From Candidatus Woesearchaeota archaeon (lineage in GTDB: Archaea; Nanobdellota; Nanobdellia; Woesearchaeales; JACPBV01): a DNA stretch of 32,000 nucleotides. The notes beneath the pieces were generated by a model. That model was not told where the DNA came from, ran no database searches, and saw only the letters and a list, made by a program, of their open reading frames with translations. The stretch is from assembly GCA_016188175.1 (NCBI GenBank), contig JACPII010000002.1, forward strand, positions 55,379-87,378, given 5' to 3'. How positions within the stretch are numbered: position 1 is the first letter of the stretch; each line of letters begins with the position of its first letter. The position numbers and the translations under genes were made by a program. Positions 1 through 32,000 of this stretch are shown one piece after another.

Positions 1-663
1 TTCCGGATGCCGGAATAGTGCATTGTCATCGATGACCAATTTCGCATCAAGGGCGGCAAATCCATGGCCTGTAAGCGCAAGGGGGTTTATCTCAACCAGC
101 TCAGCATCATATCGGACAGCGATGGAATGCATTTTTCTGATGATATCGGCCAGTTTTACAGCAGCGCCGGGCTCCAACCCCAAAACCCCGATGGAATCTT
201 TACAGAGGGCATCGATGTGTGATAAGCCATCTTTTCCCCGGATAGGGGCCTTGATGATTTTTTCCGGGCTTTTGGCCGATATCTCTTCGATATCAATCCC
301 CCCCTCCATGCACAGGATAAGGCTCAGGCACTTTTCAACCCGGTTCACCGCCAGGGACACATATATCTCTTTCAGGACCGCCGCCTTTTCCTCGACCAAT
401 ACCTCTTTGATCCGGAAGCCCTTGATGTCCTTCCCGATAAGCTCGGAGACGGCATCCTGAACCCGGCTCCTCTTGACAATTTTGATTCCCCCGGCCTTCC
501 CCCTCCCGCCCGTCAGCACCTGGGCTTTTACAACAAGCTCTTCCCCCGATAACGAATTGATTTTACTGCCGATAGAGTCAGCACGGCTAACCACAAACCC
601 AGCCAAAACAGAAATTCCATTGTCCCGGAATATATCCTTTCCCTGATACTCTTTGAGATTCAT
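1..663 (-). CDS. sucC: Succinyl-CoA synthetase beta subunit, N-terminal ATP-grasp part (gene runs off the window start)
   Basis: Absent from the ORF track because it is open at the window edge. Manual reverse translation from ATG 663-661 gives MNLKEYQGKDIFRDNGISV...VVKAQVLTGGRGKAGGIKIV...DAELVEINPLA, the canonical SucC N-terminus. The + strand ORF 23..460 is its antisense shadow. Confidence 0.8.
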   Translation of the reverse strand, partial: MNLKEYQGKDIFRDNGISVLAGFVVSRADSIGSKINSLSGEELVVKAQVLTGGRGKAGGIKIVKRSRVQDAVSELIGKDIKGFRIKEVLVEEKAAVLKEIYVSLAVNRVEKCLSLILCMEGGIDIEEISAKSPEKIIKAPIRGKDGLSHIDALCKDSIGVLGLEPGAAVKLADIIRKMHSIAVRYDAELVEINPLALTGHGFAALDAKLVIDDNALFRHPE

Positions 664-686
664 AAGGCACCAAAAAAAGCAGACGC

Positions 687-1217
687 TCAGGCGCTTCCCA
701 GGGCGTACCCAAACCCGATAGCCTCAACATTCTTCTCAATAAACTTTGGAGGGAGAAAACTTTCTATCTTCAATGAGGCGATGTCCACCCCAAGGAATTT
801 TAATATCCTCCCCAGGATGATCATGTTCAGGAATTTTTCGCTCCCAAATTTTGAGAGAGAGGCGCTTTCAAACCCAAAGTGCTCATCCGCACGGTAAAGG
901 CCGCTGGCGAATACGGAATCATCGACGATAGAATACTTCGCCTTGAAATCATGCTTGGTCTTGAAAAACCTCAAAAGTAAGTCCCCCGAATCGATGATAG
1001 GATTGGATATCTTTTTTTTGGAAAACACAAGGTCCGCGACAATGGTCCCCCCCCTGACCTGTGCGTCATAATGCATGATCAAGGATACCTCATTCCCGAG
1101 ATGCGCAAGGATTGAGCTTAAGGTCGATGTTAAAAGCTTGATGCCCTGCCCGGCTTCCCCGATTACCTTAATCTTGAATTCTCCATCACCCCGGGAAGCG
1201 GAATTGTTCGTATTCAT
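687..1217 (-). CDS. korG: 2-oxoacid:ferredoxin oxidoreductase gamma subunit
   Basis: KIKVIGEAGQGIKLLTSTLSSILAHLGNEV...YDAQVRGG matches the gamma-subunit N-terminal signature. It overlaps the upstream beta-subunit stop by 4 nt (operon). The delta-alpha-beta-gamma order and the sucC neighbour favour the 2-oxoglutarate enzyme, but substrate cannot be proven from sequence. Confidence 0.75.
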   Translation of the reverse strand: MNTNNSASRGDGEFKIKVIGEAGQGIKLLTSTLSSILAHLGNEVSLIMHYDAQVRGGTIVADLVFSKKKISNPIIDSGDLLLRFFKTKHDFKAKYSIVDDSVFASGLYRADEHFGFESASLSKFGSEKFLNMIILGRILKFLGVDIASLKIESFLPPKFIEKNVEAIGFGYALGSA

Positions 1218-1948
1218 GTTTTCACGATGCCAAGCTCAAGGTCGCCCAGTTTTCCCGCAGGCGAAGGATTGACCTTGTAGTTTTTCCTGATAAGGTCAAG
1301 CATTTCGGGAGCATCCTTGAATCCAAGCCTCCTTCCGTTGTTCTCGATGCAGTAGGAGATGACCTCAATAAAGGAAAAGCCTCCACGCGAAATGCCCTCC
1401 TGGATGCTCTTTTTAAGATGATTGAGATGGAAGACTGAGGATCGCGCATAAAAGTGATCTTTGTTCGAGGTTATCAGCCCCTGCGCATTGACCGGGTTAT
1501 AGGGGCTTCCTTCAGGGCTCGTCAATGTTACCGTCCCTTTTTTTGTCGTGGGAGACATCTGTCCGCCCGTCATGCCATATATTTCATTGTTTATGCAGAT
1601 GACGCACATCTCCACATTCCTCCTTGAGGTATGCAAAAGATGATTTCCGCCGATGCCGAGCAGATCCCCATCACCGCTGATGACAACAACTTTCAATTTC
1701 CTGTTTCCCCTCTTCACGCCCTCTGCCATCGCAAGCGCCCTTCCATGCAGCCCGTGGAGGCTTTCTACGTCAAAATAGCCGGCTGATCTTCCGCTGCAGC
1801 CGATTCCTGAAACGACAACAACATCCTCCTTGGGAATCTTAAGCTCATCGATCGCCATAGCAGCATATTTGAGGACGATGCCAATCCCGCAGCCTGGGCA
1901 CCACGTAGAAGGCATCCTTTCCCATTTGATATAATCTTTATAGCTCAT
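1214..1948 (-). CDS. korB: 2-oxoacid:ferredoxin oxidoreductase beta subunit (TPP-binding)
   Basis: MSYKDYIKWERMPSTWCPGCGIG...GIGCSGR...ISGDGD are beta-subunit and TPP motifs. I chose the ATG at 1948 rather than the track start at 2110, because the extension overlaps the korA end and translates to low-complexity sequence across a duplicated intergenic segment. Confidence 0.8.
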   Translation of the reverse strand: MSYKDYIKWERMPSTWCPGCGIGIVLKYAAMAIDELKIPKEDVVVVSGIGCSGRSAGYFDVESLHGLHGRALAMAEGVKRGNRKLKVVVISGDGDLLGIGGNHLLHTSRRNVEMCVICINNEIYGMTGGQMSPTTKKGTVTLTSPEGSPYNPVNAQGLITSNKDHFYARSSVFHLNHLKKSIQEGISRGGFSFIEVISYCIENNGRRLGFKDAPEMLDLIRKNYKVNPSPAGKLGDLELGIVKT

Positions 1949-2018
1949 CAAAAACCACCATCCTGGAAAGAAGAACAGTAAAAAAACACCATCCTGGAAA
2001 GAAGAAAAGCCATGTTCC

Positions 2019-3068
2019 TCATCGGGCCTCAGTAGGGTAACTTTCCAGTTTGCCATTGGAAAGCCCCTCAATCTTCTCTCCGACAACCGTTGGATCCAAA
2101 TCACCGCCAATCAGCGAGATTCCTTCAACATCCCTTTTCAATACTCTTTCAATCTCACCTTTATACTGGCCGTCGTTCATTTCAACGACGATTATGCGTT
2201 CATAGCCTGAGGCAATCTCTTTCAATTCTTTCTCAAGCACCGGGAACATCCGTATCGGCCTGAAGAGGGAATATTTTCCGATGAGGGGCAGCACAACACG
2301 CGAGACGATGCCAAACGCGATGATCAATGTTTTTGCGTCATCGCCCCTGAGATATTCAAAAAAGTTGTACCTGTCGGAAACCGATGTGGCCTTGCTCTTC
2401 ATCTTCTGAAACCACTCCCGATAGTAGTCAGAATTCATCGTGCAAGGAATCCCATTCTTGCTCAGCAGGCCGGTAAAATGCCGGTTTCCCCCTCCCAGAC
2501 CAGGGATAGTCCTGGGGACGATGGCGCAGGGGATCGCATCCAGGTCGACCGTTTCCATCAGATGCCCCACGAAGCCGTCCATCAAAAAGATGACCGGGCT
2601 CCGGGATTCTTCCGAAGCGTTGAACGCCTCTATCGCATAACGGTAGCATTCCTCGACAGAGTTTGGATAAAAAACAATTTGGGTATAATCCCCGTGGCTT
2701 CCATGCTTTGCCTGCAGGATATCCCCCTGTGCAGGAAGGGTTGGCATCCCCGTGCTGGGGCCGACCCTCTGGACATTGACGATGACCATCGGAACTTCCA
2801 TCATATGCCCCAGCCCGATTGCCTCCTGCATCAAAGACATTCCTGGCCCTGACGTGCTCGTCATCGATTTTCTCCCGGAGAGGCTTGAACCGACAATCAT
2901 GTTTGCCGCCGCTATCTCATCTTCAGTATGGACAAACTCAATCCCTTTGTTCGCAAGGAAATGCATGATTTCAGAAGCGGGAGTGATCGGGTAGCCTGCA
3001 AAAAAAGTCATGCCTGCCTTAAGGGCGCCCAGCGCAACTGCATGGTTCCCCATCAGCAACTCTTTCAT
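2019..3068 (-). CDS. korA: 2-oxoacid:ferredoxin oxidoreductase alpha subunit
   Basis: MKELLMGNHAVALGALKAGMTFFAGYPITPASEIM is a typical alpha-subunit N-terminus. It overlaps the delta-subunit stop by 4 nt. Confidence 0.8.
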   Translation of the reverse strand: MKELLMGNHAVALGALKAGMTFFAGYPITPASEIMHFLANKGIEFVHTEDEIAAANMIVGSSLSGRKSMTSTSGPGMSLMQEAIGLGHMMEVPMVIVNVQRVGPSTGMPTLPAQGDILQAKHGSHGDYTQIVFYPNSVEECYRYAIEAFNASEESRSPVIFLMDGFVGHLMETVDLDAIPCAIVPRTIPGLGGGNRHFTGLLSKNGIPCTMNSDYYREWFQKMKSKATSVSDRYNFFEYLRGDDAKTLIIAFGIVSRVVLPLIGKYSLFRPIRMFPVLEKELKEIASGYERIIVVEMNDGQYKGEIERVLKRDVEGISLIGGDLDPTVVGEKIEGLSNGKLESYPTEAR

Positions 3069-3265
3069 TTTTCAACCTCAATGGCGAAATCGGGGCAGAA
3101 CTTTTCGCAGAGTTGGCACTTCGTGCACTTCCCCAACGACACGATCTCATTCCCTTTTATCATAAGGTCCTTCGCCGGGCAGATATAGACGCAGATAGAG
3201 CAGAGCTTGCAATATCCCTTGATCCAGGTAAGGGGCCCCCCGATTTTTTTCTTTTCAGCTTCCAT
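3065..3265 (-). CDS. korD: 2-oxoacid:ferredoxin oxidoreductase delta subunit (2x[4Fe-4S] ferredoxin)
   Basis: Two CxxCxxCxxxCP motifs (CKLCSICVYICP, CTKCQLCEKFCP). The ATG at 3265 (MEAEKKK...) is preferred over the track GTG at 3277, which lies inside the promoter repeat. Confidence 0.75.
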   Translation of the reverse strand: MEAEKKKIGGPLTWIKGYCKLCSICVYICPAKDLMIKGNEIVSLGKCTKCQLCEKFCPDFAIEVEK

Positions 3266-3332
3266 ATCAATAAACACTTGCGATAAATATCAATAAACAC
3301 TTGCGATAAATATCAATAAACACTTGCGATAA
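3264..3332 (-). repeat. Perfect 3 x 23-bp tandem repeat (unit on - strand TTATCGCAAGTGTTTATTGATAT) abutting the korD start codon
   Basis: Units 3264-3286, 3287-3309 and 3310-3332 are identical. Each carries AAGTG-TTTATTGA, which resembles the BRE/TATA seen elsewhere in the window (AAAAAGTTTATATA). The last AT of the proximal unit forms the korD ATG. Confidence 0.9.
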
Positions 3333-3439
3333 AGGCAAGCCCATCTGAAGGGCATAAACGGAGGTATTTAAACTTTTTCAATGAAAAAATCTTAATAAAA
3401 CCACAACCTTAATATACATTTTACCTCCCCCAGCGGATT

Positions 3440-5302
3440 ATGAGAATCCTCTTGCTGCACTCAGACTTTATCAAATTCCAGGCTGAAAAGCAGGCGATCA
3501 AAGACGCAGAAAAGATAGAAAAAGCAGAGCACGAGGTGCAGGAATGCCTCGTCGTCCTCACCTCTGTCGAAAAGAGAGACGAAAATAACCCCGATGCAGT
3601 GATCAAAAGATATGCGAAAGAGGTTGATGATGTCGCAAAGCAGGTTAAGGCTGACAAGATTGTCATCTACCCCTATGTCCATCTGACGACAGACCCTTCT
3701 TCCCCCCAGGCTGCCCTGCAAATCCTGAAATCGTGCGAAGAGGAGCTGAATAAGTCCTACAAAGTCACCCGGTCCCCTTTTGGATGGTACAAATCTTTTA
3801 CATTAGCCTGCAAAGGCCACCCATTAGCCGAACTTTCAAGGGAGTTTGGCCCTGAAGAAACAAAAGAAGATGAGTCCCAGGCATTGAAGTCAGAGAAAAA
3901 GCTCGTCTCAAGCTGGTTCATCCTCGACACCGAGGGAAAGCTCCACGACATCGGAAAGTTTAATTTCAAAGGCCACGACAACCTCAGGAAGTTTGCTTTC
4001 TACGAAAAGGACAAGGACAGGACGATGACCCAGGAGCCTGCCCATGTTCCCTTGATGAAAAAATTGGAAATTGCGGATTACGAGCCAGGCAGTGATTCGG
4101 GAAATATGCGCTATTATCCCAAAGGGAGGCTTATCAAATCCCTTCTGGAAACCTACATCACGGAAAAGGTCATCGATTACGGCGGGGTAGAAGTGGAAAC
4201 GCCCATCATGTATGACATGGCTCATCCGACGCTGTCAAAATACCTCCAGAGATTCCCCGCAAGGCAGTATAAGATTGAGTCGGACAAAAGAAACTTTTTT
4301 CTGAGGTTTGCAGCCTGCTTCGGCCAGTTCCTCATCGCCCACGACGCAACCTTGAGCTACAAAGACCTCCCCTTGAAGCTTTACGAGCTGACACGGTACA
4401 GTTTCCGAAGGGAACAAAGGGGCGAGCTTACCGGCTTGCGAAGATTGAGGGCGTTCACCATGCCCGACTGCCACGCTTTGGTCACCGGCCTCAACCAGGC
4501 AATAAGCGAATTCAAGCTCAGAAACAAGCTATGCTTCGATGTCCTTGAGAATGTCGGCATAAAAAAGGAGGATGTCGAACTTGCAGTCAGGGTGACGAAA
4601 GAATTTTATGAGAGCAACAAAGATATCGTCCTCGGCCTTGTAAAGGCGATCGGAAAGCCGGCTTTGGTGGAGATGTGGGACGAAAGGACATTCTATTTCA
4701 TCCTGAAATACGAGCTTAACTTTGTTGACAGCCTGGACAAAGCATCGGCATTAAGCACCGACCAGATAGACGTCGAGAACGGGGAACGGTATGACATCAA
4801 ATTCACCGACAAAGACGGCCAGAGAAAGCATCCATTGATACTTCACTGCTCCCCCTCGGGAGCTATTGAAAGGAATATCTATGCTCTGCTGGAAAAAGCT
4901 GCGATGCAGCAAAAGCAGGGAAAGACCCCCTCATTCCCCTTATGGCTGTCTCCGACCCAGGTAAGGATAATCCCTGTCACTTCAGAGTTCACCGCATTTG
5001 CAGGACAGTTCGTGGACGAGATCGCCAAAGAGAACATCAGGGTTGACATCGACGACCGGGAGCTTCACGTCGGCAAGAAAATCCGCGAAGCCGAGATGGA
5101 ATGGTGTTCCTTCATCCTGGTCATCGGAGAAAAAGAGAAGAACCTCCAAAAGCTCCCCATCAGGGTCAGAGGAAACAAAGACCTTGTGGAGATGGCCCTC
5201 AAAGACCTCATCGCCGAAATAAAAGAAAAGACTGCGGGCATGCCTTTCAAAAGATTGTCGCTGCCGAAAGAATTGAGCCGAAGGCCGGTGTTTGTCGGGT
5301 AG
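3440..5302 (+). CDS. thrS: Threonyl-tRNA synthetase, archaeal type with N-terminal DTD-like editing domain
   Basis: 620 aa. The N-terminus MRILLLHSDFIKF...IVIYPYVHL...PFGWYKSF is the archaeal ThrRS editing domain, followed by a class II core (FRREQRGEL.GLRRLRAFTMPD) and a C-terminal anticodon-binding domain. A TATA-like TTAATATACA lies about 27 nt upstream of the ATG. Confidence 0.9.
   Translation: MRILLLHSDFIKFQAEKQAIKDAEKIEKAEHEVQECLVVLTSVEKRDENNPDAVIKRYAKEVDDVAKQVKADKIVIYPYVHLTTDPSSPQAALQILKSCEEELNKSYKVTRSPFGWYKSFTLACKGHPLAELSREFGPEETKEDESQALKSEKKLVSSWFILDTEGKLHDIGKFNFKGHDNLRKFAFYEKDKDRTMTQEPAHVPLMKKLEIADYEPGSDSGNMRYYPKGRLIKSLLETYITEKVIDYGGVEVETPIMYDMAHPTLSKYLQRFPARQYKIESDKRNFFLRFAACFGQFLIAHDATLSYKDLPLKLYELTRYSFRREQRGELTGLRRLRAFTMPDCHALVTGLNQAISEFKLRNKLCFDVLENVGIKKEDVELAVRVTKEFYESNKDIVLGLVKAIGKPALVEMWDERTFYFILKYELNFVDSLDKASALSTDQIDVENGERYDIKFTDKDGQRKHPLILHCSPSGAIERNIYALLEKAAMQQKQGKTPSFPLWLSPTQVRIIPVTSEFTAFAGQFVDEIAKENIRVDIDDRELHVGKKIREAEMEWCSFILVIGEKEKNLQKLPIRVRGNKDLVEMALKDLIAEIKEKTAGMPFKRLSLPKELSRRPVFVG
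5273..5298 (+). repeat. Direct repeat copy A (last 26 nt of the thrS coding sequence before the final G and stop)
   Basis: TTGAGCCGAAGGCCGGTGTTTGTCGG matches 6411-6436 at 25 of 26 positions. Confidence 0.9.
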
Positions 5303-5344
5303 CTTGTTCTAATGAGACTAAGTAACATAAAGAAATGAGACTTA

Positions 5345-5358
5345 GTCACATATGTGAC
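5345..5358. promoter_or_regulatory. Perfect 14-bp palindrome GTCACATATGTGAC upstream of the cassette promoter (operator candidate)
   Basis: Perfect palindrome. The half-site AGTCACATA recurs at 5384-5392 on the other side of the TATA box. Confidence 0.45.
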
Positions 5359-5372
5359 CAGATACCAAAAAG

Positions 5373-5380
5373 TTTATATA
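5373..5380 (+). promoter_or_regulatory. BRE/TATA box (AAAAAG-TTTATATA) for a leaderless transcript starting at about ATG 5402
   Basis: TTTATATA is preceded by a purine-rich AAAAAG, and the ATG lies 22 nt after the box. The same 17-mer AAAAAGTTTATATACCC recurs at 18660-18676. Confidence 0.6.
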
Positions 5381-5401
5381 CCCAGTCACATAAACAAGCC
5401 T

Positions 5402-5806
5402 ATGAACATTGACGACCACCTTAAGGCATTCCAGGAACACAAAGAAGCCATCTTTGATTGGGCCATTGGTGTAAAGGGTATCCTGAACTCTCAAAGGATA
5501 ATAGGCCTGCATGCCTCGCGGGGAATTATTGAGCTCTTGTCTGCTTTCCTCCATGAAGAAGAAAAGATTACCAGCGGAGCCCAACTCAACCATCGGTGGT
5601 TTAAATCGAGAAAGTGCGGGGAAAGGTTGCCTGAATTTTCCAAGAAAGAAGTGATTACTCCCCAGCTCGTCGAGCTGGAACTGCTTTGTGAGGATCTGAC
5701 CTATGGGAAAAAGAAACCCCCTAAAGACATTGAAAGGGCAATCCGCCTGTTTAATGAGATAGAGAAGGAGATTTCAGAGCTGCGGGAGCACCATGAAAAA
5801 AAATGA
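5402..5806 (+). CDS. Small alpha-helical protein, possible HEPN-like partner of the adjacent nucleotidyltransferase
   Basis: Overlaps the MNT gene by 14 nt. It contains one Rx4H match (RIIGLH), but near the N-terminus rather than the usual position, so the HEPN call is tentative. The start was moved from 5354 to 5402 because the track start lies upstream of the TATA box. Confidence 0.4.
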   Translation: MNIDDHLKAFQEHKEAIFDWAIGVKGILNSQRIIGLHASRGIIELLSAFLHEEEKITSGAQLNHRWFKSRKCGERLPEFSKKEVITPQLVELELLCEDLTYGKKKPPKDIERAIRLFNEIEKEISELREHHEKK

Positions 5807-6407
5807 CCTTGTCGCGTATGCCTCAAGCTTCGCCTCCTTTCTCTTGAAAAGGCAGCAGCAAATAAGGCGAATCATTCTCTTCGGCTCCGTCGCAAGGGGT
5901 GATTTTGACAAAGAAAGCGATATTGACCTGTTTATTGAGACCGATGAGCCAAAAAACGAGATTCAGAACGTGCTGGAGTTGTATGAAAAATCCCAGGGCA
6001 GCAGGAACTTTAGGCTTGAAGGTATTGAAAACACCATCGTGCTTAAGGCAGGGAAGCTTGAAGAATGGCCTTCACTGAGGCGGAGCATGCAATCGGGAGG
6101 CATTGTGCTGTATGGGCCTTTTAATGAGCTTCCTGAAAAATTACAGCATTGCCTCCAGATAAGGATTGTTGCCGGAGCGAGGATAAGGAGTGAAAAGATT
6201 AAGCTCTGGAGATTAGTTTACGGCTACAATCAAAAAGTTGGAAAAAAGAGCTACAGGAGCCAGGGGATGGTAGGGAAGTGTGGGGGAAAAAAGATAGCTC
6301 CGGGAATATTTTTTGTTCCCATCGAAAACAGCTATGAGATAGAATCTTTTTTAAAAGAGAAGAAGATTGAGTTTAAAGCCACAGAAGTGTACATCCCTGC
6401 AATATGA
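5793..6407 (+). CDS. Minimal nucleotidyltransferase (MNT-type) with about 100-aa unassigned C-terminal extension
   Basis: ILFGSVARGDFDKESDIDLFIE is the GSxxRG...DxD Pol-beta-type NTase signature. Confidence 0.8.
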   Translation: MKKNDLVAYASSFASFLLKRQQQIRRIILFGSVARGDFDKESDIDLFIETDEPKNEIQNVLELYEKSQGSRNFRLEGIENTIVLKAGKLEEWPSLRRSMQSGGIVLYGPFNELPEKLQHCLQIRIVAGARIRSEKIKLWRLVYGYNQKVGKKSYRSQGMVGKCGGKKIAPGIFFVPIENSYEIESFLKEKKIEFKATEVYIPAI

Positions 6408-6410
6408 CGG

Positions 6411-6436
6411 TTGAGCAGAAGGCCGGTGTTTGTCGG
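6411..6436 (+). repeat. Direct repeat copy B (relic or duplicate of the thrS 3' end)
   Basis: TTGAGCAGAAGGCCGGTGTTTGTCGG followed by C-TGA reads LSRRPVFVG-stop, the same nine residues as the ThrRS C-terminus, with one synonymous change (CGA to AGA). Confidence 0.9.
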
Positions 6437-6444
6437 CTGAATAG

Positions 6445-6843
6445 TTATTTTCCCATAAACAATGCCCCTTCTTCGCCGCTAAAGTCAGAATCACAAGTGA
6501 GCACCTTCGCATGGTGGCTAAGACCAGTTGCAAATATGATTGCATCCCCCGTCCCCCACCCTTTCTCAAGCCTGAGAAGGGCGGCGTTCAAAGCGATATC
6601 CTCATTTACAGAGATGACAAAGCTCATTTTCCGGATAAAGTCAATAAACCTCTGGCAAGACGGCTCTTTCTTCTTGAGAAGATAATAATAAACTTCAGTA
6701 AGAGTAAGTGAGCTGATAAAAAGGCTTTGTTCCTTATCGAGAATCTCCTGGAGCTTTTTGCCGGTTGCGCTCCCCCGCAAAAGCTCAATCCACATGCAGG
6801 AGTCAACAACGATGGACCCAATCATCAATTGTTCTTTTTCCAT
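6445..6843 (-). CDS. vapC: PIN-domain ribonuclease toxin VapC
   Basis: The four acidic PIN residues are in context (VVDS, LTEV, GDAIIFAT, CDSDF). It overlaps the upstream antitoxin gene by 19 nt. Confidence 0.85.
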   Translation of the reverse strand: MEKEQLMIGSIVVDSCMWIELLRGSATGKKLQEILDKEQSLFISSLTLTEVYYYLLKKKEPSCQRFIDFIRKMSFVISVNEDIALNAALLRLEKGWGTGDAIIFATGLSHHAKVLTCDSDFSGEEGALFMGK

Positions 6844-7040
6844 TTGGTTTCAAGCCGGTCAAATTCTTCTCTTTTAAACGGCCCCAGCCCTTTTGCAGTT
6901 CCGAAGAAGTTTTCCTTCGGCCGCTTTAACTCACGGACAAGCTTCTGCATGAGCTGGTCGAAGGATTCTGATGCAGTCTCCTCTTTGGCATATTTGAGCA
7001 TCCTATAAGTTTCTTCACTGACAGCAATCGTTGTTGACAT
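6825..7040 (-). CDS. vapB: VapB-type antitoxin
   Basis: 71 aa, MSTTIAVSEETYRMLKYAKE..., immediately upstream of and overlapping vapC. Confidence 0.7.
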   Translation of the reverse strand: MSTTIAVSEETYRMLKYAKEETASESFDQLMQKLVRELKRPKENFFGTAKGLGPFKREEFDRLETKWKKNN

Positions 7041-7145
7041 TTATATCACCATAAGTTATAAACATATATCTTATATTTAAATCTTTCGCTAAGGAAGAGC
7101 AATATCAAGAAAACTCTTAAAAACACCCCCTTAACCATCATCGTT

Positions 7146-8498
7146 ATGGTCCTCTCAAAGCTGTCCGATTCCCTTAAGAACACCTTAAGCAAGATAGCCC
7201 AAGCCATCTTTGTGGATGACAAGCTCCTCAACGAGCTCGTCAAAGACCTTCAAAGGGCCCTTCTTCAGGCAGATGTCAACGTGAAGCTCGTTTTTGACCT
7301 CACCAACAGCATCAGGGACCGGATAAAGAAAGAAGAGGCTCCTAAAGGGCTGACGAAGAAAGAGCAGCTCATCAATACCGTCTACGAAGAGCTGGTGAAA
7401 TTCCTCGGTAAAGAGCAATACAAGCTCGATATAGCCAAAAAGCCATTCCTCATCATGCTTGTCGGCCTTTACGGCTCGGGAAAGACAACCTCATCGGGAA
7501 AGTTAGCATCGTACTTCACCAAGAGGGGCCACAAAGTTGCCATCGTCGGGCTGGATGTCCACCGGCCGGCTGCGATGGACCAGGTTGAGCAGGTCGCAAA
7601 AAAAGTAAATGTTGTTTCCTTTACCGACAAAAAAGAAAAAAGCCCCATTGCCCTTTGGAACAGGTTTAAGGAAGATTTGAGAAAATATGATGTTGTCCTG
7701 ATTGACACGGCAGGAAGAGATGCCTTAAGCGATGATCTCATCGCTGAGATAGAGTCCCTCAACAATATCATCCAGCCCGATGAAAAATTCCTCGTCATCT
7801 CCGCAGATATCGGCCAGGCAGCCCAAAAACAGGCAGAAGAATTCCATCGATCGTGTGCCATCACCGGAGTCATCGTCACCAAGATGGATGGGACGGCAAA
7901 GGCCGGTGGAGCTTTGTCAGCCTGCGCGATCACCAAAGCCCCGATCGTCTTTATTGGAGTCGGTGAAAAGCCGGACGACCTTGAGCATTTTAACCCACCC
8001 GGATTTGTCGGCAGGCTCCTCGGAATGGGAGACATTGAAGCGCTTCTCGAGAAAGCCAAAGAAGCGATAACCGAAGAAGATGCAGAAGACCTCAGCAAGC
8101 GGCTCCTGAAAGGCGAATTTACCCTCATCGACCTTTTTGAGCAGATGGAAGCGATGTCCAAGATGGGTCCCTTAGACAAGATCATGGAGATGATACCCGG
8201 GTTCAGCCAGATCAAGCTGCCCAAGGAAATGCTTCAGGTCCAGCAGGGAAAGCTCGAAAAATGGAAGCACGCCATGCAGTCGATGACAAAATCGGAGTTG
8301 GAGTCGCCAGACGAGATGATCGACAGCGATAGGATTGAGCGCATCGCAAAAGGCTCGGGAGTTTCGTTAAGCGACATCCGCCTGCTCATCAAGCAATACC
8401 GTGAAGGCAGGAAGATGGTCAGGATGCTCAAAGGCACCGGCGGAGATACAAACAAGATAATGAAAAAGCTGCAGGGCAGGATGCCCAAGATGTTCTAA
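7146..8498 (+). CDS. srp54: Signal recognition particle protein SRP54
   Basis: N domain, G domain (GLYGSGKTTSSGKLA, DTAGR, TKMDG) and a Met-rich M domain. Confidence 0.95.
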   Translation: MVLSKLSDSLKNTLSKIAQAIFVDDKLLNELVKDLQRALLQADVNVKLVFDLTNSIRDRIKKEEAPKGLTKKEQLINTVYEELVKFLGKEQYKLDIAKKPFLIMLVGLYGSGKTTSSGKLASYFTKRGHKVAIVGLDVHRPAAMDQVEQVAKKVNVVSFTDKKEKSPIALWNRFKEDLRKYDVVLIDTAGRDALSDDLIAEIESLNNIIQPDEKFLVISADIGQAAQKQAEEFHRSCAITGVIVTKMDGTAKAGGALSACAITKAPIVFIGVGEKPDDLEHFNPPGFVGRLLGMGDIEALLEKAKEAITEEDAEDLSKRLLKGEFTLIDLFEQMEAMSKMGPLDKIMEMIPGFSQIKLPKEMLQVQQGKLEKWKHAMQSMTKSELESPDEMIDSDRIERIAKGSGVSLSDIRLLIKQYREGRKMVRMLKGTGGDTNKIMKKLQGRMPKMF

Positions 8499-8683
8499 AC
8501 TGCTGCAGACTGAAGTCCGCTAAGGGTTCTTTCCTATCCCGAGCCTAAAAGGATGGCAAAGGTGTTCATAAGAGTTTGATTGAAATCTTACAAGCCCAAA
8601 GCCAGGATAAGAGAGTTTATAAAAAAATAATAATGCCTCCGGCCATACGGACGGTTACTGCAGAATTTCCCAGAAACCCCGCC

Positions 8684-9172
8684 CTAATTCACAGCAATAT
8701 CTTCCTGCTTCTCAAACAGCACATGCTGCAGATACACGATCTGCATCGTAAGGTGGTGTTCTCCTGCCTTAACGTCCCTGTCGATAGGAAATTCCGAAAG
8801 GCTGAGCGCATACACATAATCTCCCGTAAATCCAAGCCCGGTATAATTGATGGAGTTTAATGTTCCCCGGGTGTAATTGAACGGCTTCCCTGTCCGCAGG
8901 ATAAATTCTTTGATGGGGAGTATCGCCTTTCGGGCATCGAGCATGACGACAACGACAGCAGTATCGGGAATCAGCTCTCCAGAAAATGTCTGCAAAGAGA
9001 CCAAAGCATCAAGCGTCCTCAATGCCGAACTGACATTCCCAACAGCAAAACCAGTGATCTGGGGCTGGGAAAAGCTTAGAAATCCAAGAACGATGAGGAT
9101 ACTAACGACGGGTAACGCAACTGACACCGTTCTTGCTATCGTTCCCATAATTCCCCAGAACCAAGAAAACAA
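8684..9172 (-). CDS. Membrane-anchored hypothetical protein
   Basis: N-terminal TM helix (VALPVVSILIVLGFLSF) followed by ITGFAV. It overlaps the nadB 3' end, so the start is uncertain (alternative Met at 9148). Confidence 0.5.
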   Translation of the reverse strand: MFSWFWGIMGTIARTVSVALPVVSILIVLGFLSFSQPQITGFAVGNVSSALRTLDALVSLQTFSGELIPDTAVVVVMLDARKAILPIKEFILRTGKPFNYTRGTLNSINYTGLGFTGDYVYALSLSEFPIDRDVKAGEHHLTMQIVYLQHVLFEKQEDIAVN

Positions 9173-10782
9173 ACCCCCTTTTTATTTTTATCCATTATGC
9201 TGTGCTTCATCCACAGGCCATCGTTCCTTTCCGGAAAATCTTTCCTAAAGTGGCAGCCCCTGCTTTCCTCACGCGCAACCGCCGCCCTCATGACAAGCTC
9301 AGAAACGAGAAGCATGTTCCTCACCTCAAAGGATATGCCCTCATCCGTTTCCGGTTTTTCCCTCAATTGCTCAAATTCAGTTTTTATCCGGGAAAGCTCT
9401 GCTAAACTGTTCGTTAACCCGTCCCCCGTCCTTGAAATTCCAGCATAATCTTTCATGAGCAATCTTATCTGGTCAGCGATTGATTGCATGGGGCCGGGAG
9501 AAACTTTTTTACCAGAAGAAAAATCCGTTGGAGCTTTGCCTTCAATCCCCAAACGGAAAGAGTTCACCATCCCAACACCCTGTTCATCGCTCGCTTCACT
9601 CCGAACAGGTATTTCCCGTCGTAAAAAACCCGCCAATTGGCCTGCGAAAACAACACACTCCGAAAGCGAGTTGCTTGCCAGCCTGTTTGCCCCATGGACA
9701 CCATTACAGGCAGATTCCCCTGCTGCAAAAAGCCCGGGAATCGAGGTTCTCCCAAAAATATCAACCAATACCCCCCCGCAAAGATAATGGGCTGTTGGAG
9801 ACACGGGGATGCTCTCCCGGGTTATGTCAATACCATACTGCTTGCAAGTCCGATAGATATTGGGAAAAAGAGAGATAATTTTACCAGCCCCAAGGTTCCG
9901 CATATCAAGGAACACACTTTTGCTTTTTGTCCCCTCCATCGCCTTGGCAATTTCCCTCGTTAGGACATCCCGGGGTGCAAGCTCCAATCCGGGATGAACC
10001 CTTTCCATAAACCGCTTCCCCTCGCTATCAAGCAGGATAGCGCCTTCTCCACGGACCCTCTCCGAGATTAAAAATGCTGGTTGGGATTGTGTAAAGGCAG
10101 TCGGATGGAATTGCACAAATTCAAGGTCGGCAACCCTTGCCCCTGCGCGGTATGCCATCGCAAGCCCGTCGCCCGTCGCCCCTTCAGCATTGCAGGTCTC
10201 GGGATATAATGACCCAACCCCCCCGGTTGCGGCCACAACAGCTCTTGCCTTAAAAAAAACCATCGTCTTTTTCCTCAAATCAAAAAAAGAACACCCCGTG
10301 CAAACATTTCCTTCTAAAGAAAAGTCGATTCCGATATGGTTTTCAACTACAACAATATTTTTTTGTTCGCCGACTTTATTAAGCAGTGTTCCGATGACGG
10401 AATTCCCGGTTGCGTCCTTTACATGGACGATTCTCCTGAACTTATGGGCACCTTCCCTCCCCAGCGCAAATCGGCCATCCTCAATGTCAAAAGGTACTCC
10501 GCATGATTTCAGCCATGCGATCTCCTGGGGAGCGTTGTTCACCAAAAGCTCAACGGCACGTTCCGAGCACAGCCCATCGCCGGCTTTTATCGTATCCCTG
10601 ATATGGTGGGCAAAAGAATCATGTTCGGCAAAAACACCCGCAAGGCCGCCCTGGGCTAACCCGGAGTTCGAGCAGCCAGCATTGCTCTTGCTTACGACGG
10701 CAATCCTGAAATTGGATGGCAGCTTGAGGGCAACGCTTAACCCGGCAATCCCCGCTCCCAGAATCAATACGTCGACTTCCAT
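9136..10782 (-). CDS. nadB: L-aspartate oxidase
   Basis: FAD-binding VLILGAGIAGLS, succinate dehydrogenase/fumarate reductase flavoprotein-like core, RGCHFR near the C-terminus. Confidence 0.9.
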   Translation of the reverse strand: MEVDVLILGAGIAGLSVALKLPSNFRIAVVSKSNAGCSNSGLAQGGLAGVFAEHDSFAHHIRDTIKAGDGLCSERAVELLVNNAPQEIAWLKSCGVPFDIEDGRFALGREGAHKFRRIVHVKDATGNSVIGTLLNKVGEQKNIVVVENHIGIDFSLEGNVCTGCSFFDLRKKTMVFFKARAVVAATGGVGSLYPETCNAEGATGDGLAMAYRAGARVADLEFVQFHPTAFTQSQPAFLISERVRGEGAILLDSEGKRFMERVHPGLELAPRDVLTREIAKAMEGTKSKSVFLDMRNLGAGKIISLFPNIYRTCKQYGIDITRESIPVSPTAHYLCGGVLVDIFGRTSIPGLFAAGESACNGVHGANRLASNSLSECVVFAGQLAGFLRREIPVRSEASDEQGVGMVNSFRLGIEGKAPTDFSSGKKVSPGPMQSIADQIRLLMKDYAGISRTGDGLTNSLAELSRIKTEFEQLREKPETDEGISFEVRNMLLVSELVMRAAVAREESRGCHFRKDFPERNDGLWMKHSIMDKNKKGVCFLGSGELWER

Positions 10783-10807
10783 AGTAACCCGCTATTCGGC
10801 AACCCCT

Positions 10808-11800
10808 CTATTCCGGCGTGGAACCAACCTCAAGGCAGATGTCAATAACTTTTGGTGAATGGGTAAGTTCCCCAAGAGAGGCCACATCGATTCCACAACC
10901 TGTATAATCAGCAACATTCGTTTGGGTTATCCCTCCCGACGCTTCAAGAAGCAGCCATGGGTAGAGCCCTTTCTCCTGCAGCAAACGCACAATACCTTTA
11001 AGGCTTTCCGGAGGGATATTATCCAGGAGAAGTAACACTGGGACTTGCAGCTTATCTTTCACCCGGGCCAGTTCTGACGCTGCAAAAAGGGCTTCCTCTC
11101 CCGAATTGACTTCAACCTCGAAAAAAAGTGATGGTGCCATTCCAGCCCTTAAGATAGACCTATCGACGAAATCATGAAGGCTTTGTTTCAGATGCTCTTT
11201 CCCAAGCAATGAAAGATGGTTATCCTTCAGCAACACCCCATCCCACAGTCCAAGGCGATGGGTAAGCCCGCCTCCGCAATACACAGCCTTCTTGTCGAGA
11301 TATCCGAGGGGCGTCTTCCTCGTCGCAGCGACAAAAACCTCGTCTTTTACATTATTAATCACCGATGATGTTAACGTTGCAATGCCGCACATCCTTTGGA
11401 GGATATCTAAAACCATCCGCTCCAAAAAGAGGATTGTTGAGGCACTTCCTTCTATCTTTATCATGCTCGTCCCCGGAAATATCTTGACCCCATCACCGAT
11501 CCGTTCAAAAACCTTTATCCCGAAGCGTTCGAAGATATAGCTTGCCTCTTCAACCCCAGAGGAAACCCCCTCTGCCTTTGAGAGTATGTTCCCGGAGCAT
11601 TGCTTCTCCCCAAGGCAGGTAAGCTGGGTAGTGACGTCTCCTCTGCCACCCGCACCCTTCTCAAAATGTATCCGTTCGACAACAAACCGGTCAATCCATT
11701 CTTTGTAGAAACTCTCCGAAAGAGACAGCAAATTGCCGTGCTGCAGCGCCCTAACCACATCCTCCCTCCTCCCCATACCATCATGGAAAAACCGGCCCAT
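10808..11800 (-). CDS. nadC: Nicotinate-nucleotide pyrophosphorylase (quinolinate phosphoribosyltransferase)
   Basis: Typical QPRTase features (GDVTT, ATRKT.PG, KDNH, LLLDN). It lies upstream of nadB on the same strand. Confidence 0.85.
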   Translation of the reverse strand: MGRFFHDGMGRREDVVRALQHGNLLSLSESFYKEWIDRFVVERIHFEKGAGGRGDVTTQLTCLGEKQCSGNILSKAEGVSSGVEEASYIFERFGIKVFERIGDGVKIFPGTSMIKIEGSASTILFLERMVLDILQRMCGIATLTSSVINNVKDEVFVAATRKTPLGYLDKKAVYCGGGLTHRLGLWDGVLLKDNHLSLLGKEHLKQSLHDFVDRSILRAGMAPSLFFEVEVNSGEEALFAASELARVKDKLQVPVLLLLDNIPPESLKGIVRLLQEKGLYPWLLLEASGGITQTNVADYTGCGIDVASLGELTHSPKVIDICLEVGSTPE

Positions 11801-11820
11801 TAATAATCCTTGCTTTTTCC

Positions 11821-12095
11821 GTGTGTATTAAGCTCCTATCGGAGCGGCTCTGCAATCTTCAAAACTCTTAATGTGTTTCAAGATAGCCCTGCGTCCCCGT
11901 AAGGGAAGGCGAAATGTTCCGGTGCCTTCGGCACGGAGGGCGACCCCCGCGACGGTCTGGCTGTTTTTTTCCAAAGACACAAATATGTATACCCAATTGT
12001 TGTGTCTTTCGATATAGCAGGTGAAATTTTGCATGATTAATTTTGTCACCTGCTATAGGATGGCAGAGCCGCACTTAACGGGGCTTAATACATAC
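11821..12095 (+). mobile_element. MITE-like non-autonomous element, copy 1 (275 bp), flanked by 8-bp target-site duplication CTTTTTCC
   Basis: TIRs are 11821-11836 GTGTGTATTAAGCTCC and 12080-12095 (rc GTATGTATTAAGCCCC), 14/16. CTTTTTCC occurs at 11813-11820 and 12096-12103. There is a nested IR GCGGCTCTGC / GCAGAGCCGC (10 bp). No credible ORF. It shares a 68-nt core and a 14-mer with the element at 27597-27760. Confidence 0.8.
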
Positions 12096-12137
12096 CTTTT
12101 TCCGAAAAAGGATATGACAGGAATCATTAAATAATCA

Positions 12138-13229
12138 ATGAAGTTCTTTAGTAGAATGGACTCCCCATTCTTTCAAATAACCGAAGCTCTCAAGGAGGCC
12201 CTCAAAGGGCAGGATGATGAGAGTTCTCATTCCCCCGCCGGCCAATTCCCTTTGCTCGATAAAGACTGTTTCCACCTGATTGATTCGGCCACTGGCTTGG
12301 GTCCAGTAAAGATTGCATTTGTTGACGGGGGCAATGCAGAGATAATTGCTTCAGCAAATTTCTCCCTGCATGCCGTCAACCTAGCCCGTTGTATATATTC
12401 GGGGCCAAAAAAGATAGGGACAGCTTCAAGATCAGGATATATCCTTATCACGGCAAAGAGCCTCTCCGGCAAACTTTTTTATGAAGCAAACTTTTTCGGA
12501 TACCCCCTATCAAAGGTCAGCATCGATGCTTCCCATCCTTCTATTGCCATAGGTTTCCAGCGTCCCTCCCCCGGAGCTTTAGCTTCGCCACTAAGGAAAG
12601 CGTTGGAACTTAGCCTTGCAGCGGACATGGCCCAACAGTTAGAGGATGGATCATGGATTGCGCTGGATGGAGATTTTTCAACTCCAACTCCTTTTGAACG
12701 GGAAGCACTCAACAATCTTATCGATGCCTCTTCAGAAAGGAATATTGGCTGCCTTGCCCTCGCAAAGACAAGTGACCTCCTTTCAGGCAGGGGAGATGCG
12801 CTCATTCCATTGATAAAAGAGATATCCCCCAAACAACAGCCTTGGTTTTACGCACCTATCCCGCCAGCCCACAAAACCATCCCCGGGATGATAACCGCCG
12901 TTGCATCACTCCATAAAAGGCCATCCCACTGCTTCAAGCTCGAGGTGATTGTTCCAAAAGCAAAACCAAGCGCTGGACCCGGCATCGATCCTGAACTCAA
13001 AAACCTCAATCCCCTTATGAAAAGCCTTGTTGAAAATTCGAAAGATTCCGTCTTTCTCGGCTACCCTTACGGCTTCATTGAGGCCGACCAGCTTGCAAGG
13101 GTCTCCAATCAGGAGAAAGGCTACCAAAAGACAAAACTCCTCGCAGCCTTGGGAAAAAACTTTCCGGAAATAAACGACTACCTTGCAACAAAAGACGCAC
13201 ATGCGATCCTCGACAGGATGCGGTTCTGA
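12138..13229 (+). CDS. nurA: NurA-family 5'-3' nuclease
   Basis: NurA motif series in order: FVDGGN, IALDGDF, LAKTSDL, GYPYGFIEADQLARV, DAHAILD. Confidence 0.65.
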   Translation: MKFFSRMDSPFFQITEALKEALKGQDDESSHSPAGQFPLLDKDCFHLIDSATGLGPVKIAFVDGGNAEIIASANFSLHAVNLARCIYSGPKKIGTASRSGYILITAKSLSGKLFYEANFFGYPLSKVSIDASHPSIAIGFQRPSPGALASPLRKALELSLAADMAQQLEDGSWIALDGDFSTPTPFEREALNNLIDASSERNIGCLALAKTSDLLSGRGDALIPLIKEISPKQQPWFYAPIPPAHKTIPGMITAVASLHKRPSHCFKLEVIVPKAKPSAGPGIDPELKNLNPLMKSLVENSKDSVFLGYPYGFIEADQLARVSNQEKGYQKTKLLAALGKNFPEINDYLATKDAHAILDRMRF

Positions 13230-13417
13230 CATTCAACGGATATTCAAGTTTCCTGCTTTCCCCCTAGTGCATCCATTCCTCCCAACCTCAACTCAAAAAA
13301 TAATGCCGTTCCCGACCATAAGTTTTAAATAGGGCACTGCCGAAGGTAATCTCTAGGCAGCATTTCCTGCAAAGGTTTAGATTATTAATGAAAAAAAGAA
13401 AAAAGAGGTGAACCAAC

Positions 13418-13768
13418 ATGGATAAAAGAGTCGGTAATTACGCATTTACCATTGGCGTGATTATCGCAATTGTGATGGGATTGGTTTCTTTGGGCGAGGC
13501 AACACCCTGGCTTGCATCCCTCCTGGTCCTGCTCGGGCTGGTAGTGGGTTTTATCAATGTGACGGGGAAAGAGACCAAAGAGTTTCTGGTGGTTGCCACC
13601 GTACTGGTGCTGGTCGCTGCGCTCGGTGGAGCAGGTGACAGGCTTGGCGGTGTTGAGGTCATTGGGCCGTACCTCCAAAGGGTCTTCAGCCAGGTGCTTG
13701 CATTTGTCGTGCCGGCAACCGTCGTGGTTTCCCTGAAGGACATCTGGAACCTCAGCCAGAAATTTTAA
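13418..13768 (+). CDS. Small integral membrane protein (3-4 TM), unknown function
   Basis: Hydrophobic throughout. GAGGTGA Shine-Dalgarno 6 nt upstream, and a T-rich tract follows the stop. Confidence 0.6.
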   Translation: MDKRVGNYAFTIGVIIAIVMGLVSLGEATPWLASLLVLLGLVVGFINVTGKETKEFLVVATVLVLVAALGGAGDRLGGVEVIGPYLQRVFSQVLAFVVPATVVVSLKDIWNLSQKF

Positions 13769-13811
13769 CCAGATTTTTTTCTTTTTTTTATTTTATTTTG
13801 TGTGATCGACC

Positions 13812-14804
13812 ATGAACAGTGACGTAATCTGCGTCGGGAGCTCCTCCGTTGATGTTTTTGTGCAAACCCCTTTTGCAGCCCACCTGAGGCGCTGGAAATC
13901 GGGAAAAGTGAAAGACTTCCAAGCCTATCCGGTAGGCAGCAAGATCCTCATCGACAGCCTTCTTTTTTCTACCGGCGGCGGGGGAACAAACACGGCCGTC
14001 GCATTGAGCCGGCTGGGCCTCAAGACGGCGTTCCTCGGAAAGATGGGTGCCGGAGCAAACGCTTTTGCGGTCAGTCATGAGCTGAAAAGGGAAAAAGTCA
14101 ATTCCCTGGCAGTCTGCAAAAAGGGAGGAAGGACAGGCTACTCGATCATCCTCGACAGTGTCGGCCATGACCGGACTATCCTGACCGCAAAAGGCTCGAA
14201 TAATGACCTCCAGCCGGATGAAATCCCCTGGAGGAAGCTGCGCACATCATGGTTCTACTTTTCCTCAATGCTCGGCCGCTCTTTCCAGGCCCAGAAAAAA
14301 ATAGCTCAATTCGCAGCAAAAAAGAAGGTACCTATTGCCTACAATATCAGCGATTACCTCGCAAAAAAAGGGGTCCATGTCCTGAAGCCAATCCTCCAGC
14401 ACACGACCATATTTATCCTGAACCGTGAAGAAGCTCTTCTCCTGACAGGAAAGCGGACACCCGAGGAGGCCTTCAAACTCCTCAATGGGTTAGGTATCAA
14501 GTATGTTGTCATCACTGATGGCCAGCATGGGGCGACCGCCTACCATGATCATCGTTCTTATCACATCAACGCAGACCGTATCAAAGTCGTAGAAACTACC
14601 GGTGCCGGGGATGCATTTGCTGCCTCGTTCCTTGCAGGCATGATAAAAACAAAAGATATCGTCTTTGCCCTCAAGCTCGCCAAAGAAAATGCAGAATCCG
14701 TCATCCAGCACCACGGTGCGAAAAACTTATTGCTTTCCTGGAAGGAAGCGGTTAGGATGGTTGAGCGGAACAAGAGTAAAGTTGCCATAAGGAATATCGG
14801 TTAG
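13812..14804 (+). CDS. PfkB-family carbohydrate/nucleoside kinase
   Basis: N-terminal GG motif (STGGGGTNTAVAL) and C-terminal TTGAGDAF motif of the ribokinase/PfkB superfamily. Confidence 0.8.
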   Translation: MNSDVICVGSSSVDVFVQTPFAAHLRRWKSGKVKDFQAYPVGSKILIDSLLFSTGGGGTNTAVALSRLGLKTAFLGKMGAGANAFAVSHELKREKVNSLAVCKKGGRTGYSIILDSVGHDRTILTAKGSNNDLQPDEIPWRKLRTSWFYFSSMLGRSFQAQKKIAQFAAKKKVPIAYNISDYLAKKGVHVLKPILQHTTIFILNREEALLLTGKRTPEEAFKLLNGLGIKYVVITDGQHGATAYHDHRSYHINADRIKVVETTGAGDAFAASFLAGMIKTKDIVFALKLAKENAESVIQHHGAKNLLLSWKEAVRMVERNKSKVAIRNIG

Positions 14805-14893
14805 GCCGATAATTGCTTTCTATTTTTCTTTTCTTGTGTATAAAGAGATCATTTCCCTAAAATGAGTAATTGTTCCATTCAAACTTATGGGGG

Positions 14894-15538
14894 TTATTGT
14901 CTGCCAAACCCAAACTCCCCCCTCAGCGGCACAAACGAAAAGTCCCCGAGCGTCTCCTTGGTTATTTTCCCTTTGTTCTTCCTGAGTTTGACCATCTTCT
15001 GGCTGCCGTTAATGCCCCCGACAGGTGCAACTAAAATGCCGGGATCCTTCAACTGGGTAATCAAATCCCGGGGAATCTTTGGGCATGCGGCAGTTACCAA
15101 AATCCGGTCAAAGGGCGCTTCGTTGGAAAGCCCCTTGCTCCCGTCACCTTCAACCACAGATACATTCCCCGCCCTTGCCTTTACCAGGTTGTTCTTTGCA
15201 AACTCAGCTAGTGAATGTATCATTTCGATGGAGTAAACTTTTCCTTTCCTTCCCGCCATCTTCCCCAATAGCGCAGCCTGCCACCCGCTCCCTGCCCCAA
15301 CCTCCAATATTTTTTGCCCGGCCTTAACCTCTAAAGCCTCGGTCATGATCATCACCGTCGTTGGCTGAGAGATGGTTTGGCCTTCCCCGATGGGTTTGGG
15401 CCTGTCTTCATAAACTTCTTCAGTTGGGATATCCTTAACAAAGAGCTCCCGGGGAACAGACAAAAAAGCCTTCAGCAATCTCTTGTCTTTGGCAATGCCG
15501 CGCTCTTTCCATGATGCAAGAAGGGTTTTTTTGCCCAT
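14894..15538 (-). CDS. pcm: Protein-L-isoaspartate O-methyltransferase
   Basis: GQTISQPTTVMIMTE and the SAM-binding LEVGAGSGWQAALL motif. Confidence 0.9.
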   Translation of the reverse strand: MGKKTLLASWKERGIAKDKRLLKAFLSVPRELFVKDIPTEEVYEDRPKPIGEGQTISQPTTVMIMTEALEVKAGQKILEVGAGSGWQAALLGKMAGRKGKVYSIEMIHSLAEFAKNNLVKARAGNVSVVEGDGSKGLSNEAPFDRILVTAACPKIPRDLITQLKDPGILVAPVGGINGSQKMVKLRKNKGKITKETLGDFSFVPLRGEFGFGRQ

Positions 15539-15672
15539 AAACCCATTAAAGGAAAAAGGTCAATAAAAATGTTATGGCAGTAAACCACGTAAAAGTGTAT
15601 GTTCGGAAAACTCAAAAATCACAACATTTATTAAACGGGAAACAATGTTTTCTATGAAAAAAGAGGTTGAGG

Positions 15673-18072
15673 ATGGACAAAGCCCATAAGTATATTCTTT
15701 GGTTTGACGAGATAGGAATCCATGACGTTCCCTATGTAGGTGGAAAAAACGCCTCATTGGGAGAGATGTACAACGCCTTGAGGAAGAAAGGCATCAGGAT
15801 CCCTGACGGTTTTGCGGTTACCGCCGCCGGGTATCGCTTTTTCCTCGAAGAAGAGGGAATAAAAACAAGGCTGTTTGAAATCCTCAAGCGCATCAATCCC
15901 CGCAGCGTCGAAAGCCTCACCGCCCGCGGCAATGAAGCACGCCAGCTTTTTCTCCACGCAGATATTCCTCCTGCACTCCGCATGCTGATTCTCAGCGCCT
16001 ATCGGAAGCTCTGCCAGAGATATGGCCCAAATACTGATGTCGCCGTAAGGAGCTCTGCAACGGCTGAAGACCTACCGGGCGCAAGTTTTGCCGGCCAGCA
16101 GGACACGTTTCTCAACATCAGGGGTGAGACTGCCCTCTTAGACGCGTGCAGGCGGTGTTTTGCATCCTTGTACACTAACCGGGCAATCCACTACCGCCTC
16201 GACAAGGGGTTCGACCACGAGAAAGTTTCCCTCTCCATCGGCATCCAAAAGATGGTGAGGAGCGACCTTGCATCCTCAGGAGTGATGTTCTCCATCGACA
16301 CAGAAACCGGATTTAAGGATGTTATCCTTATCAATGGGATTTGGGGCATGGGGGAGAACATAGTCCAGGGAAAAGTCAACCCCGATGAATGGTATGTGCA
16401 CAAGCCGACCCTCCAGAAGGGGTTCAAGCCGATCATCAGCCGGATCCTCGGCGACAAAAAGCTGAAGCTGGTCTATGCTCACGAAGGGACAAAAGCATCG
16501 ACGAAAAACATTGAGACGACCGATCATGAAAGCCATTCTTTTGTCCTCACCAGCGAGGAAGTCCTAACCCTCGCAAGATGGGCATGCAGCATCGAGCAAT
16601 ACTACAGGATGCCCATGGACATTGAGTGGGCAAAGGACGGCCTCACCGGCCATCTGTATATCGTCCAGGCGAGGCCGGAAACCATCCAGAGCCAAAAAAA
16701 TCCCCACATCCTTGAGGAATTTCGCCTTTTAGACCGCGGAAAAATCCTCGCCAAAGGGAGAAGCGTCGGGTCGAAAATCGGGCAGGGAAGAGTCCAGGTC
16801 ATCCGTTCAGCCCACGAGATGGGCTCTTTTAAGGACGGAAATGTGCTTGTCACCGATATGACTGACCCGGACTGGGAGCCGATCATAAAGATCGCTTCCG
16901 CCATCGTCACCAACAAAGGCGGGAAGACCTGCCACGCCGCCATCATCTCCCGCGAGCTTGGCATCCCCTGCGTCGTGGGAACTCTCAACGCAACAGAAGC
17001 ATTGCGGAATAACCAAAAAGTTACCATCAGCTGCGCCGAAGGGGAAGAAGGATTTGCCTATGAAGGATATCTCAAATACAAGATTTTTCACCACAACCTT
17101 GCAAACCTTCCAAAAACCCACACCAAGCTCATGGTTAACGTAGGCAACCCGGAACAGGCGCTCGAGCTGAGCTTTCTGCCGACGGAAGGCGTTGGCCTTG
17201 CCCGCCAGGAATTTATCATAAGCCAGTACATCAAGATCCACCCTAATGCGCTCATCTCTTTTTCCGAGATTACAAACAGGAATGTTAAGGAAGCGATCGA
17301 AAAGCTGACGATAGGTTTCAAAGACAAGACCTCATTTTATATCGAAAGGCTTGCCGAGGGCATTGCAACCATTGGAGCTGCATTCTACCCTAAAGATGTC
17401 ATTGTCCGTTTCTCCGACTTCAAAAGCAACGAATACGCAAACCTTATCGGAGGAACGCTGTTTGAGCCGCTGGAAAGCAATCCGATGATTGGGTGGAGGG
17501 GAGCCTCCCGCTATTACTCAAAAGAGTACAGGGATTCATTCGCCCTCGAATGCAAAGCGCTGAAAAAAGTCAGGGACGAGATGGGCCTGCAGAATGTCAA
17601 GGTGATGATACCTTTTTGCAGGACCGTCGAAGAGGGCTCCCTCGTCTTAAAAGAGATGGCAAAGCACGGCCTCATCAGGGGAAAAAAAGGCCTCCAGGTG
17701 TATGTGATGTGCGAAATCCCCTCCAACGTTATCCTTGCAGACCAATTCTCCGAGCTGTTTGATGGATTCAGCATCGGCACGAACGACCTTACCCAATTGA
17801 CGCTGGGATTAGACCGGGACTCCGCATTGGTCAACCATCTGTATGATGAGGGCAACGATGCAGTAAAAACCCTGGTCGCAACCGCAATCAGCAAAGCAAA
17901 AGCCCGCGGAAAGAAAATAGGCATCTGCGGGGAAGCAGGAGCCAACCCCGAATTCGCAAAATTCCTCGTCTCTTGCGGGATTGATTCGATATCGGTGCCT
18001 CCGGATGCTGTGCTTCCAACGTTGCTCTCTATCGGCGAAGCCGAGCGCGCCATCCGGACAAAAAGAAGGTAA
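15673..18072 (+). CDS. ppsA: Phosphoenolpyruvate synthase (pyruvate, water dikinase)
   Basis: About 800 aa, with VGGKNASLGEM, the phosphohistidine swivel motif GGKTCHAAIISRELGIPCVVG, and a C-terminal PEP-utilising TIM domain. The ATG at 15673 behind GAGGTTGAGG is preferred to the track TTG at 15667. Confidence 0.95.
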   Translation: MDKAHKYILWFDEIGIHDVPYVGGKNASLGEMYNALRKKGIRIPDGFAVTAAGYRFFLEEEGIKTRLFEILKRINPRSVESLTARGNEARQLFLHADIPPALRMLILSAYRKLCQRYGPNTDVAVRSSATAEDLPGASFAGQQDTFLNIRGETALLDACRRCFASLYTNRAIHYRLDKGFDHEKVSLSIGIQKMVRSDLASSGVMFSIDTETGFKDVILINGIWGMGENIVQGKVNPDEWYVHKPTLQKGFKPIISRILGDKKLKLVYAHEGTKASTKNIETTDHESHSFVLTSEEVLTLARWACSIEQYYRMPMDIEWAKDGLTGHLYIVQARPETIQSQKNPHILEEFRLLDRGKILAKGRSVGSKIGQGRVQVIRSAHEMGSFKDGNVLVTDMTDPDWEPIIKIASAIVTNKGGKTCHAAIISRELGIPCVVGTLNATEALRNNQKVTISCAEGEEGFAYEGYLKYKIFHHNLANLPKTHTKLMVNVGNPEQALELSFLPTEGVGLARQEFIISQYIKIHPNALISFSEITNRNVKEAIEKLTIGFKDKTSFYIERLAEGIATIGAAFYPKDVIVRFSDFKSNEYANLIGGTLFEPLESNPMIGWRGASRYYSKEYRDSFALECKALKKVRDEMGLQNVKVMIPFCRTVEEGSLVLKEMAKHGLIRGKKGLQVYVMCEIPSNVILADQFSELFDGFSIGTNDLTQLTLGLDRDSALVNHLYDEGNDAVKTLVATAISKAKARGKKIGICGEAGANPEFAKFLVSCGIDSISVPPDAVLPTLLSIGEAERAIRTKRR

Positions 18073-18083
18073 GGGAACAGCCC

Positions 18084-18482
18084 ATGAAGCGTATCATTCT
18101 TGACACAAACACCTTGTTGATCCCGAGCCAATGCAGGGTTGACATCTTTTCAGAGCTTGAAAGAGTATGCCTCTTTCCCTTCGAGGTTTTTACCATCAGC
18201 CAGGCCATAAAAGAGCTGGGCATCATCCTAGGTTCAGGAAAAGGAAAAGACCACAGGGCGGCGGCATTGGCGATCGCGATGGTCAAAAGGAGCAATATCG
18301 GGATAGCCGATTCTCCGCCATCCCTCGATGCAGATAAGGCGCTCCTTGCTGTCGGAAAAGAAAAAGATACGATTATTGCAACCCAGGACCAAGAGCTCAA
18401 GCGGATGTTAAAAAAGCAGGGAACTCCCGTAATCACGTTAAGGTCAAAAAAATATTTTATTCTCCTGAACGCCCCTTGGTGA
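18084..18482 (+). CDS. PIN-domain protein, Fcf1/COG1412-like
   Basis: IILDTNTLL at the N-terminus and IIATQDQELKRMLKKQGTPVITLR at the C-terminus, as in archaeal Fcf1-like PIN proteins. No adjacent antitoxin. Confidence 0.6.
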   Translation: MKRIILDTNTLLIPSQCRVDIFSELERVCLFPFEVFTISQAIKELGIILGSGKGKDHRAAALAIAMVKRSNIGIADSPPSLDADKALLAVGKEKDTIIATQDQELKRMLKKQGTPVITLRSKKYFILLNAPW

Positions 18483-18665
18483 CATTCTTTATTTGACAGA
18501 AGGGGGTGGTGAAACGATGTGCGATATTTCCCGCGTATATTGTTCCAACTCGCCCTAAGAAAGCCTTAGAATAGCTTCAGTGAAAATGAAGGCTAGCAGC
18601 CAAAAGTCAAAGTTAAATTGATTGTGCTATCTGGCTGGCAAGGAGAAAGCCCCAAAGAAAAAAAG

Positions 18666-18673
18666 TTTATATA
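18666..18673 (+). promoter_or_regulatory. BRE/TATA box (AAAAAG-TTTATATA) upstream of the polyprenol-kinase-like gene
   Basis: The 17-mer is identical to the one at 5367-5383. The ATG at 18705 lies 31 nt after the box. Confidence 0.55.
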
Positions 18674-18704
18674 CCCTTGAGATGTTCTCTAATAAATAGC
18701 CCAT

Positions 18705-19298
18705 ATGGAACACAGCAAACTGCCGACAAAGAACTTTTATCTAAGGAAGCTCGCCCACTTCATCAACGGCATTTTCCTCTTGCTTATCACTGATTTCCTG
18801 CTGGACAGGTACGGCACCCCAAAAATGCTTCTTGCAGGCACAGGGATCCTTCTCTTGGTTATGGCGGGAGAATTCCTTCGCATCGAGACCGGCCTGGTGC
18901 GCTGGCTGAACATTGTTGCCAAGAAACAGGAATACCGGAGATTTTCGTCTCTTATCGACGCCATCGCAATCAATCTGTTGATGTTCGCTGTCTTTCCGAC
19001 CCCCATTGCGTTTGCTACGATGTCTATCTCTGCTTTTGGAGACGGAGCTGCCGGCTTATTTGGAAGGATGTGGGGGAAGCATAAGACCCCCTTTAATGAA
19101 AACAAATCCTGGGAAGGCTTTCTCGCCTATGCAGTAGTCGGCTCGGTATTCGCCTCGTTTTTTGTTCCCCCGCCGCTCGCGGTCACTATGGCCATCGTTG
19201 CCTCTTTCATAGAGATTAACTGCAAATATGTTGAAGATAATCTGATCGTGCCCCCGACTATCGCGTTCCTCGCCTATGCCATCCAGGCGCTCTTGTGA
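18705..19298 (+). CDS. CTP-dependent polyprenol (dolichol/phytol) kinase family membrane protein
   Basis: Multi-TM, with GDGAAGLFGRMWGKHK...NKSWEGFLA...EDNLIVP resembling the dolichol kinase / CTP_transf_1 family pattern. Confidence 0.55.
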   Translation: MEHSKLPTKNFYLRKLAHFINGIFLLLITDFLLDRYGTPKMLLAGTGILLLVMAGEFLRIETGLVRWLNIVAKKQEYRRFSSLIDAIAINLLMFAVFPTPIAFATMSISAFGDGAAGLFGRMWGKHKTPFNENKSWEGFLAYAVVGSVFASFFVPPPLAVTMAIVASFIEINCKYVEDNLIVPPTIAFLAYAIQALL

Positions 19299-19612
19299 GG
19301 GATATGCCCGTTGACAAGATAATCAGGCAAACCACCATGATGCAGCCTATCGTCAAAAACCCATACATCGACGCCCTCCTTAAGCTGATGCTTTTTTCTG
19401 CATCCTTGCACATGGTCATCCTGATAGCCAATTCCCTCTTTTCCGGCAACCTGGGCCTCCTCAACTACTTTGATATCCTCGACCTCGAATGGGTATTCCC
19501 CAGCCTGTCGGGATCAGGATTGCCTTTATTTCTCGGCACACTGCTGGCCTTGGGAATATACGCCTTATTCTTGGTGCACGCCATTAAGCTTCAGAAAAAG
19601 TTCGGTCATTAA
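19295..19612 (+). CDS. Small membrane protein, unknown function
   Basis: 4-nt overlap with the upstream gene; three predicted hydrophobic helices. Confidence 0.45.
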   Translation: MRDMPVDKIIRQTTMMQPIVKNPYIDALLKLMLFSASLHMVILIANSLFSGNLGLLNYFDILDLEWVFPSLSGSGLPLFLGTLLALGIYALFLVHAIKLQKKFGH

Positions 19613-20064
19613 AGGAAAAACGTCCCATAGGCCATTGCAACCCCATATCCAAGGACAACACCTACCAGCACTTCTTTCCACGAATGCCCCGTTGTTTCCT
19701 TGAAGATCTGCTTTCCCTTGAGCTTGTTCAGGAACGAAGCATGCATGCCCACCTCCCGCCTGACATGGAACGCGTCATGGATGACAAAAAGGGCAAAAAA
19801 CAAAGACAGGACAAACAGAGGCGAGAACCCGTCGATGAGGTAAAAGGTTGTAGCAAGCGACGTCAATGTCGCACTGTGGGTGCTCGGCATATGCCCGTCC
19901 TCAAAAAGGATGCTGAAATTCCATCTTTTTGTAGATAAGCCAAAGATAAAAAACTTTAGGACTTGGGTAAAGAGCAGCGTCCCCAGGGAAACGATGAGCA
20001 CATGGATTGCTTGAGCCATATCTTTGATGGGGGGGATGGGGATTTTTAAATATTGTGATAACAT
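19609..20064 (-). CDS. DUF212 (acid phosphatase/vanadium haloperoxidase-related, divergent PAP2) membrane protein
   Basis: GHMPSTHSATLTSLAT matches the GGMPSSHSA signature of the family. The track ORF (to 20250) overlaps the divergent neighbour, so I chose the Met at 20064 (alternative 20019). Confidence 0.6.
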   Translation of the reverse strand: MLSQYLKIPIPPIKDMAQAIHVLIVSLGTLLFTQVLKFFIFGLSTKRWNFSILFEDGHMPSTHSATLTSLATTFYLIDGFSPLFVLSLFFALFVIHDAFHVRREVGMHASFLNKLKGKQIFKETTGHSWKEVLVGVVLGYGVAMAYGTFFL

Positions 20065-20243
20065 AGAAGGCGACAGTAGAAACACATAATAGATTTCGCC
20101 TTCTAGGTTGTAAAAGACAAACATGCTTATGCAAAACTTTTGTCTTTTACTAACCCGCCCCTGTCCTCCGAACCCAGCTAAAATCCACAATTCATCATAC
20201 CGCATGGAACAACGTTTAAATACGCCCGTTCCAACCATGGCAT

Positions 20244-20813
20244 ATGCCATTCATCTCCGTTCAGGAACTCATCGACATTGCAGTGATGGCCTTTGCCATC
20301 GGTTTCATATTCCAGGACTCATTCCGCCCGAAGATAAGGGAAGATGTTGACCCTGTTGCTTACTACCAGCAAACAACCTGGTTCACGGGCATTAAAGAAG
20401 CCGCCCTCGTCGCTGCCCCCGCCGTCATCTTCCATGAGCTTGCGCACAAATTTGTTGCGATGGCATTCGGCGCTTTCGCAGTCCTCCACGCACCCTACTT
20501 CTGGTATTTCCTTGCCATCCTCATGAGGCTCGGCAACATGCCGTTTCCTTTCATCGTGGGAGGTTATGTAAGCCTCTCCCCCCTGCCCCCATTCCCTTCT
20601 GCAATCGTGGCAATCGCAGGCCCCCTCACTAACCTCCTCATCTGGGCGCTGAGTGTCGCTTCCATCAGATTCCACATCATCCCAAAAAAATATTACCCCA
20701 TCCTCGTCCCTCTCGGAAAGATCAATCTTTTCCTGGCAGTATTCAACATGATACCGATTCCCGGGTTTGACGGTGCAAATTTCTTGAGAAGTATTCTATT
20801 GTTGTGGAGATGA
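20244..20813 (+). CDS. Small M50-family (site-2 protease-like) membrane metalloprotease
   Basis: HELAHKFVA (HExxH within a TM helix) and NMIPIPGFDG (the M50 LDG-type motif). TATA-like GTTTAAATA lies about 27 nt upstream. Confidence 0.75.
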   Translation: MPFISVQELIDIAVMAFAIGFIFQDSFRPKIREDVDPVAYYQQTTWFTGIKEAALVAAPAVIFHELAHKFVAMAFGAFAVLHAPYFWYFLAILMRLGNMPFPFIVGGYVSLSPLPPFPSAIVAIAGPLTNLLIWALSVASIRFHIIPKKYYPILVPLGKINLFLAVFNMIPIPGFDGANFLRSILLLWR

Positions 20814-20906
20814 ATCTACAGCACCATTCTGGTTATAGTAGTTTCTATATAGTGATAACAAAAAGAAAGATTATTAAACAGATAAGCACTCTCCTGAGTG
20901 CAGAAT

Positions 20907-22721
20907 ATGAAAAGAACCATAAGAACGAACCTCATATCAGCAGCAGTAGTAACTGCCCTCGTGGGATTAGCCGGATTGACCTATTTTGCAAATAAAATTA
21001 GCTACAACTGGAAACAGTTCAAGAAATCAAAAACCGCTACGGTCCATGTTTTTGAGCAAACCTTTGATGATGGGCCTGGTTTCTGGCATATTCAAGACCA
21101 TGACCATACTTTTTCTGATAGACCAGACAACATCGATAAAAAAACAGCAACGCACCTTATCGCCTCTTTTAATGGAGAAGATACAGAAAAGTACAGGCCG
21201 AGAGAATCCAAATTTTGGAGTTATTCCTCAGAAAGGATGCCATTCACTAATTTTATTTTTCAAGATCTTGATGTTAATCGAGATGGTGTTGTCCACGTTC
21301 CGTCCGTCAGTTTCCTTCGCCCACAGGAGTTAGTAATATACAGGACGGACAATGGATTATGGGTTTTTACCGATGGATTATCAGAAAAATTGCTACCTTG
21401 CTTGGAGGGGATTGGATGGCCGGACTATCCGGCTTCCAGAAGCAGTTTCACCGATGCGGGCATCCTGGCTGGAAGAGATTCAAAATCTCTTTTCCAGATT
21501 GCTAATCAAGCTAGCCACAAAAGGGTCTTTGTTGATCCAGATTCAATCGATAAGAAATTCCCCGGTATGCCTGGCTTATCAAGAAACTCTTGCATTATTG
21601 AAGAAACAAATTCAGGCTATATTATCAGAACTCCTGAAACAAAAGACCTTTTCTATTGTAGGAAAGCGGGGATGCTAGACTTAAATTCGATGGAAAGGAG
21701 AGGCATTGAGCCGATACTTTTAGGGGGGAAACCCCAAGGGATAGCCTACGATGTCTATACTGCGATTCACGAACAGGCGAAAGATGGCCTTTCGGCGTTA
21801 GAGAAAATTCTTGGAAATCCCCGTATTAGGGTGGCCGTTTTTGGAGAGATGCATGAGGATGAATCCCCGGGGGGAGAAACGCATGCAAAATTCCTGAGCG
21901 AAACAATCCCCCTCCTCGTCAGATACGGTTATGCAATAGGTATCGAAGTGGATAGGGACATACTTCAATCTGGTTTTGGAAGGGCAGATAAGCTTTTCGA
22001 ATTGTACAATCAAGGAGTTAACCAGGTTGAAGGGCATTCAGTAGAGGATGGTGTACATCAGTTTCTTAGTACTTGGCTCGGAAAGCACACCATTGGCTTT
22101 GTTGAAAAATGCCACCGAAATGGGATTCCCATAATCCCCTTGGATAACCGGCGGAAGGTACGGGAGGCGTATTTCGAAGCATGGCGAGCCTATAGGGAAA
22201 ATGGTGGAAACCTCGATGAGTTTGAAGAAAAATTACCTGGTTTTTCTCTCACCAGAGACCATGTGATGTGTTCGAATGTGGTAGAATATATCACTGCGGA
22301 CCCAAAAAATAGGCTAGCAACAGTCATCGGAAGAAATCATGCAAGCGGTTCCCCTCAATCAATAAGGGTTATTGGAGATATCAGTGTTTCCCGAGGTTCC
22401 CTATTATTCGGGGGAGGGGGGCCAAAAATCATATTCGGATATAATGAGGCCAAACCGTTAGGTTTCAGATTGGAGGAAGCACTGGGCGATGAACAAGTTG
22501 TATTGATTGGCATATACGACAACTGGTACATACCCCAAAGGATGTTAGCTGCAGGAATCAGGGAGGATAATAGTCCTAAGTGTGTTGATTTCAGAGCCGA
22601 AGTGGACTGCCTGGAAATGCACTGCCTGTTTACCGAAAAAAAAGCGTTAATATATGATCCCCGCCAATTTTCATTTTTTGACAGTTCGCTTGAACATTCT
22701 TTAGTGGTATTGCCAAAATAA
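20907..22721 (+). CDS. Membrane-anchored protein with C-terminal Tiki/ChaN/TraB/erythromycin-esterase-like domain; N-terminal about 290 aa unassigned
   Basis: N-terminal TM helix (LISAAVVTALVGLAGLTYF). The C-terminal half carries the superfamily triad in order: RVAVFGEMHEDE (GExH), TRDHVMCSNV (RDxxM), VIGRNHASG (GxxH). The ATG at 20907 is preferred to the GTG at 20898. Confidence 0.5.
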   Translation: MKRTIRTNLISAAVVTALVGLAGLTYFANKISYNWKQFKKSKTATVHVFEQTFDDGPGFWHIQDHDHTFSDRPDNIDKKTATHLIASFNGEDTEKYRPRESKFWSYSSERMPFTNFIFQDLDVNRDGVVHVPSVSFLRPQELVIYRTDNGLWVFTDGLSEKLLPCLEGIGWPDYPASRSSFTDAGILAGRDSKSLFQIANQASHKRVFVDPDSIDKKFPGMPGLSRNSCIIEETNSGYIIRTPETKDLFYCRKAGMLDLNSMERRGIEPILLGGKPQGIAYDVYTAIHEQAKDGLSALEKILGNPRIRVAVFGEMHEDESPGGETHAKFLSETIPLLVRYGYAIGIEVDRDILQSGFGRADKLFELYNQGVNQVEGHSVEDGVHQFLSTWLGKHTIGFVEKCHRNGIPIIPLDNRRKVREAYFEAWRAYRENGGNLDEFEEKLPGFSLTRDHVMCSNVVEYITADPKNRLATVIGRNHASGSPQSIRVIGDISVSRGSLLFGGGGPKIIFGYNEAKPLGFRLEEALGDEQVVLIGIYDNWYIPQRMLAAGIREDNSPKCVDFRAEVDCLEMHCLFTEKKALIYDPRQFSFFDSSLEHSLVVLPK

Positions 22722-22825
22722 AAGAGAAATCATTTTTAGGGGGGAAAAATGTCCATATTCTACCCGGGATTTGCTATCAATAAAATGGTTTATGGGGGGC
22801 AGTAAGCTAATAGGTACCAGTTTCT

Positions 22826-24001
22826 TCATCGCAAAAACGCAAACAGCATCGTGATGATGACAACCACAAACAGGATAATCCCGATATGTTTCCATAACGC
22901 CCTTGCCCTATCCTCAGGCAGAAATTTCTGAAGGCCGACCAGCAGCATCCTTCCCCCATCCAGCGGCCCCATAGGCGCGAGATTAAAGAGCCCGATGCCG
23001 ATATTCAGGAAATAGAGGAAGAACAGCAGTTCAAGAAGCCATAAAAATGCCCTTCCGGAAAATTCCCCATACCGTGAGGAAAAGCCCTCATTGATCGAAA
23101 AATGCTGGGCTAAATTGGCGCCAAGATAGGGCCGGGTTGCATTGTCTGGCCTGGAACCTAGCATCACCTTGTGGCTCGAGCGGTTAGTCGTTATAGACGC
23201 CGTTTCTCCGGGTTTTTTCTTTTCCAGTGCAAGGGAAAGATTCTCCATCGTCTTGACGTTGAAAGAATCGACGCTGAGGATAAGGTCCCCGGGAAGCATG
23301 CCTGCCCGCTCTGCAGAAAAGTTCCCCTCCGCCAAGCCGTCGACAATCACCCCATCGGCACTCACAACCTTCTCCCCCAAAGGAGCTAAAAGAAAGAATA
23401 TCCCTAAAAAGATAAATGCAAAAATGACATTTGCAAAAGGGCCTGCTGCAAAAACGGCAAGCTGTTCCTTCGCCGGCCTCCTGGACAGTTCTTTCTCATC
23501 CGGCTCGACAAAAGCAGCAGGGATGACAGGCACGAAAACATTGAGGAATGCAAAACCGCTCGACTTCACCTTCATCTTGTATACCCTCGCAAAGATCCCA
23601 TGAGATATTTCATGGACACCGGCGATGATAAATATGGAGATTATCCAGTAAGAAAAGGGGACGTAAAATATTCCTTTCGCCTTGATAGGGAGGACAAGCC
23701 CGACACCCGATGCCGCAGCCGGCTCCTTGAAAAGCAGCAGCAGATTGCTCACCAAAGAATACGAGATGACGATCATCCCTAAAAACCCGAGGGCGATGAC
23801 GAACGGAACAATTGCCTTCAAAAGACGCTCAAAGCGCCTTCCGATACGGTCCATGAGGCGCAGGCCGGCAGACGACCGATACATGACAAAATATAGGAAA
23901 GGAAAAAGGATCTTTTTGACTTCAACCTTTTTCCGCTGATGCCAAAGAAAGAGGCCCATAAGGGCGATGAAGACAATGGCAACCAGGAGTTCTCCATTCA
24001 T
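22826..24001 (-). CDS. Site-2 protease (M50, RseP-like) with PDZ domain
   Basis: HEISHGIFA in a TM helix, a PDZ-like segment (GMLPGDLILSVDSFNV), and NLAPMGPLDGG. Confidence 0.85.
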   Translation of the reverse strand: MNGELLVAIVFIALMGLFLWHQRKKVEVKKILFPFLYFVMYRSSAGLRLMDRIGRRFERLLKAIVPFVIALGFLGMIVISYSLVSNLLLLFKEPAAASGVGLVLPIKAKGIFYVPFSYWIISIFIIAGVHEISHGIFARVYKMKVKSSGFAFLNVFVPVIPAAFVEPDEKELSRRPAKEQLAVFAAGPFANVIFAFIFLGIFFLLAPLGEKVVSADGVIVDGLAEGNFSAERAGMLPGDLILSVDSFNVKTMENLSLALEKKKPGETASITTNRSSHKVMLGSRPDNATRPYLGANLAQHFSINEGFSSRYGEFSGRAFLWLLELLFFLYFLNIGIGLFNLAPMGPLDGGRMLLVGLQKFLPEDRARALWKHIGIILFVVVIITMLFAFLR

Positions 24002-24003
24002 CC

Positions 24004-24165
24004 TTACTTCTTCCGGACGGGGCGGAACTTATTGCACCCGCACCCCTTACAGATGATCTTCCCTGCAAGGATTACAAGATTGTTGGACCGAATCTTCTTT
24101 TTGCAGCGCCGGCACACGAACACATTGCGAAAGCGCCTTGCTTCTGCTTCTGGAAAACGCACCAT
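24004..24165 (-). CDS. rpl40e: Ribosomal protein eL40 (L40e)
   Basis: Below the ORF-track size cutoff. Manual translation gives MVRFPEAEARRFRNVFVCRRCKKKIRSNNLVILAGKIICKGCGCNKFRPVRKK, with the C4 zinc ribbon and N-terminus typical of archaeal L40e. Its ATG overlaps the aIF5A stop (TAATG). Confidence 0.8.
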   Translation of the reverse strand: MVRFPEAEARRFRNVFVCRRCKKKIRSNNLVILAGKIICKGCGCNKFRPVRKK

Positions 24166-24566
24166 TAGGCTCCACCTTGAACTTGTTTCATCACTCTGTC
24201 ATCCATGATAACCCAGTAGGATACAACAACCCCGGGGGAAGCTTTCCCCTTGAGTTCCTCAGGTATTTTAAGGTCGAACGTCTCATAGCTCTCGGAATCC
24301 ATGACATTTGCCGTATCTCCCTGGGCAGACAGCACCTGGGCGCTTTTCTTTTCGATTATCGGAGACTCAAGATTGTCATGGCCCGGAATGACAATAACTC
24401 TTTTCTTCTCGTCGACAATGCCGACCGCTGTTAAACGGACCTTCGCATGGCCATGCTTCCCTGATTTTGAGATTTGGACATCGGTAACGACGCAGGCAGC
24501 ATTCTCCAGCACAACATAGCTCCCTTTTTTGATCGAGTTTGCCTGGACAGGTTTTGTGCTCGACAT
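24165..24566 (-). CDS. eif5a: Translation initiation factor 5A
   Basis: SKSGKHGHAKV hypusination motif; 133 aa. Confidence 0.95.
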   Translation of the reverse strand: MSSTKPVQANSIKKGSYVVLENAACVVTDVQISKSGKHGHAKVRLTAVGIVDEKKRVIVIPGHDNLESPIIEKKSAQVLSAQGDTANVMDSESYETFDLKIPEELKGKASPGVVVSYWVIMDDRVMKQVQGGA

Positions 24567-24567
24567 C

Positions 24568-24792
24568 TTACAAATATCCCCCCTTCACTGCAAGCTTGAT
24601 ATCACTTTCCTTAACCGTTCTTCTGCCCGCATGGGTTGCAAACCGCCATGCTTTTGCAGCGACCTCTTCCGCCTTTTCCTCAATGGCCGACTTCAGGGCA
24701 ACTTTGGCGCGTTCGGACACCCGGACATCATCGCCGCCTACCTTTTTTATGATTTTCTCCATCGCCGCAAGCGGGAGAAGCTTTTCAGTCAT
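24568..24792 (-). CDS. Archaeal histone (HMf-type histone fold)
   Basis: 74 aa. LPLAAMEKIIKK...RVSERAKVAL...HAGRRTVKESDIKLAV matches the archaeal histone fold pattern. Confidence 0.85.
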   Translation of the reverse strand: MTEKLLPLAAMEKIIKKVGGDDVRVSERAKVALKSAIEEKAEEVAAKAWRFATHAGRRTVKESDIKLAVKGGYL

Positions 24793-24970
24793 TGCTGCTC
24801 ACCAGATAACTGCTGCACACCAAATAGCTTACGGCCTGAAATCCCACCATACCGATCCTTTCGGGATAGGGGGAGCTTTATAAATGTTTTGTTCGCCCGT
24901 AAAGAGGCAAAAAAAGTGATGATAAAGGCTTAAAAATGATAGACTCGAAGTCATCTCTCCAAGGGCAGCA

Positions 24971-25129
24971 ATGAACAAGGGGAAAAATAGGCAAAGAAAA
25001 AAACTCAAAGGAAATCCGGCCACAGAAAATCTTCGGATTTTCTTTGTCGCGCTCGGCATTGCCTCGGCAACGGTCAAGGGCCGGACGGAATGGGTGCATT
25101 CAAAAAAAACTTCGAACAAAGGATGGTAA
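24971..25129 (+). CDS. Candidate 52-aa small protein (basic N-terminus plus one hydrophobic segment)
   Basis: Manual ORF MNKGKNRQRKKLKGNPATENLRIFFVALGIASATVKGRTEWVHSKKTSNKGW. It is preceded by TTTATAAA (about 24877) and followed by a hairpin plus T6. No recognisable family. Confidence 0.25.
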   Translation: MNKGKNRQRKKLKGNPATENLRIFFVALGIASATVKGRTEWVHSKKTSNKGW

Positions 25130-25143
25130 ATAAAAAATACCAG

Positions 25144-25169
25144 CCGCAGCAAGCTGCGGGGTATTTTTT
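25144..25169. terminator. Bidirectional hairpin terminator (CCGCAGC-AA-GCTGCGG) flanked by T-runs on both strands
   Basis: 7-bp GC-rich stem 25144-25159. On + it is followed by TATTTTTT; on - it is followed by TATTTTTTATTT. It lies downstream of the - strand gene 25229..25810 and the + strand small ORF. Confidence 0.55.
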
Positions 25170-25228
25170 AACCTCTAAATGGGTTTTGAATCGTAGCAAG
25201 CTGCGGGGTATGAACCCATTTCGAGGAA

Positions 25229-25810
25229 TCAACTTTGAGGATTAATCTCCTCAAAATGAGCCTGAAACCCCTGATAAGCTGGTTTTTGGCAGAGAAGTTC
25301 AAAAAGCCCTTTCAATCTTTCCTGATATTCATGCGGAACTGGCCCAAAATCCCTTGAGGCACCCCTCAAATTAATTCTGTTGTCCTTTAAATCAAATTTG
25401 CCTCCGCCAATCCCCTTTATAGAAAACATTGTTCCATTTTGCTCAAGTCTTATTATCTTATGGGGGAGATTTCCAAACGCCATTTTTTCATATGGCCACG
25501 AGAAAGGGATTTCGATGATTCCTTTTAGGATTGGCAGTAATTCCTCCCTCAAAAAATTTTCACCAATGTCTTCATGCCCCATTGAAGAATAATCAAATCC
25601 TCTGAGATAAAGCCGGGAGAAATTTTGGTCACCCTCTGCTACGGCAACTTCTAGAAGCAAATACTTCCTTTCAGCACCCGTCCTTTTTAATGCCACCGGC
25701 CCCCTTGAAGTGAAATGCCTAAGCTCTTCGCCAGCATATTCTCTCGATGGGTCAAACCCCTCCCCCCTATCCAACCGATTGGCAAATTCTAAATTTTCTT
25801 CATTGAGCAC
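25229..25810 (-). CDS. Hypothetical protein, 193 aa, no recognisable motif
   Basis: Long ORF in a stretch that looks A+T-rich by eye, divergent from AbiEi, with structured 3' flank. No family assignment was possible by eye. Confidence 0.55.
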   Translation of the reverse strand: MLNEENLEFANRLDRGEGFDPSREYAGEELRHFTSRGPVALKRTGAERKYLLLEVAVAEGDQNFSRLYLRGFDYSSMGHEDIGENFLREELLPILKGIIEIPFSWPYEKMAFGNLPHKIIRLEQNGTMFSIKGIGGGKFDLKDNRINLRGASRDFGPVPHEYQERLKGLFELLCQKPAYQGFQAHFEEINPQS

Positions 25811-26036
25811 CTAGTCAAGAGTCTCAAGCTTTTGCTGGATTTCTTTTAACATTTTGATCAAGAAATGAGAGTTTCATAAGGTTTAATAATTTATCGAAAA
25901 CTGATGAGGGTGAAACAGGAAATGGAGAACCTAATGCTTGAGAATGATAATTAATGCCAAAACGGATGCATATTGTCAAAGTTGATGATGCTGATGCTGG
26001 CAGTTGTTCATTACCTGACACATCGAAACCCTTAAA

Positions 26037-26072
26037 TAGTAGTTTTCTTTAATATCAGTATAATAACTACTA
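26037..26072. promoter_or_regulatory. Inverted repeat TAGTAGTT-N20-AACTACTA spanning the AbiEi promoter (operator candidate)
   Basis: 8-bp perfect arms at 26037-26044 and 26065-26072. The TATA-like TATAATAA lies between and overlapping them, and the ATG is at 26086. Confidence 0.4.
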
Positions 26073-26085
26073 AATTATTAGAAAA

Positions 26086-26808
26086 ATGCAATTAAGCAAA
26101 CTTGAATCACAAGCCGACGAAGCGCTGAAGAAAAACAATCTTGCTATTTTCACGGCTAAAGACCTGATGCTGCTGCTTGGAATTAAACGGATGAAAGCAT
26201 ACAACCTCGCAAAAGCGCTCAAGCGGAAAGGCGCTGTCAATGCTGTAAAAGGCGGCATGTTTGCGTTGGCAGGCACCAATGAGCTTTCTTTTGGCCAGCA
26301 TCTTAACTGGCCTTCTTACCTGAGCTTTTGGTCTGCGTTGAGCTATTACGGATATTCAGACCAGATGCCTAGGACGCTCTTTTACGCATCAGTCAAATAC
26401 ATGAAAAAAAGAGCGAACTGCCAATTCGTTGCATTGTCCAATAAAAGATTCTTTGGCTACACCAGCATAGGGAGCATCACAATCGCAGAGAAAGAGAAAG
26501 CCTTCGTCGATTCATTGTTGTTTCCCAAATATGCCGGCGGCATGAATGAGATAAGCAGATGCCTGAAAAATGCATTGAAGGATATTGACATAAAAAAGAT
26601 GGCCAGCTATGCTGAAAAGGTGGGGAACAAAGCGGTGTTGCGCAGGCTTGGGTTTTTATTGGAAATTACCGGCATTGATAGCAGCCTCCTATCTGGATTA
26701 AAAAAGGGCATAGGCAGCGGATACGAGCGCATTGATCCCTCGCTTCCAAAAAGGAATCATTTTAATAAGGAATGGCTCCTGGACGTCAACGATGATATCG
26801 CTCACTGA
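26086..26808 (+). CDS. AbiEi-family antitoxin / wHTH transcriptional regulator
   Basis: The N-terminus (FTAKDLMLLLGIKRMKAYNLAKALKRKGAVNAVKGGMFAL) looks like a winged helix. The size and the 17-nt overlap with a downstream DUF1814 NTase gene are typical of AbiE modules. Confidence 0.7.
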   Translation: MQLSKLESQADEALKKNNLAIFTAKDLMLLLGIKRMKAYNLAKALKRKGAVNAVKGGMFALAGTNELSFGQHLNWPSYLSFWSALSYYGYSDQMPRTLFYASVKYMKKRANCQFVALSNKRFFGYTSIGSITIAEKEKAFVDSLLFPKYAGGMNEISRCLKNALKDIDIKKMASYAEKVGNKAVLRRLGFLLEITGIDSSLLSGLKKGIGSGYERIDPSLPKRNHFNKEWLLDVNDDIAH

Positions 26809-27538
26809 GCTTAGCGAGTTAAAGAACAGGCGGAAAACCAATCTTTATTACGAAGAGAAGGAATATCTCCAGTATATTTTCCTTCATGCATTATCAGGAT
26901 TTCCGAATAGGTTTGTATTTAAGGGAGGGACCTGCCTGAGGATATGCTATGGGCTTGAGCGGGCATCAGAAGACCTGGATTTCAGCACCACTGCCTCTTT
27001 GGCTGAAGTCAGAAAAATTGTTTCCCTATGCCTGAAGGATTTTGAACTGCTTAACATTAAACACGGGGTTTCCGGAGAAAAAGAGCATCAGGGAAATCTT
27101 CGGATAGAAGTGCGTTTTGAAGGCCCTTTATTTTCAGGAACTCAGGCATCAACAAACACCTTAAAGGTTGATTTTAATAAAACCCATGTTAAACAAAAAG
27201 TTGCAAAAGTTGTTCCCCAGATTTTCTCAGATATTCCAGCATTTACTATCTTTGCCATCGATGAAACGGAGATACTTGCAGAAAAGATAAGGGCTCTGGC
27301 GAACAGGAGCGAATCAAGAGACTTGTATGATGTGTGGATGCTGTTGAGCAAAGGTGTCATAATTGACAGAAAATTGCTGGATGCAAAGCTTAAGGAAGAG
27401 CATAGCAGCCTCAAAAATCTCAAGGTGCCCATCAAACAGGCATACGAGAGAGACCTGAAAGGCCTGCTGCTTTTCCTTCCGCCTTATGTACAAGTCAAGG
27501 AAGAAGTGCTTAATGGGATTTTGAAAGGTATAAATTAA
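26792..27538 (+). CDS. AbiEii/AbiGii-family nucleotidyltransferase toxin (DUF1814)
   Basis: FKGGTCLRICYGLERASEDLDF matches the family signature. The Met at 26792 is preferred to the track start at 26732. Confidence 0.75.
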   Translation: MISLTELSELKNRRKTNLYYEEKEYLQYIFLHALSGFPNRFVFKGGTCLRICYGLERASEDLDFSTTASLAEVRKIVSLCLKDFELLNIKHGVSGEKEHQGNLRIEVRFEGPLFSGTQASTNTLKVDFNKTHVKQKVAKVVPQIFSDIPAFTIFAIDETEILAEKIRALANRSESRDLYDVWMLLSKGVIIDRKLLDAKLKEEHSSLKNLKVPIKQAYERDLKGLLLFLPPYVQVKEEVLNGILKGIN

Positions 27539-27596
27539 GCCCGGTTGAGAGCGGCCCTGCCATCCTAAAGTCAAAATTCCATCTAGAAGAACCACC

Positions 27597-27760
27597 GTAT
27601 TTGTTTAGCATCCTCAGGTCGAAACTCCCTTGAGCCCACCTTGAGTCCGTCGCGGGGGTCGCCCTCCGTGCCAAAGGCACCGGAACTTTTCGCCTTCCCT
27701 TACGGGGACGCAGGACCTGCCAATCTTACGTCGAGAGTTTCGAAGATGCTAAACAAATAC
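27597..27760 (-). mobile_element. MITE-like non-autonomous element, copy 2 (164 bp), flanked by 8-bp target-site duplication GAACCACC
   Basis: Perfect 16-bp TIRs GTATTTGTTTAGCATC (27597-27612; rc at 27745-27760). GAACCACC occurs at 27589-27596 and 27761-27768. An inner stem TCGAAACTC/GAGTTTCGA is present. The core 27647-27714 is the reverse complement of 11888-11955 (66/68). Confidence 0.85.
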
Positions 27761-28411
27761 GAACCACCAGGGAAACATCCTTTTCCTCCCCAATTTGTTC
27801 AGCCGTGTCTCCATCTCAGAATGGTTTTCGAACAGCATCTCATCCCGCTTGAACGCTGGAGTATGATGGAAGCTCCTGCTTTTCCCCTTTACGAATTTGT
27901 GCTTCTTATGGAGCAGCTCATGATACAGGACATAGTCTAAAAGATCTCCATCCTGCCGGAGGGCAGTGCTTATCGTTACCGTATCGCTCCCATAATGGTA
28001 ATGGCCGAGGGTCCGAAAGCTGTGGCTGCCCCATTGCAGGTTCGGGATATCCAATGCTCCATGGAAATATTTCTCATTCAGGGCGGAAAACCGTTCTGCC
28101 AGAAAAGGGTCAACGTTTGTTTTAGGGGACGCAAGGTGTACCTTTTTCATAAAGATGGAATACAGCTCCATCTCAGGCGTTTGCGTAACAAGGGGCGTAA
28201 TCCTTTTCCGCAACAGCTTGGCCAACAGCTCCTGCACAAGCCCGATCTGTATCTCTTTGCTTACTGTCCTCCAATCCCGGGAAAGGTTGAACTGGACATG
28301 CTTTCCCTCCATCCGGATATTCGCGTTGAACGCCTTAAATTTCCCAGAATAAGAAAGTGAAGCGGTGTAGGGAAAATTGGCATACAGCCCATTGATTGCT
28401 TCCTGAAGCAT
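27749..28411 (-). CDS. SprT-like / DUF45-type zinc metalloprotease; C-terminus supplied by the MITE
   Basis: YVLYHELLHKKHKF (HExxH) preceded by WGSHSFRTLGHY. The last three sense codons and the stop (GTA TTT GTT TAG) lie inside the element TIR. Confidence 0.6.
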   Translation of the reverse strand: MLQEAINGLYANFPYTASLSYSGKFKAFNANIRMEGKHVQFNLSRDWRTVSKEIQIGLVQELLAKLLRKRITPLVTQTPEMELYSIFMKKVHLASPKTNVDPFLAERFSALNEKYFHGALDIPNLQWGSHSFRTLGHYHYGSDTVTISTALRQDGDLLDYVLYHELLHKKHKFVKGKSRSFHHTPAFKRDEMLFENHSEMETRLNKLGRKRMFPWWFVFV

Positions 28412-28467
28412 GAGACAAGCACCCCAAAAGTTCCTCTGAAAAACACCCTCGGAAAATTCTCCGTTGC

Positions 28468-29571
28468 CTAGCCGCTCTGGACTTGATAGCGGAGTATTCC
28501 CGCAATCTTTCCAATATCCCTCAATTGGACACCCTCCCTTGTTTCGGTTGAGATAAGCACAACGTTCGTCCCCATCTTTCCCGCCTCCTGCTCAAAAAGG
28601 TCAATCTTCTCCTCGGAAAGCTCATCGGAAAGCAGCAATGTGTCGACGGCACCCTGCTGGAGCCTGGAGAGGACCTCAGCCTCGCCATAACTCGCCATCT
28701 GGGGGTTCTTTGCAAGCAGATCAAGAAATTTTGTCACTATCTTCTTTTCTGCCATTATTTCCTCATTCGCAAGAAGGTCATCCGACCGGTCGACCAATTC
28801 CTGCAGCCCGAATTCCCCCGTATAGCCCAGATCCTTGATGCCGATGATCTTCTTCCTAAGCTCGTTCGTGATAAAGCCCCCATCGACAAACTCATATTTT
28901 GTCGGACCCGGCCCCCCAACGATGATGCCTTTCAGGTCTGCATTCCCAAGAAACTGGGATTTGACATACTCGGCAACTTTTTTGAAATGCTCTTTTGCGG
29001 CACCCTCGATCAGGCGATGGAAACGTTGGGAAGATTGTCCTCCGGCCTTGAATTTCCCCGGGACTTCAGAATGTGTCTTTACCAAGGGCACGATAGTTTT
29101 CCCTTTCAGGAGCGCGATCTGCGCATCCCTCCGGTCCAAAACCACAAGCCCATACACCTCACGCTCATCGAGCATCTCCTTCAACAGGTCTAAAACAAAC
29201 TCTTTATCGCAGCGGTAGATCCTCGTCTTTAACGGGATAGGAGGCTCAATGCTCCACACCCGGTAATCCTGCTTTCCCTGCTGTGCAGCAACATTCCCCG
29301 AGAACGCAGCAAGCCCATGTTCCGGCGTTCCATTGAACAGCCGCAGATGCTGTATCATCCTTTCTAAAGCATCGATGACATTTTTCCGTGTCGCAGAATC
29401 CTTGATATTGGTCGCAGTCCCGGCTTCCTGCTGCAGGTGCTGGATGATCTTGACAATTTCATACCCTTGAGGGATATAGACCGTGACCAGCTCGGTATGC
29501 CTCCCTTGATATTGGTCCAGCTCCTTGATAAATTTCTTCAGCTTGTGCTTCTGCTGCTCGGTAAGGCTCAT
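28468..29571 (-). CDS. prf1: Peptide chain release factor aRF1
   Basis: TATNIKD (NIKS-type motif), GGQSSQRF (GGQ) and the YxCxxxF-region equivalent (IYRCDKEF). TTTATATAA lies about 25 nt upstream of the ATG. Confidence 0.9.
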   Translation of the reverse strand: MSLTEQQKHKLKKFIKELDQYQGRHTELVTVYIPQGYEIVKIIQHLQQEAGTATNIKDSATRKNVIDALERMIQHLRLFNGTPEHGLAAFSGNVAAQQGKQDYRVWSIEPPIPLKTRIYRCDKEFVLDLLKEMLDEREVYGLVVLDRRDAQIALLKGKTIVPLVKTHSEVPGKFKAGGQSSQRFHRLIEGAAKEHFKKVAEYVKSQFLGNADLKGIIVGGPGPTKYEFVDGGFITNELRKKIIGIKDLGYTGEFGLQELVDRSDDLLANEEIMAEKKIVTKFLDLLAKNPQMASYGEAEVLSRLQQGAVDTLLLSDELSEEKIDLFEQEAGKMGTNVVLISTETREGVQLRDIGKIAGILRYQVQSG

Positions 29572-29834
29572 AAGGGAAAAGGTCTGACGGGCATTATATA
29601 AAGGTTATGAGGCTAGTGCTCTGGCAAATTGATTATTCAACATTTCTATTGTCGACAATTATGTATGAAAACTAATATGTCAGGAAACAAGGTGATGAAG
29701 CAGAGGTATCCCCTGGATCTGCATTTCCCAAGAACCCCCATCCATGGGAAGCCCATAATTTCCGCCTTGCGATAGATTTAAAAAGTGGCAATAAACCCAC
29801 TGTCTTGCATAAAAAGGATGTGATAATTCCCTGT

Positions 29835-29939
29835 GGGGCTATGGGGTAGCTTGGACTCATCCTTTCTGGTTTGGGACCAGAAGACCCCGGTTCAAAAGCC
29901 TTTACCGGAAGGTGGGGGCGGAATATCCGGGTAGCCCCA
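29835..29939 (+). tRNA. tRNA-Pro (anticodon UGG) with a 29-nt intron in the T-loop
   Basis: Acceptor GGGGCTA/TAGCCCC plus discriminator A; U8; G10-U25 D-stem with A14, G18, G19, A21. Anticodon stem TCTGG/CCAGA with loop TT-TGG-GA (U33, G37). T-stem CCCGG (29886-29890)/CCGGG (29927-29931). The loop TTCAA... is interrupted by about 29 nt (about 29897-29925). No encoded CCA. Confidence 0.7.
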
Positions 29940-29978
29940 CTTCAGATGATTGCAGCGCATCGATAAGCATATTCAACC

Positions 29979-30272
29979 ATGGTACAAACAATAAAAGCGA
30001 TGAAGCGTTTTGGGTCCCGGTATGGGCGAAAGCTCAAAGAGCGCTTTGGCGAGATCGAGCGTGAGCAGCGAAAAAAGCAGCTTTGCCCCTTCTGCAGGGC
30101 GCCTCAGGTCAAGAGGGTCGCTTTAGGGATATGGAACTGCAGGAAATGCAATGTAAAGTTTACCGGCAAAGCCTATTCCGTTGAAAAAAGGATTTCTTTC
30201 AAAAAACAGCCCGAGGAAAGCAGGCAGGAGCTGCAGGAAGAAGAACAGGCCCAAGAGGCAGCGGCGTTATAG
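29979..30272 (+). CDS. rpl37ae: Ribosomal protein eL43 (L37Ae)
   Basis: GSRYGRKLK...CPFC...WNCRKCNVKFTGKAY zinc ribbon, with an acidic C-terminal tail. Confidence 0.9.
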   Translation: MVQTIKAMKRFGSRYGRKLKERFGEIEREQRKKQLCPFCRAPQVKRVALGIWNCRKCNVKFTGKAYSVEKRISFKKQPEESRQELQEEEQAQEAAAL

Positions 30273-30281
30273 GAGGACGAA

Positions 30282-30419
30282 ATGGCAGAATACAAATGTT
30301 TTTCATGCGAAAAGAAAGTTTCTCCGGATTACCTGAAAAAAAAAGTGCGCTGCCCCTATTGCGGCAGCAAAATTCTGTATAAGCCAAGGACTCAGACGAC
30401 GAAAGTGAAGGCGCGCTGA
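30282..30419 (+). CDS. rpoP: DNA-directed RNA polymerase subunit P (Rpo12)
   Basis: Below the ORF-track cutoff. Manual translation gives MAEYKCFSCEKKVSPDYLKKKVRCPYCGSKILYKPRTQTTKVKAR (CxxC...CxxC). AGGAGG lies 6 nt upstream. Confidence 0.85.
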   Translation: MAEYKCFSCEKKVSPDYLKKKVRCPYCGSKILYKPRTQTTKVKAR

Positions 30420-30421
30420 GC

Positions 30422-30754
30422 ATGGCAGAGCCATCTCCAGAGATCGAAAAAAAGATCCAGGAGCTCCAGCTCACCGAACAGCGCATCCACACCCTCCTCA
30501 TGCAGAAGCAGCAGTTCCAGGGGCAATTGATGGAGACCGAGACTGCCCTTAAAGAGGTCGAGAAGAGCAGGGAATCATTTAAGATCATCGGCAGCATCAT
30601 GGTTGCAGCATCCTCAGAGGATCTCAAGAAAGACCTCAGGCAGAAGAACGAGGTCCTTGCTCTGCGCATCAAAACCCTTGAGAAGCAGGAATCAGCCATC
30701 AAGGAACGGACAAAAAAGATGCAGGAAGAAGTGATGAAGCATCTTAAGGAGTGA
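30422..30754 (+). CDS. pfdB: Prefoldin beta subunit
   Basis: 110 aa, coiled-coil / beta-hairpin / coiled-coil pattern (IQELQ...KIIGSIMV...ALRIKTLEKQ). Confidence 0.85.
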   Translation: MAEPSPEIEKKIQELQLTEQRIHTLLMQKQQFQGQLMETETALKEVEKSRESFKIIGSIMVAASSEDLKKDLRQKNEVLALRIKTLEKQESAIKERTKKMQEEVMKHLKE

Positions 30755-30761
30755 ACTTGTA

Positions 30762-31031
30762 ATGATGGAACAGCCGCACGGCCAGCAACAGCTCATCGGA
30801 GAAGCAGTTGATGCCCTCAAAGAGCTTGAAGGTGACGGCAATACAGCTAAAAACATCAAGGTAAAGATTCAGGAGATCATTTCTGTCCTCCAAAAAAACG
30901 GGGATTCGTTCAAGGCGGTAAAGGCATTGGACGGGCTTGAGGAGCTCACCAACAACCCTAACCTCGATCAGCAGATCAGGACACAGCTTTGGAATGTTGC
31001 GTCGATCCTGGAAAAGTCTAACGGCCAATAG
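30762..31031 (+). CDS. UPF0147-family conserved archaeal protein
   Basis: 89 aa, with AKNIKVKIQEIISVL...LDGLEELTNNPNLDQQIRTQLWNVASILE resembling the UPF0147 pattern. Confidence 0.6.
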   Translation: MMEQPHGQQQLIGEAVDALKELEGDGNTAKNIKVKIQEIISVLQKNGDSFKAVKALDGLEELTNNPNLDQQIRTQLWNVASILEKSNGQ

Positions 31032-31320
31032 CGCTCTTTTCTAATACTAAATATTCCCCCTCATTCATCTTTCCTAAAAGAAATTCAAGCTGGAGCTGCT
31101 TTAAGGGCGTATTGATTGTTGAAAGCTCGATCAGGACAACATTCTCTTTAGCCGCCGCACTCACCTCTCCTTTTATGCCCTCTACATAGTTCCTCCCCCA
31201 GTTCATCGTTAATGTCCCAACAATAAGGGCAAACCCGATGAGCATAAAGGTTGCAACCAGCGGCGTTAACCCCCTTTTCCCGCAGAAAATTCCCCCTCCC
31301 GAAAATAGCCCGACGGTCAT
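31018..31320 (-). CDS. Type IV pilin-like protein with class III signal peptide
   Basis: KRG-LTPLVATFMLIGFALIVG is a prepilin-peptidase-type site followed by a hydrophobic helix. The Met at 31320 overlaps the upstream stop (ATGA). Confidence 0.6.
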   Translation of the reverse strand: MTVGLFSGGGIFCGKRGLTPLVATFMLIGFALIVGTLTMNWGRNYVEGIKGEVSAAAKENVVLIELSTINTPLKQLQLEFLLGKMNEGEYLVLEKSAIGR

Positions 31321-31616
31321 TTTCTGACGTACTCCCGCTGCAGGAGCAGCAGATAGATGAACAACGAGATGATGGCCATCTCCAGCACAGGGAACCAAAG
31401 CGCGGAAACATCGATGACGCCTGCCTGTTCAACGATGGTTATCGTCTGCTCTCCGATGTAGACCAGAAGGGCAGCAAAAAGCAGCTTCCAGGGCTTCAGA
31501 TACACTTTCTTCGGGTTGAGCAAAAATAGGCGGATAAAGAGTATTACCACAACCACTACGAGAGCAAGGTTATAGAATGGTGCAACCCTCCCTAAACAGT
31601 ACCCAAGTACGGCCAT
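31317..31616 (-). CDS. Small 3-TM membrane protein (paralogue of the upstream gene)
   Basis: The Met at 31616 was chosen because it sits immediately after the upstream stop. It shares the layout and the K/RPW...F...E motif with 31618..31908. Confidence 0.5.
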   Translation of the reverse strand: MAVLGYCLGRVAPFYNLALVVVVVILFIRLFLLNPKKVYLKPWKLLFAALLVYIGEQTITIVEQAGVIDVSALWFPVLEMAIISLFIYLLLLQREYVRK

Positions 31617-31617
31617 G

Positions 31618-31908
31618 CTACCTCTTCCCCCCGAGATGGATCTGAGACACCAATGCCATGATGAGCAGCCCAAGGATGATCGCAGGATTGATGTGGGTCA
31701 AAAAAGGGCTCTCAAAGATTTTGAATGCGCGAAGCGCCCCGAGGATTTCCTGGACAGCGAAGAACACCAGCCCAAAGATAAGGAAAAGCCATGGCCTCAA
31801 CTCTTTTCTCCTGTGGGAAACCTTCACAAGGCTTAACGCAACAAACCCAGCTACAAGAGCAAGAACCAGATTCCCTATTTTAAGGATACCTTCCAGATAC
31901 TCGACCAA
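31618..31908 (-). CDS. Small 3-TM membrane protein
   Basis: TTG start with GAGGTG 7 nt upstream; hydrophobic helices; first gene of a three-gene - strand operon ending in the pilin-like gene. Confidence 0.5.
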   Translation of the reverse strand: MVEYLEGILKIGNLVLALVAGFVALSLVKVSHRRKELRPWLFLIFGLVFFAVQEILGALRAFKIFESPFLTHINPAIILGLLIMALVSQIHLGGKR

Positions 31909-32000
31909 GGCAGCACCTCTTTTCTCTTTTATCCGTGGGGGTACTATAAAAATGTTTTGGAGCCTCCAGACACCCCCGGAAGCAAGATCAAAATTTCCTC

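Follow-up and report, generated by a model that had tools for sequence, protein, structure and literature searches.

A 26-bp direct repeat brackets a two-gene insert at the end of the threonyl-tRNA synthetase gene thrS in the analyzed window, a 32,000-nucleotide stretch of Woesearchaeota (archaeal) DNA. This repeat is probably the remnant of a long target duplication that accompanied the insertion of a ~1.1-kb toxin-antitoxin (TA)-type cassette encoding a HEPN-like protein and an MNT-type nucleotidyltransferase (NTase). An exact empty site, i.e. the same two flanks with a single copy of the repeat, was found neither for the window nor for any of the young insertions, and therefore we infer the target duplication from the architecture of the locus rather than from direct observation.

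The target gene, thrS (3440–5302, forward strand), is intact and encodes an archaeal-type threonyl-tRNA synthetase (ThrRS) of 620 aa with the Pfam domains tRNA-Thr_ED (E = 1.1 × 10−48), tRNA-synt_2b and HGTP_anticodon. Its 3′ end, TTGAGCCGAAGGCCGGTGTTTGTCGG at positions 5273–5298, reappears on the same strand at positions 6411–6436 with 25 of 26 nucleotides matching (C5279 vs. A6417); this pair (D2) ranks second among the direct-repeat families of the 4800–7300 region. Copy A, the functional thrS 3′ end, covers the last nine codons and is followed by the stop codon TAG (5300–5302). Copy B, the putative displaced duplicate, reads TTG AGC AGA AGG CCG GTG TTT GTC GGC TGA, that is, LSRRPVFVG (6411–6437) and a TGA stop codon (6438–6440). 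The codons of the two copies differ as CGA/AGA, GGG/GGC and TAG/TGA, such that the peptide and the stop are preserved in each; copy B is also in frame with the NTase open reading frame, the gap consisting of the NTase stop codon and one additional codon. The 26-mer is confined to thrS ends and is not a dispersed repeat, and the ThrRS C-terminus, LS[KR]RP[IV]FVG*, is kept in most of the closest relatives. Two Logan contigs, assembled from separate sequencing runs, contain both copies at a spacing identical to that in the window, and two further, shorter contigs carry copy B; recovery in independent assemblies shows that the structure is no assembly artefact. In 100 dinucleotide shuffles, the 26-mer was never matched a second time. 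The first-pass annotation of this DNA, which described a thrS-end 26-mer duplicated with one change, synonymous (CGA/AGA) and leaving LSRRPVFVG plus TGA in frame, is thus confirmed by the assemblies, the shuffles and the codon reading.

The segment between the copies (5299–6410, forward strand, 1,112 bp) consists of a triple TATA/operator head, the HEPN-like gene and the MNT-type NTase gene and forms a self-contained unit, as described in the first-pass annotation. The first ~13 nt of the insert (GTAGCTTGTTCTA) are probably an eroded extension of the duplication because, at a related thrS locus (L001), the flank TAGCTATTTCTT, with which they were compared, follows both repeat copies; going by this flank, the repeat of the window, now 26 nt, was possibly ~39 nt originally. 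The head (5317–5393, forward strand) includes three operator-like motifs, at 5317–5329 (ACTAAGTAACATA), 5340–5352 (ACTTAGTCACATA) and 5382–5393, and an archaeal TATA-like box (TTTATATA, 5373–5380). The motif search returned two matches, compared to 0.05 expected. The middle motif forms a palindrome (GTCACATATGTGAC, 5345–5358), which stands as previously annotated; the hairpin previously assigned to positions 5311–5352 is better described as the two direct operator-like copies. Nearly all members of the cassette family share the three-part head, with conservation ceasing ~100 nt upstream of the ATG, and no conserved sequence was detected 3′ of the NTase stop codon across the family.

The first gene of the cassette (5402–5806, forward strand) encodes a putative toxin of 134 aa that had no match in Pfam, NCBIfam or PADLOC, and no HEPN sequence model matched it. 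Its AF2 model (pLDDT 95) is a HEPN-like four-helix fold; the best functional match in the PDB, 2hsb, is weak (E = 0.6, probability 0.95, TM 0.57–0.60), and further HEPN fold matches are 2q00, 1wwp, 1jog and 6m6u. Q31 and R32 do not vary among 67 homologues, and at least 90% of these have H37, which defines an Rx4H motif (RIIGLH) located in the N-terminal half of the protein; inspection, by eye only, of the small protein of one distant subfamily (L152) did not reveal this motif. The second gene (5793–6407, forward strand), which overlaps the first one by 14 nt, encodes the NTase, a putative antitoxin of 204 aa. The MNT assignment made in the first-pass annotation is supported by the Pfam match to NTP_transf_2 (E = 2.4 × 10−12; Polbeta, 6.7 × 10−11) and by Foldseek matches to the MNT antitoxins 8xeh and 8xeo (E = 5 × 10−5, probability 1.00) and 7bxo (E ~3 × 10−4), as well as HI0073. 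The residues G31, S32, D43 and D45 of the GS...DxD motif are invariant in the family. The match to the NCBIfam model MntA_antitoxin (NF047752) scored 32.1 bits, below the cut-off of 60, and was limited to residues 18–65; an uncharacterised, conserved α/β domain (residues ~115–204) is present at the C-terminus in addition to the MNT fold. From the MNT fold, the HEPN-like fold with the Rx4H motif, and the overlapping operon with a palindromic operator, we infer that the cassette is most likely a type VII-like TA module that would be autoregulated via this operator.

A second TA pair, vapC (6445–6843; Pfam PIN, 2.5 × 10−17) and vapB (6825–7040; VAPB_antitox, 9.4 × 10−7), on the reverse strand (6445–7040), is a separate neighbor in the variable spacer between thrS and ffh, outside the cassette, and no flanking repeat was found around it. 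The conserved right neighbor is ffh (SRP54; 7146–8498, forward strand), with synteny in L001, L002, L004, L066, L153, L156 and L158; ffh is also located near thrS in cassette-free relatives, with varying content between the two genes.

Of the 81 thrS loci compared, only the window, L001, L004 and L007 were found to have the thrS end twice, with L152 added later. In L001, a DNA homologue of the cassette (73.5% identity) lies downstream of thrS and is bracketed by the thrS end of that locus (31 of 31 nt); in L004, a homologue in the same location is likewise bracketed by its own thrS end (25 of 26 nt). At its thrS end, L152 contains a member of a distant cassette subfamily, whose two proteins are 32% and 37% identical to those of the window, with an exact 23-nt repeat. 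The repeat boundaries are unlike among these four cassette-bearing loci. According to the first-pass annotation, a discrete insertion would be contradicted by cassettes lacking copy B or by a 26-mer dispersed independently of thrS; copy B is present in 4 of 4 loci, and, as noted above, the 26-mer is not dispersed. Presence of the cassette varies between close relatives: thrS and ffh of L001 and L066 are 94.5–95.4% identical, and only L001 carries the cassette; L153, a relative of L152 (ThrRS 87% identical), has neither cassette nor repeat. In the comparison with related loci proposed in the first-pass annotation, the thrS end occurs only once in cassette-free relatives (L066, L002, L003, L153 and others); their downstream DNA differs, and a matching downstream flank was not found. 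Finally, two stacked thrS ends occur in L007, a cassette-free locus; all 7 differences between them are synonymous.

The same gene pair was detected at 47 metagenome loci and is complete wherever the contig is long enough. A repeat score of at least 22 was obtained for 12 of the 35 loci with adequate flanks and for none of 390 random 1-kb pseudo-cassettes; the repeats of these 12 loci (22–120 nt) are locus-specific and drawn from the target at each locus. About two thirds of the family loci show no detectable repeat. Overall, repeat lengths in the family span 17–120 nt (31, 41, 46, 48, 55, 65, ~110 and ~120 nt, and others of 17–29 nt), and the repeats derive from the 3′ ends of at least eight genes besides thrS (one of these convergent), from the 5′ end of the downstream gene or from intergenic DNA. 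The 3′ ends include those of genes for a KaiC-like protein (L085), an Obg-like GTPase (L100, where the gene end persists in a third, older copy), GatB (L111), deoxyhypusine synthase (L116) and the convergent PEP synthase (L092); unknown genes are the source in L093 (55 of 55 nt) and L088, the 5′ end of the downstream gene in L128 and L121, and intergenic DNA in L142. In persisting insertions, the duplication covers a gene terminus, so that the adjoining gene remains intact.

Cassette pairs that are 82–88% identical in DNA sit in unrelated flanks. Pairwise homology spans 1.05–1.12 kb only, starting 63–132 nt upstream of the first ATG and stopping 5–22 nt past the NTase protein match, i.e. at the stop codon or no more than ~20 nt from it. 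The most compact insertions (L116, L128, L004, L100 and L152) extend exactly from the head to the stop codon, and several insertions have 14–160 nt of filler at either end. Judging by these alignments, the cassette is a discrete mobile unit, as the first-pass annotation had claimed. The family is absent from the IMG/VR, plasmid and phage collections.

Under the long target duplication scenario, a DNA fragment carrying the cassette would be joined to the chromosome in a manner that is not site-specific, the candidate routes being widely staggered breaks with fill-in or template switching during repair or replication, and host repair would produce the long direct repeats. Selection in compact DPANN genomes would then retain only insertions at gene ends; in the window, copy A would complete thrS and copy B would be the displaced duplicate. 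Subsequent homologous recombination on the repeats could result in precise deletion of the cassette or in gene conversion keeping the copies alike; alternatively, with thrS and copy B providing the left and right homology arms, respectively, the cassette could be carried into related genomes.

The differences between copies A and B are ~70% synonymous (~30 vs. 13, hand-corrected), in excess of the ~40% expected if copy B had arisen by duplication in place and then drifted. The window and L004 have synonymous differences only, and the stop codons are of different type. DNA identity stops before the stop codon in the window, L004, L100, L113 and L117, with an in-frame stop within a few codons in both copies, and in the window, L004 and L100, the copies encode the same or nearly the same residues past the end of DNA identity. 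This continuation of peptide and stop beyond the DNA identity, at five loci, points to additional, allele-type recombination, which, given the synonymous bias and the stacked ends of L007 (7 synonymous changes), probably also contributes at gene ends. Furthermore, in the thrS clade, the copies are nearly identical within a genome, yet the cassettes of the window and L001 are ~26% diverged, which requires gene conversion or repeated re-insertion.

These patterns bear on a reading that complements the target duplication and that we consider a real, if less probable, possibility, namely, that ordinary homologous recombination carries the unit of copy A, cassette and copy B from one related genome to another and that the unit undergoes concerted evolution. 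The left arm would be the conserved housekeeping gene, and copy B would provide a right arm independent of the downstream context. Recombination between A and B would also excise the cassette or homogenize the copies. Consistent with such spread, the cassettes of the window, L001, L004 and L082 form one clade; the left junctions of the first three are alike (stop codon, ~9 nt, then the head); copy B mirrors the lineage-specific residues of its own thrS (R/K and V/I; V/A in L152); and the targets are conserved housekeeping genes. The thrS–ffh spacer is otherwise hypervariable, so that copy B is the only possible right arm, and both the presence or absence of the cassette in genomes that are ~95% identical and the synonymous bias fit the same process. 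However, RadA-type recombination would have very little homology to work with (23–40 nt), the 3′ region of thrS yielded no detectable mosaic tract, and colonization of new targets is left unexplained; this reading accounts for persistence of the cassette, not for the first insertion.

An autonomous element appears improbable. Under this hypothesis, the HEPN-like protein and the Pol-β-type NTase would act on the triple repeat of the head to catalyze or trigger insertion, so that the cassette would be a minimal transposon representing a new enzymatic class, with a long, variable target duplication. Such activity would fit the sharply defined ends and the compact head-to-stop inserts, the three conserved repeats of a protein-binding type at one end only, the pair that is always complete where the contig allows, the conserved uncharacterised C-terminal domain of the NTase and the lack of any other mobility gene nearby. 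Nevertheless, both folds match a well-studied TA pair that cleaves RNA and AMPylates protein, a promoter and operator are the simplest interpretation of the head repeats, several insertions include filler at either end, and the repeat lengths vary sevenfold. To our knowledge, such variation in duplication length is unlike that of any known transposase. If true, this hypothesis would imply that transposition can proceed with no DDE, tyrosine, serine or HUH enzyme and would provide a mechanism for the 'insertion with long target duplication' of addiction modules, a long-standing puzzle.

The first-pass annotation proposed an element that integrates into the 3′ end of thrS and carries a replacement end. 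In a site-specific model of this kind, the thrS 3′ end would be an att site at which a tyrosine or serine recombinase supplied in trans integrates a circular cassette carrying its own thrS end, with copy A derived from the element and copy B being the displaced native end. We consider this unlikely. The repeats at other loci are unrelated in sequence, differ in length (17–120 nt) and target, and include 5′ ends and intergenic DNA; the junctions share no core motif, and even at the four thrS loci the repeat boundaries differ. Repeats that are unlike across loci and taken from the local target are suggestive of a variable target duplication rather than a conserved att core, and the second copy would be in frame because a gene end was duplicated. 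Moreover, no integrase or transposase was found in the cassette, in agreement with the first-pass annotation, in the entire 32-kb window or in the inspected flanks of related loci. Some support remains: the thrS end was struck at least twice by distantly related cassettes, the repeats of L001 and L152 start within a few nucleotides of AAGGCCGG, the window and L004 show only synonymous A–B differences and have stops of different type, and the stacked ends of L007 and the third, older gene end in L100 are compatible with replacement. Thus, the replacement-end reading is not supported as stated and fails as a general rule. An integron gene cassette was rejected given that there is no attC-like conserved sequence after the NTase stop codon, no intI, and a promoter of its own, and so was a DNA transposon, IS or MITE, given that conserved motifs are found at the head only, without terminal inverted repeats, and the duplication is 17–120 nt instead of a fixed length. 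Chance similarity or an assembly artefact, with the shortness of the repeat (26 nt) as the sole point in favor, is refuted for practical purposes by the shuffles (0 of 100), the recovery of an imperfect repeat in independent assemblies, the like architecture at three further thrS loci and at more than 10 targets elsewhere, and the random controls (0 of 390).

With respect to known systems, HEPN/MNT TA pairs act through RNA cleavage and protein AMPylation: the HEPN toxin, with an Rx4–6H RNase motif, halts growth and is neutralized through AMPylation by the MNT antitoxin. The cassette resembles type VII HepT/MntA in the operon of two overlapping genes with its palindromic operator at the promoter, in the N-terminal domain of the NTase, which superposes on 8xeh, 8xeo, 7bxo and 6m6u, and in the small four-helix partner with HEPN as the nearest solved folds and a conserved Rx4H. 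It differs in the reversed gene order, with the HEPN-like gene first, in the extra C-terminal NTase domain of ~90 aa and the MntA score of 32 vs. 60 bits, and in the small protein, which lacks a HEPN sequence-model match and has the Rx4H in its N-terminal half. Integrative elements that target gene 3′ ends (tRNA, guaA, rpsI) restore the gene by an element-borne copy, and CIMEs keep attL and attR without an integrase. As in these elements, a 3′-end repeat brackets the insert and the gene remains functional, and CIMEs similarly lack their own recombinase; however, such elements have one att core per family and a cognate recombinase, whereas the cassette repeats vary and no recombinase is present. 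Mobile endonuclease ORFs of fungal mitochondria supply a substitute C-terminal end, the native end being left downstream as a relic. The duplicated gene end, the mainly synonymous differences and the relic end are shared with the cassette (compare L007, L100 and the synonymous bias), but those ORFs encode a site-specific homing endonuclease with one target gene, whereas the cassette has many targets and no recognizable DNA endonuclease.

Insertion with long target duplication was reportedly described for restriction-modification (R-M) gene complexes by Nobusato et al. (2000, Gene 259:99), and our literature search identified no report of it for TA cassettes or for archaea. These insertions have variable long repeats, often spanning a start or stop codon, and no mobility genes, and the R-M insertions of Furuta, Abe & Kobayashi (2010, NAR 38:2428) include no archaeal case (PMC2853133). 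The criteria of that study were repeats >30 bp, an insert <20 kb, no mobility gene, a repeat that is not dispersed, and a single copy of the repeat in a related genome at the matching empty site (PMC2853133); the insert in the window is 1,112 bp, with two genes, no recombinase and a 26-mer that is not dispersed, whereas the cassette repeats span 17–120 nt (26 nt in the window) and thus include lengths under the 30-bp cut-off. Further differences are the cargo, here a HEPN-like/MNT TA-type pair, so that the trigger proposed for R-M complexes, namely double-strand cleavage of DNA by the restriction enzyme, has no obvious counterpart in the cassette; the DPANN archaeal hosts; and the occurrence of one cassette family with sharply defined ends at 15 or more sites. 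In both cases, a small addiction-type complex is bracketed by long, variable, target-derived repeats, without integrase, transposase or inverted repeats; the repeats often lie over a start or stop codon, leaving the neighboring gene intact, and presence or absence varies among close relatives. Insertion with long target duplication, known from bacterial R-M systems, is the closest described phenomenon.

The thrS gene of the window (3440–5302), an archaeal-type ThrRS by Pfam annotation, encodes a protein 91–92% identical to the ThrRS of two groundwater Woesearchaeota MAGs; none closer than 91% was found in a collection of 5.8 billion proteins. The last 26 coding bases of thrS preceding the final G (5273–5298, copy A) are found again, with one mismatch, at 6411–6436 (copy B), a second match that was not seen in shuffled sequences (0/100). 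Copy B reads in frame from TTG to TGA and encodes the same nonapeptide, LSRRPVFVG, followed by a stop, the sole differences between the copies being CGA/AGA, GGG/GGC and TAG/TGA. The two-copy structure was seen again in contigs from separate sequencing runs, two of which contain both copies at equal spacing, and copy B is present in two further, shorter contigs that were independently assembled. Thus, the duplicated thrS end reported in the first-pass annotation is confirmed. The C-terminus LS[KR]RP[IV]FVG followed by a stop is kept in most of the closest ThrRS relatives, with a few single-residue variants, and tolerated insertions must therefore leave it intact. Rfam and tRNA scans found no RNA elements in the window. 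Between thrS and the divergently oriented ferredoxin/2-oxoacid oxidoreductase genes (minus strand), the intergenic DNA contains a perfect tandem repeat at 3264–3333, three copies of the 23-nt unit ATATCAATAAACACTTGCGATAA, which may have a regulatory role.

The insert between copies A and B spans 1,112 bp. Its head contains operator-like motifs identified by motif search (5317–5329 and 5340–5352), the palindrome GTCACATATGTGAC (5345–5358), a TTTATATA box (5373–5380) and one more copy of the motif, followed by an ORF for a small protein of 134 aa (5402–5806) and an overlapping ORF for an NTase of 204 aa (5793–6407). No sequence model matched the small protein, which is predicted to fold as a helical bundle (pLDDT 95); its nearest solved functional relatives are HEPN proteins, with weak scores (2hsb, probability 0.95, TM 0.6, E 0.6), and, among 67 homologues, R32 of its Rx4H motif is invariant and H37 nearly invariant. 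The N-terminal domain of the NTase matches MNT antitoxins of HEPN-MNT systems (8xeh/8xeo, E 5e-5; 7bxo; HI0073), the curated MntA model matches only below its cut-off, and structure comparison found no clear relative of the C-terminal alpha/beta domain. Fold and architecture suggest that the gene pair is a type VII-like toxin-antitoxin (TA) module, which would be autoregulated at the palindrome.

Among the related loci compared (L numbers), cassette DNA homologues also lie 3′ of thrS in L001 (ThrRS 91% identical to that of the window, cassette 73.5% identical) and L004 (ThrRS 68%). Each is bracketed by its own thrS end: 31/31 nt in L001, reaching 11 nt beyond the stop, and 25/26 nt in L004, after which V-G-stop is re-encoded with other codons. 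The fourth thrS case, L152 (ThrRS 72%), carries a distantly related cassette, with proteins 32% and 37% identical to those of the window, a different operator motif and an exact 23-nt repeat that ends at the stop codon. In each copy B, the lineage-specific residues of the adjacent thrS (R/K, V/I, V/A) are reproduced. The cassette is absent from L066, although this contig is 94.5–95.4% identical to L001 in thrS and ffh, and from L153, whose ThrRS is 87% identical to that of L152. The thrS–ffh spacer is different in every genome examined, and no exact empty site was found, all contigs with an identical VapC that reach past vapC also having the cassette. Three otherwise co-linear contigs of one population differ in an IS110-family transposase gene 5′ of thrS (L153, 413–1399; L154, 1036–2022; absent from L155), an ordinary IS polymorphism with no relation to the cassette. 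In L001, thrS copy A is separated from the cassette head by a 159-nt filler (7873–8031) that neither the window nor L004 has. This filler includes two short inverted repeats able to form hairpins, CCCCTCGGAGGGG and GTGGACAA...TTGTCCAC, and may be a small secondary insertion. In the related contig L158, a LAGLIDADG_3 gene directly follows ffh.

A metagenome scan with the small protein yielded 47 loci, in which both genes are paired wherever the contig reaches far enough; thrS adjoins the cassette only in the copy of L004. Cassettes 82–88% identical in DNA were found within unrelated flanks (L099/L114, L100/L117, L084/L085, L100/L109 and L114/L115). The DNA shared by these pairs is limited to 1.05–1.12 kb, with the left limit 63–132 nt upstream of the first ATG and the right limit 5–22 nt past the NTase protein match, which places it at the stop codon or no more than about 20 nt away. 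In the alignment of upstream regions, the head contains TTTATATACTTAGTNACATA three times, the central copy being palindromic, and is conserved until about 100 nt before the ATG; 3′ of the NTase stop codon, no conservation was detected across the aligned family members. Homology limited to the cassette, together with unrelated flanks, shows that it is a discrete, moved unit. The first-pass annotation was right to describe such a unit without an integrase: homology is confined to the cassette, and Pfam annotation of essentially all window ORFs of at least 100 aa revealed no integrase, transposase or other recombinase. No carrier of the cassette was found in IMG/VR (both protein alignments) or in plasmid and phage collections (tblastn). 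At one DNA ligase gene, common to L095 and L099, the cassettes are 93% identical; in L095, about 500 nt of additional DNA (2015–2509), with a 151-aa ORF, separate the ligase stop from the cassette head and represent a further small insertion at this gene end.

For the analysis of flanking repeats, 35 distinct loci with at least 400 nt on either side were included, with a direct-repeat score of at least 22 as the cut-off. An inter-flank direct repeat was found at 12 of the 35 loci, compared to 0/390 random 1-kb pseudo-cassettes in the same kind of DNA (top score 21), and its sequence is different at every locus. The repeats cover the 3′ ends of genes for a KaiC-like ATPase (L085, about 120 nt), deoxyhypusine synthase (L116, 48 nt), GatB (L111, 46 nt) and an Obg-like GTPase (L100, 42 nt), of a convergent PEP synthase gene (L092, 65 nt) and of an unknown gene (L093, 55/55 nt); in L128 (41 nt) and L121 (about 110 nt), the gene downstream is the source, with its start codon and first 11 codons in L128 and its 5′ end in L121, and in L142 (65 + 23 nt) the source is intergenic DNA. 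Repeats in L109, L113, L117 and L083 are shorter or weaker. The insert runs exactly from the head to the stop codon in L116, L128, L004, L100 and L152; other inserts include 14–160 nt of unrelated filler at one or both ends, and the filler between repeat and cassette in L001, L093, L100 and L109 has no match among the other loci compared. The family junctions share no motif, and neither terminal inverted repeats nor a constant length of duplication were found; the microhomology seen by eye, 2-nt overlaps, occasionally longer, with the NTase stop codon, was judged compatible with chance. We conclude that insertion of this cassette family is accompanied by a long target duplication whose length varies. 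Of the loci in the general survey, L009 proved to be a pair of tandem paralogues, and L084 and L099 simple tandem duplications, all unrelated to the cassette.

Several other insertions and TA-type loci were noted in these sequences. The 32-kb window contains four TA-type loci, counting vapBC, a PIN_9-domain gene (18084–18482) whose start lies 11 nt beyond the PEP synthase stop codon (gene at 15667–18072), and an AbiEi-like/AbiEii pair (26086–27538; type IV TA, nucleotidyltransferase toxin); the vapBC, PIN_9 and AbiE loci have no flanking repeats. In L090, L092, L094 and L127, a HEPN-like/MNT cassette lies at the 3′ end of a PEP synthase gene. In L088 (3360–4290; also in L086), a nested insertion of about 820 nt, with two minus-strand ORFs in a putative TA-pair layout, sits where the NTase gene of the cassette itself ends. 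A 30-nt duplication of that gene end flanks it, and the whole is enclosed by a further 50-nt repeat. In L085, the upstream, working copy of the KaiC-like gene end (4777–4892) has an extra A in an A-run that causes a frameshift (...KHQKKNCCCYYF followed by a stop), whereas the downstream relic (5997–6112) is in frame with the full conserved C-terminus; either the frameshift is a homopolymer assembly error or the relic is the better copy.

Simple duplication leaves some features of the repeats over. Counted per codon, the repeat copies differ by about 30 synonymous (including four stop-to-stop) vs. about 13 non-synonymous changes (hand corrections to these counts were made at three points, for the reading frame of L085 and for the tails of L113 and L117, which are not homologous); about 40% synonymous would be expected if copy A were constrained and copy B drifting. 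In the window, L004, L100, L113 and L117, DNA identity stops before the stop codon, yet in both copies an in-frame stop follows a few codons on at most; past the end of identity, the copies of the window, L004 and L100 still encode identical or similar residues. In L007 (7849–7947), which has no cassette, two thrS ends (LSKRPIFVG followed by a stop, twice) are stacked at a distance of 35 nt. They differ at 7 codons, in every case synonymously, and in their stop codons, as if a diverged allele had replaced the gene end or an insertion had been lost and left a scar. L100 has a third, older copy of the gene end. The cassettes of the window, L001, L004 and L082 form one clade (L082 lies at a corA-like gene and has no repeat) and, by our reading, the left junction is common to the three that are linked to thrS; copy B differs from copy A at 1 position in the window and 0 in L001, compared to roughly 5–7 differences expected for a neutral copy B if the insertion predates the window/L001 split. 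The synonymous bias, the early end of identity, the stacked ends and the alike copies point to ongoing homologous recombination at the repeats, which could take the form of gene conversion, of gene-end replacement by other alleles, or of re-insertion of the entire A-cassette-B unit in related genomes, where copy B would serve as the right arm. In our ranking, recombination is complementary and does not account for how the duplication arose.

Other explanations fare worse. The first-pass annotation held that the cassette integrates at the thrS end and carries a replacement end; given the diversity of the repeats across loci, and with no recombinase found in the window, an integrase-type att site is rejected, and to speak of a replacement end at the att site of an aminoacyl-tRNA synthetase is too narrow. 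An integron cassette is rejected as well, since the unit has its own promoter and lacks a conserved 3′ element resembling attC, and so is a transposon or MITE, since duplication length varies and terminal inverted repeats are lacking. Read-through of the NTase into the nonapeptide is rejected because the frame relation is not conserved, copy B being in the NTase frame in the window and out of frame in L004 and L001. Chance or assembly artefact is excluded by the shuffles, the pseudo-cassettes and the independent contigs.

With insertion and long target duplication as the origin, insertions in genomes this compact would be tolerated only within short spacers, and because a 20–120 nt duplication centred on a spacer would almost always include a gene terminus, the ThrRS C-terminus seen again in copy B would be explained. 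For DPANN archaea, the resulting picture is that TA modules move as promoter-to-stop-codon units and land on the termini of housekeeping genes without damage to them; in annotation, short in-frame gene-end relics 3′ of such cassettes are to be read as scars of insertion and not as genes. The description of long target duplication dates back 25 years, and the cases known so far are isolated and scattered. In contrast, a single compact 1.1-kb family, with two genes and sharply defined ends, displays the signature at at least 15 independent sites. A single small element with two proteins and many natural junctions makes the long-duplication question experimentally approachable, so that this family is an unusually good system for solving the mechanism.

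The HEPN-like/MNT cassettes of DPANN archaea are, then, a mobile family whose insertions show long target duplication, a form of known, mechanistically unexplained mobility; literature searches found no report of such duplication for toxin-antitoxin cassettes or DPANN archaea. For restriction-modification systems, 'insertion with long target duplication' has been described, with repeats that often span start or stop codons, no other mobile element involved, no archaeal case found and the mechanism not explained (PMC2853133). The cassette family displays the same signature as those restriction-modification cases, in another kind of addiction module and in another domain of life.

Follow-up and report, generated by a model that had tools for sequence, protein, structure and literature searches.

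A GC-rich hairpin cassette shared by two subfamilies of a modular MITE family in Woesearchaeota

The stretch of DNA analysed here (the window, 32,000 nt) is, by its encoded genes, part of an archaeal chromosome of Woesearchaeota. These genes include those for aRF1, SRP54, an archaeal-type ThrRS, NadB and NadC, PEP synthase, a PfkB kinase, PCMT, M50 proteases and an AbiEi/AbiEii pair, and the 363-aa ORF that follows the first of the two repeat copies described below encodes a NurA nuclease with 100% identity to a protein from a Candidatus Woesearchaeota genome bin. No transposase gene was found within the 32,000 nt, nor was TnpA or TnpB, and an ARAGORN run over the window detected neither tRNA nor tmRNA.

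Direct comparison showed that positions 11888–11955 (+) and the reverse complement of positions 27647–27714 are identical at 66 of 68 positions, the mismatches being confined to 11915 (T vs. A) and 11929 (C vs. T). A repeat search of the window returned the pair as arms 11888–11958 and 27644–27714, which are 71 nt long and 96% complementary. The G+C content of the 68-nt core is 71% (48/68), compared to 47.9% for the whole window. These results agree with the first-pass annotation of this DNA, which had reported a near-identical inverted core with mismatches at exactly these positions and 48 G/C positions, above the level of the surroundings. The hairpins that it had described, CCCGTAAGGG at 11896–11905 and GTGCCTTCGGCAC at 11922–11934 (window, + strand), were also in place, as were the 14-mers ATCTTCAAAACTCT (copy 1) and ATCTTCGAAACTCT (copy 2), which match at 13 of 14 positions and each lie 19 nt upstream of the core. 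The 19-nt spacers between 14-mer and core are unrelated in sequence between copy 1 and copy 2.

Both cores lie within larger elements, which belong to two types (A and B). The features of the two elements and their surroundings are as follows:

11813–11820 (+): left target-site duplication of copy 1, CTTTTTCC; an identical 8-mer lies at 12096–12103
11821–12095 (+): copy 1, a 275-bp MITE of type A located between nadC (−) and nurA (+), which diverge
11855–11868 (+): inner repeat block ATCTTCAAAACTCT, also present in type B, there within the long terminal inverted repeat
11888–11955 (+): GC-rich cassette of copy 1, 66/68 to copy 2; order: frame CCTGCGTCCCCG, CCC-GUAA-GGG hairpin, one hairpin unit, frame GGCGACCCCCGCGACGG
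11964–11970 (+): T7 run after the cassette, type A-specific; T5 in the type A copy of contig L006 (see below)
11973–12057 (+): two extra AT-rich hairpin modules, arms 11973–11982/12000–12009 and 12013–12024/12046–12057
12096–12103 (+): right target-site duplication of copy 1, CTTTTTCC, abutting the element end
27524–27570 (−): solo right end of a type A element, GGATGGCAGGGCCGCTCTCAACCGGGCTTAATTTATACC, 85% to 12053–12099
27589–27596 (−): downstream target-site duplication of copy 2, GGTGGTTC; partner at 27761–27768
27597–27760 (−): type B MITE (copy 2), 164 bp, between the convergent 220-aa HExxH ORF and AbiEii
27647–27714 (−): GC-rich cassette of copy 2
27761–27768 (−): upstream target-site duplication of copy 2, GGTGGTTC; partner at 27589–27596

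The termini of copy 1 are GTGTGTATTAAGC and GCTTAATACATAC, and its terminal inverted repeats (11821–11857 with 12056–12095) form a terminal stem of about 35 bp. Copy 2 is bounded by GTATTTGTTTAGC and GCTAAACAAATAC, and its inverted repeat, with arms 27760–27735 and 27597–27628, is perfect over 17 nt and imperfect over about 30 nt. The terminal inverted repeats had been considered weak (about 11/16) in the first-pass annotation; this view had to be abandoned, as both copies possess long terminal inverted repeats and perfect 8-bp direct repeats. The T7 run reported after the core is indeed present, at 11964–11970 instead of the stated 11963–11969. Judging from its sequence, the run could be a candidate archaeal oligo-T terminator. 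Folding of the whole copy 1 element gave z = −8.7 compared to shuffles, which is due to the terminal inverted repeats and the internal palindromes.

The insertion of copy 2 has rewritten the C-terminus and the stop codon of a gene. The insertion point lies 3 nt before the former stop codon of the 220-aa HExxH ORF, and the protein now ends in ...WWF-VFV*, with the TAG located within the MITE terminus, instead of ...WWFF*. A second homologous block in the window (12053–12099 vs. 27524–27570, 85%), absent from the first-pass annotation, corresponds to the solo type A right end, which adjoins copy 2 and is a remnant without a left partner.

The elements are 131–337 bp in length (type A, 275–337 bp; type B, 131–166 bp) and contain just short spurious ORFs. 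The 13-nt termini of type A and type B (GCTTAATACATAC vs. GCTAAACAAATAC) agree at 10 of 13 positions, and the types have two inner blocks in common, ATCTTCRAAAC in the left end and GACCTGAGGATG ahead of the right terminus. What chiefly sets type A apart is an additional inverted-repeat segment at both ends, about 22 nt in length (GCGGCTCTGC/GCAGAGCCGC). An 8-bp target-site duplication was present at each of the five complete copies found in the window and in relatives, perfect in four of them and 7/8 in the remaining one. Duplications of this length are the signature of cut-and-paste insertion by a DDE-type transposase acting in trans. Terminal inverted repeats, constant 8-bp duplications, small size and dispersed, polymorphic copies characterize these elements as MITEs, and the complete termini together with the duplications confirm the earlier proposal that both cores lie in mobile elements of one MITE family. 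Scans of viral contigs with both terminus patterns revealed no autonomous element with matching termini.

Contigs of relatives were chosen by their NurA proteins, at 84% and 65% identity, and searched by blastn-short. The search for more copies showed five additional ones in the contigs L005, L006 and L007 of two related Woesearchaeota, all of them borne by MITEs:

L006, 1110–774 (−): type A, ends about 90% identical to copy 1, duplication GTGCAAAT, downstream of nadC
L005, 1997–1833 (−): type B, duplication GAAAAAAC
L005, 4562–4432 (−): type B, 131 bp, duplication GGTTTTCT/TGTTTTCT
L007, about 5018–4763 (−): type B right end; cassette frames around different hairpins
L007, 1–107: short type B copy, in which only GTCCCCGTAAG is retained

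Contigs L005 and L006 come from different samples and were handled as one sister genome because their NurA proteins are identical and their overlap is near-identical. The copy set amounts to seven copies or fragments from three closely related populations and thus represents few independent evolutionary events. The positions of the elements are polymorphic. The nadC–nadB spacer in the window is 25 nt long and the same place in L006 holds the type A copy, while in L005 nested repeats totalling about 580 nt, with a type B copy among them, lie downstream of nurA, where the window has none. The two AT-rich hairpin modules at 11973–12057 are missing from the type A copy of the sister genome. Independent Logan contigs terminate inside the elements, which is attributed to the dispersed repeats at these sites.

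In the more distant Woesearchaeota contigs L031–L033 (NurA about 35% identity, about 28 kb), no copies were found; a lone 14-mer match to the type A terminus in L031 may be due to chance. A blastn search of plasmid and phage collections with the element gave no match, six scans of viral contigs (IMG/VR; core, frame and terminus patterns) returned nothing, and concatenated six-frame translations of the elements, used as queries in two protein searches for spurious ORFs annotated across other copies, gave no matches. Scans of GTDB representative genomes and JGI metagenomes with the core pattern returned chance matches only (three and 22, respectively), located on contigs of 59–72% G+C without similarity beyond the pattern; the three GTDB matches are in named bacterial MAGs.

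Comparison of the copies revealed the organization of the cassette. The frames CCTGCGTCCCCG ... CCCCGCGACGG are invariant and bracket zero, one or five tandem bulged hairpin units of about 33 nt: none in L005 4562–4432, one in both window copies and in L005 1997–1833, and five in L006. In L007 the frames are retained and other hairpins lie between them. The frames CCTGCGTCCCCG and (C)CCCCGCGACG(G) are common to copies of both subfamilies in three genomes, which substantiates the initial description of the core as a shared module. The arrangement is that of BOX-type elements, in which end modules surround a variable tandem number of an internal module.

Between the frames lies a CCC(C)-tetraloop-GGG(G) hairpin with the loop GUAA or GGAC, and its CCC/GGG stem is invariant in all copies. 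The hairpin unit has the form GGG(A/U)(A/G)(G/A)GCG-N4-G-UUCC-G-stem-UUC-stem-GGAG and reads UUCC-G-GUGCC-UUC-GGCAC-GGAG from the lower stem onwards in copy 1. Its upper stem occurs in the variants GUGCC/GGCAC, GUUGC/GCAAC and GUCC/GGAC. In a hand-made structural alignment of eight units, representing about three stem variants, 67 of 68 stem cells were paired. Two pairs are changed on both sides (G-C to U-A and C-G to G-C), and one pair is deleted symmetrically. Conserved features of the unit are its UUC loop, its bulged G and, in the lower stem, a U·G pair. The replacement of GUGCC-UUC-GGCAC by GUUGC-UUC-GCAAC and GUCC-UUC-GGAC in relatives, with pairing preserved, indicates that this hairpin, already noted in the first reading of the sequence, is structurally constrained. 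Fold predictions across the copies gave no consistent closing helix for the cassette.

Identities were then compared separately for the termini and for the cassette middle, defined as the segment from the tetraloop through the hairpin unit:

Same type, across genomes: termini 12–13/13; cassette middle 31/40 (type A) and 28/39 (type B)
Type A vs. type B, same genome: termini 8–10/13; cassette middle 37/39 (window) and 33/37 (sister genome)

The cassette middle is 89–95% identical between types within a genome and about 72–78% identical within a type across genomes, and one type A unit of the sister genome is identical over the hairpin to a type B unit. The termini are conserved and subfamily-specific while the middle diverges across genomes, suggesting that the ends behave as MITE ends. 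The likeness of the middle across types within a genome, in turn, points to intragenomic homogenization or module exchange. It had been argued previously that an interior better conserved than the ends implies selection on an RNA; the comparison shows that this relation holds only between subfamilies within one genome. Taken together, these results make it likely that the 68-nt core is an internal cassette of a lineage-specific, modular Woesearchaeota MITE family and has been homogenized among the copies within a genome.

Recent gene conversion, which had been mentioned before as an alternative to selection, gives the best fit to the mosaic identities, and gene conversion or template switching would, judged by this identity pattern, be the most economical account of it. 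The cassette would be homogenized among dispersed copies in one genome, giving rise to the near-identical copies in the window, probably through gene conversion, template switching or slippage with the invariant frames as anchors. The termini would evolve under subfamily-specific recognition by the transposase. The variable number of units, which lie between direct GGG...GCG repeats, reveals active slippage or recombination at this place. The hairpin unit, if active, would probably function as a stable stem-loop in read-through transcripts or ssDNA and not as a free-standing RNA gene.

The cassette might be MITE cargo with a function as RNA, either as a structured small RNA or as a module acting in cis, and be kept by selection on the RNA, possibly via a genome-specific binding protein. 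In type A, transcription would then start from a TATA-like box in the terminus and terminate at the T-run. The compensatory changes in the hairpin, together with the conserved U·G pair, bulged G and UUC loop, are consistent with this explanation, and neither of the two positions that differ between the window copies is predicted to be paired. A T7 or T5 run lies behind the cassette in both type A copies, but it is absent from type B. In addition, the cassette variants track the genome and not the subfamily, as would be the case with a co-evolving trans-acting factor. The data that follow, however, leave this explanation with a low probability.

A search of the whole window against Rfam 15 at gathering thresholds gave no match, and the covariance search matched no family to the core. 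At E ≤ 10, both loci and their relatives yielded noise only; the best sub-threshold matches were an insect flavivirus 3′ UTR repeat (18 bits vs. a cut-off of 41) and human lncRNA fragments. Folding of the 68-mers gave z = +0.78 and +0.63 compared to dinucleotide shuffles (+0.45 to +0.78 including homologues). The core had been called hairpin-rich, and the hairpins do exist, but the 68-mer folds no better than its shuffles. The two copies, despite their 97% identity, have different minimum-free-energy folds, the ensemble frequencies of which are low, and the reverse strand of the core folds equally well. The orientation relative to flanking genes is mixed (about four sense and three antisense), and the middle of the L007 cassette is replaced by other hairpins. 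One defined 68-nt RNA fold is hard to reconcile with the family because one copy lacks the unit and another contains five. Descriptor and motif searches found the hairpin and the frames nowhere outside the MITEs, and the pattern scans of GTDB representatives, JGI metagenomes and IMG/VR provided no copy at all. Bacterial-type promoter and terminator scans of the window returned nothing, the models being bacterial and not applicable to archaea. One hairpin thus appears to be structurally constrained, and a defined 68-nt RNA, as first proposed, is unsupported, given the lack of an Rfam match, z values no better than those of shuffles, inconsistent folds and a unit number of 0–5. On present evidence, the cassette is not a new RNA class.

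Several more specific assignments were rejected. A riboswitch or leader of paralogous genes does not agree with the flanks, which are unrelated (nurA at copy 1; the solo type A end and convergent AbiEii at copy 2). A template/variable repeat (TR/VR) pair of a diversity-generating retroelement was discarded as the differences are not adenine-specific on one strand and neither copy is located in a variable-protein gene, and a split tRNA or trans-splicing leader as there are no tRNA halves. For a hammerhead or HDV-like ribozyme, the CUGANGA core is missing, the helix order is wrong and Rfam gave no match; for a K-turn, there are no tandem G·A pairs after a 3-nt bulge. The core is also not a separate tiny element inserted in both MITEs, since it has no flanking duplication and the frames occur in every copy.

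The cassette could also be viewed as a copy-number-variable mobile module of RNA or ssDNA that is bound by, and co-evolves with, a factor encoded in the genome, and we regard this as equally improbable. A genome-encoded hairpin-binding factor that co-evolves with the cassette would be expected to produce a mosaic pattern equal to the one observed. The conserved U·G wobble and bulged G, which would be unexpected from DNA-level palindrome maintenance alone, hint at constraint at the RNA level. If true, a factor-bound module would explain why the hairpin variants are genome-specific yet common to two MITE subfamilies, and insertion of the MITE would spread a binding, termination or stability element beside genes of a genome-reduced DPANN archaeon.

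It is less likely still that the cassette is a recognition or architectural site at the DNA level, with the hairpin shape maintained in DNA. Such a site might be bound, in a subterminal position, by the transposase or by a factor of the host, or it might form a hairpin that is extruded from ssDNA during transposition or replication. Hairpin symmetry is kept through substitutions and a symmetric deletion, and the invariant frames are found in every copy, in both subfamilies and in three genomes, as might be expected of such a site. Moreover, palindrome-templated repair (quasipalindrome correction) can yield apparently compensatory changes without selection. However, a purely palindrome-templated mechanism would correct the conserved T·G mismatch and the bulge. 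In addition, the intact type B copy at L005 4562–4432 has a target-site duplication and zero units, implying that the hairpin unit is dispensable for insertion, and the interiors of DDE-type MITEs are generally dispensable for transposition.

The inverted orientation of the copies and their 97% identity over 68–71 nt had raised the possibility that they are, or were, substrates for inversion of the 15.7-kb segment between them. This now appears very improbable, as no inversion was seen. The nadC(−)|nurA(+) junction is the same in relatives that lack this repeat pair, and nurA, the 116-aa gene, pfkB, PCMT(−), PEP synthase and the M50 protease gene are collinear there, so that the copy-1 side and the segment interior are conserved; for the copy-2 side, the gene order is supported solely at the level of an independent assembly of the same population, in which the HExxH gene is joined to the MITE in the same way. 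Furthermore, each element has its own matched termini and identical duplications, which recombination between the cores would swap, indicating that the cores have not recombined in this assembly. The possibility that the repeat arose in assembly or binning, for instance through chimeric joining at a repeat, can be dismissed almost entirely. The genome was assembled from a metagenome, and short-read assemblies are indeed interrupted at these repeats, but matched termini and a perfect 8-bp duplication of its own accompany each copy, the flanks are syntenic with relatives, and the same architecture is present in independent ENA, NCBI and Logan assemblies.

The feature is thus best classified as a modular MITE with an internally homogenized, tandemly variable hairpin cassette. 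By analogy of architecture, its closest counterpart would be the streptococcal BOX element, boxA-boxB(n)-boxC. In Streptococcus, boxB is an independently folding module that occurs in variable tandem numbers between boxA and boxC, and in S. suis two families of end modules, boxA/C and boxE/F, are found around the same boxB (PMC3049150). Like the BOX elements of S. pneumoniae and S. suis, the elements described here are small, MITE-like and intergenic, they have terminal inverted repeats as well as target-site duplications, and their end modules enclose a tandemly variable, self-folding internal hairpin module; as in S. suis, different end types (here A and B) surround one internal module. In contrast to BOX, the host is a DPANN archaeon, the cassette has 71% G+C in a genome of 48% G+C, the duplications are 8 bp and the internal unit is a bulged UUC-triloop hairpin of about 33 nt. 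The likeness is one of architecture only, and no sequence homology is expected.

The family shares with other prokaryotic MITEs the terminal inverted repeats, fixed-length duplications, size below 350 bp and absence of coding capacity, as well as intergenic or gene-end sites, insertion polymorphism and strongly paired predicted folds. A census of archaeal MITEs placed a Woesearchaeal genome among the most MITE-dense, with 105 MITEs/Mb (PMC11602168). Two subfamilies with a common, internally homogenized cassette are, however, not described in the census paper (PMC11602168). A literature search, which was non-exhaustive, found no paper on this family or on a BOX-like modular MITE in DPANN archaea. 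The elements resemble REP/BIME, ERIC and the Correia elements of Neisseria in being dispersed intergenic repeats with stable stem-loops, and have no sequence in common with them. REP/BIME elements are mobilized by RAYT (HUH) enzymes and have neither terminal inverted repeats nor target-site duplications, the duplication made by Correia elements is TA, and REP/BIME, ERIC and Correia elements are not known from archaea. In these dispersed intergenic repeats, stem-loops in transcripts can affect the stability or termination of neighbouring mRNAs (PMC3049150). With structured RNAs in Rfam, the cassette has in common a GC-rich segment, a GNRA-type tetraloop hairpin and a second conserved hairpin; unlike the families of Rfam 15 (ribozymes, SRP, RNase P, riboswitches, C/D and H/ACA RNAs), it has no match at gathering threshold.

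Two further classes of repeat were rejected. An origin from IS200/IS605 elements (PATE, REP/REPIN) does not fit the clear terminal inverted repeats and 8-bp duplications, and TnpA and TnpB are absent from the window. Integron attC sites (RYYYAAC ... GTTRRRY) were compared by inspection: the type B ends, GTTTAGC ... GCTAAAC, have the opposite arrangement and fit neither motif, duplications are present and no gene cassette is flanked.

The copies provide a record, down to the single base, of a modular MITE family that is or recently was active in a small-genome DPANN lineage, the Woesearchaeota, and that is defined by its termini, 8-bp duplications and nested insertions. They bring a BOX-like architecture to the Archaea, with different end modules, a common internal hairpin module and variation in tandem copy number. 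With termini that track the subfamily and a cassette that tracks the genome, the family, read as MITEs with an internally homogenized cassette, provides a small, clear case of concerted evolution among dispersed repeats. The same repeats account for the fragmentation of short-read assemblies at these positions in this lineage.

The target-site duplications of the MITEs in the window (11813-11820 and 27589-27596) and those in L005 and L006, two contigs of related Woesearchaeota treated as one sister genome, include several with abundant T or A runs (CTTTTTCC, GAAAAAAC and GGTTTTCT, and also GGTGGTTC and GTGCAAAT), suggesting, from a very small sample, that MITE insertion may prefer oligo-T/A targets in intergenic spacers. 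The nadC-nurA target CTTTTTCC, which holds copy 1 (a type A MITE) in the window, is occupied by a complex insert in the sister genome. That genome also contains additional repeat families (L005 1461-2223; L006 2139-2555 and 3868-3945), which are nested together with type B MITE copies. One family has the terminal repeats ACTCAAAAGTCGC...GCGACTTTTGAGT, and other hairpin modules are present, for example CCCCGCCCTTTAG...GCGTTAGCAAAA.

At copy 2, a type B MITE, the 220-aa HExxH ORF takes its stop codon from the MITE terminus (27749-27760, minus strand), and the insertion changed the C-terminus of the ORF from ...WWFF* to ...WWFVFV*. A solo type A right end without a left partner is located at 27524-27570; on the opposite strand, the AbiEii toxin ORF (26732-27538) runs into it with its final 15 nt. 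In L031, an AT-rich contig of a distant Woesearchaeota, positions 127-140 adjoining nadA are identical over 14 nt to the type A terminus (AGCTTAATACATAC); the GC-rich hairpin cassette of the MITE family is absent beside this match, which may be due to chance or represent a very old solo end.

Comparison of three genomes showed near-invariant features in the spacer 5′ of a 116-aa membrane-protein gene, the remaining spacer being diverged. The spacers are:
window ~13300-13417, spacer 5′ of the 116-aa gene
L005 ~2100-2223, the same spacer in the sister genome
L007 ~1340-1455, the same spacer in a further relative
The conserved features are a box TTTTAAATA, a hairpin CUGCC-GAAGGUAAUCUCUA-GGCAG and the ribosome-binding site GAGGTGA. 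They could represent a small RNA or a conserved 5′ leader.

Repeats were also found around thrS. The last codons of this gene are duplicated 1.1 kb downstream as a 26-nt direct repeat (5273-5298 and 6411-6436; copies match at 25/26 positions), and between the two copies lies a two-gene cassette:
150-aa protein, function unassigned
204-aa minimal nucleotidyltransferase (NTP_transf_2/Polbeta)
The arrangement resembles a small toxin-antitoxin-like cassette that has integrated here, the duplicated thrS 3′ end being att-like. Approximately 100 nt upstream of thrS, the 23-nt unit ATATCAATAAACACTTGCGATAA is present in three perfect tandem copies (3264-3333).

Immediately downstream of the Ocnus-like gene (25229-25810, minus strand), two copies (95%) of a 20-nt direct repeat, CGYAGCAAGCTGCGGGGTAT, are situated 47 nt apart (25145-25164 and 25192-25211), each containing the palindrome GCAGC-AAGCTGC.

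Follow-up and report, generated by a model that had tools for sequence, protein, structure and literature searches.

A miniature element with the ends of an IS66-family transposon supplies the last codons and the stop of a protease gene in a DPANN archaeon

The 32 kb stretch that was analysed as a whole (the window) belongs to an archaeal MAG of 1.64 Mb, which consists of 119 contigs, has 47% G+C and is 75% complete. The MAG is placed in the Woesearchaeota (DPANN) by the names given to homologues. The window carries a gene for a zinc metalloprotease of 220 aa that converges with an AbiEii toxin gene, and where the two genes approach each other the DNA is made up of two MITEs of different type (Table 1). 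The sister species has the gene order L37ae, aRF1, protease, a 449-nt spacer, histone, eIF5A, M50 peptidase. In the window this spacer is longer by about 2.5 kb and contains the AbiEi/AbiEii toxin-antitoxin pair as well as a 193-aa ORF. The spacer of the sister species itself contains other repeat families of the host genome.

Table 1. Features at the protease locus and genes elsewhere in the host genome that run into copies of the A-type MITE. Positions without a contig name refer to the window.
Feature	Position	Strand	Remarks
Studied window	G000:C68:55379-87378		32 kb
Full B-type MITE	11821..12095	-	8-bp duplication CTTTTTCC at 11813-11820 and 12096-12103
AbiEii toxin gene	26732..27538	+	probable start 26792; PF08843, E = 1.5e-31
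Truncated left end of B-type MITE, GTATAAATTAAGCCCGGTTGAGAGCGGCCCTGCCATCC...	27528..27583	+	takes up the whole spacer between AbiEii and the protease gene
Former last codon and stop of the protease gene, TTC TAG	27583..27588	-	orphaned, cut off from the gene by the MITE
Left copy of the 8-bp target-site duplication, GAACCACC	27589..27596	.	abuts the element end
A-type MITE, 164 bp, non-coding	27597..27760	+	long imperfect palindrome; GC-rich hairpin core at about 27644-27714
Left terminal inverted repeat, GTATTTGTTTAGCATC	27597..27612	+	16 bp; first 13 nt are the termini of the IS66-family partner
Right terminal inverted repeat	27745..27760	-	exact reverse complement of the left; first 12 nt on the minus strand are Val-Phe-Val-stop of the protease
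Right copy of the 8-bp target-site duplication, GAACCACC	27761..27768	.	minus strand (T)GG TGG TTC is W-W-F of the protease
HExxH zinc metalloprotease gene, 220 aa, SprT/Spartan-like by profile	27749..28411	-	intact; last three codons and stop from the MITE
GrpE gene ending VFV-stop	C61:8418-9038		Pfam-supported
TatD gene ending VFV-stop	C16:5273-6085	-	Pfam-supported
Lit-like membrane protein gene ending VFV-stop	C91:4576-5226		Pfam-supported
Ig-like ORF ending VFV-stop	C92:2970-3419		positive coding score; candidate
108-aa ORF ending VFV-stop	C104		without support
Probable genes entering the element in another frame	C25:18665 and C74:12087		gain 20 residues

A homologue of the protease was found in 36 of the 40 relatives that were searched. 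The HExxH motif and a later histidine are present: the residues H164, E165, H168, H182 and H183 do not vary in an alignment of 26 sequences, and the protein from the window retains each of the 27 invariant positions of this alignment. An earlier note on this DNA, made from the sequence by itself, had labelled the protein as SprT-like. This label is justified by the homologues, many of which carry a precomputed match to PF10263, and by a profile of the 26 sequences, which matches the SprT domain of Spartan (6mdx_A, E = 1.4e-4) and also the minigluzincins 4jix and 4jiu. The protein by itself, however, does not earn it, as it gave no PF10263 match in Pfam even at E up to 10, and no match in NCBIfam.

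On the minus strand the end of the protease gene reads ...CCC TGG TGG TTC and continues with GTA TTT GTT TAG, which are the element bases 27749-27760, the TAG stop being formed by bases 10-12 of the terminal repeat. The ORF thus reads into the element, and the final Val-Phe-Val-stop is encoded by the terminal repeat, as the earlier note had stated. When positions 27597-27768 are deleted, which removes the element together with one copy of the flanking octamer, the end ...TGG TGG TTC TTC TAG (PWWFF-stop) is restored and the protein has 218 aa. That this represents the end of the gene before insertion had also been proposed, and close homologues do stop at exactly this position (see below).

The 16-bp repeat matches twice in the window, with 0.01 matches expected, and in none of 100 shuffles were two matches reached. 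Octamer GAACCACC occurs exactly twice in the 32 kb, each copy touching one end of the MITE. As previously described, the inverted repeats are perfect and the octamer flanks them on both sides; coordinates and sequence matched throughout. An octamer with at least two copies anywhere in the window was obtained in 21 of 100 shuffles and is thus not rare, so that the abutment is significant only because it is taken together with the 8-bp duplication rule of the whole family. As RNA, the 164-bp element forms one long hairpin with -73.6 kcal/mol (z = -5.9). Scans of the window with Rfam models and for tRNAs (ARAGORN) gave no match, and the GC-rich core of the MITE is therefore no known RNA gene. All but one of the reading frames of the element are closed within 20 codons.

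The original end of the gene can be read from relatives. In a large protein collection the nearest ones are P0002 (88% identity, 218 aa) and P0003 (77%). Their genes lack the element and stop exactly at the reconstructed position, with the proteins ending ...GRKRLFSSWLF and ...GRKRFLSLWLF, respectively, while the window protein ends ...GRKRMFPWWF-VFV and its reconstruction ...GRKRMFPWWFF. The DNA of the three genes is collinear up to TGG-xTC, where the relatives continue with TTC TAG or TTT TAA and the window continues with the element. The orthologous empty site is present in two contigs of the sister species (L063 and L129). On L129, which has 12.8 kb, the uninterrupted site reads TCC TGG TTC TTC TAG ATG AAT TTT (protein ...SWFF-stop), and the window without the element reads TGG TGG TTC TTC TAG ATG GAA TTT; in the sister species TGGTTC is followed by TTCTAGATG.

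The earlier note had suggested two checks, namely to align homologues for PWWFF-like ends and to search for the empty site. The first has a clear outcome: among the 25 homologues that were aligned, the last residue is Phe in 22, Trp in one and Leu in one, one is shorter, and none ends in VFV. The note had named two observations that would argue against an insertion: homologues without the element that also end in WWFVFV, or the lack of an empty-site variant combined with an octamer that is a common local repeat. No homologue with such an end was found, and the octamer is not a local repeat. The second check succeeded for the orthologous site in the sister species but not for a same-strain empty allele. 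An exact search with the empty-site 26-mer gave no match in metagenome_contigs and genome_contigs, and the reconstructed 218-aa protein is absent from a collection of 15 billion proteins. Little weight can be given to these same-strain negatives, as the best match among JGI proteins has an identity of only 56% and the species is apparently missing from the collections. The allele with the insertion is the only one that was seen, across several samples.

As Phe is the terminal residue in 22 of 25 homologues and Val is the terminal residue here, the change may not be neutral. One alternative accepts the insertion but takes it to be damaging: loss of the C-terminal Phe, or the hairpin in the 3′ part of the mRNA, would impair the protein or the expression of the gene, which would be a pseudogene in the making. 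The strong hairpin described above does follow right after the stop codon, and a published proposal is that processing by RNase III can be set off by the stems of MITEs at 3′ ends (PMC5896051). Against such damage stand the intact ORF with its HExxH motif and the full set of invariant residues, the new tail, which is still hydrophobic and has a penultimate Phe, and the occurrence of the same allele as the sole one in several samples. The protease gene is under purifying selection overall, with a dN/dS of 0.14 when compared to the 88%-identical orthologue on L063, a value that covers the whole divergence and not just the time after insertion. We consider a damaged gene to be improbable and assume that the altered protease still works.

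Both junctions of the element are real and occur in independent assemblies of several runs. The exact 220-aa protein and the right junction are found on 5 Logan contigs (SRR12113421, 24, 25, 33), all of which break about 45 nt into the element. The left junction is found on contigs from SRR12113429, 21 and 20, where the AbiEii end ...CCATCTAGAAGAACCACC is followed by GTATTTGTTTAGCATCC.... All of the short-read contigs with either junction thus break inside the element, and many contigs of the host genome end in copies of the A-type MITE. This would also be expected if the contig had been joined erroneously across the repeat, with the protease gene and the left flank originating from different places. 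The left flank, however, has the second octamer followed by TTC TAG ATG, which is how the protease gene of the sister species continues and would not be expected from another locus. The two sides therefore represent one locus, and an assembly artefact is highly improbable.

On the other side of the insertion, the convergent AbiEii gene has a comparable end. The terminal repeat of the truncated B-type MITE contains the final codons of this gene, (..G)-I-N, together with the TAA stop. The C-termini of AbiEii homologues fall within 1-12 residues of this position, and their tails are unrelated. The 45 nt that separate the stop of AbiEii from the old protease stop consist entirely of the B-type left end. 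Thus, both convergent genes are capped by transposon ends. The truncated copy is 85% identical over 47 nt (12053-12099) to the full B-type copy in the window, and 45 of 55 positions agree by our own count; a right end was searched for within 27000-29000 and was not found. The full B-type copy (11821-12095) had previously been listed as the first copy of the same MITE. This assignment does not hold. The two elements are related, but the B-type copy has longer and different ends (GTATGTATTAAGC...), and what it shares with the A-type copy are subterminal blocks and a GC-rich core of 68-71 nt only.

The A-type MITE is a member of a large family. The host genome contains 57 copies with paired, inward-facing ends, which range in size from 125 to 394 bp and have no ORF. 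They fall into size classes of 131/132 bp (27 copies), 164-166 bp (9 copies) and 198/199 bp (5 copies), with a few copies up to 394 bp. These classes differ by whole hairpin modules in the GC-rich centre, and the stems show compensatory changes between subfamilies. The 164-bp unit is matched from its first to its last base in no fewer than 28 other regions of the genome. A-type ends are also present in 11 of 150 other sampled genomes of the order, which belong to different families.

The 8 bp that flank the copies are identical in 35 of the 57 cases and have at most one mismatch in 48, while the duplicated sequence varies from copy to copy. Together with the orthologous empty site, this family rule supports the 8-bp target-site duplication that had been claimed for the protease locus. 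Target preferences were analysed for the 48 duplications with at most one mismatch. A run of four or more A or T is found in 23 of them, as compared to 8.9% of the octamers of the genome (p = 2e-12). The first position of the duplication is G in 22 of 48 cases, and there is a weak palindromic signal outside of the duplication, with T at -2 (29 of 48) and A at +9 (36 of 48). The site in the protease gene is atypical for the family, as its duplication GAACCACC is GC-rich and is accompanied neither by T at -2 nor by A at +9.

An autonomous partner was not evident from the host genome. A DNA search revealed no pair of terminal repeats more than 400 bp apart and no repeated long IS-like DNA, and a Pfam search of the host genome with the ISL3, IS1595, IS256 and IS66 models remained empty. 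Two transposons of the host genome were considered as partners and rejected, an IS4/5-type element (C19:2-1240), which has unrelated ends (GGGCGTTGCGTGGATATT), and a frameshifted IS6-type gene on C72, the ends of which (GATTAAGTC...) do not match. The partner was found via unpaired termini. Two contig ends in a related genome (G108) break inside a longer element that has the same terminus, and this fragment codes for the C-terminal 185 aa of a transposase (PF03050, DDE_Tnp_IS66, E = 4e-21). Used as a query, the fragment has matches in 40 of the 400 further genomes from this order, and four of the matches are complete elements.

The four full copies in relatives have a length of 1555-1594 bp, one ORF of 439-458 aa and the termini GTATTTGTTTAGC, with one mismatch in one of the right ends. 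Each is flanked by a perfect 8-bp duplication (AAAAAATT, GAATAATC, CATAATAT and ACAAAAAT). Target duplications of 8 bp are known to be characteristic of the IS66 family, and the ends of IS66 elements begin with GTAA, usually GTAAGCG.... In each of the 1.56-kb elements, just one sense ORF reaches 120 aa or more when its own shadow frames are disregarded, which fits the single-ORF (ISBst12) group. The partner resembles the ISBst12-like members of the IS66 family in its DDE_Tnp_IS66 domain, its single ORF of about 440 aa, its 8-bp duplications and its termini that start with GTA. The termini differ in being GTATTTG... instead of the usual GTAAGCG..., and the partner is assigned to this group tentatively, by its architecture.

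In the host genome, which is 75% complete, the transposon is represented at two contig ends (C22:1-156 and C109:14990-15117) by just its last 45 codons (...NRMLTANLC-stop) and its terminus, GCTAAACAAATAC; the flanks of the two fragments differ. At least two copies are thus present in the host genome but are broken in the assembly, which explains why the Pfam search for IS66 was empty. The terminal 13 bases of this transposon and of the MITE are identical, and the two are unrelated beyond these. It is usual for a MITE to share little beyond the ends with its transposon (PMC3119063). The MITE family is thereby tied to a single-gene IS66-family partner, and we infer that the copy in the protease gene was mobilised by a transposase of this kind.

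The 164-bp element shows the features by which a MITE is recognised: it is short, has no coding capacity, carries terminal inverted repeats, is flanked by a duplication of fixed length and variable sequence, occurs in dispersed copies, has an IS partner, and has an orthologous empty site. That the palindrome is instead a native 3′ hairpin, such as a terminator or a regulatory element, with octamers that are repeated by chance and without any insertion, would agree with its strong fold and with the repeated octamers in the shuffles, but this reading is already refuted by the 57 family copies between unrelated flanks with their own 8-bp duplications, by the two orthologues which lack the element and stop one codon past the octamer position, and by termini which are those of an IS66-family transposon.

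We consider it likely, with a probability of about 0.88, that a MITE has inserted near the stop of the protease gene, that it was mobilised in trans by an IS66-family transposase, and that the gene was left open. According to this proposal, the DDE transposase of the 1.56-kb transposon would recognise the shared terminal bases and move the MITE in trans, making staggered cuts of 8 bp. The element would have inserted into octamer GGTGGTTC, which reaches from the third-last into the second-last codon of the gene. This would have separated the gene from its last codon and stop (TTC TAG), in the place of which the repeat, being in frame, would provide GTA TTT GTT TAG. The protein would only have changed from ...PWWFF to ...PWWFVFV, and from 218 to 220 aa. 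Insertions of the family persist mainly in those gene ends and spacers of the very gene-dense genome that are rich in A/T tracts. Copies inside genes are located 0-14 codons from the native stop, most often in the frame where the TAG of the repeat terminates translation at once.

The protease is not the only gene of this genome that ends in VFV-stop. We searched for ORFs that start outside a copy of the MITE and run into it, and found further such ends (Table 1), so that the in-frame termination which the earlier note had ascribed to the element is seen repeatedly. In each of the VFV-ended genes, the native stop is found 0-14 codons further on when the element is removed. Other probable genes enter the element in another frame. 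The frame with the immediate TAG (frame 0) is used in five of seven cases when genes are selected by coding score (binomial p about 0.045) and in all four cases when they are selected by Pfam (p about 0.012). Three relatives provided four usable cases, with one in frame 0, one in frame 1 (which adds 47 aa) and two in frame 2. As there are only four usable cases and just one of them is in frame 0, the bias is not reproduced in the relatives. The excess of frame 0 is marginal and at most suggestive, and selection may filter the reading frame of insertions. It is doubtful that the TAG of the terminal repeat represents a built-in 'safe landing' device, with copies at gene ends surviving, in a DPANN genome that has hardly any spacer DNA, mainly when this TAG is in frame. 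If it did, a recurrent VFV tail would be expected on otherwise unrelated proteins, and the family would be able to colonise coding 3′ ends which are closed to other elements.

Overlaps of MITEs with the 3′ ends of genes have been described for bacteria. In Coxiella burnetii, copies of the non-coding elements QMITE1 and QMITE2 extend 1-50 bp into the 3′ ends of functional genes, in some cases supplying only the stop codon so that the protein length is barely changed, and all of the affected functional genes have the insertion at the 3′ end (PMC5896051). The Coxiella elements differ in their bacterial host, their unrelated sequences and their association with IS1111, while the family described here is found in a DPANN archaeon, has a partner from the IS66 family, and adds the same three residues (VFV) in several genes. 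In enterobacteria, a repeat of the RU-1/ERIC type is joined to the 3′ end of the conserved enzyme gene ECA3499, where it has removed the normal stop and adds element-encoded residues past the conserved domain (PMC2759123). Such RU-1/ERIC fusions add 13-35 residues, whereas here three are added and one is lost; hosts and elements are also different.

Among archaea, MITEs are known as SM1-4 of Sulfolobus and as the HqIRS families of Haloquadratum (PMC3119063), and in a MITE census a Woesearchaea genome was among the most MITE-dense archaea (PMC11602168). The family described here resembles archaeal MITEs in being short and transposase-free, in having the ends and the duplication length of a resident transposon, and in being abundant in a small genome. 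In the literature on archaeal MITEs we found no description of this family, nor of an archaeal MITE from which gene after gene obtains an identical C-terminal tripeptide together with the stop.

In summary, the insertion into the protease gene is well supported but ordinary in kind, and no general concept is changed because the same type of 3′-end overlap has been published for bacterial MITEs. What is new is the IS66-family autonomous partner, the occurrence of at least three further Pfam-recognised genes that end in VFV, and a second, truncated MITE that provides the stop of AbiEii. For annotation this is a warning: in genomes of this kind, a C-terminal 'VFV' is the footprint of a transposon, and so are many of the contig breaks. 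An abundant MITE family of DPANN archaea is linked to an IS66-family driver, and housekeeping proteins such as GrpE, TatD and the protease now share a common tail that is derived from this element. The protease locus provides a fully reconstructed example of transposon tolerance in a very compact archaeal genome, where the element supplies the stop while one residue is changed and two are added.

The Val-Phe-Val-stop end that the terminal repeat of the A-type MITE provides for the SprT-like protease is found in other genes of the same genome. Four of them, coding for GrpE, TatD, a Lit-like membrane protein and an Ig-like ORF, take VFV and a TAG stop codon from the element, and upon its removal in silico a native stop is reached 1-14 codons downstream in all four cases.

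The 48 insertion sites reconstructed from copies of the family in this genome, whose 8-bp duplications have at most one mismatch, frequently have A/T tracts within the duplication. A further target signal lies outside of it, with T at position -2 in 29 and A at position +9 in 36 of the 48 sites.

At 24800-27600 in the window, the protease and histone genes are separated by a spacer about 2.5 kb longer than that of the sister species (loci L129 and L130; 88% protein identity); the surplus carries an AbiEi/AbiEii toxin-antitoxin pair along with a 193-aa ORF. The 449-nt spacer of the sister species is itself home to other repeat families of the genome studied here. Upstream of the 193-aa ORF there are two copies of CG(C/T)AGCAAGCTGCGGGGTAT (25145-25164 and 25192-25211, 47 nt apart), each containing the short palindrome GCAGC..GCTGC. 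Elsewhere in the window (3264-3333), the 24-nt unit ATATCAATAAACACTTGCGATAAA occurs three times, perfectly identical and with a spacing of 23 nt.

The entire spacer between the AbiEii and protease genes consists of the left end of a truncated B-type MITE, the terminal repeat of which also ends the AbiEii gene, providing its final codons and its TAA stop. GATGGAATTTT overlaps the inner break point of this MITE and resembles both the interior of the element and native sequence 3′ of the protease stop. This double likeness is a hint of microhomology-mediated deletion.

Features of the window and of other contigs of the same genome
Feature	Location	Strand	Remark
GrpE gene	C61:8418-9038		VFV + TAG from element
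TatD gene	C16:5273-6085	-	VFV + TAG from element
Lit-like membrane protein gene	C91:4576-5226		VFV + TAG from element
Ig-like ORF	C92:2970-3419		VFV + TAG from element
193-aa ORF	window 25229-25810	-	
AbiEii gene	window 26732-27538		convergent with protease gene
B-type MITE, left end	window 27528-27583		truncated
IS4/5-type element	C19:2-1240		310-aa ORF; ends GGGCGTTGCGTGGATATT
IS6-type transposase gene	C72:19662-20132		frameshift-split; at contig end

As partners of the MITEs, the IS4/5-type and IS6-type elements were rejected, as neither fits the MITE ends. At four loci in other genomes (L143-L146) there is an IS66-family insertion sequence of about 1.56 kb with a single ORF, 8-bp duplications and the termini GTATTTGTTTAGC. 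In the genome studied here, all that was seen of it are 3′ fragments located at the ends of two contigs (C22:1-156 and C109:14990-15117). We consider it likely that this single-ORF element drives the MITE family.

Follow-up and report, generated by a model that had tools for sequence, protein, structure and literature searches.

A tRNA-Pro(UGG) gene with a T-loop intron between positions 59 and 60 in a Woesearchaeota archaeon

We find that positions 29835-29939 on the plus strand of a 32,000-nt stretch of Woesearchaeota DNA are, judged from the sequence, a genuine tRNA-Pro(UGG) gene whose T-loop is interrupted by an intron. The stretch that was analysed as a whole, here called the window, is G000:C68:55379-87378, where G000 denotes the genome (an assembly of 1.64 Mb in 119 contigs, 75% complete, 47% G+C) and C68 one of its contigs. 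We consider it very probable that the best explanation is the following: this is the sole tRNA-Pro(UGG) found, it contains a bulge-helix-bulge (BHB) intron between tRNA positions 59 and 60, the intron would be excised by the splicing endonuclease EndA, and the exons would be joined by RtcB. The intron is of a kind already known, and its mechanism is not new; the example is.

Results

Structure of the interrupted gene

The gene is 105 nt long, and 36 bases can be read between the two strands of the T-stem where seven are expected. The acceptor stem is formed by 29835-41 and 29932-38, with the discriminator A73 at 29939; U8 and A14 occupy their usual places, with G18-G19 at 29853-54. The D-stem consists of G10.U25, G11-C24, and G12-C23, in the same register that Rfam gives for the ortholog in L023. 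The anticodon stem (29865-69/29877-81) closes a 7-nt loop (29870-76) that holds U33, the anticodon UGG (29872-74), and G37. The variable loop is 4 nt long, and the T-stem pairs 29886-90 with 29927-31. G53-C61 and U54-U55-C56 are present, and the identity columns are invariant in our alignment of orthologs (A1). CCA is not encoded in the 3′ exon, and neither a C/D-box-like motif nor an ORF is apparent by eye in the intron. An earlier note on this DNA had described a tRNA-Pro(UGG) with about 29 extra nucleotides in the T-loop; its stems, its UGG anticodon, and the TTCAA that it placed from 29891 are confirmed. The coordinates of all features are collected in Table 1.

The gene is invisible to common tRNA finders, as the earlier note had warned. 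ARAGORN reports no tRNA gene in the window, and Rfam reports nothing there at the gathering score; the unspliced gene has no match to RF00005, even at E ≤ 10, and a permissive Rfam search of 29700-30100 returns only a DUF3085 RNA and a uup RNA at a chance-level E of 3.6, with tRNA absent. Once about 27-31 nt of the T-loop are removed, ARAGORN calls tRNA-Pro(tgg).

By using nine intron-less orthologs only, in cloverleaf structure (alignment A2), we built a covariance model, R1. It matches the window at 29841-29932 with a score of 56.7 bits (E = 7.9e-12), the runner-up match in the window scoring 8.6 bits. The model aligns 29841-29896 of the 5′ exon to its positions 7-61 and, following UUCAAA, opens one local insertion of 30 nt that comprises the intron and U60. 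Covariance scoring had been suggested as an analysis that might reject the locus as tRNA-Pro; R1, which was applied to the unspliced sequence, does not reject it and reaches its score across the insertion. The intron-less orthologs themselves score 55-58 bits with RF00005, and the predicted 76-nt spliced product is 88-96% identical to them. Over the whole 105 nt, the gene is 77-87% identical in seven related genomes; this conservation and the R1 score show that the resemblance to a tRNA is not accidental.

BLAST found no second tRNA-Pro(UGG) in the 75%-complete assembly; the sole other match was the tRNA-Pro(CGG) on contig C57.

Table 1. Features of the tRNA-Pro(UGG) gene and its surroundings (plain numbers are window positions) and tRNA genes of the genome with 59/60 introns (contig:positions)
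Feature	Location	Strand	Basis or detail
5′ exon, tRNA positions 1-59 (acceptor 5′ strand to T-loop U54-A59)	29835..29896	+	ARAGORN call after intron removal; R1; A1
29-nt intron, between tRNA positions 59 and 60	29897..29925	+	Gaps in A1; R1; metagenome contigs
3′ exon: U60, T-stem 29927-29931, acceptor 29932-29938, A73	29926..29939	+	Sequence; A1; R1
Central helix H, 5′ strand, U54 U55 C56 A57	29891..29894	+	Pairs with 29920-29923
Central helix H, 3′ strand, intron side, GGAA	29920..29923	+	Comparative pairing
5′ bulge A58 A59 / A; predicted cut after 29896	29895..29897	+	BHB geometry; AA^N in 27/27 introns
3′ bulge U A / U60; predicted cut after 29925	29924..29926	+	NN^T in 27/27 introns
Inner helix h′, 9-bp hairpin 29898-29906/29911-29919, GGAA loop 29907-29910	29898..29919	+	Minimum free energy fold
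BRE/TATA-like element CGATAGATTTAAAAAG, about 50 nt upstream of mature 5′ end	29770..29785	+	Read from sequence
62-aa ORF overlapping tRNA 5′ end; not a gene	29672..29860	-	ORF list
eRF1-family gene	28468-29571	-	
Ribosomal protein L37Ae gene	29979-30272		
tRNA-Val(CAC)	C15:4716-4811		59/60 intron 23 nt; no other intron
tRNA-Gln(UUG)	C40:3030-3163	-	59/60 intron 19 nt; plus anticodon-loop intron
tRNA-Pro(CGG)	C57:4869-5009	-	59/60 intron 42 nt; plus a second intron
tRNA-Val(UAC)	C67:4812-4926		59/60 intron 42 nt; no other intron
tRNA-Asp(GUC)	C68:17102-17289		59/60 intron 91 nt; plus a second intron
tRNA-Pro(UGG), window gene	29835-29939	+	59/60 intron 29 nt; no other intron
tRNA-Ser(GGA)	C71:1767-1889	-	59/60 intron 39 nt; no other intron
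tRNA-Glu(CUC)	C71:576-702	-	59/60 intron 26 nt; plus anticodon-loop intron
tRNA-Ser(CGA)	C71:240-356	-	59/60 intron 21 nt; plus anticodon-loop intron
tRNA-Gln(CUG)	C109:7098-7240		59/60 intron 24 nt; plus anticodon-loop intron

Proposed splicing of the precursor

In an archaeal BHB, each 3-nt bulge is cut by the endonuclease between its second and third nucleotides. In the canonical 37/38 intron, the stem of the arm is the outer helix of the motif and the first four bases of the loop contribute to its central helix. We propose that the tRNA-Pro(UGG) precursor would copy this layout in the T-arm. The gene would be transcribed as the 105-nt body plus a leader; in the precursor, the intact T-stem would form the outer helix, U54-A57 of the T-loop would pair with the four intron bases that immediately precede the 3′ bulge, and a 9-bp intron hairpin would close the other side of the motif. 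A single EndA, probably a homotetramer, would cut after 29896 and after 29925, and RtcB would join the exons. The product would be a 76-nt tRNA with the 7-nt T-loop UUCAAAU, to which CCA would then be added. With these two cuts, 29 nt are taken out and the T-loop becomes that of the intron-less orthologs.

The elements of this motif can be traced in the window copy. Its outer helix (h) is the intact 5-bp T-stem, which is 100% paired in 19 sequences, and both 3-nt bulges and the spacing of the BHB are present. The central helix (H) has three pairs and an A57.G29920 mismatch beside the 5′ bulge, where close relatives have U; all four pairs are found in 25 of 27 related introns. The mismatch makes the BHB of the window copy slightly relaxed. 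The inner hairpin (h′) is flush with the bulge, and its first four pairs show compensatory changes among orthologs. Nearest-neighbour folding leaves the 7×7 internal loop of the BHB open, as is usual with BHB motifs; the enzyme stabilises them.

Intron presence and covariation among orthologs

A BLAST search with the 105 nt against 60 related genomes gave 30 orthologous tRNA-Pro(UGG) loci, all from the same order. In 18 of these there is an intron at exactly the 59/60 site, of 15-123 nt and varied in sequence. The remaining 12 are intron-less and read TTCAAAT or TTCGAAT (TTCRAAT), as in the predicted spliced product; in the MAFFT alignment A1, the intron-less rows are gapped between TTCRAA and T-CCGGG.

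We tallied 27 introns, from the 18 Pro(UGG) genes (the window's included) and nine other tRNA genes of the genome (see below). Position 57 and its partner in the intron form A-U in 18 cases and G-C in seven and are mismatched in two, the second mismatch being a G.G in tRNA-Val(CAC) of the same genome. The bulges are regular throughout (Table 1), the 3′ bulge reading AG^T in 18 of the introns. In A1, pairing of the 59/60 structure amounts to 97.8%, a value that none of 500 shuffles reached, and sliding the partners by one column reduces the pairing to 57.7%. Two of the 27 introns (L006 and L010) and one of the EndA sequences considered below (L052) belong to G013 and G004, two unpublished genomes that are absent from A1, A2, and R1; all conclusions hold without these genomes.

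These data bear on the possibility, in our view a very unlikely one, that the tRNA gene is dead or disrupted and always keeps its insert. The imperfect central helix of the window copy would fit such a gene, as would the incompleteness of the genome, in which another copy could exist; however, all stems are intact and the exons are 88-96% identical to orthologs of working type, the same site is occupied in 18 of the 30 relatives with the BHB kept by compensatory change, a promoter-like motif conserved in the family lies upstream, and the gene is the only UGG isoacceptor found.

Other interruptions are also seen among the orthologs. In six relatives (loci L006, L007, L010, L014, L017, and L029 of genomes G013, G008, G004, G001, G006, and G039, respectively), an intron of 22-31 nt at position 3/4 parts G1-G3 of tRNA-Pro(UGG) from G4. 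Its BHB is good: the outer helix (TAG/CUA) is drawn from the 5′ leader, as are three bases of the central helix. Position 3/4 is described as an extreme case, known from Thermoproteales (review PMC4090602). The tRNA-Pro(UGG) of L025 (G011) is interrupted in the D-loop but not in the T-loop, and those of L027 (G037) and L030 (G036) have an anticodon-loop intron besides the 59/60 intron. Comparison of these sequences indicates that introns turn over fast at several sites of tRNA-Pro(UGG) among the relatives.

Register of the motif and position of the junctions

Our analyses support an intron predicted at 29897-29925 in this uncultivated DPANN archaeon, between tRNA positions 59 and 60, which sharpens the earlier suggestion of a T-loop intron at about position 58-60. 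The BHB drawn at that time was one register off. It comprised a 4-bp helix of 29890-93 and 29921-24 and bulges at 29894-96 and 29925-27, so that the cuts would fall after 29895 and after 29926. In the window sequence this helix has four pairs (one of them G.U), against three and an A.G mismatch for the 59/60 register. However, it breaks the universal G53-C61 pair, and its computed energy is worse (-19.2 vs. -21.1 kcal/mol). Cutting at the usual bulge sites would remove 31 nt rather than 29 and leave a 5-nt T-loop, which is found in none of the orthologs. The G53-U pair that distinguishes this register is possible in only two of 10 aligned introns, whereas the pair specific to the 59/60 register is formed in nine of the 10, with compensatory changes (AU in five, GC in four, other in one). 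Furthermore, the GCC/GGC inner helix and the CCTT/AAGG hairpin drawn beside it use 29899-29900 twice; the predicted fold is a single 9-bp hairpin. We find it scarcely credible that the shifted register is the true one.

We give as little credence to an intron at 58/59 (29896-29924). A29896 and A29925 are interchangeable in the window gene, so that a 58/59 cut yields the same mature sequence, and the mature sequence alone therefore cannot fix the junction; yet no BHB can be drawn for this site, and in orthologs such as L003 or L018 the same cut would give a T-loop that departs from the intron-less TTCRAAT. A junction at 60/61 was rejected, since it would give UUCAAAA, unlike every ortholog.

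Introns at 59/60 in other tRNA genes of the genome

We scanned the genome for interrupted T-arms and submitted each match, after splicing, to ARAGORN. At least 10 tRNA genes have 59/60 introns (Table 1), and these genes are missed by ARAGORN -i and Rfam alike. The nine outside the window share the TTCR...YGAA-NN/T layout of the window gene, and some of them contain a second intron. When the ~21 genes credibly reported by ARAGORN or Rfam are added, a 59/60 intron is present in about one in three recognisable tRNA genes, and 59/60 is the most frequent non-canonical intron site found in the genome. Since ARAGORN and Rfam miss tRNA-Pro(UGG) and nine more genes, tRNA counts for Woesearchaeota from standard tools are too low. 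Mutual similarity among the ten introns is not obvious by eye, and hence recent transposition of introns within the genome is not apparent.

Some matches of the T-loop scan proved to be intact tRNAs with a duplicated 3′ end downstream, and these were set aside as false. Several tRNA genes without a T-loop intron have one or two copies of their own 3′ end 25-150 nt downstream (C49:6382-6504, C67:5477-5690, C80:13314-13616, C80:13831-13988, and C9:3820-4054). Two of the spacers between tRNA and duplicated end (on C67 and C80) share a hairpin element. The duplicated ends resemble what integration, or a small mobile element, would leave behind at tRNA 3′ ends.

Splicing enzymes

Genes for a splicing endonuclease and a ligase are both present in the genome. 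The single EndA gene (G000:C29:316-930) encodes 204 aa with both Pfam domains. Among solved structures, the product is closest to the N. equitans alpha subunit (8.7e-36), followed by the M. jannaschii alpha4 enzyme (4.9e-35). Residues 37-204 align gap-free to M. jannaschii EndA (1A79), with matching residues at the positions of the catalytic Tyr, His, and Lys. Relative to 1A79, the A. pernix enzyme has a 9-residue insertion, that of ARMAN-2 has insertions of 3 and 5 residues, and that of N. equitans has 2 + 4 residues. In the same alignment, the CSL/L1, ASL/L2, and NEQ loop/L3 insertions are absent from the EndA of this genome (positions of the CSL, ASL, and NEQ loop in EndAs from PMC3488258).

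PF01974 gives one match in the genome, and neither a gene for a second (beta) EndA subunit nor a three-unit fusion was found in this search. Among 31 related genomes, 28 have one strong PF01974 match each, including a complete single-contig genome; one of these also has a weak second match (E = 0.03), and three of the 31 have none. The EndA frames in the related genomes are 180-280 aa long. On the question of endonuclease type, which the earlier note had raised, there is thus one M. jannaschii-like EndA, and we infer from its sequence that it is probably an alpha4-like homotetramer. The RtcB gene (C42:11372-11836) is interrupted by a contig end.

EndAs of the same family have in common the active-site stretch and an N-terminal tail rich in Lys and Glu. 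The tail of the enzyme studied here comprises residues 1-35 (G000:C29:316-420) and precedes the region aligned to M. jannaschii; it is seen also in L047, L049, L051, and L052, and in the family it is ~20-35 residues long, and longer in one relative.

The loops that this EndA lacks have been reported to permit cutting of relaxed motifs (PMC5829648, PMC3488258). As the EndA resembles the narrow-specificity alpha4 enzyme of M. jannaschii and the BHB is relaxed, efficient cleavage of the tRNA-Pro(UGG) precursor is not guaranteed.

Metagenome contigs

The DNA of the window occurs in groundwater metagenomes, and no RNA run was found to contain it. In three groundwater runs of a single study, likely to be the source, contigs are identical to the window over 29870-30100. 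Contigs from further members of the community match it along the exon but part from it right after 29896/29897, and some go straight on with TCCGGG, the intron-less form. In runs X1, X3, and X4, contig depth over the 5′ exon (29840-29897) is 10-200× that of the flanks, and many contigs diverge exactly at the exon-intron junction of tRNA-Pro(UGG). Relatives that carry a different intron at this site, or none, are therefore numerous in the community.

Putative promoter and neighbouring genes

The BRE/TATA-like element listed in Table 1 has near-identical counterparts 35-60 nt upstream of tRNA-Pro(UGG) in relatives of the same family, and we regard it as a putative promoter. The 62-aa minus-strand ORF, which the earlier note had rightly dismissed as spurious, has no Pfam family that we could find and overlaps the conserved tRNA. 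For the eRF1-family gene, the nearest public loci are in Candidatus Woesearchaeota MAGs (61-77% amino-acid identity). Other neighbours of tRNA-Pro(UGG) are the L37Ae gene and genes for a prefoldin subunit and a UPF0147 protein. A gene for an AbiEii-type nucleotidyltransferase toxin, as in type IV toxin-antitoxin systems, sits 2.3 kb upstream (26732-27538, plus strand; PF08843, E = 1.5e-31).

Discussion

The tRNA-Pro(UGG) described here is the only tRNA found in the genome that is able to read CCA codons. It is a well-supported comparative example of a 59/60 intron, with presence and absence among orthologs and a covarying exon-intron pair, in a DPANN lineage whose endonuclease looks to be of narrow specificity. 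What is mildly unusual is the occurrence of many introns at non-canonical positions, some of them relaxed, alongside a loop-less alpha4-like endonuclease. The link between endonuclease architecture and intron type becomes testable in such a lineage.

A broader reading, which we consider rather doubtful, is that the Woesearchaeales combine a heavily interrupted tRNA set with one loop-less alpha4 endonuclease (no CSL, ASL, or NEQ loop) that cuts relaxed introns. The intron sites would then be, in this genome, 59/60 (in about a third of the tRNA genes), 30/31, and the D-arm, and in relatives also 3/4. If a loop-less EndA does cut relaxed substrates, loop insertions would not be required for broad specificity and another feature of the enzyme would have to do the job; the conserved Lys/Glu-rich N-terminal tail of ~35 residues would be a candidate.

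Comparison with known systems

The 59/60 site is listed among published non-canonical intron positions (review PMC4090602). The passages of that review that cite Marck and Grosjean 2003 and Sugahara et al. 2008 place 59/60 BHB introns in Crenarchaeota, Thermoproteales, and Nanoarchaeota. The intron described here is like these in its position, in predicted cuts within two 3-nt bulges round a helix spaced for 4 bp (three pairs and the A.G mismatch in the window copy), and in hiding the gene from ordinary finders. Its host differs in having a single alpha4-like EndA, rather than an (alpha-beta)2 enzyme with the Crenarchaea-specific loop.

Kaneta et al. 2018 included a Woesearchaeota genome in their analysis and reported, for DPANN archaea, alpha4-type EndAs together with numerous disrupted tRNA genes and predicted tRNA sets that are incomplete (PMC5829648). 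The present genome is similar: it has one EndA gene, many of its tRNA genes are disrupted, and standard prediction recovers only part of the tRNA set. In that study, alpha4-type EndAs of DPANN lineages with an "L3" loop were linked to many disrupted tRNA genes (PMC5829648); in contrast, the EndA found here is without the basic insertion of 6 residues that N. equitans EndA carries and that we take as L3.

A further DPANN case is the pre-tRNA-Cys of ARMAN-2 (Micrarchaeota), the T-loop intron of which is cut in vitro by an epsilon2 EndA (PMC3488258, PMC3239211). That precursor resembles ours in its T-loop intron and its somewhat relaxed BHB, although splicing is predicted in our case. The enzymes are different: The ARMAN-2 EndA is a three-unit epsilon2 protein that needs its ASL loop for this substrate, whereas the EndA found here is a single-unit protein of 204 aa without an ASL.

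The canonical 37/38 intron has the same topology as the intron of tRNA-Pro(UGG). In both, the 5-bp stem of the arm is outermost, the first four loop bases belong to the central helix, loop bases 5 and 6 with the first intron base make up the 5′ bulge, and the last loop base is the third base of the 3′ bulge. The difference is that this intron lies in the T-arm and not in the anticodon arm, and the precursor would therefore be able to form the T-loop/D-loop elbow only once it has been spliced.
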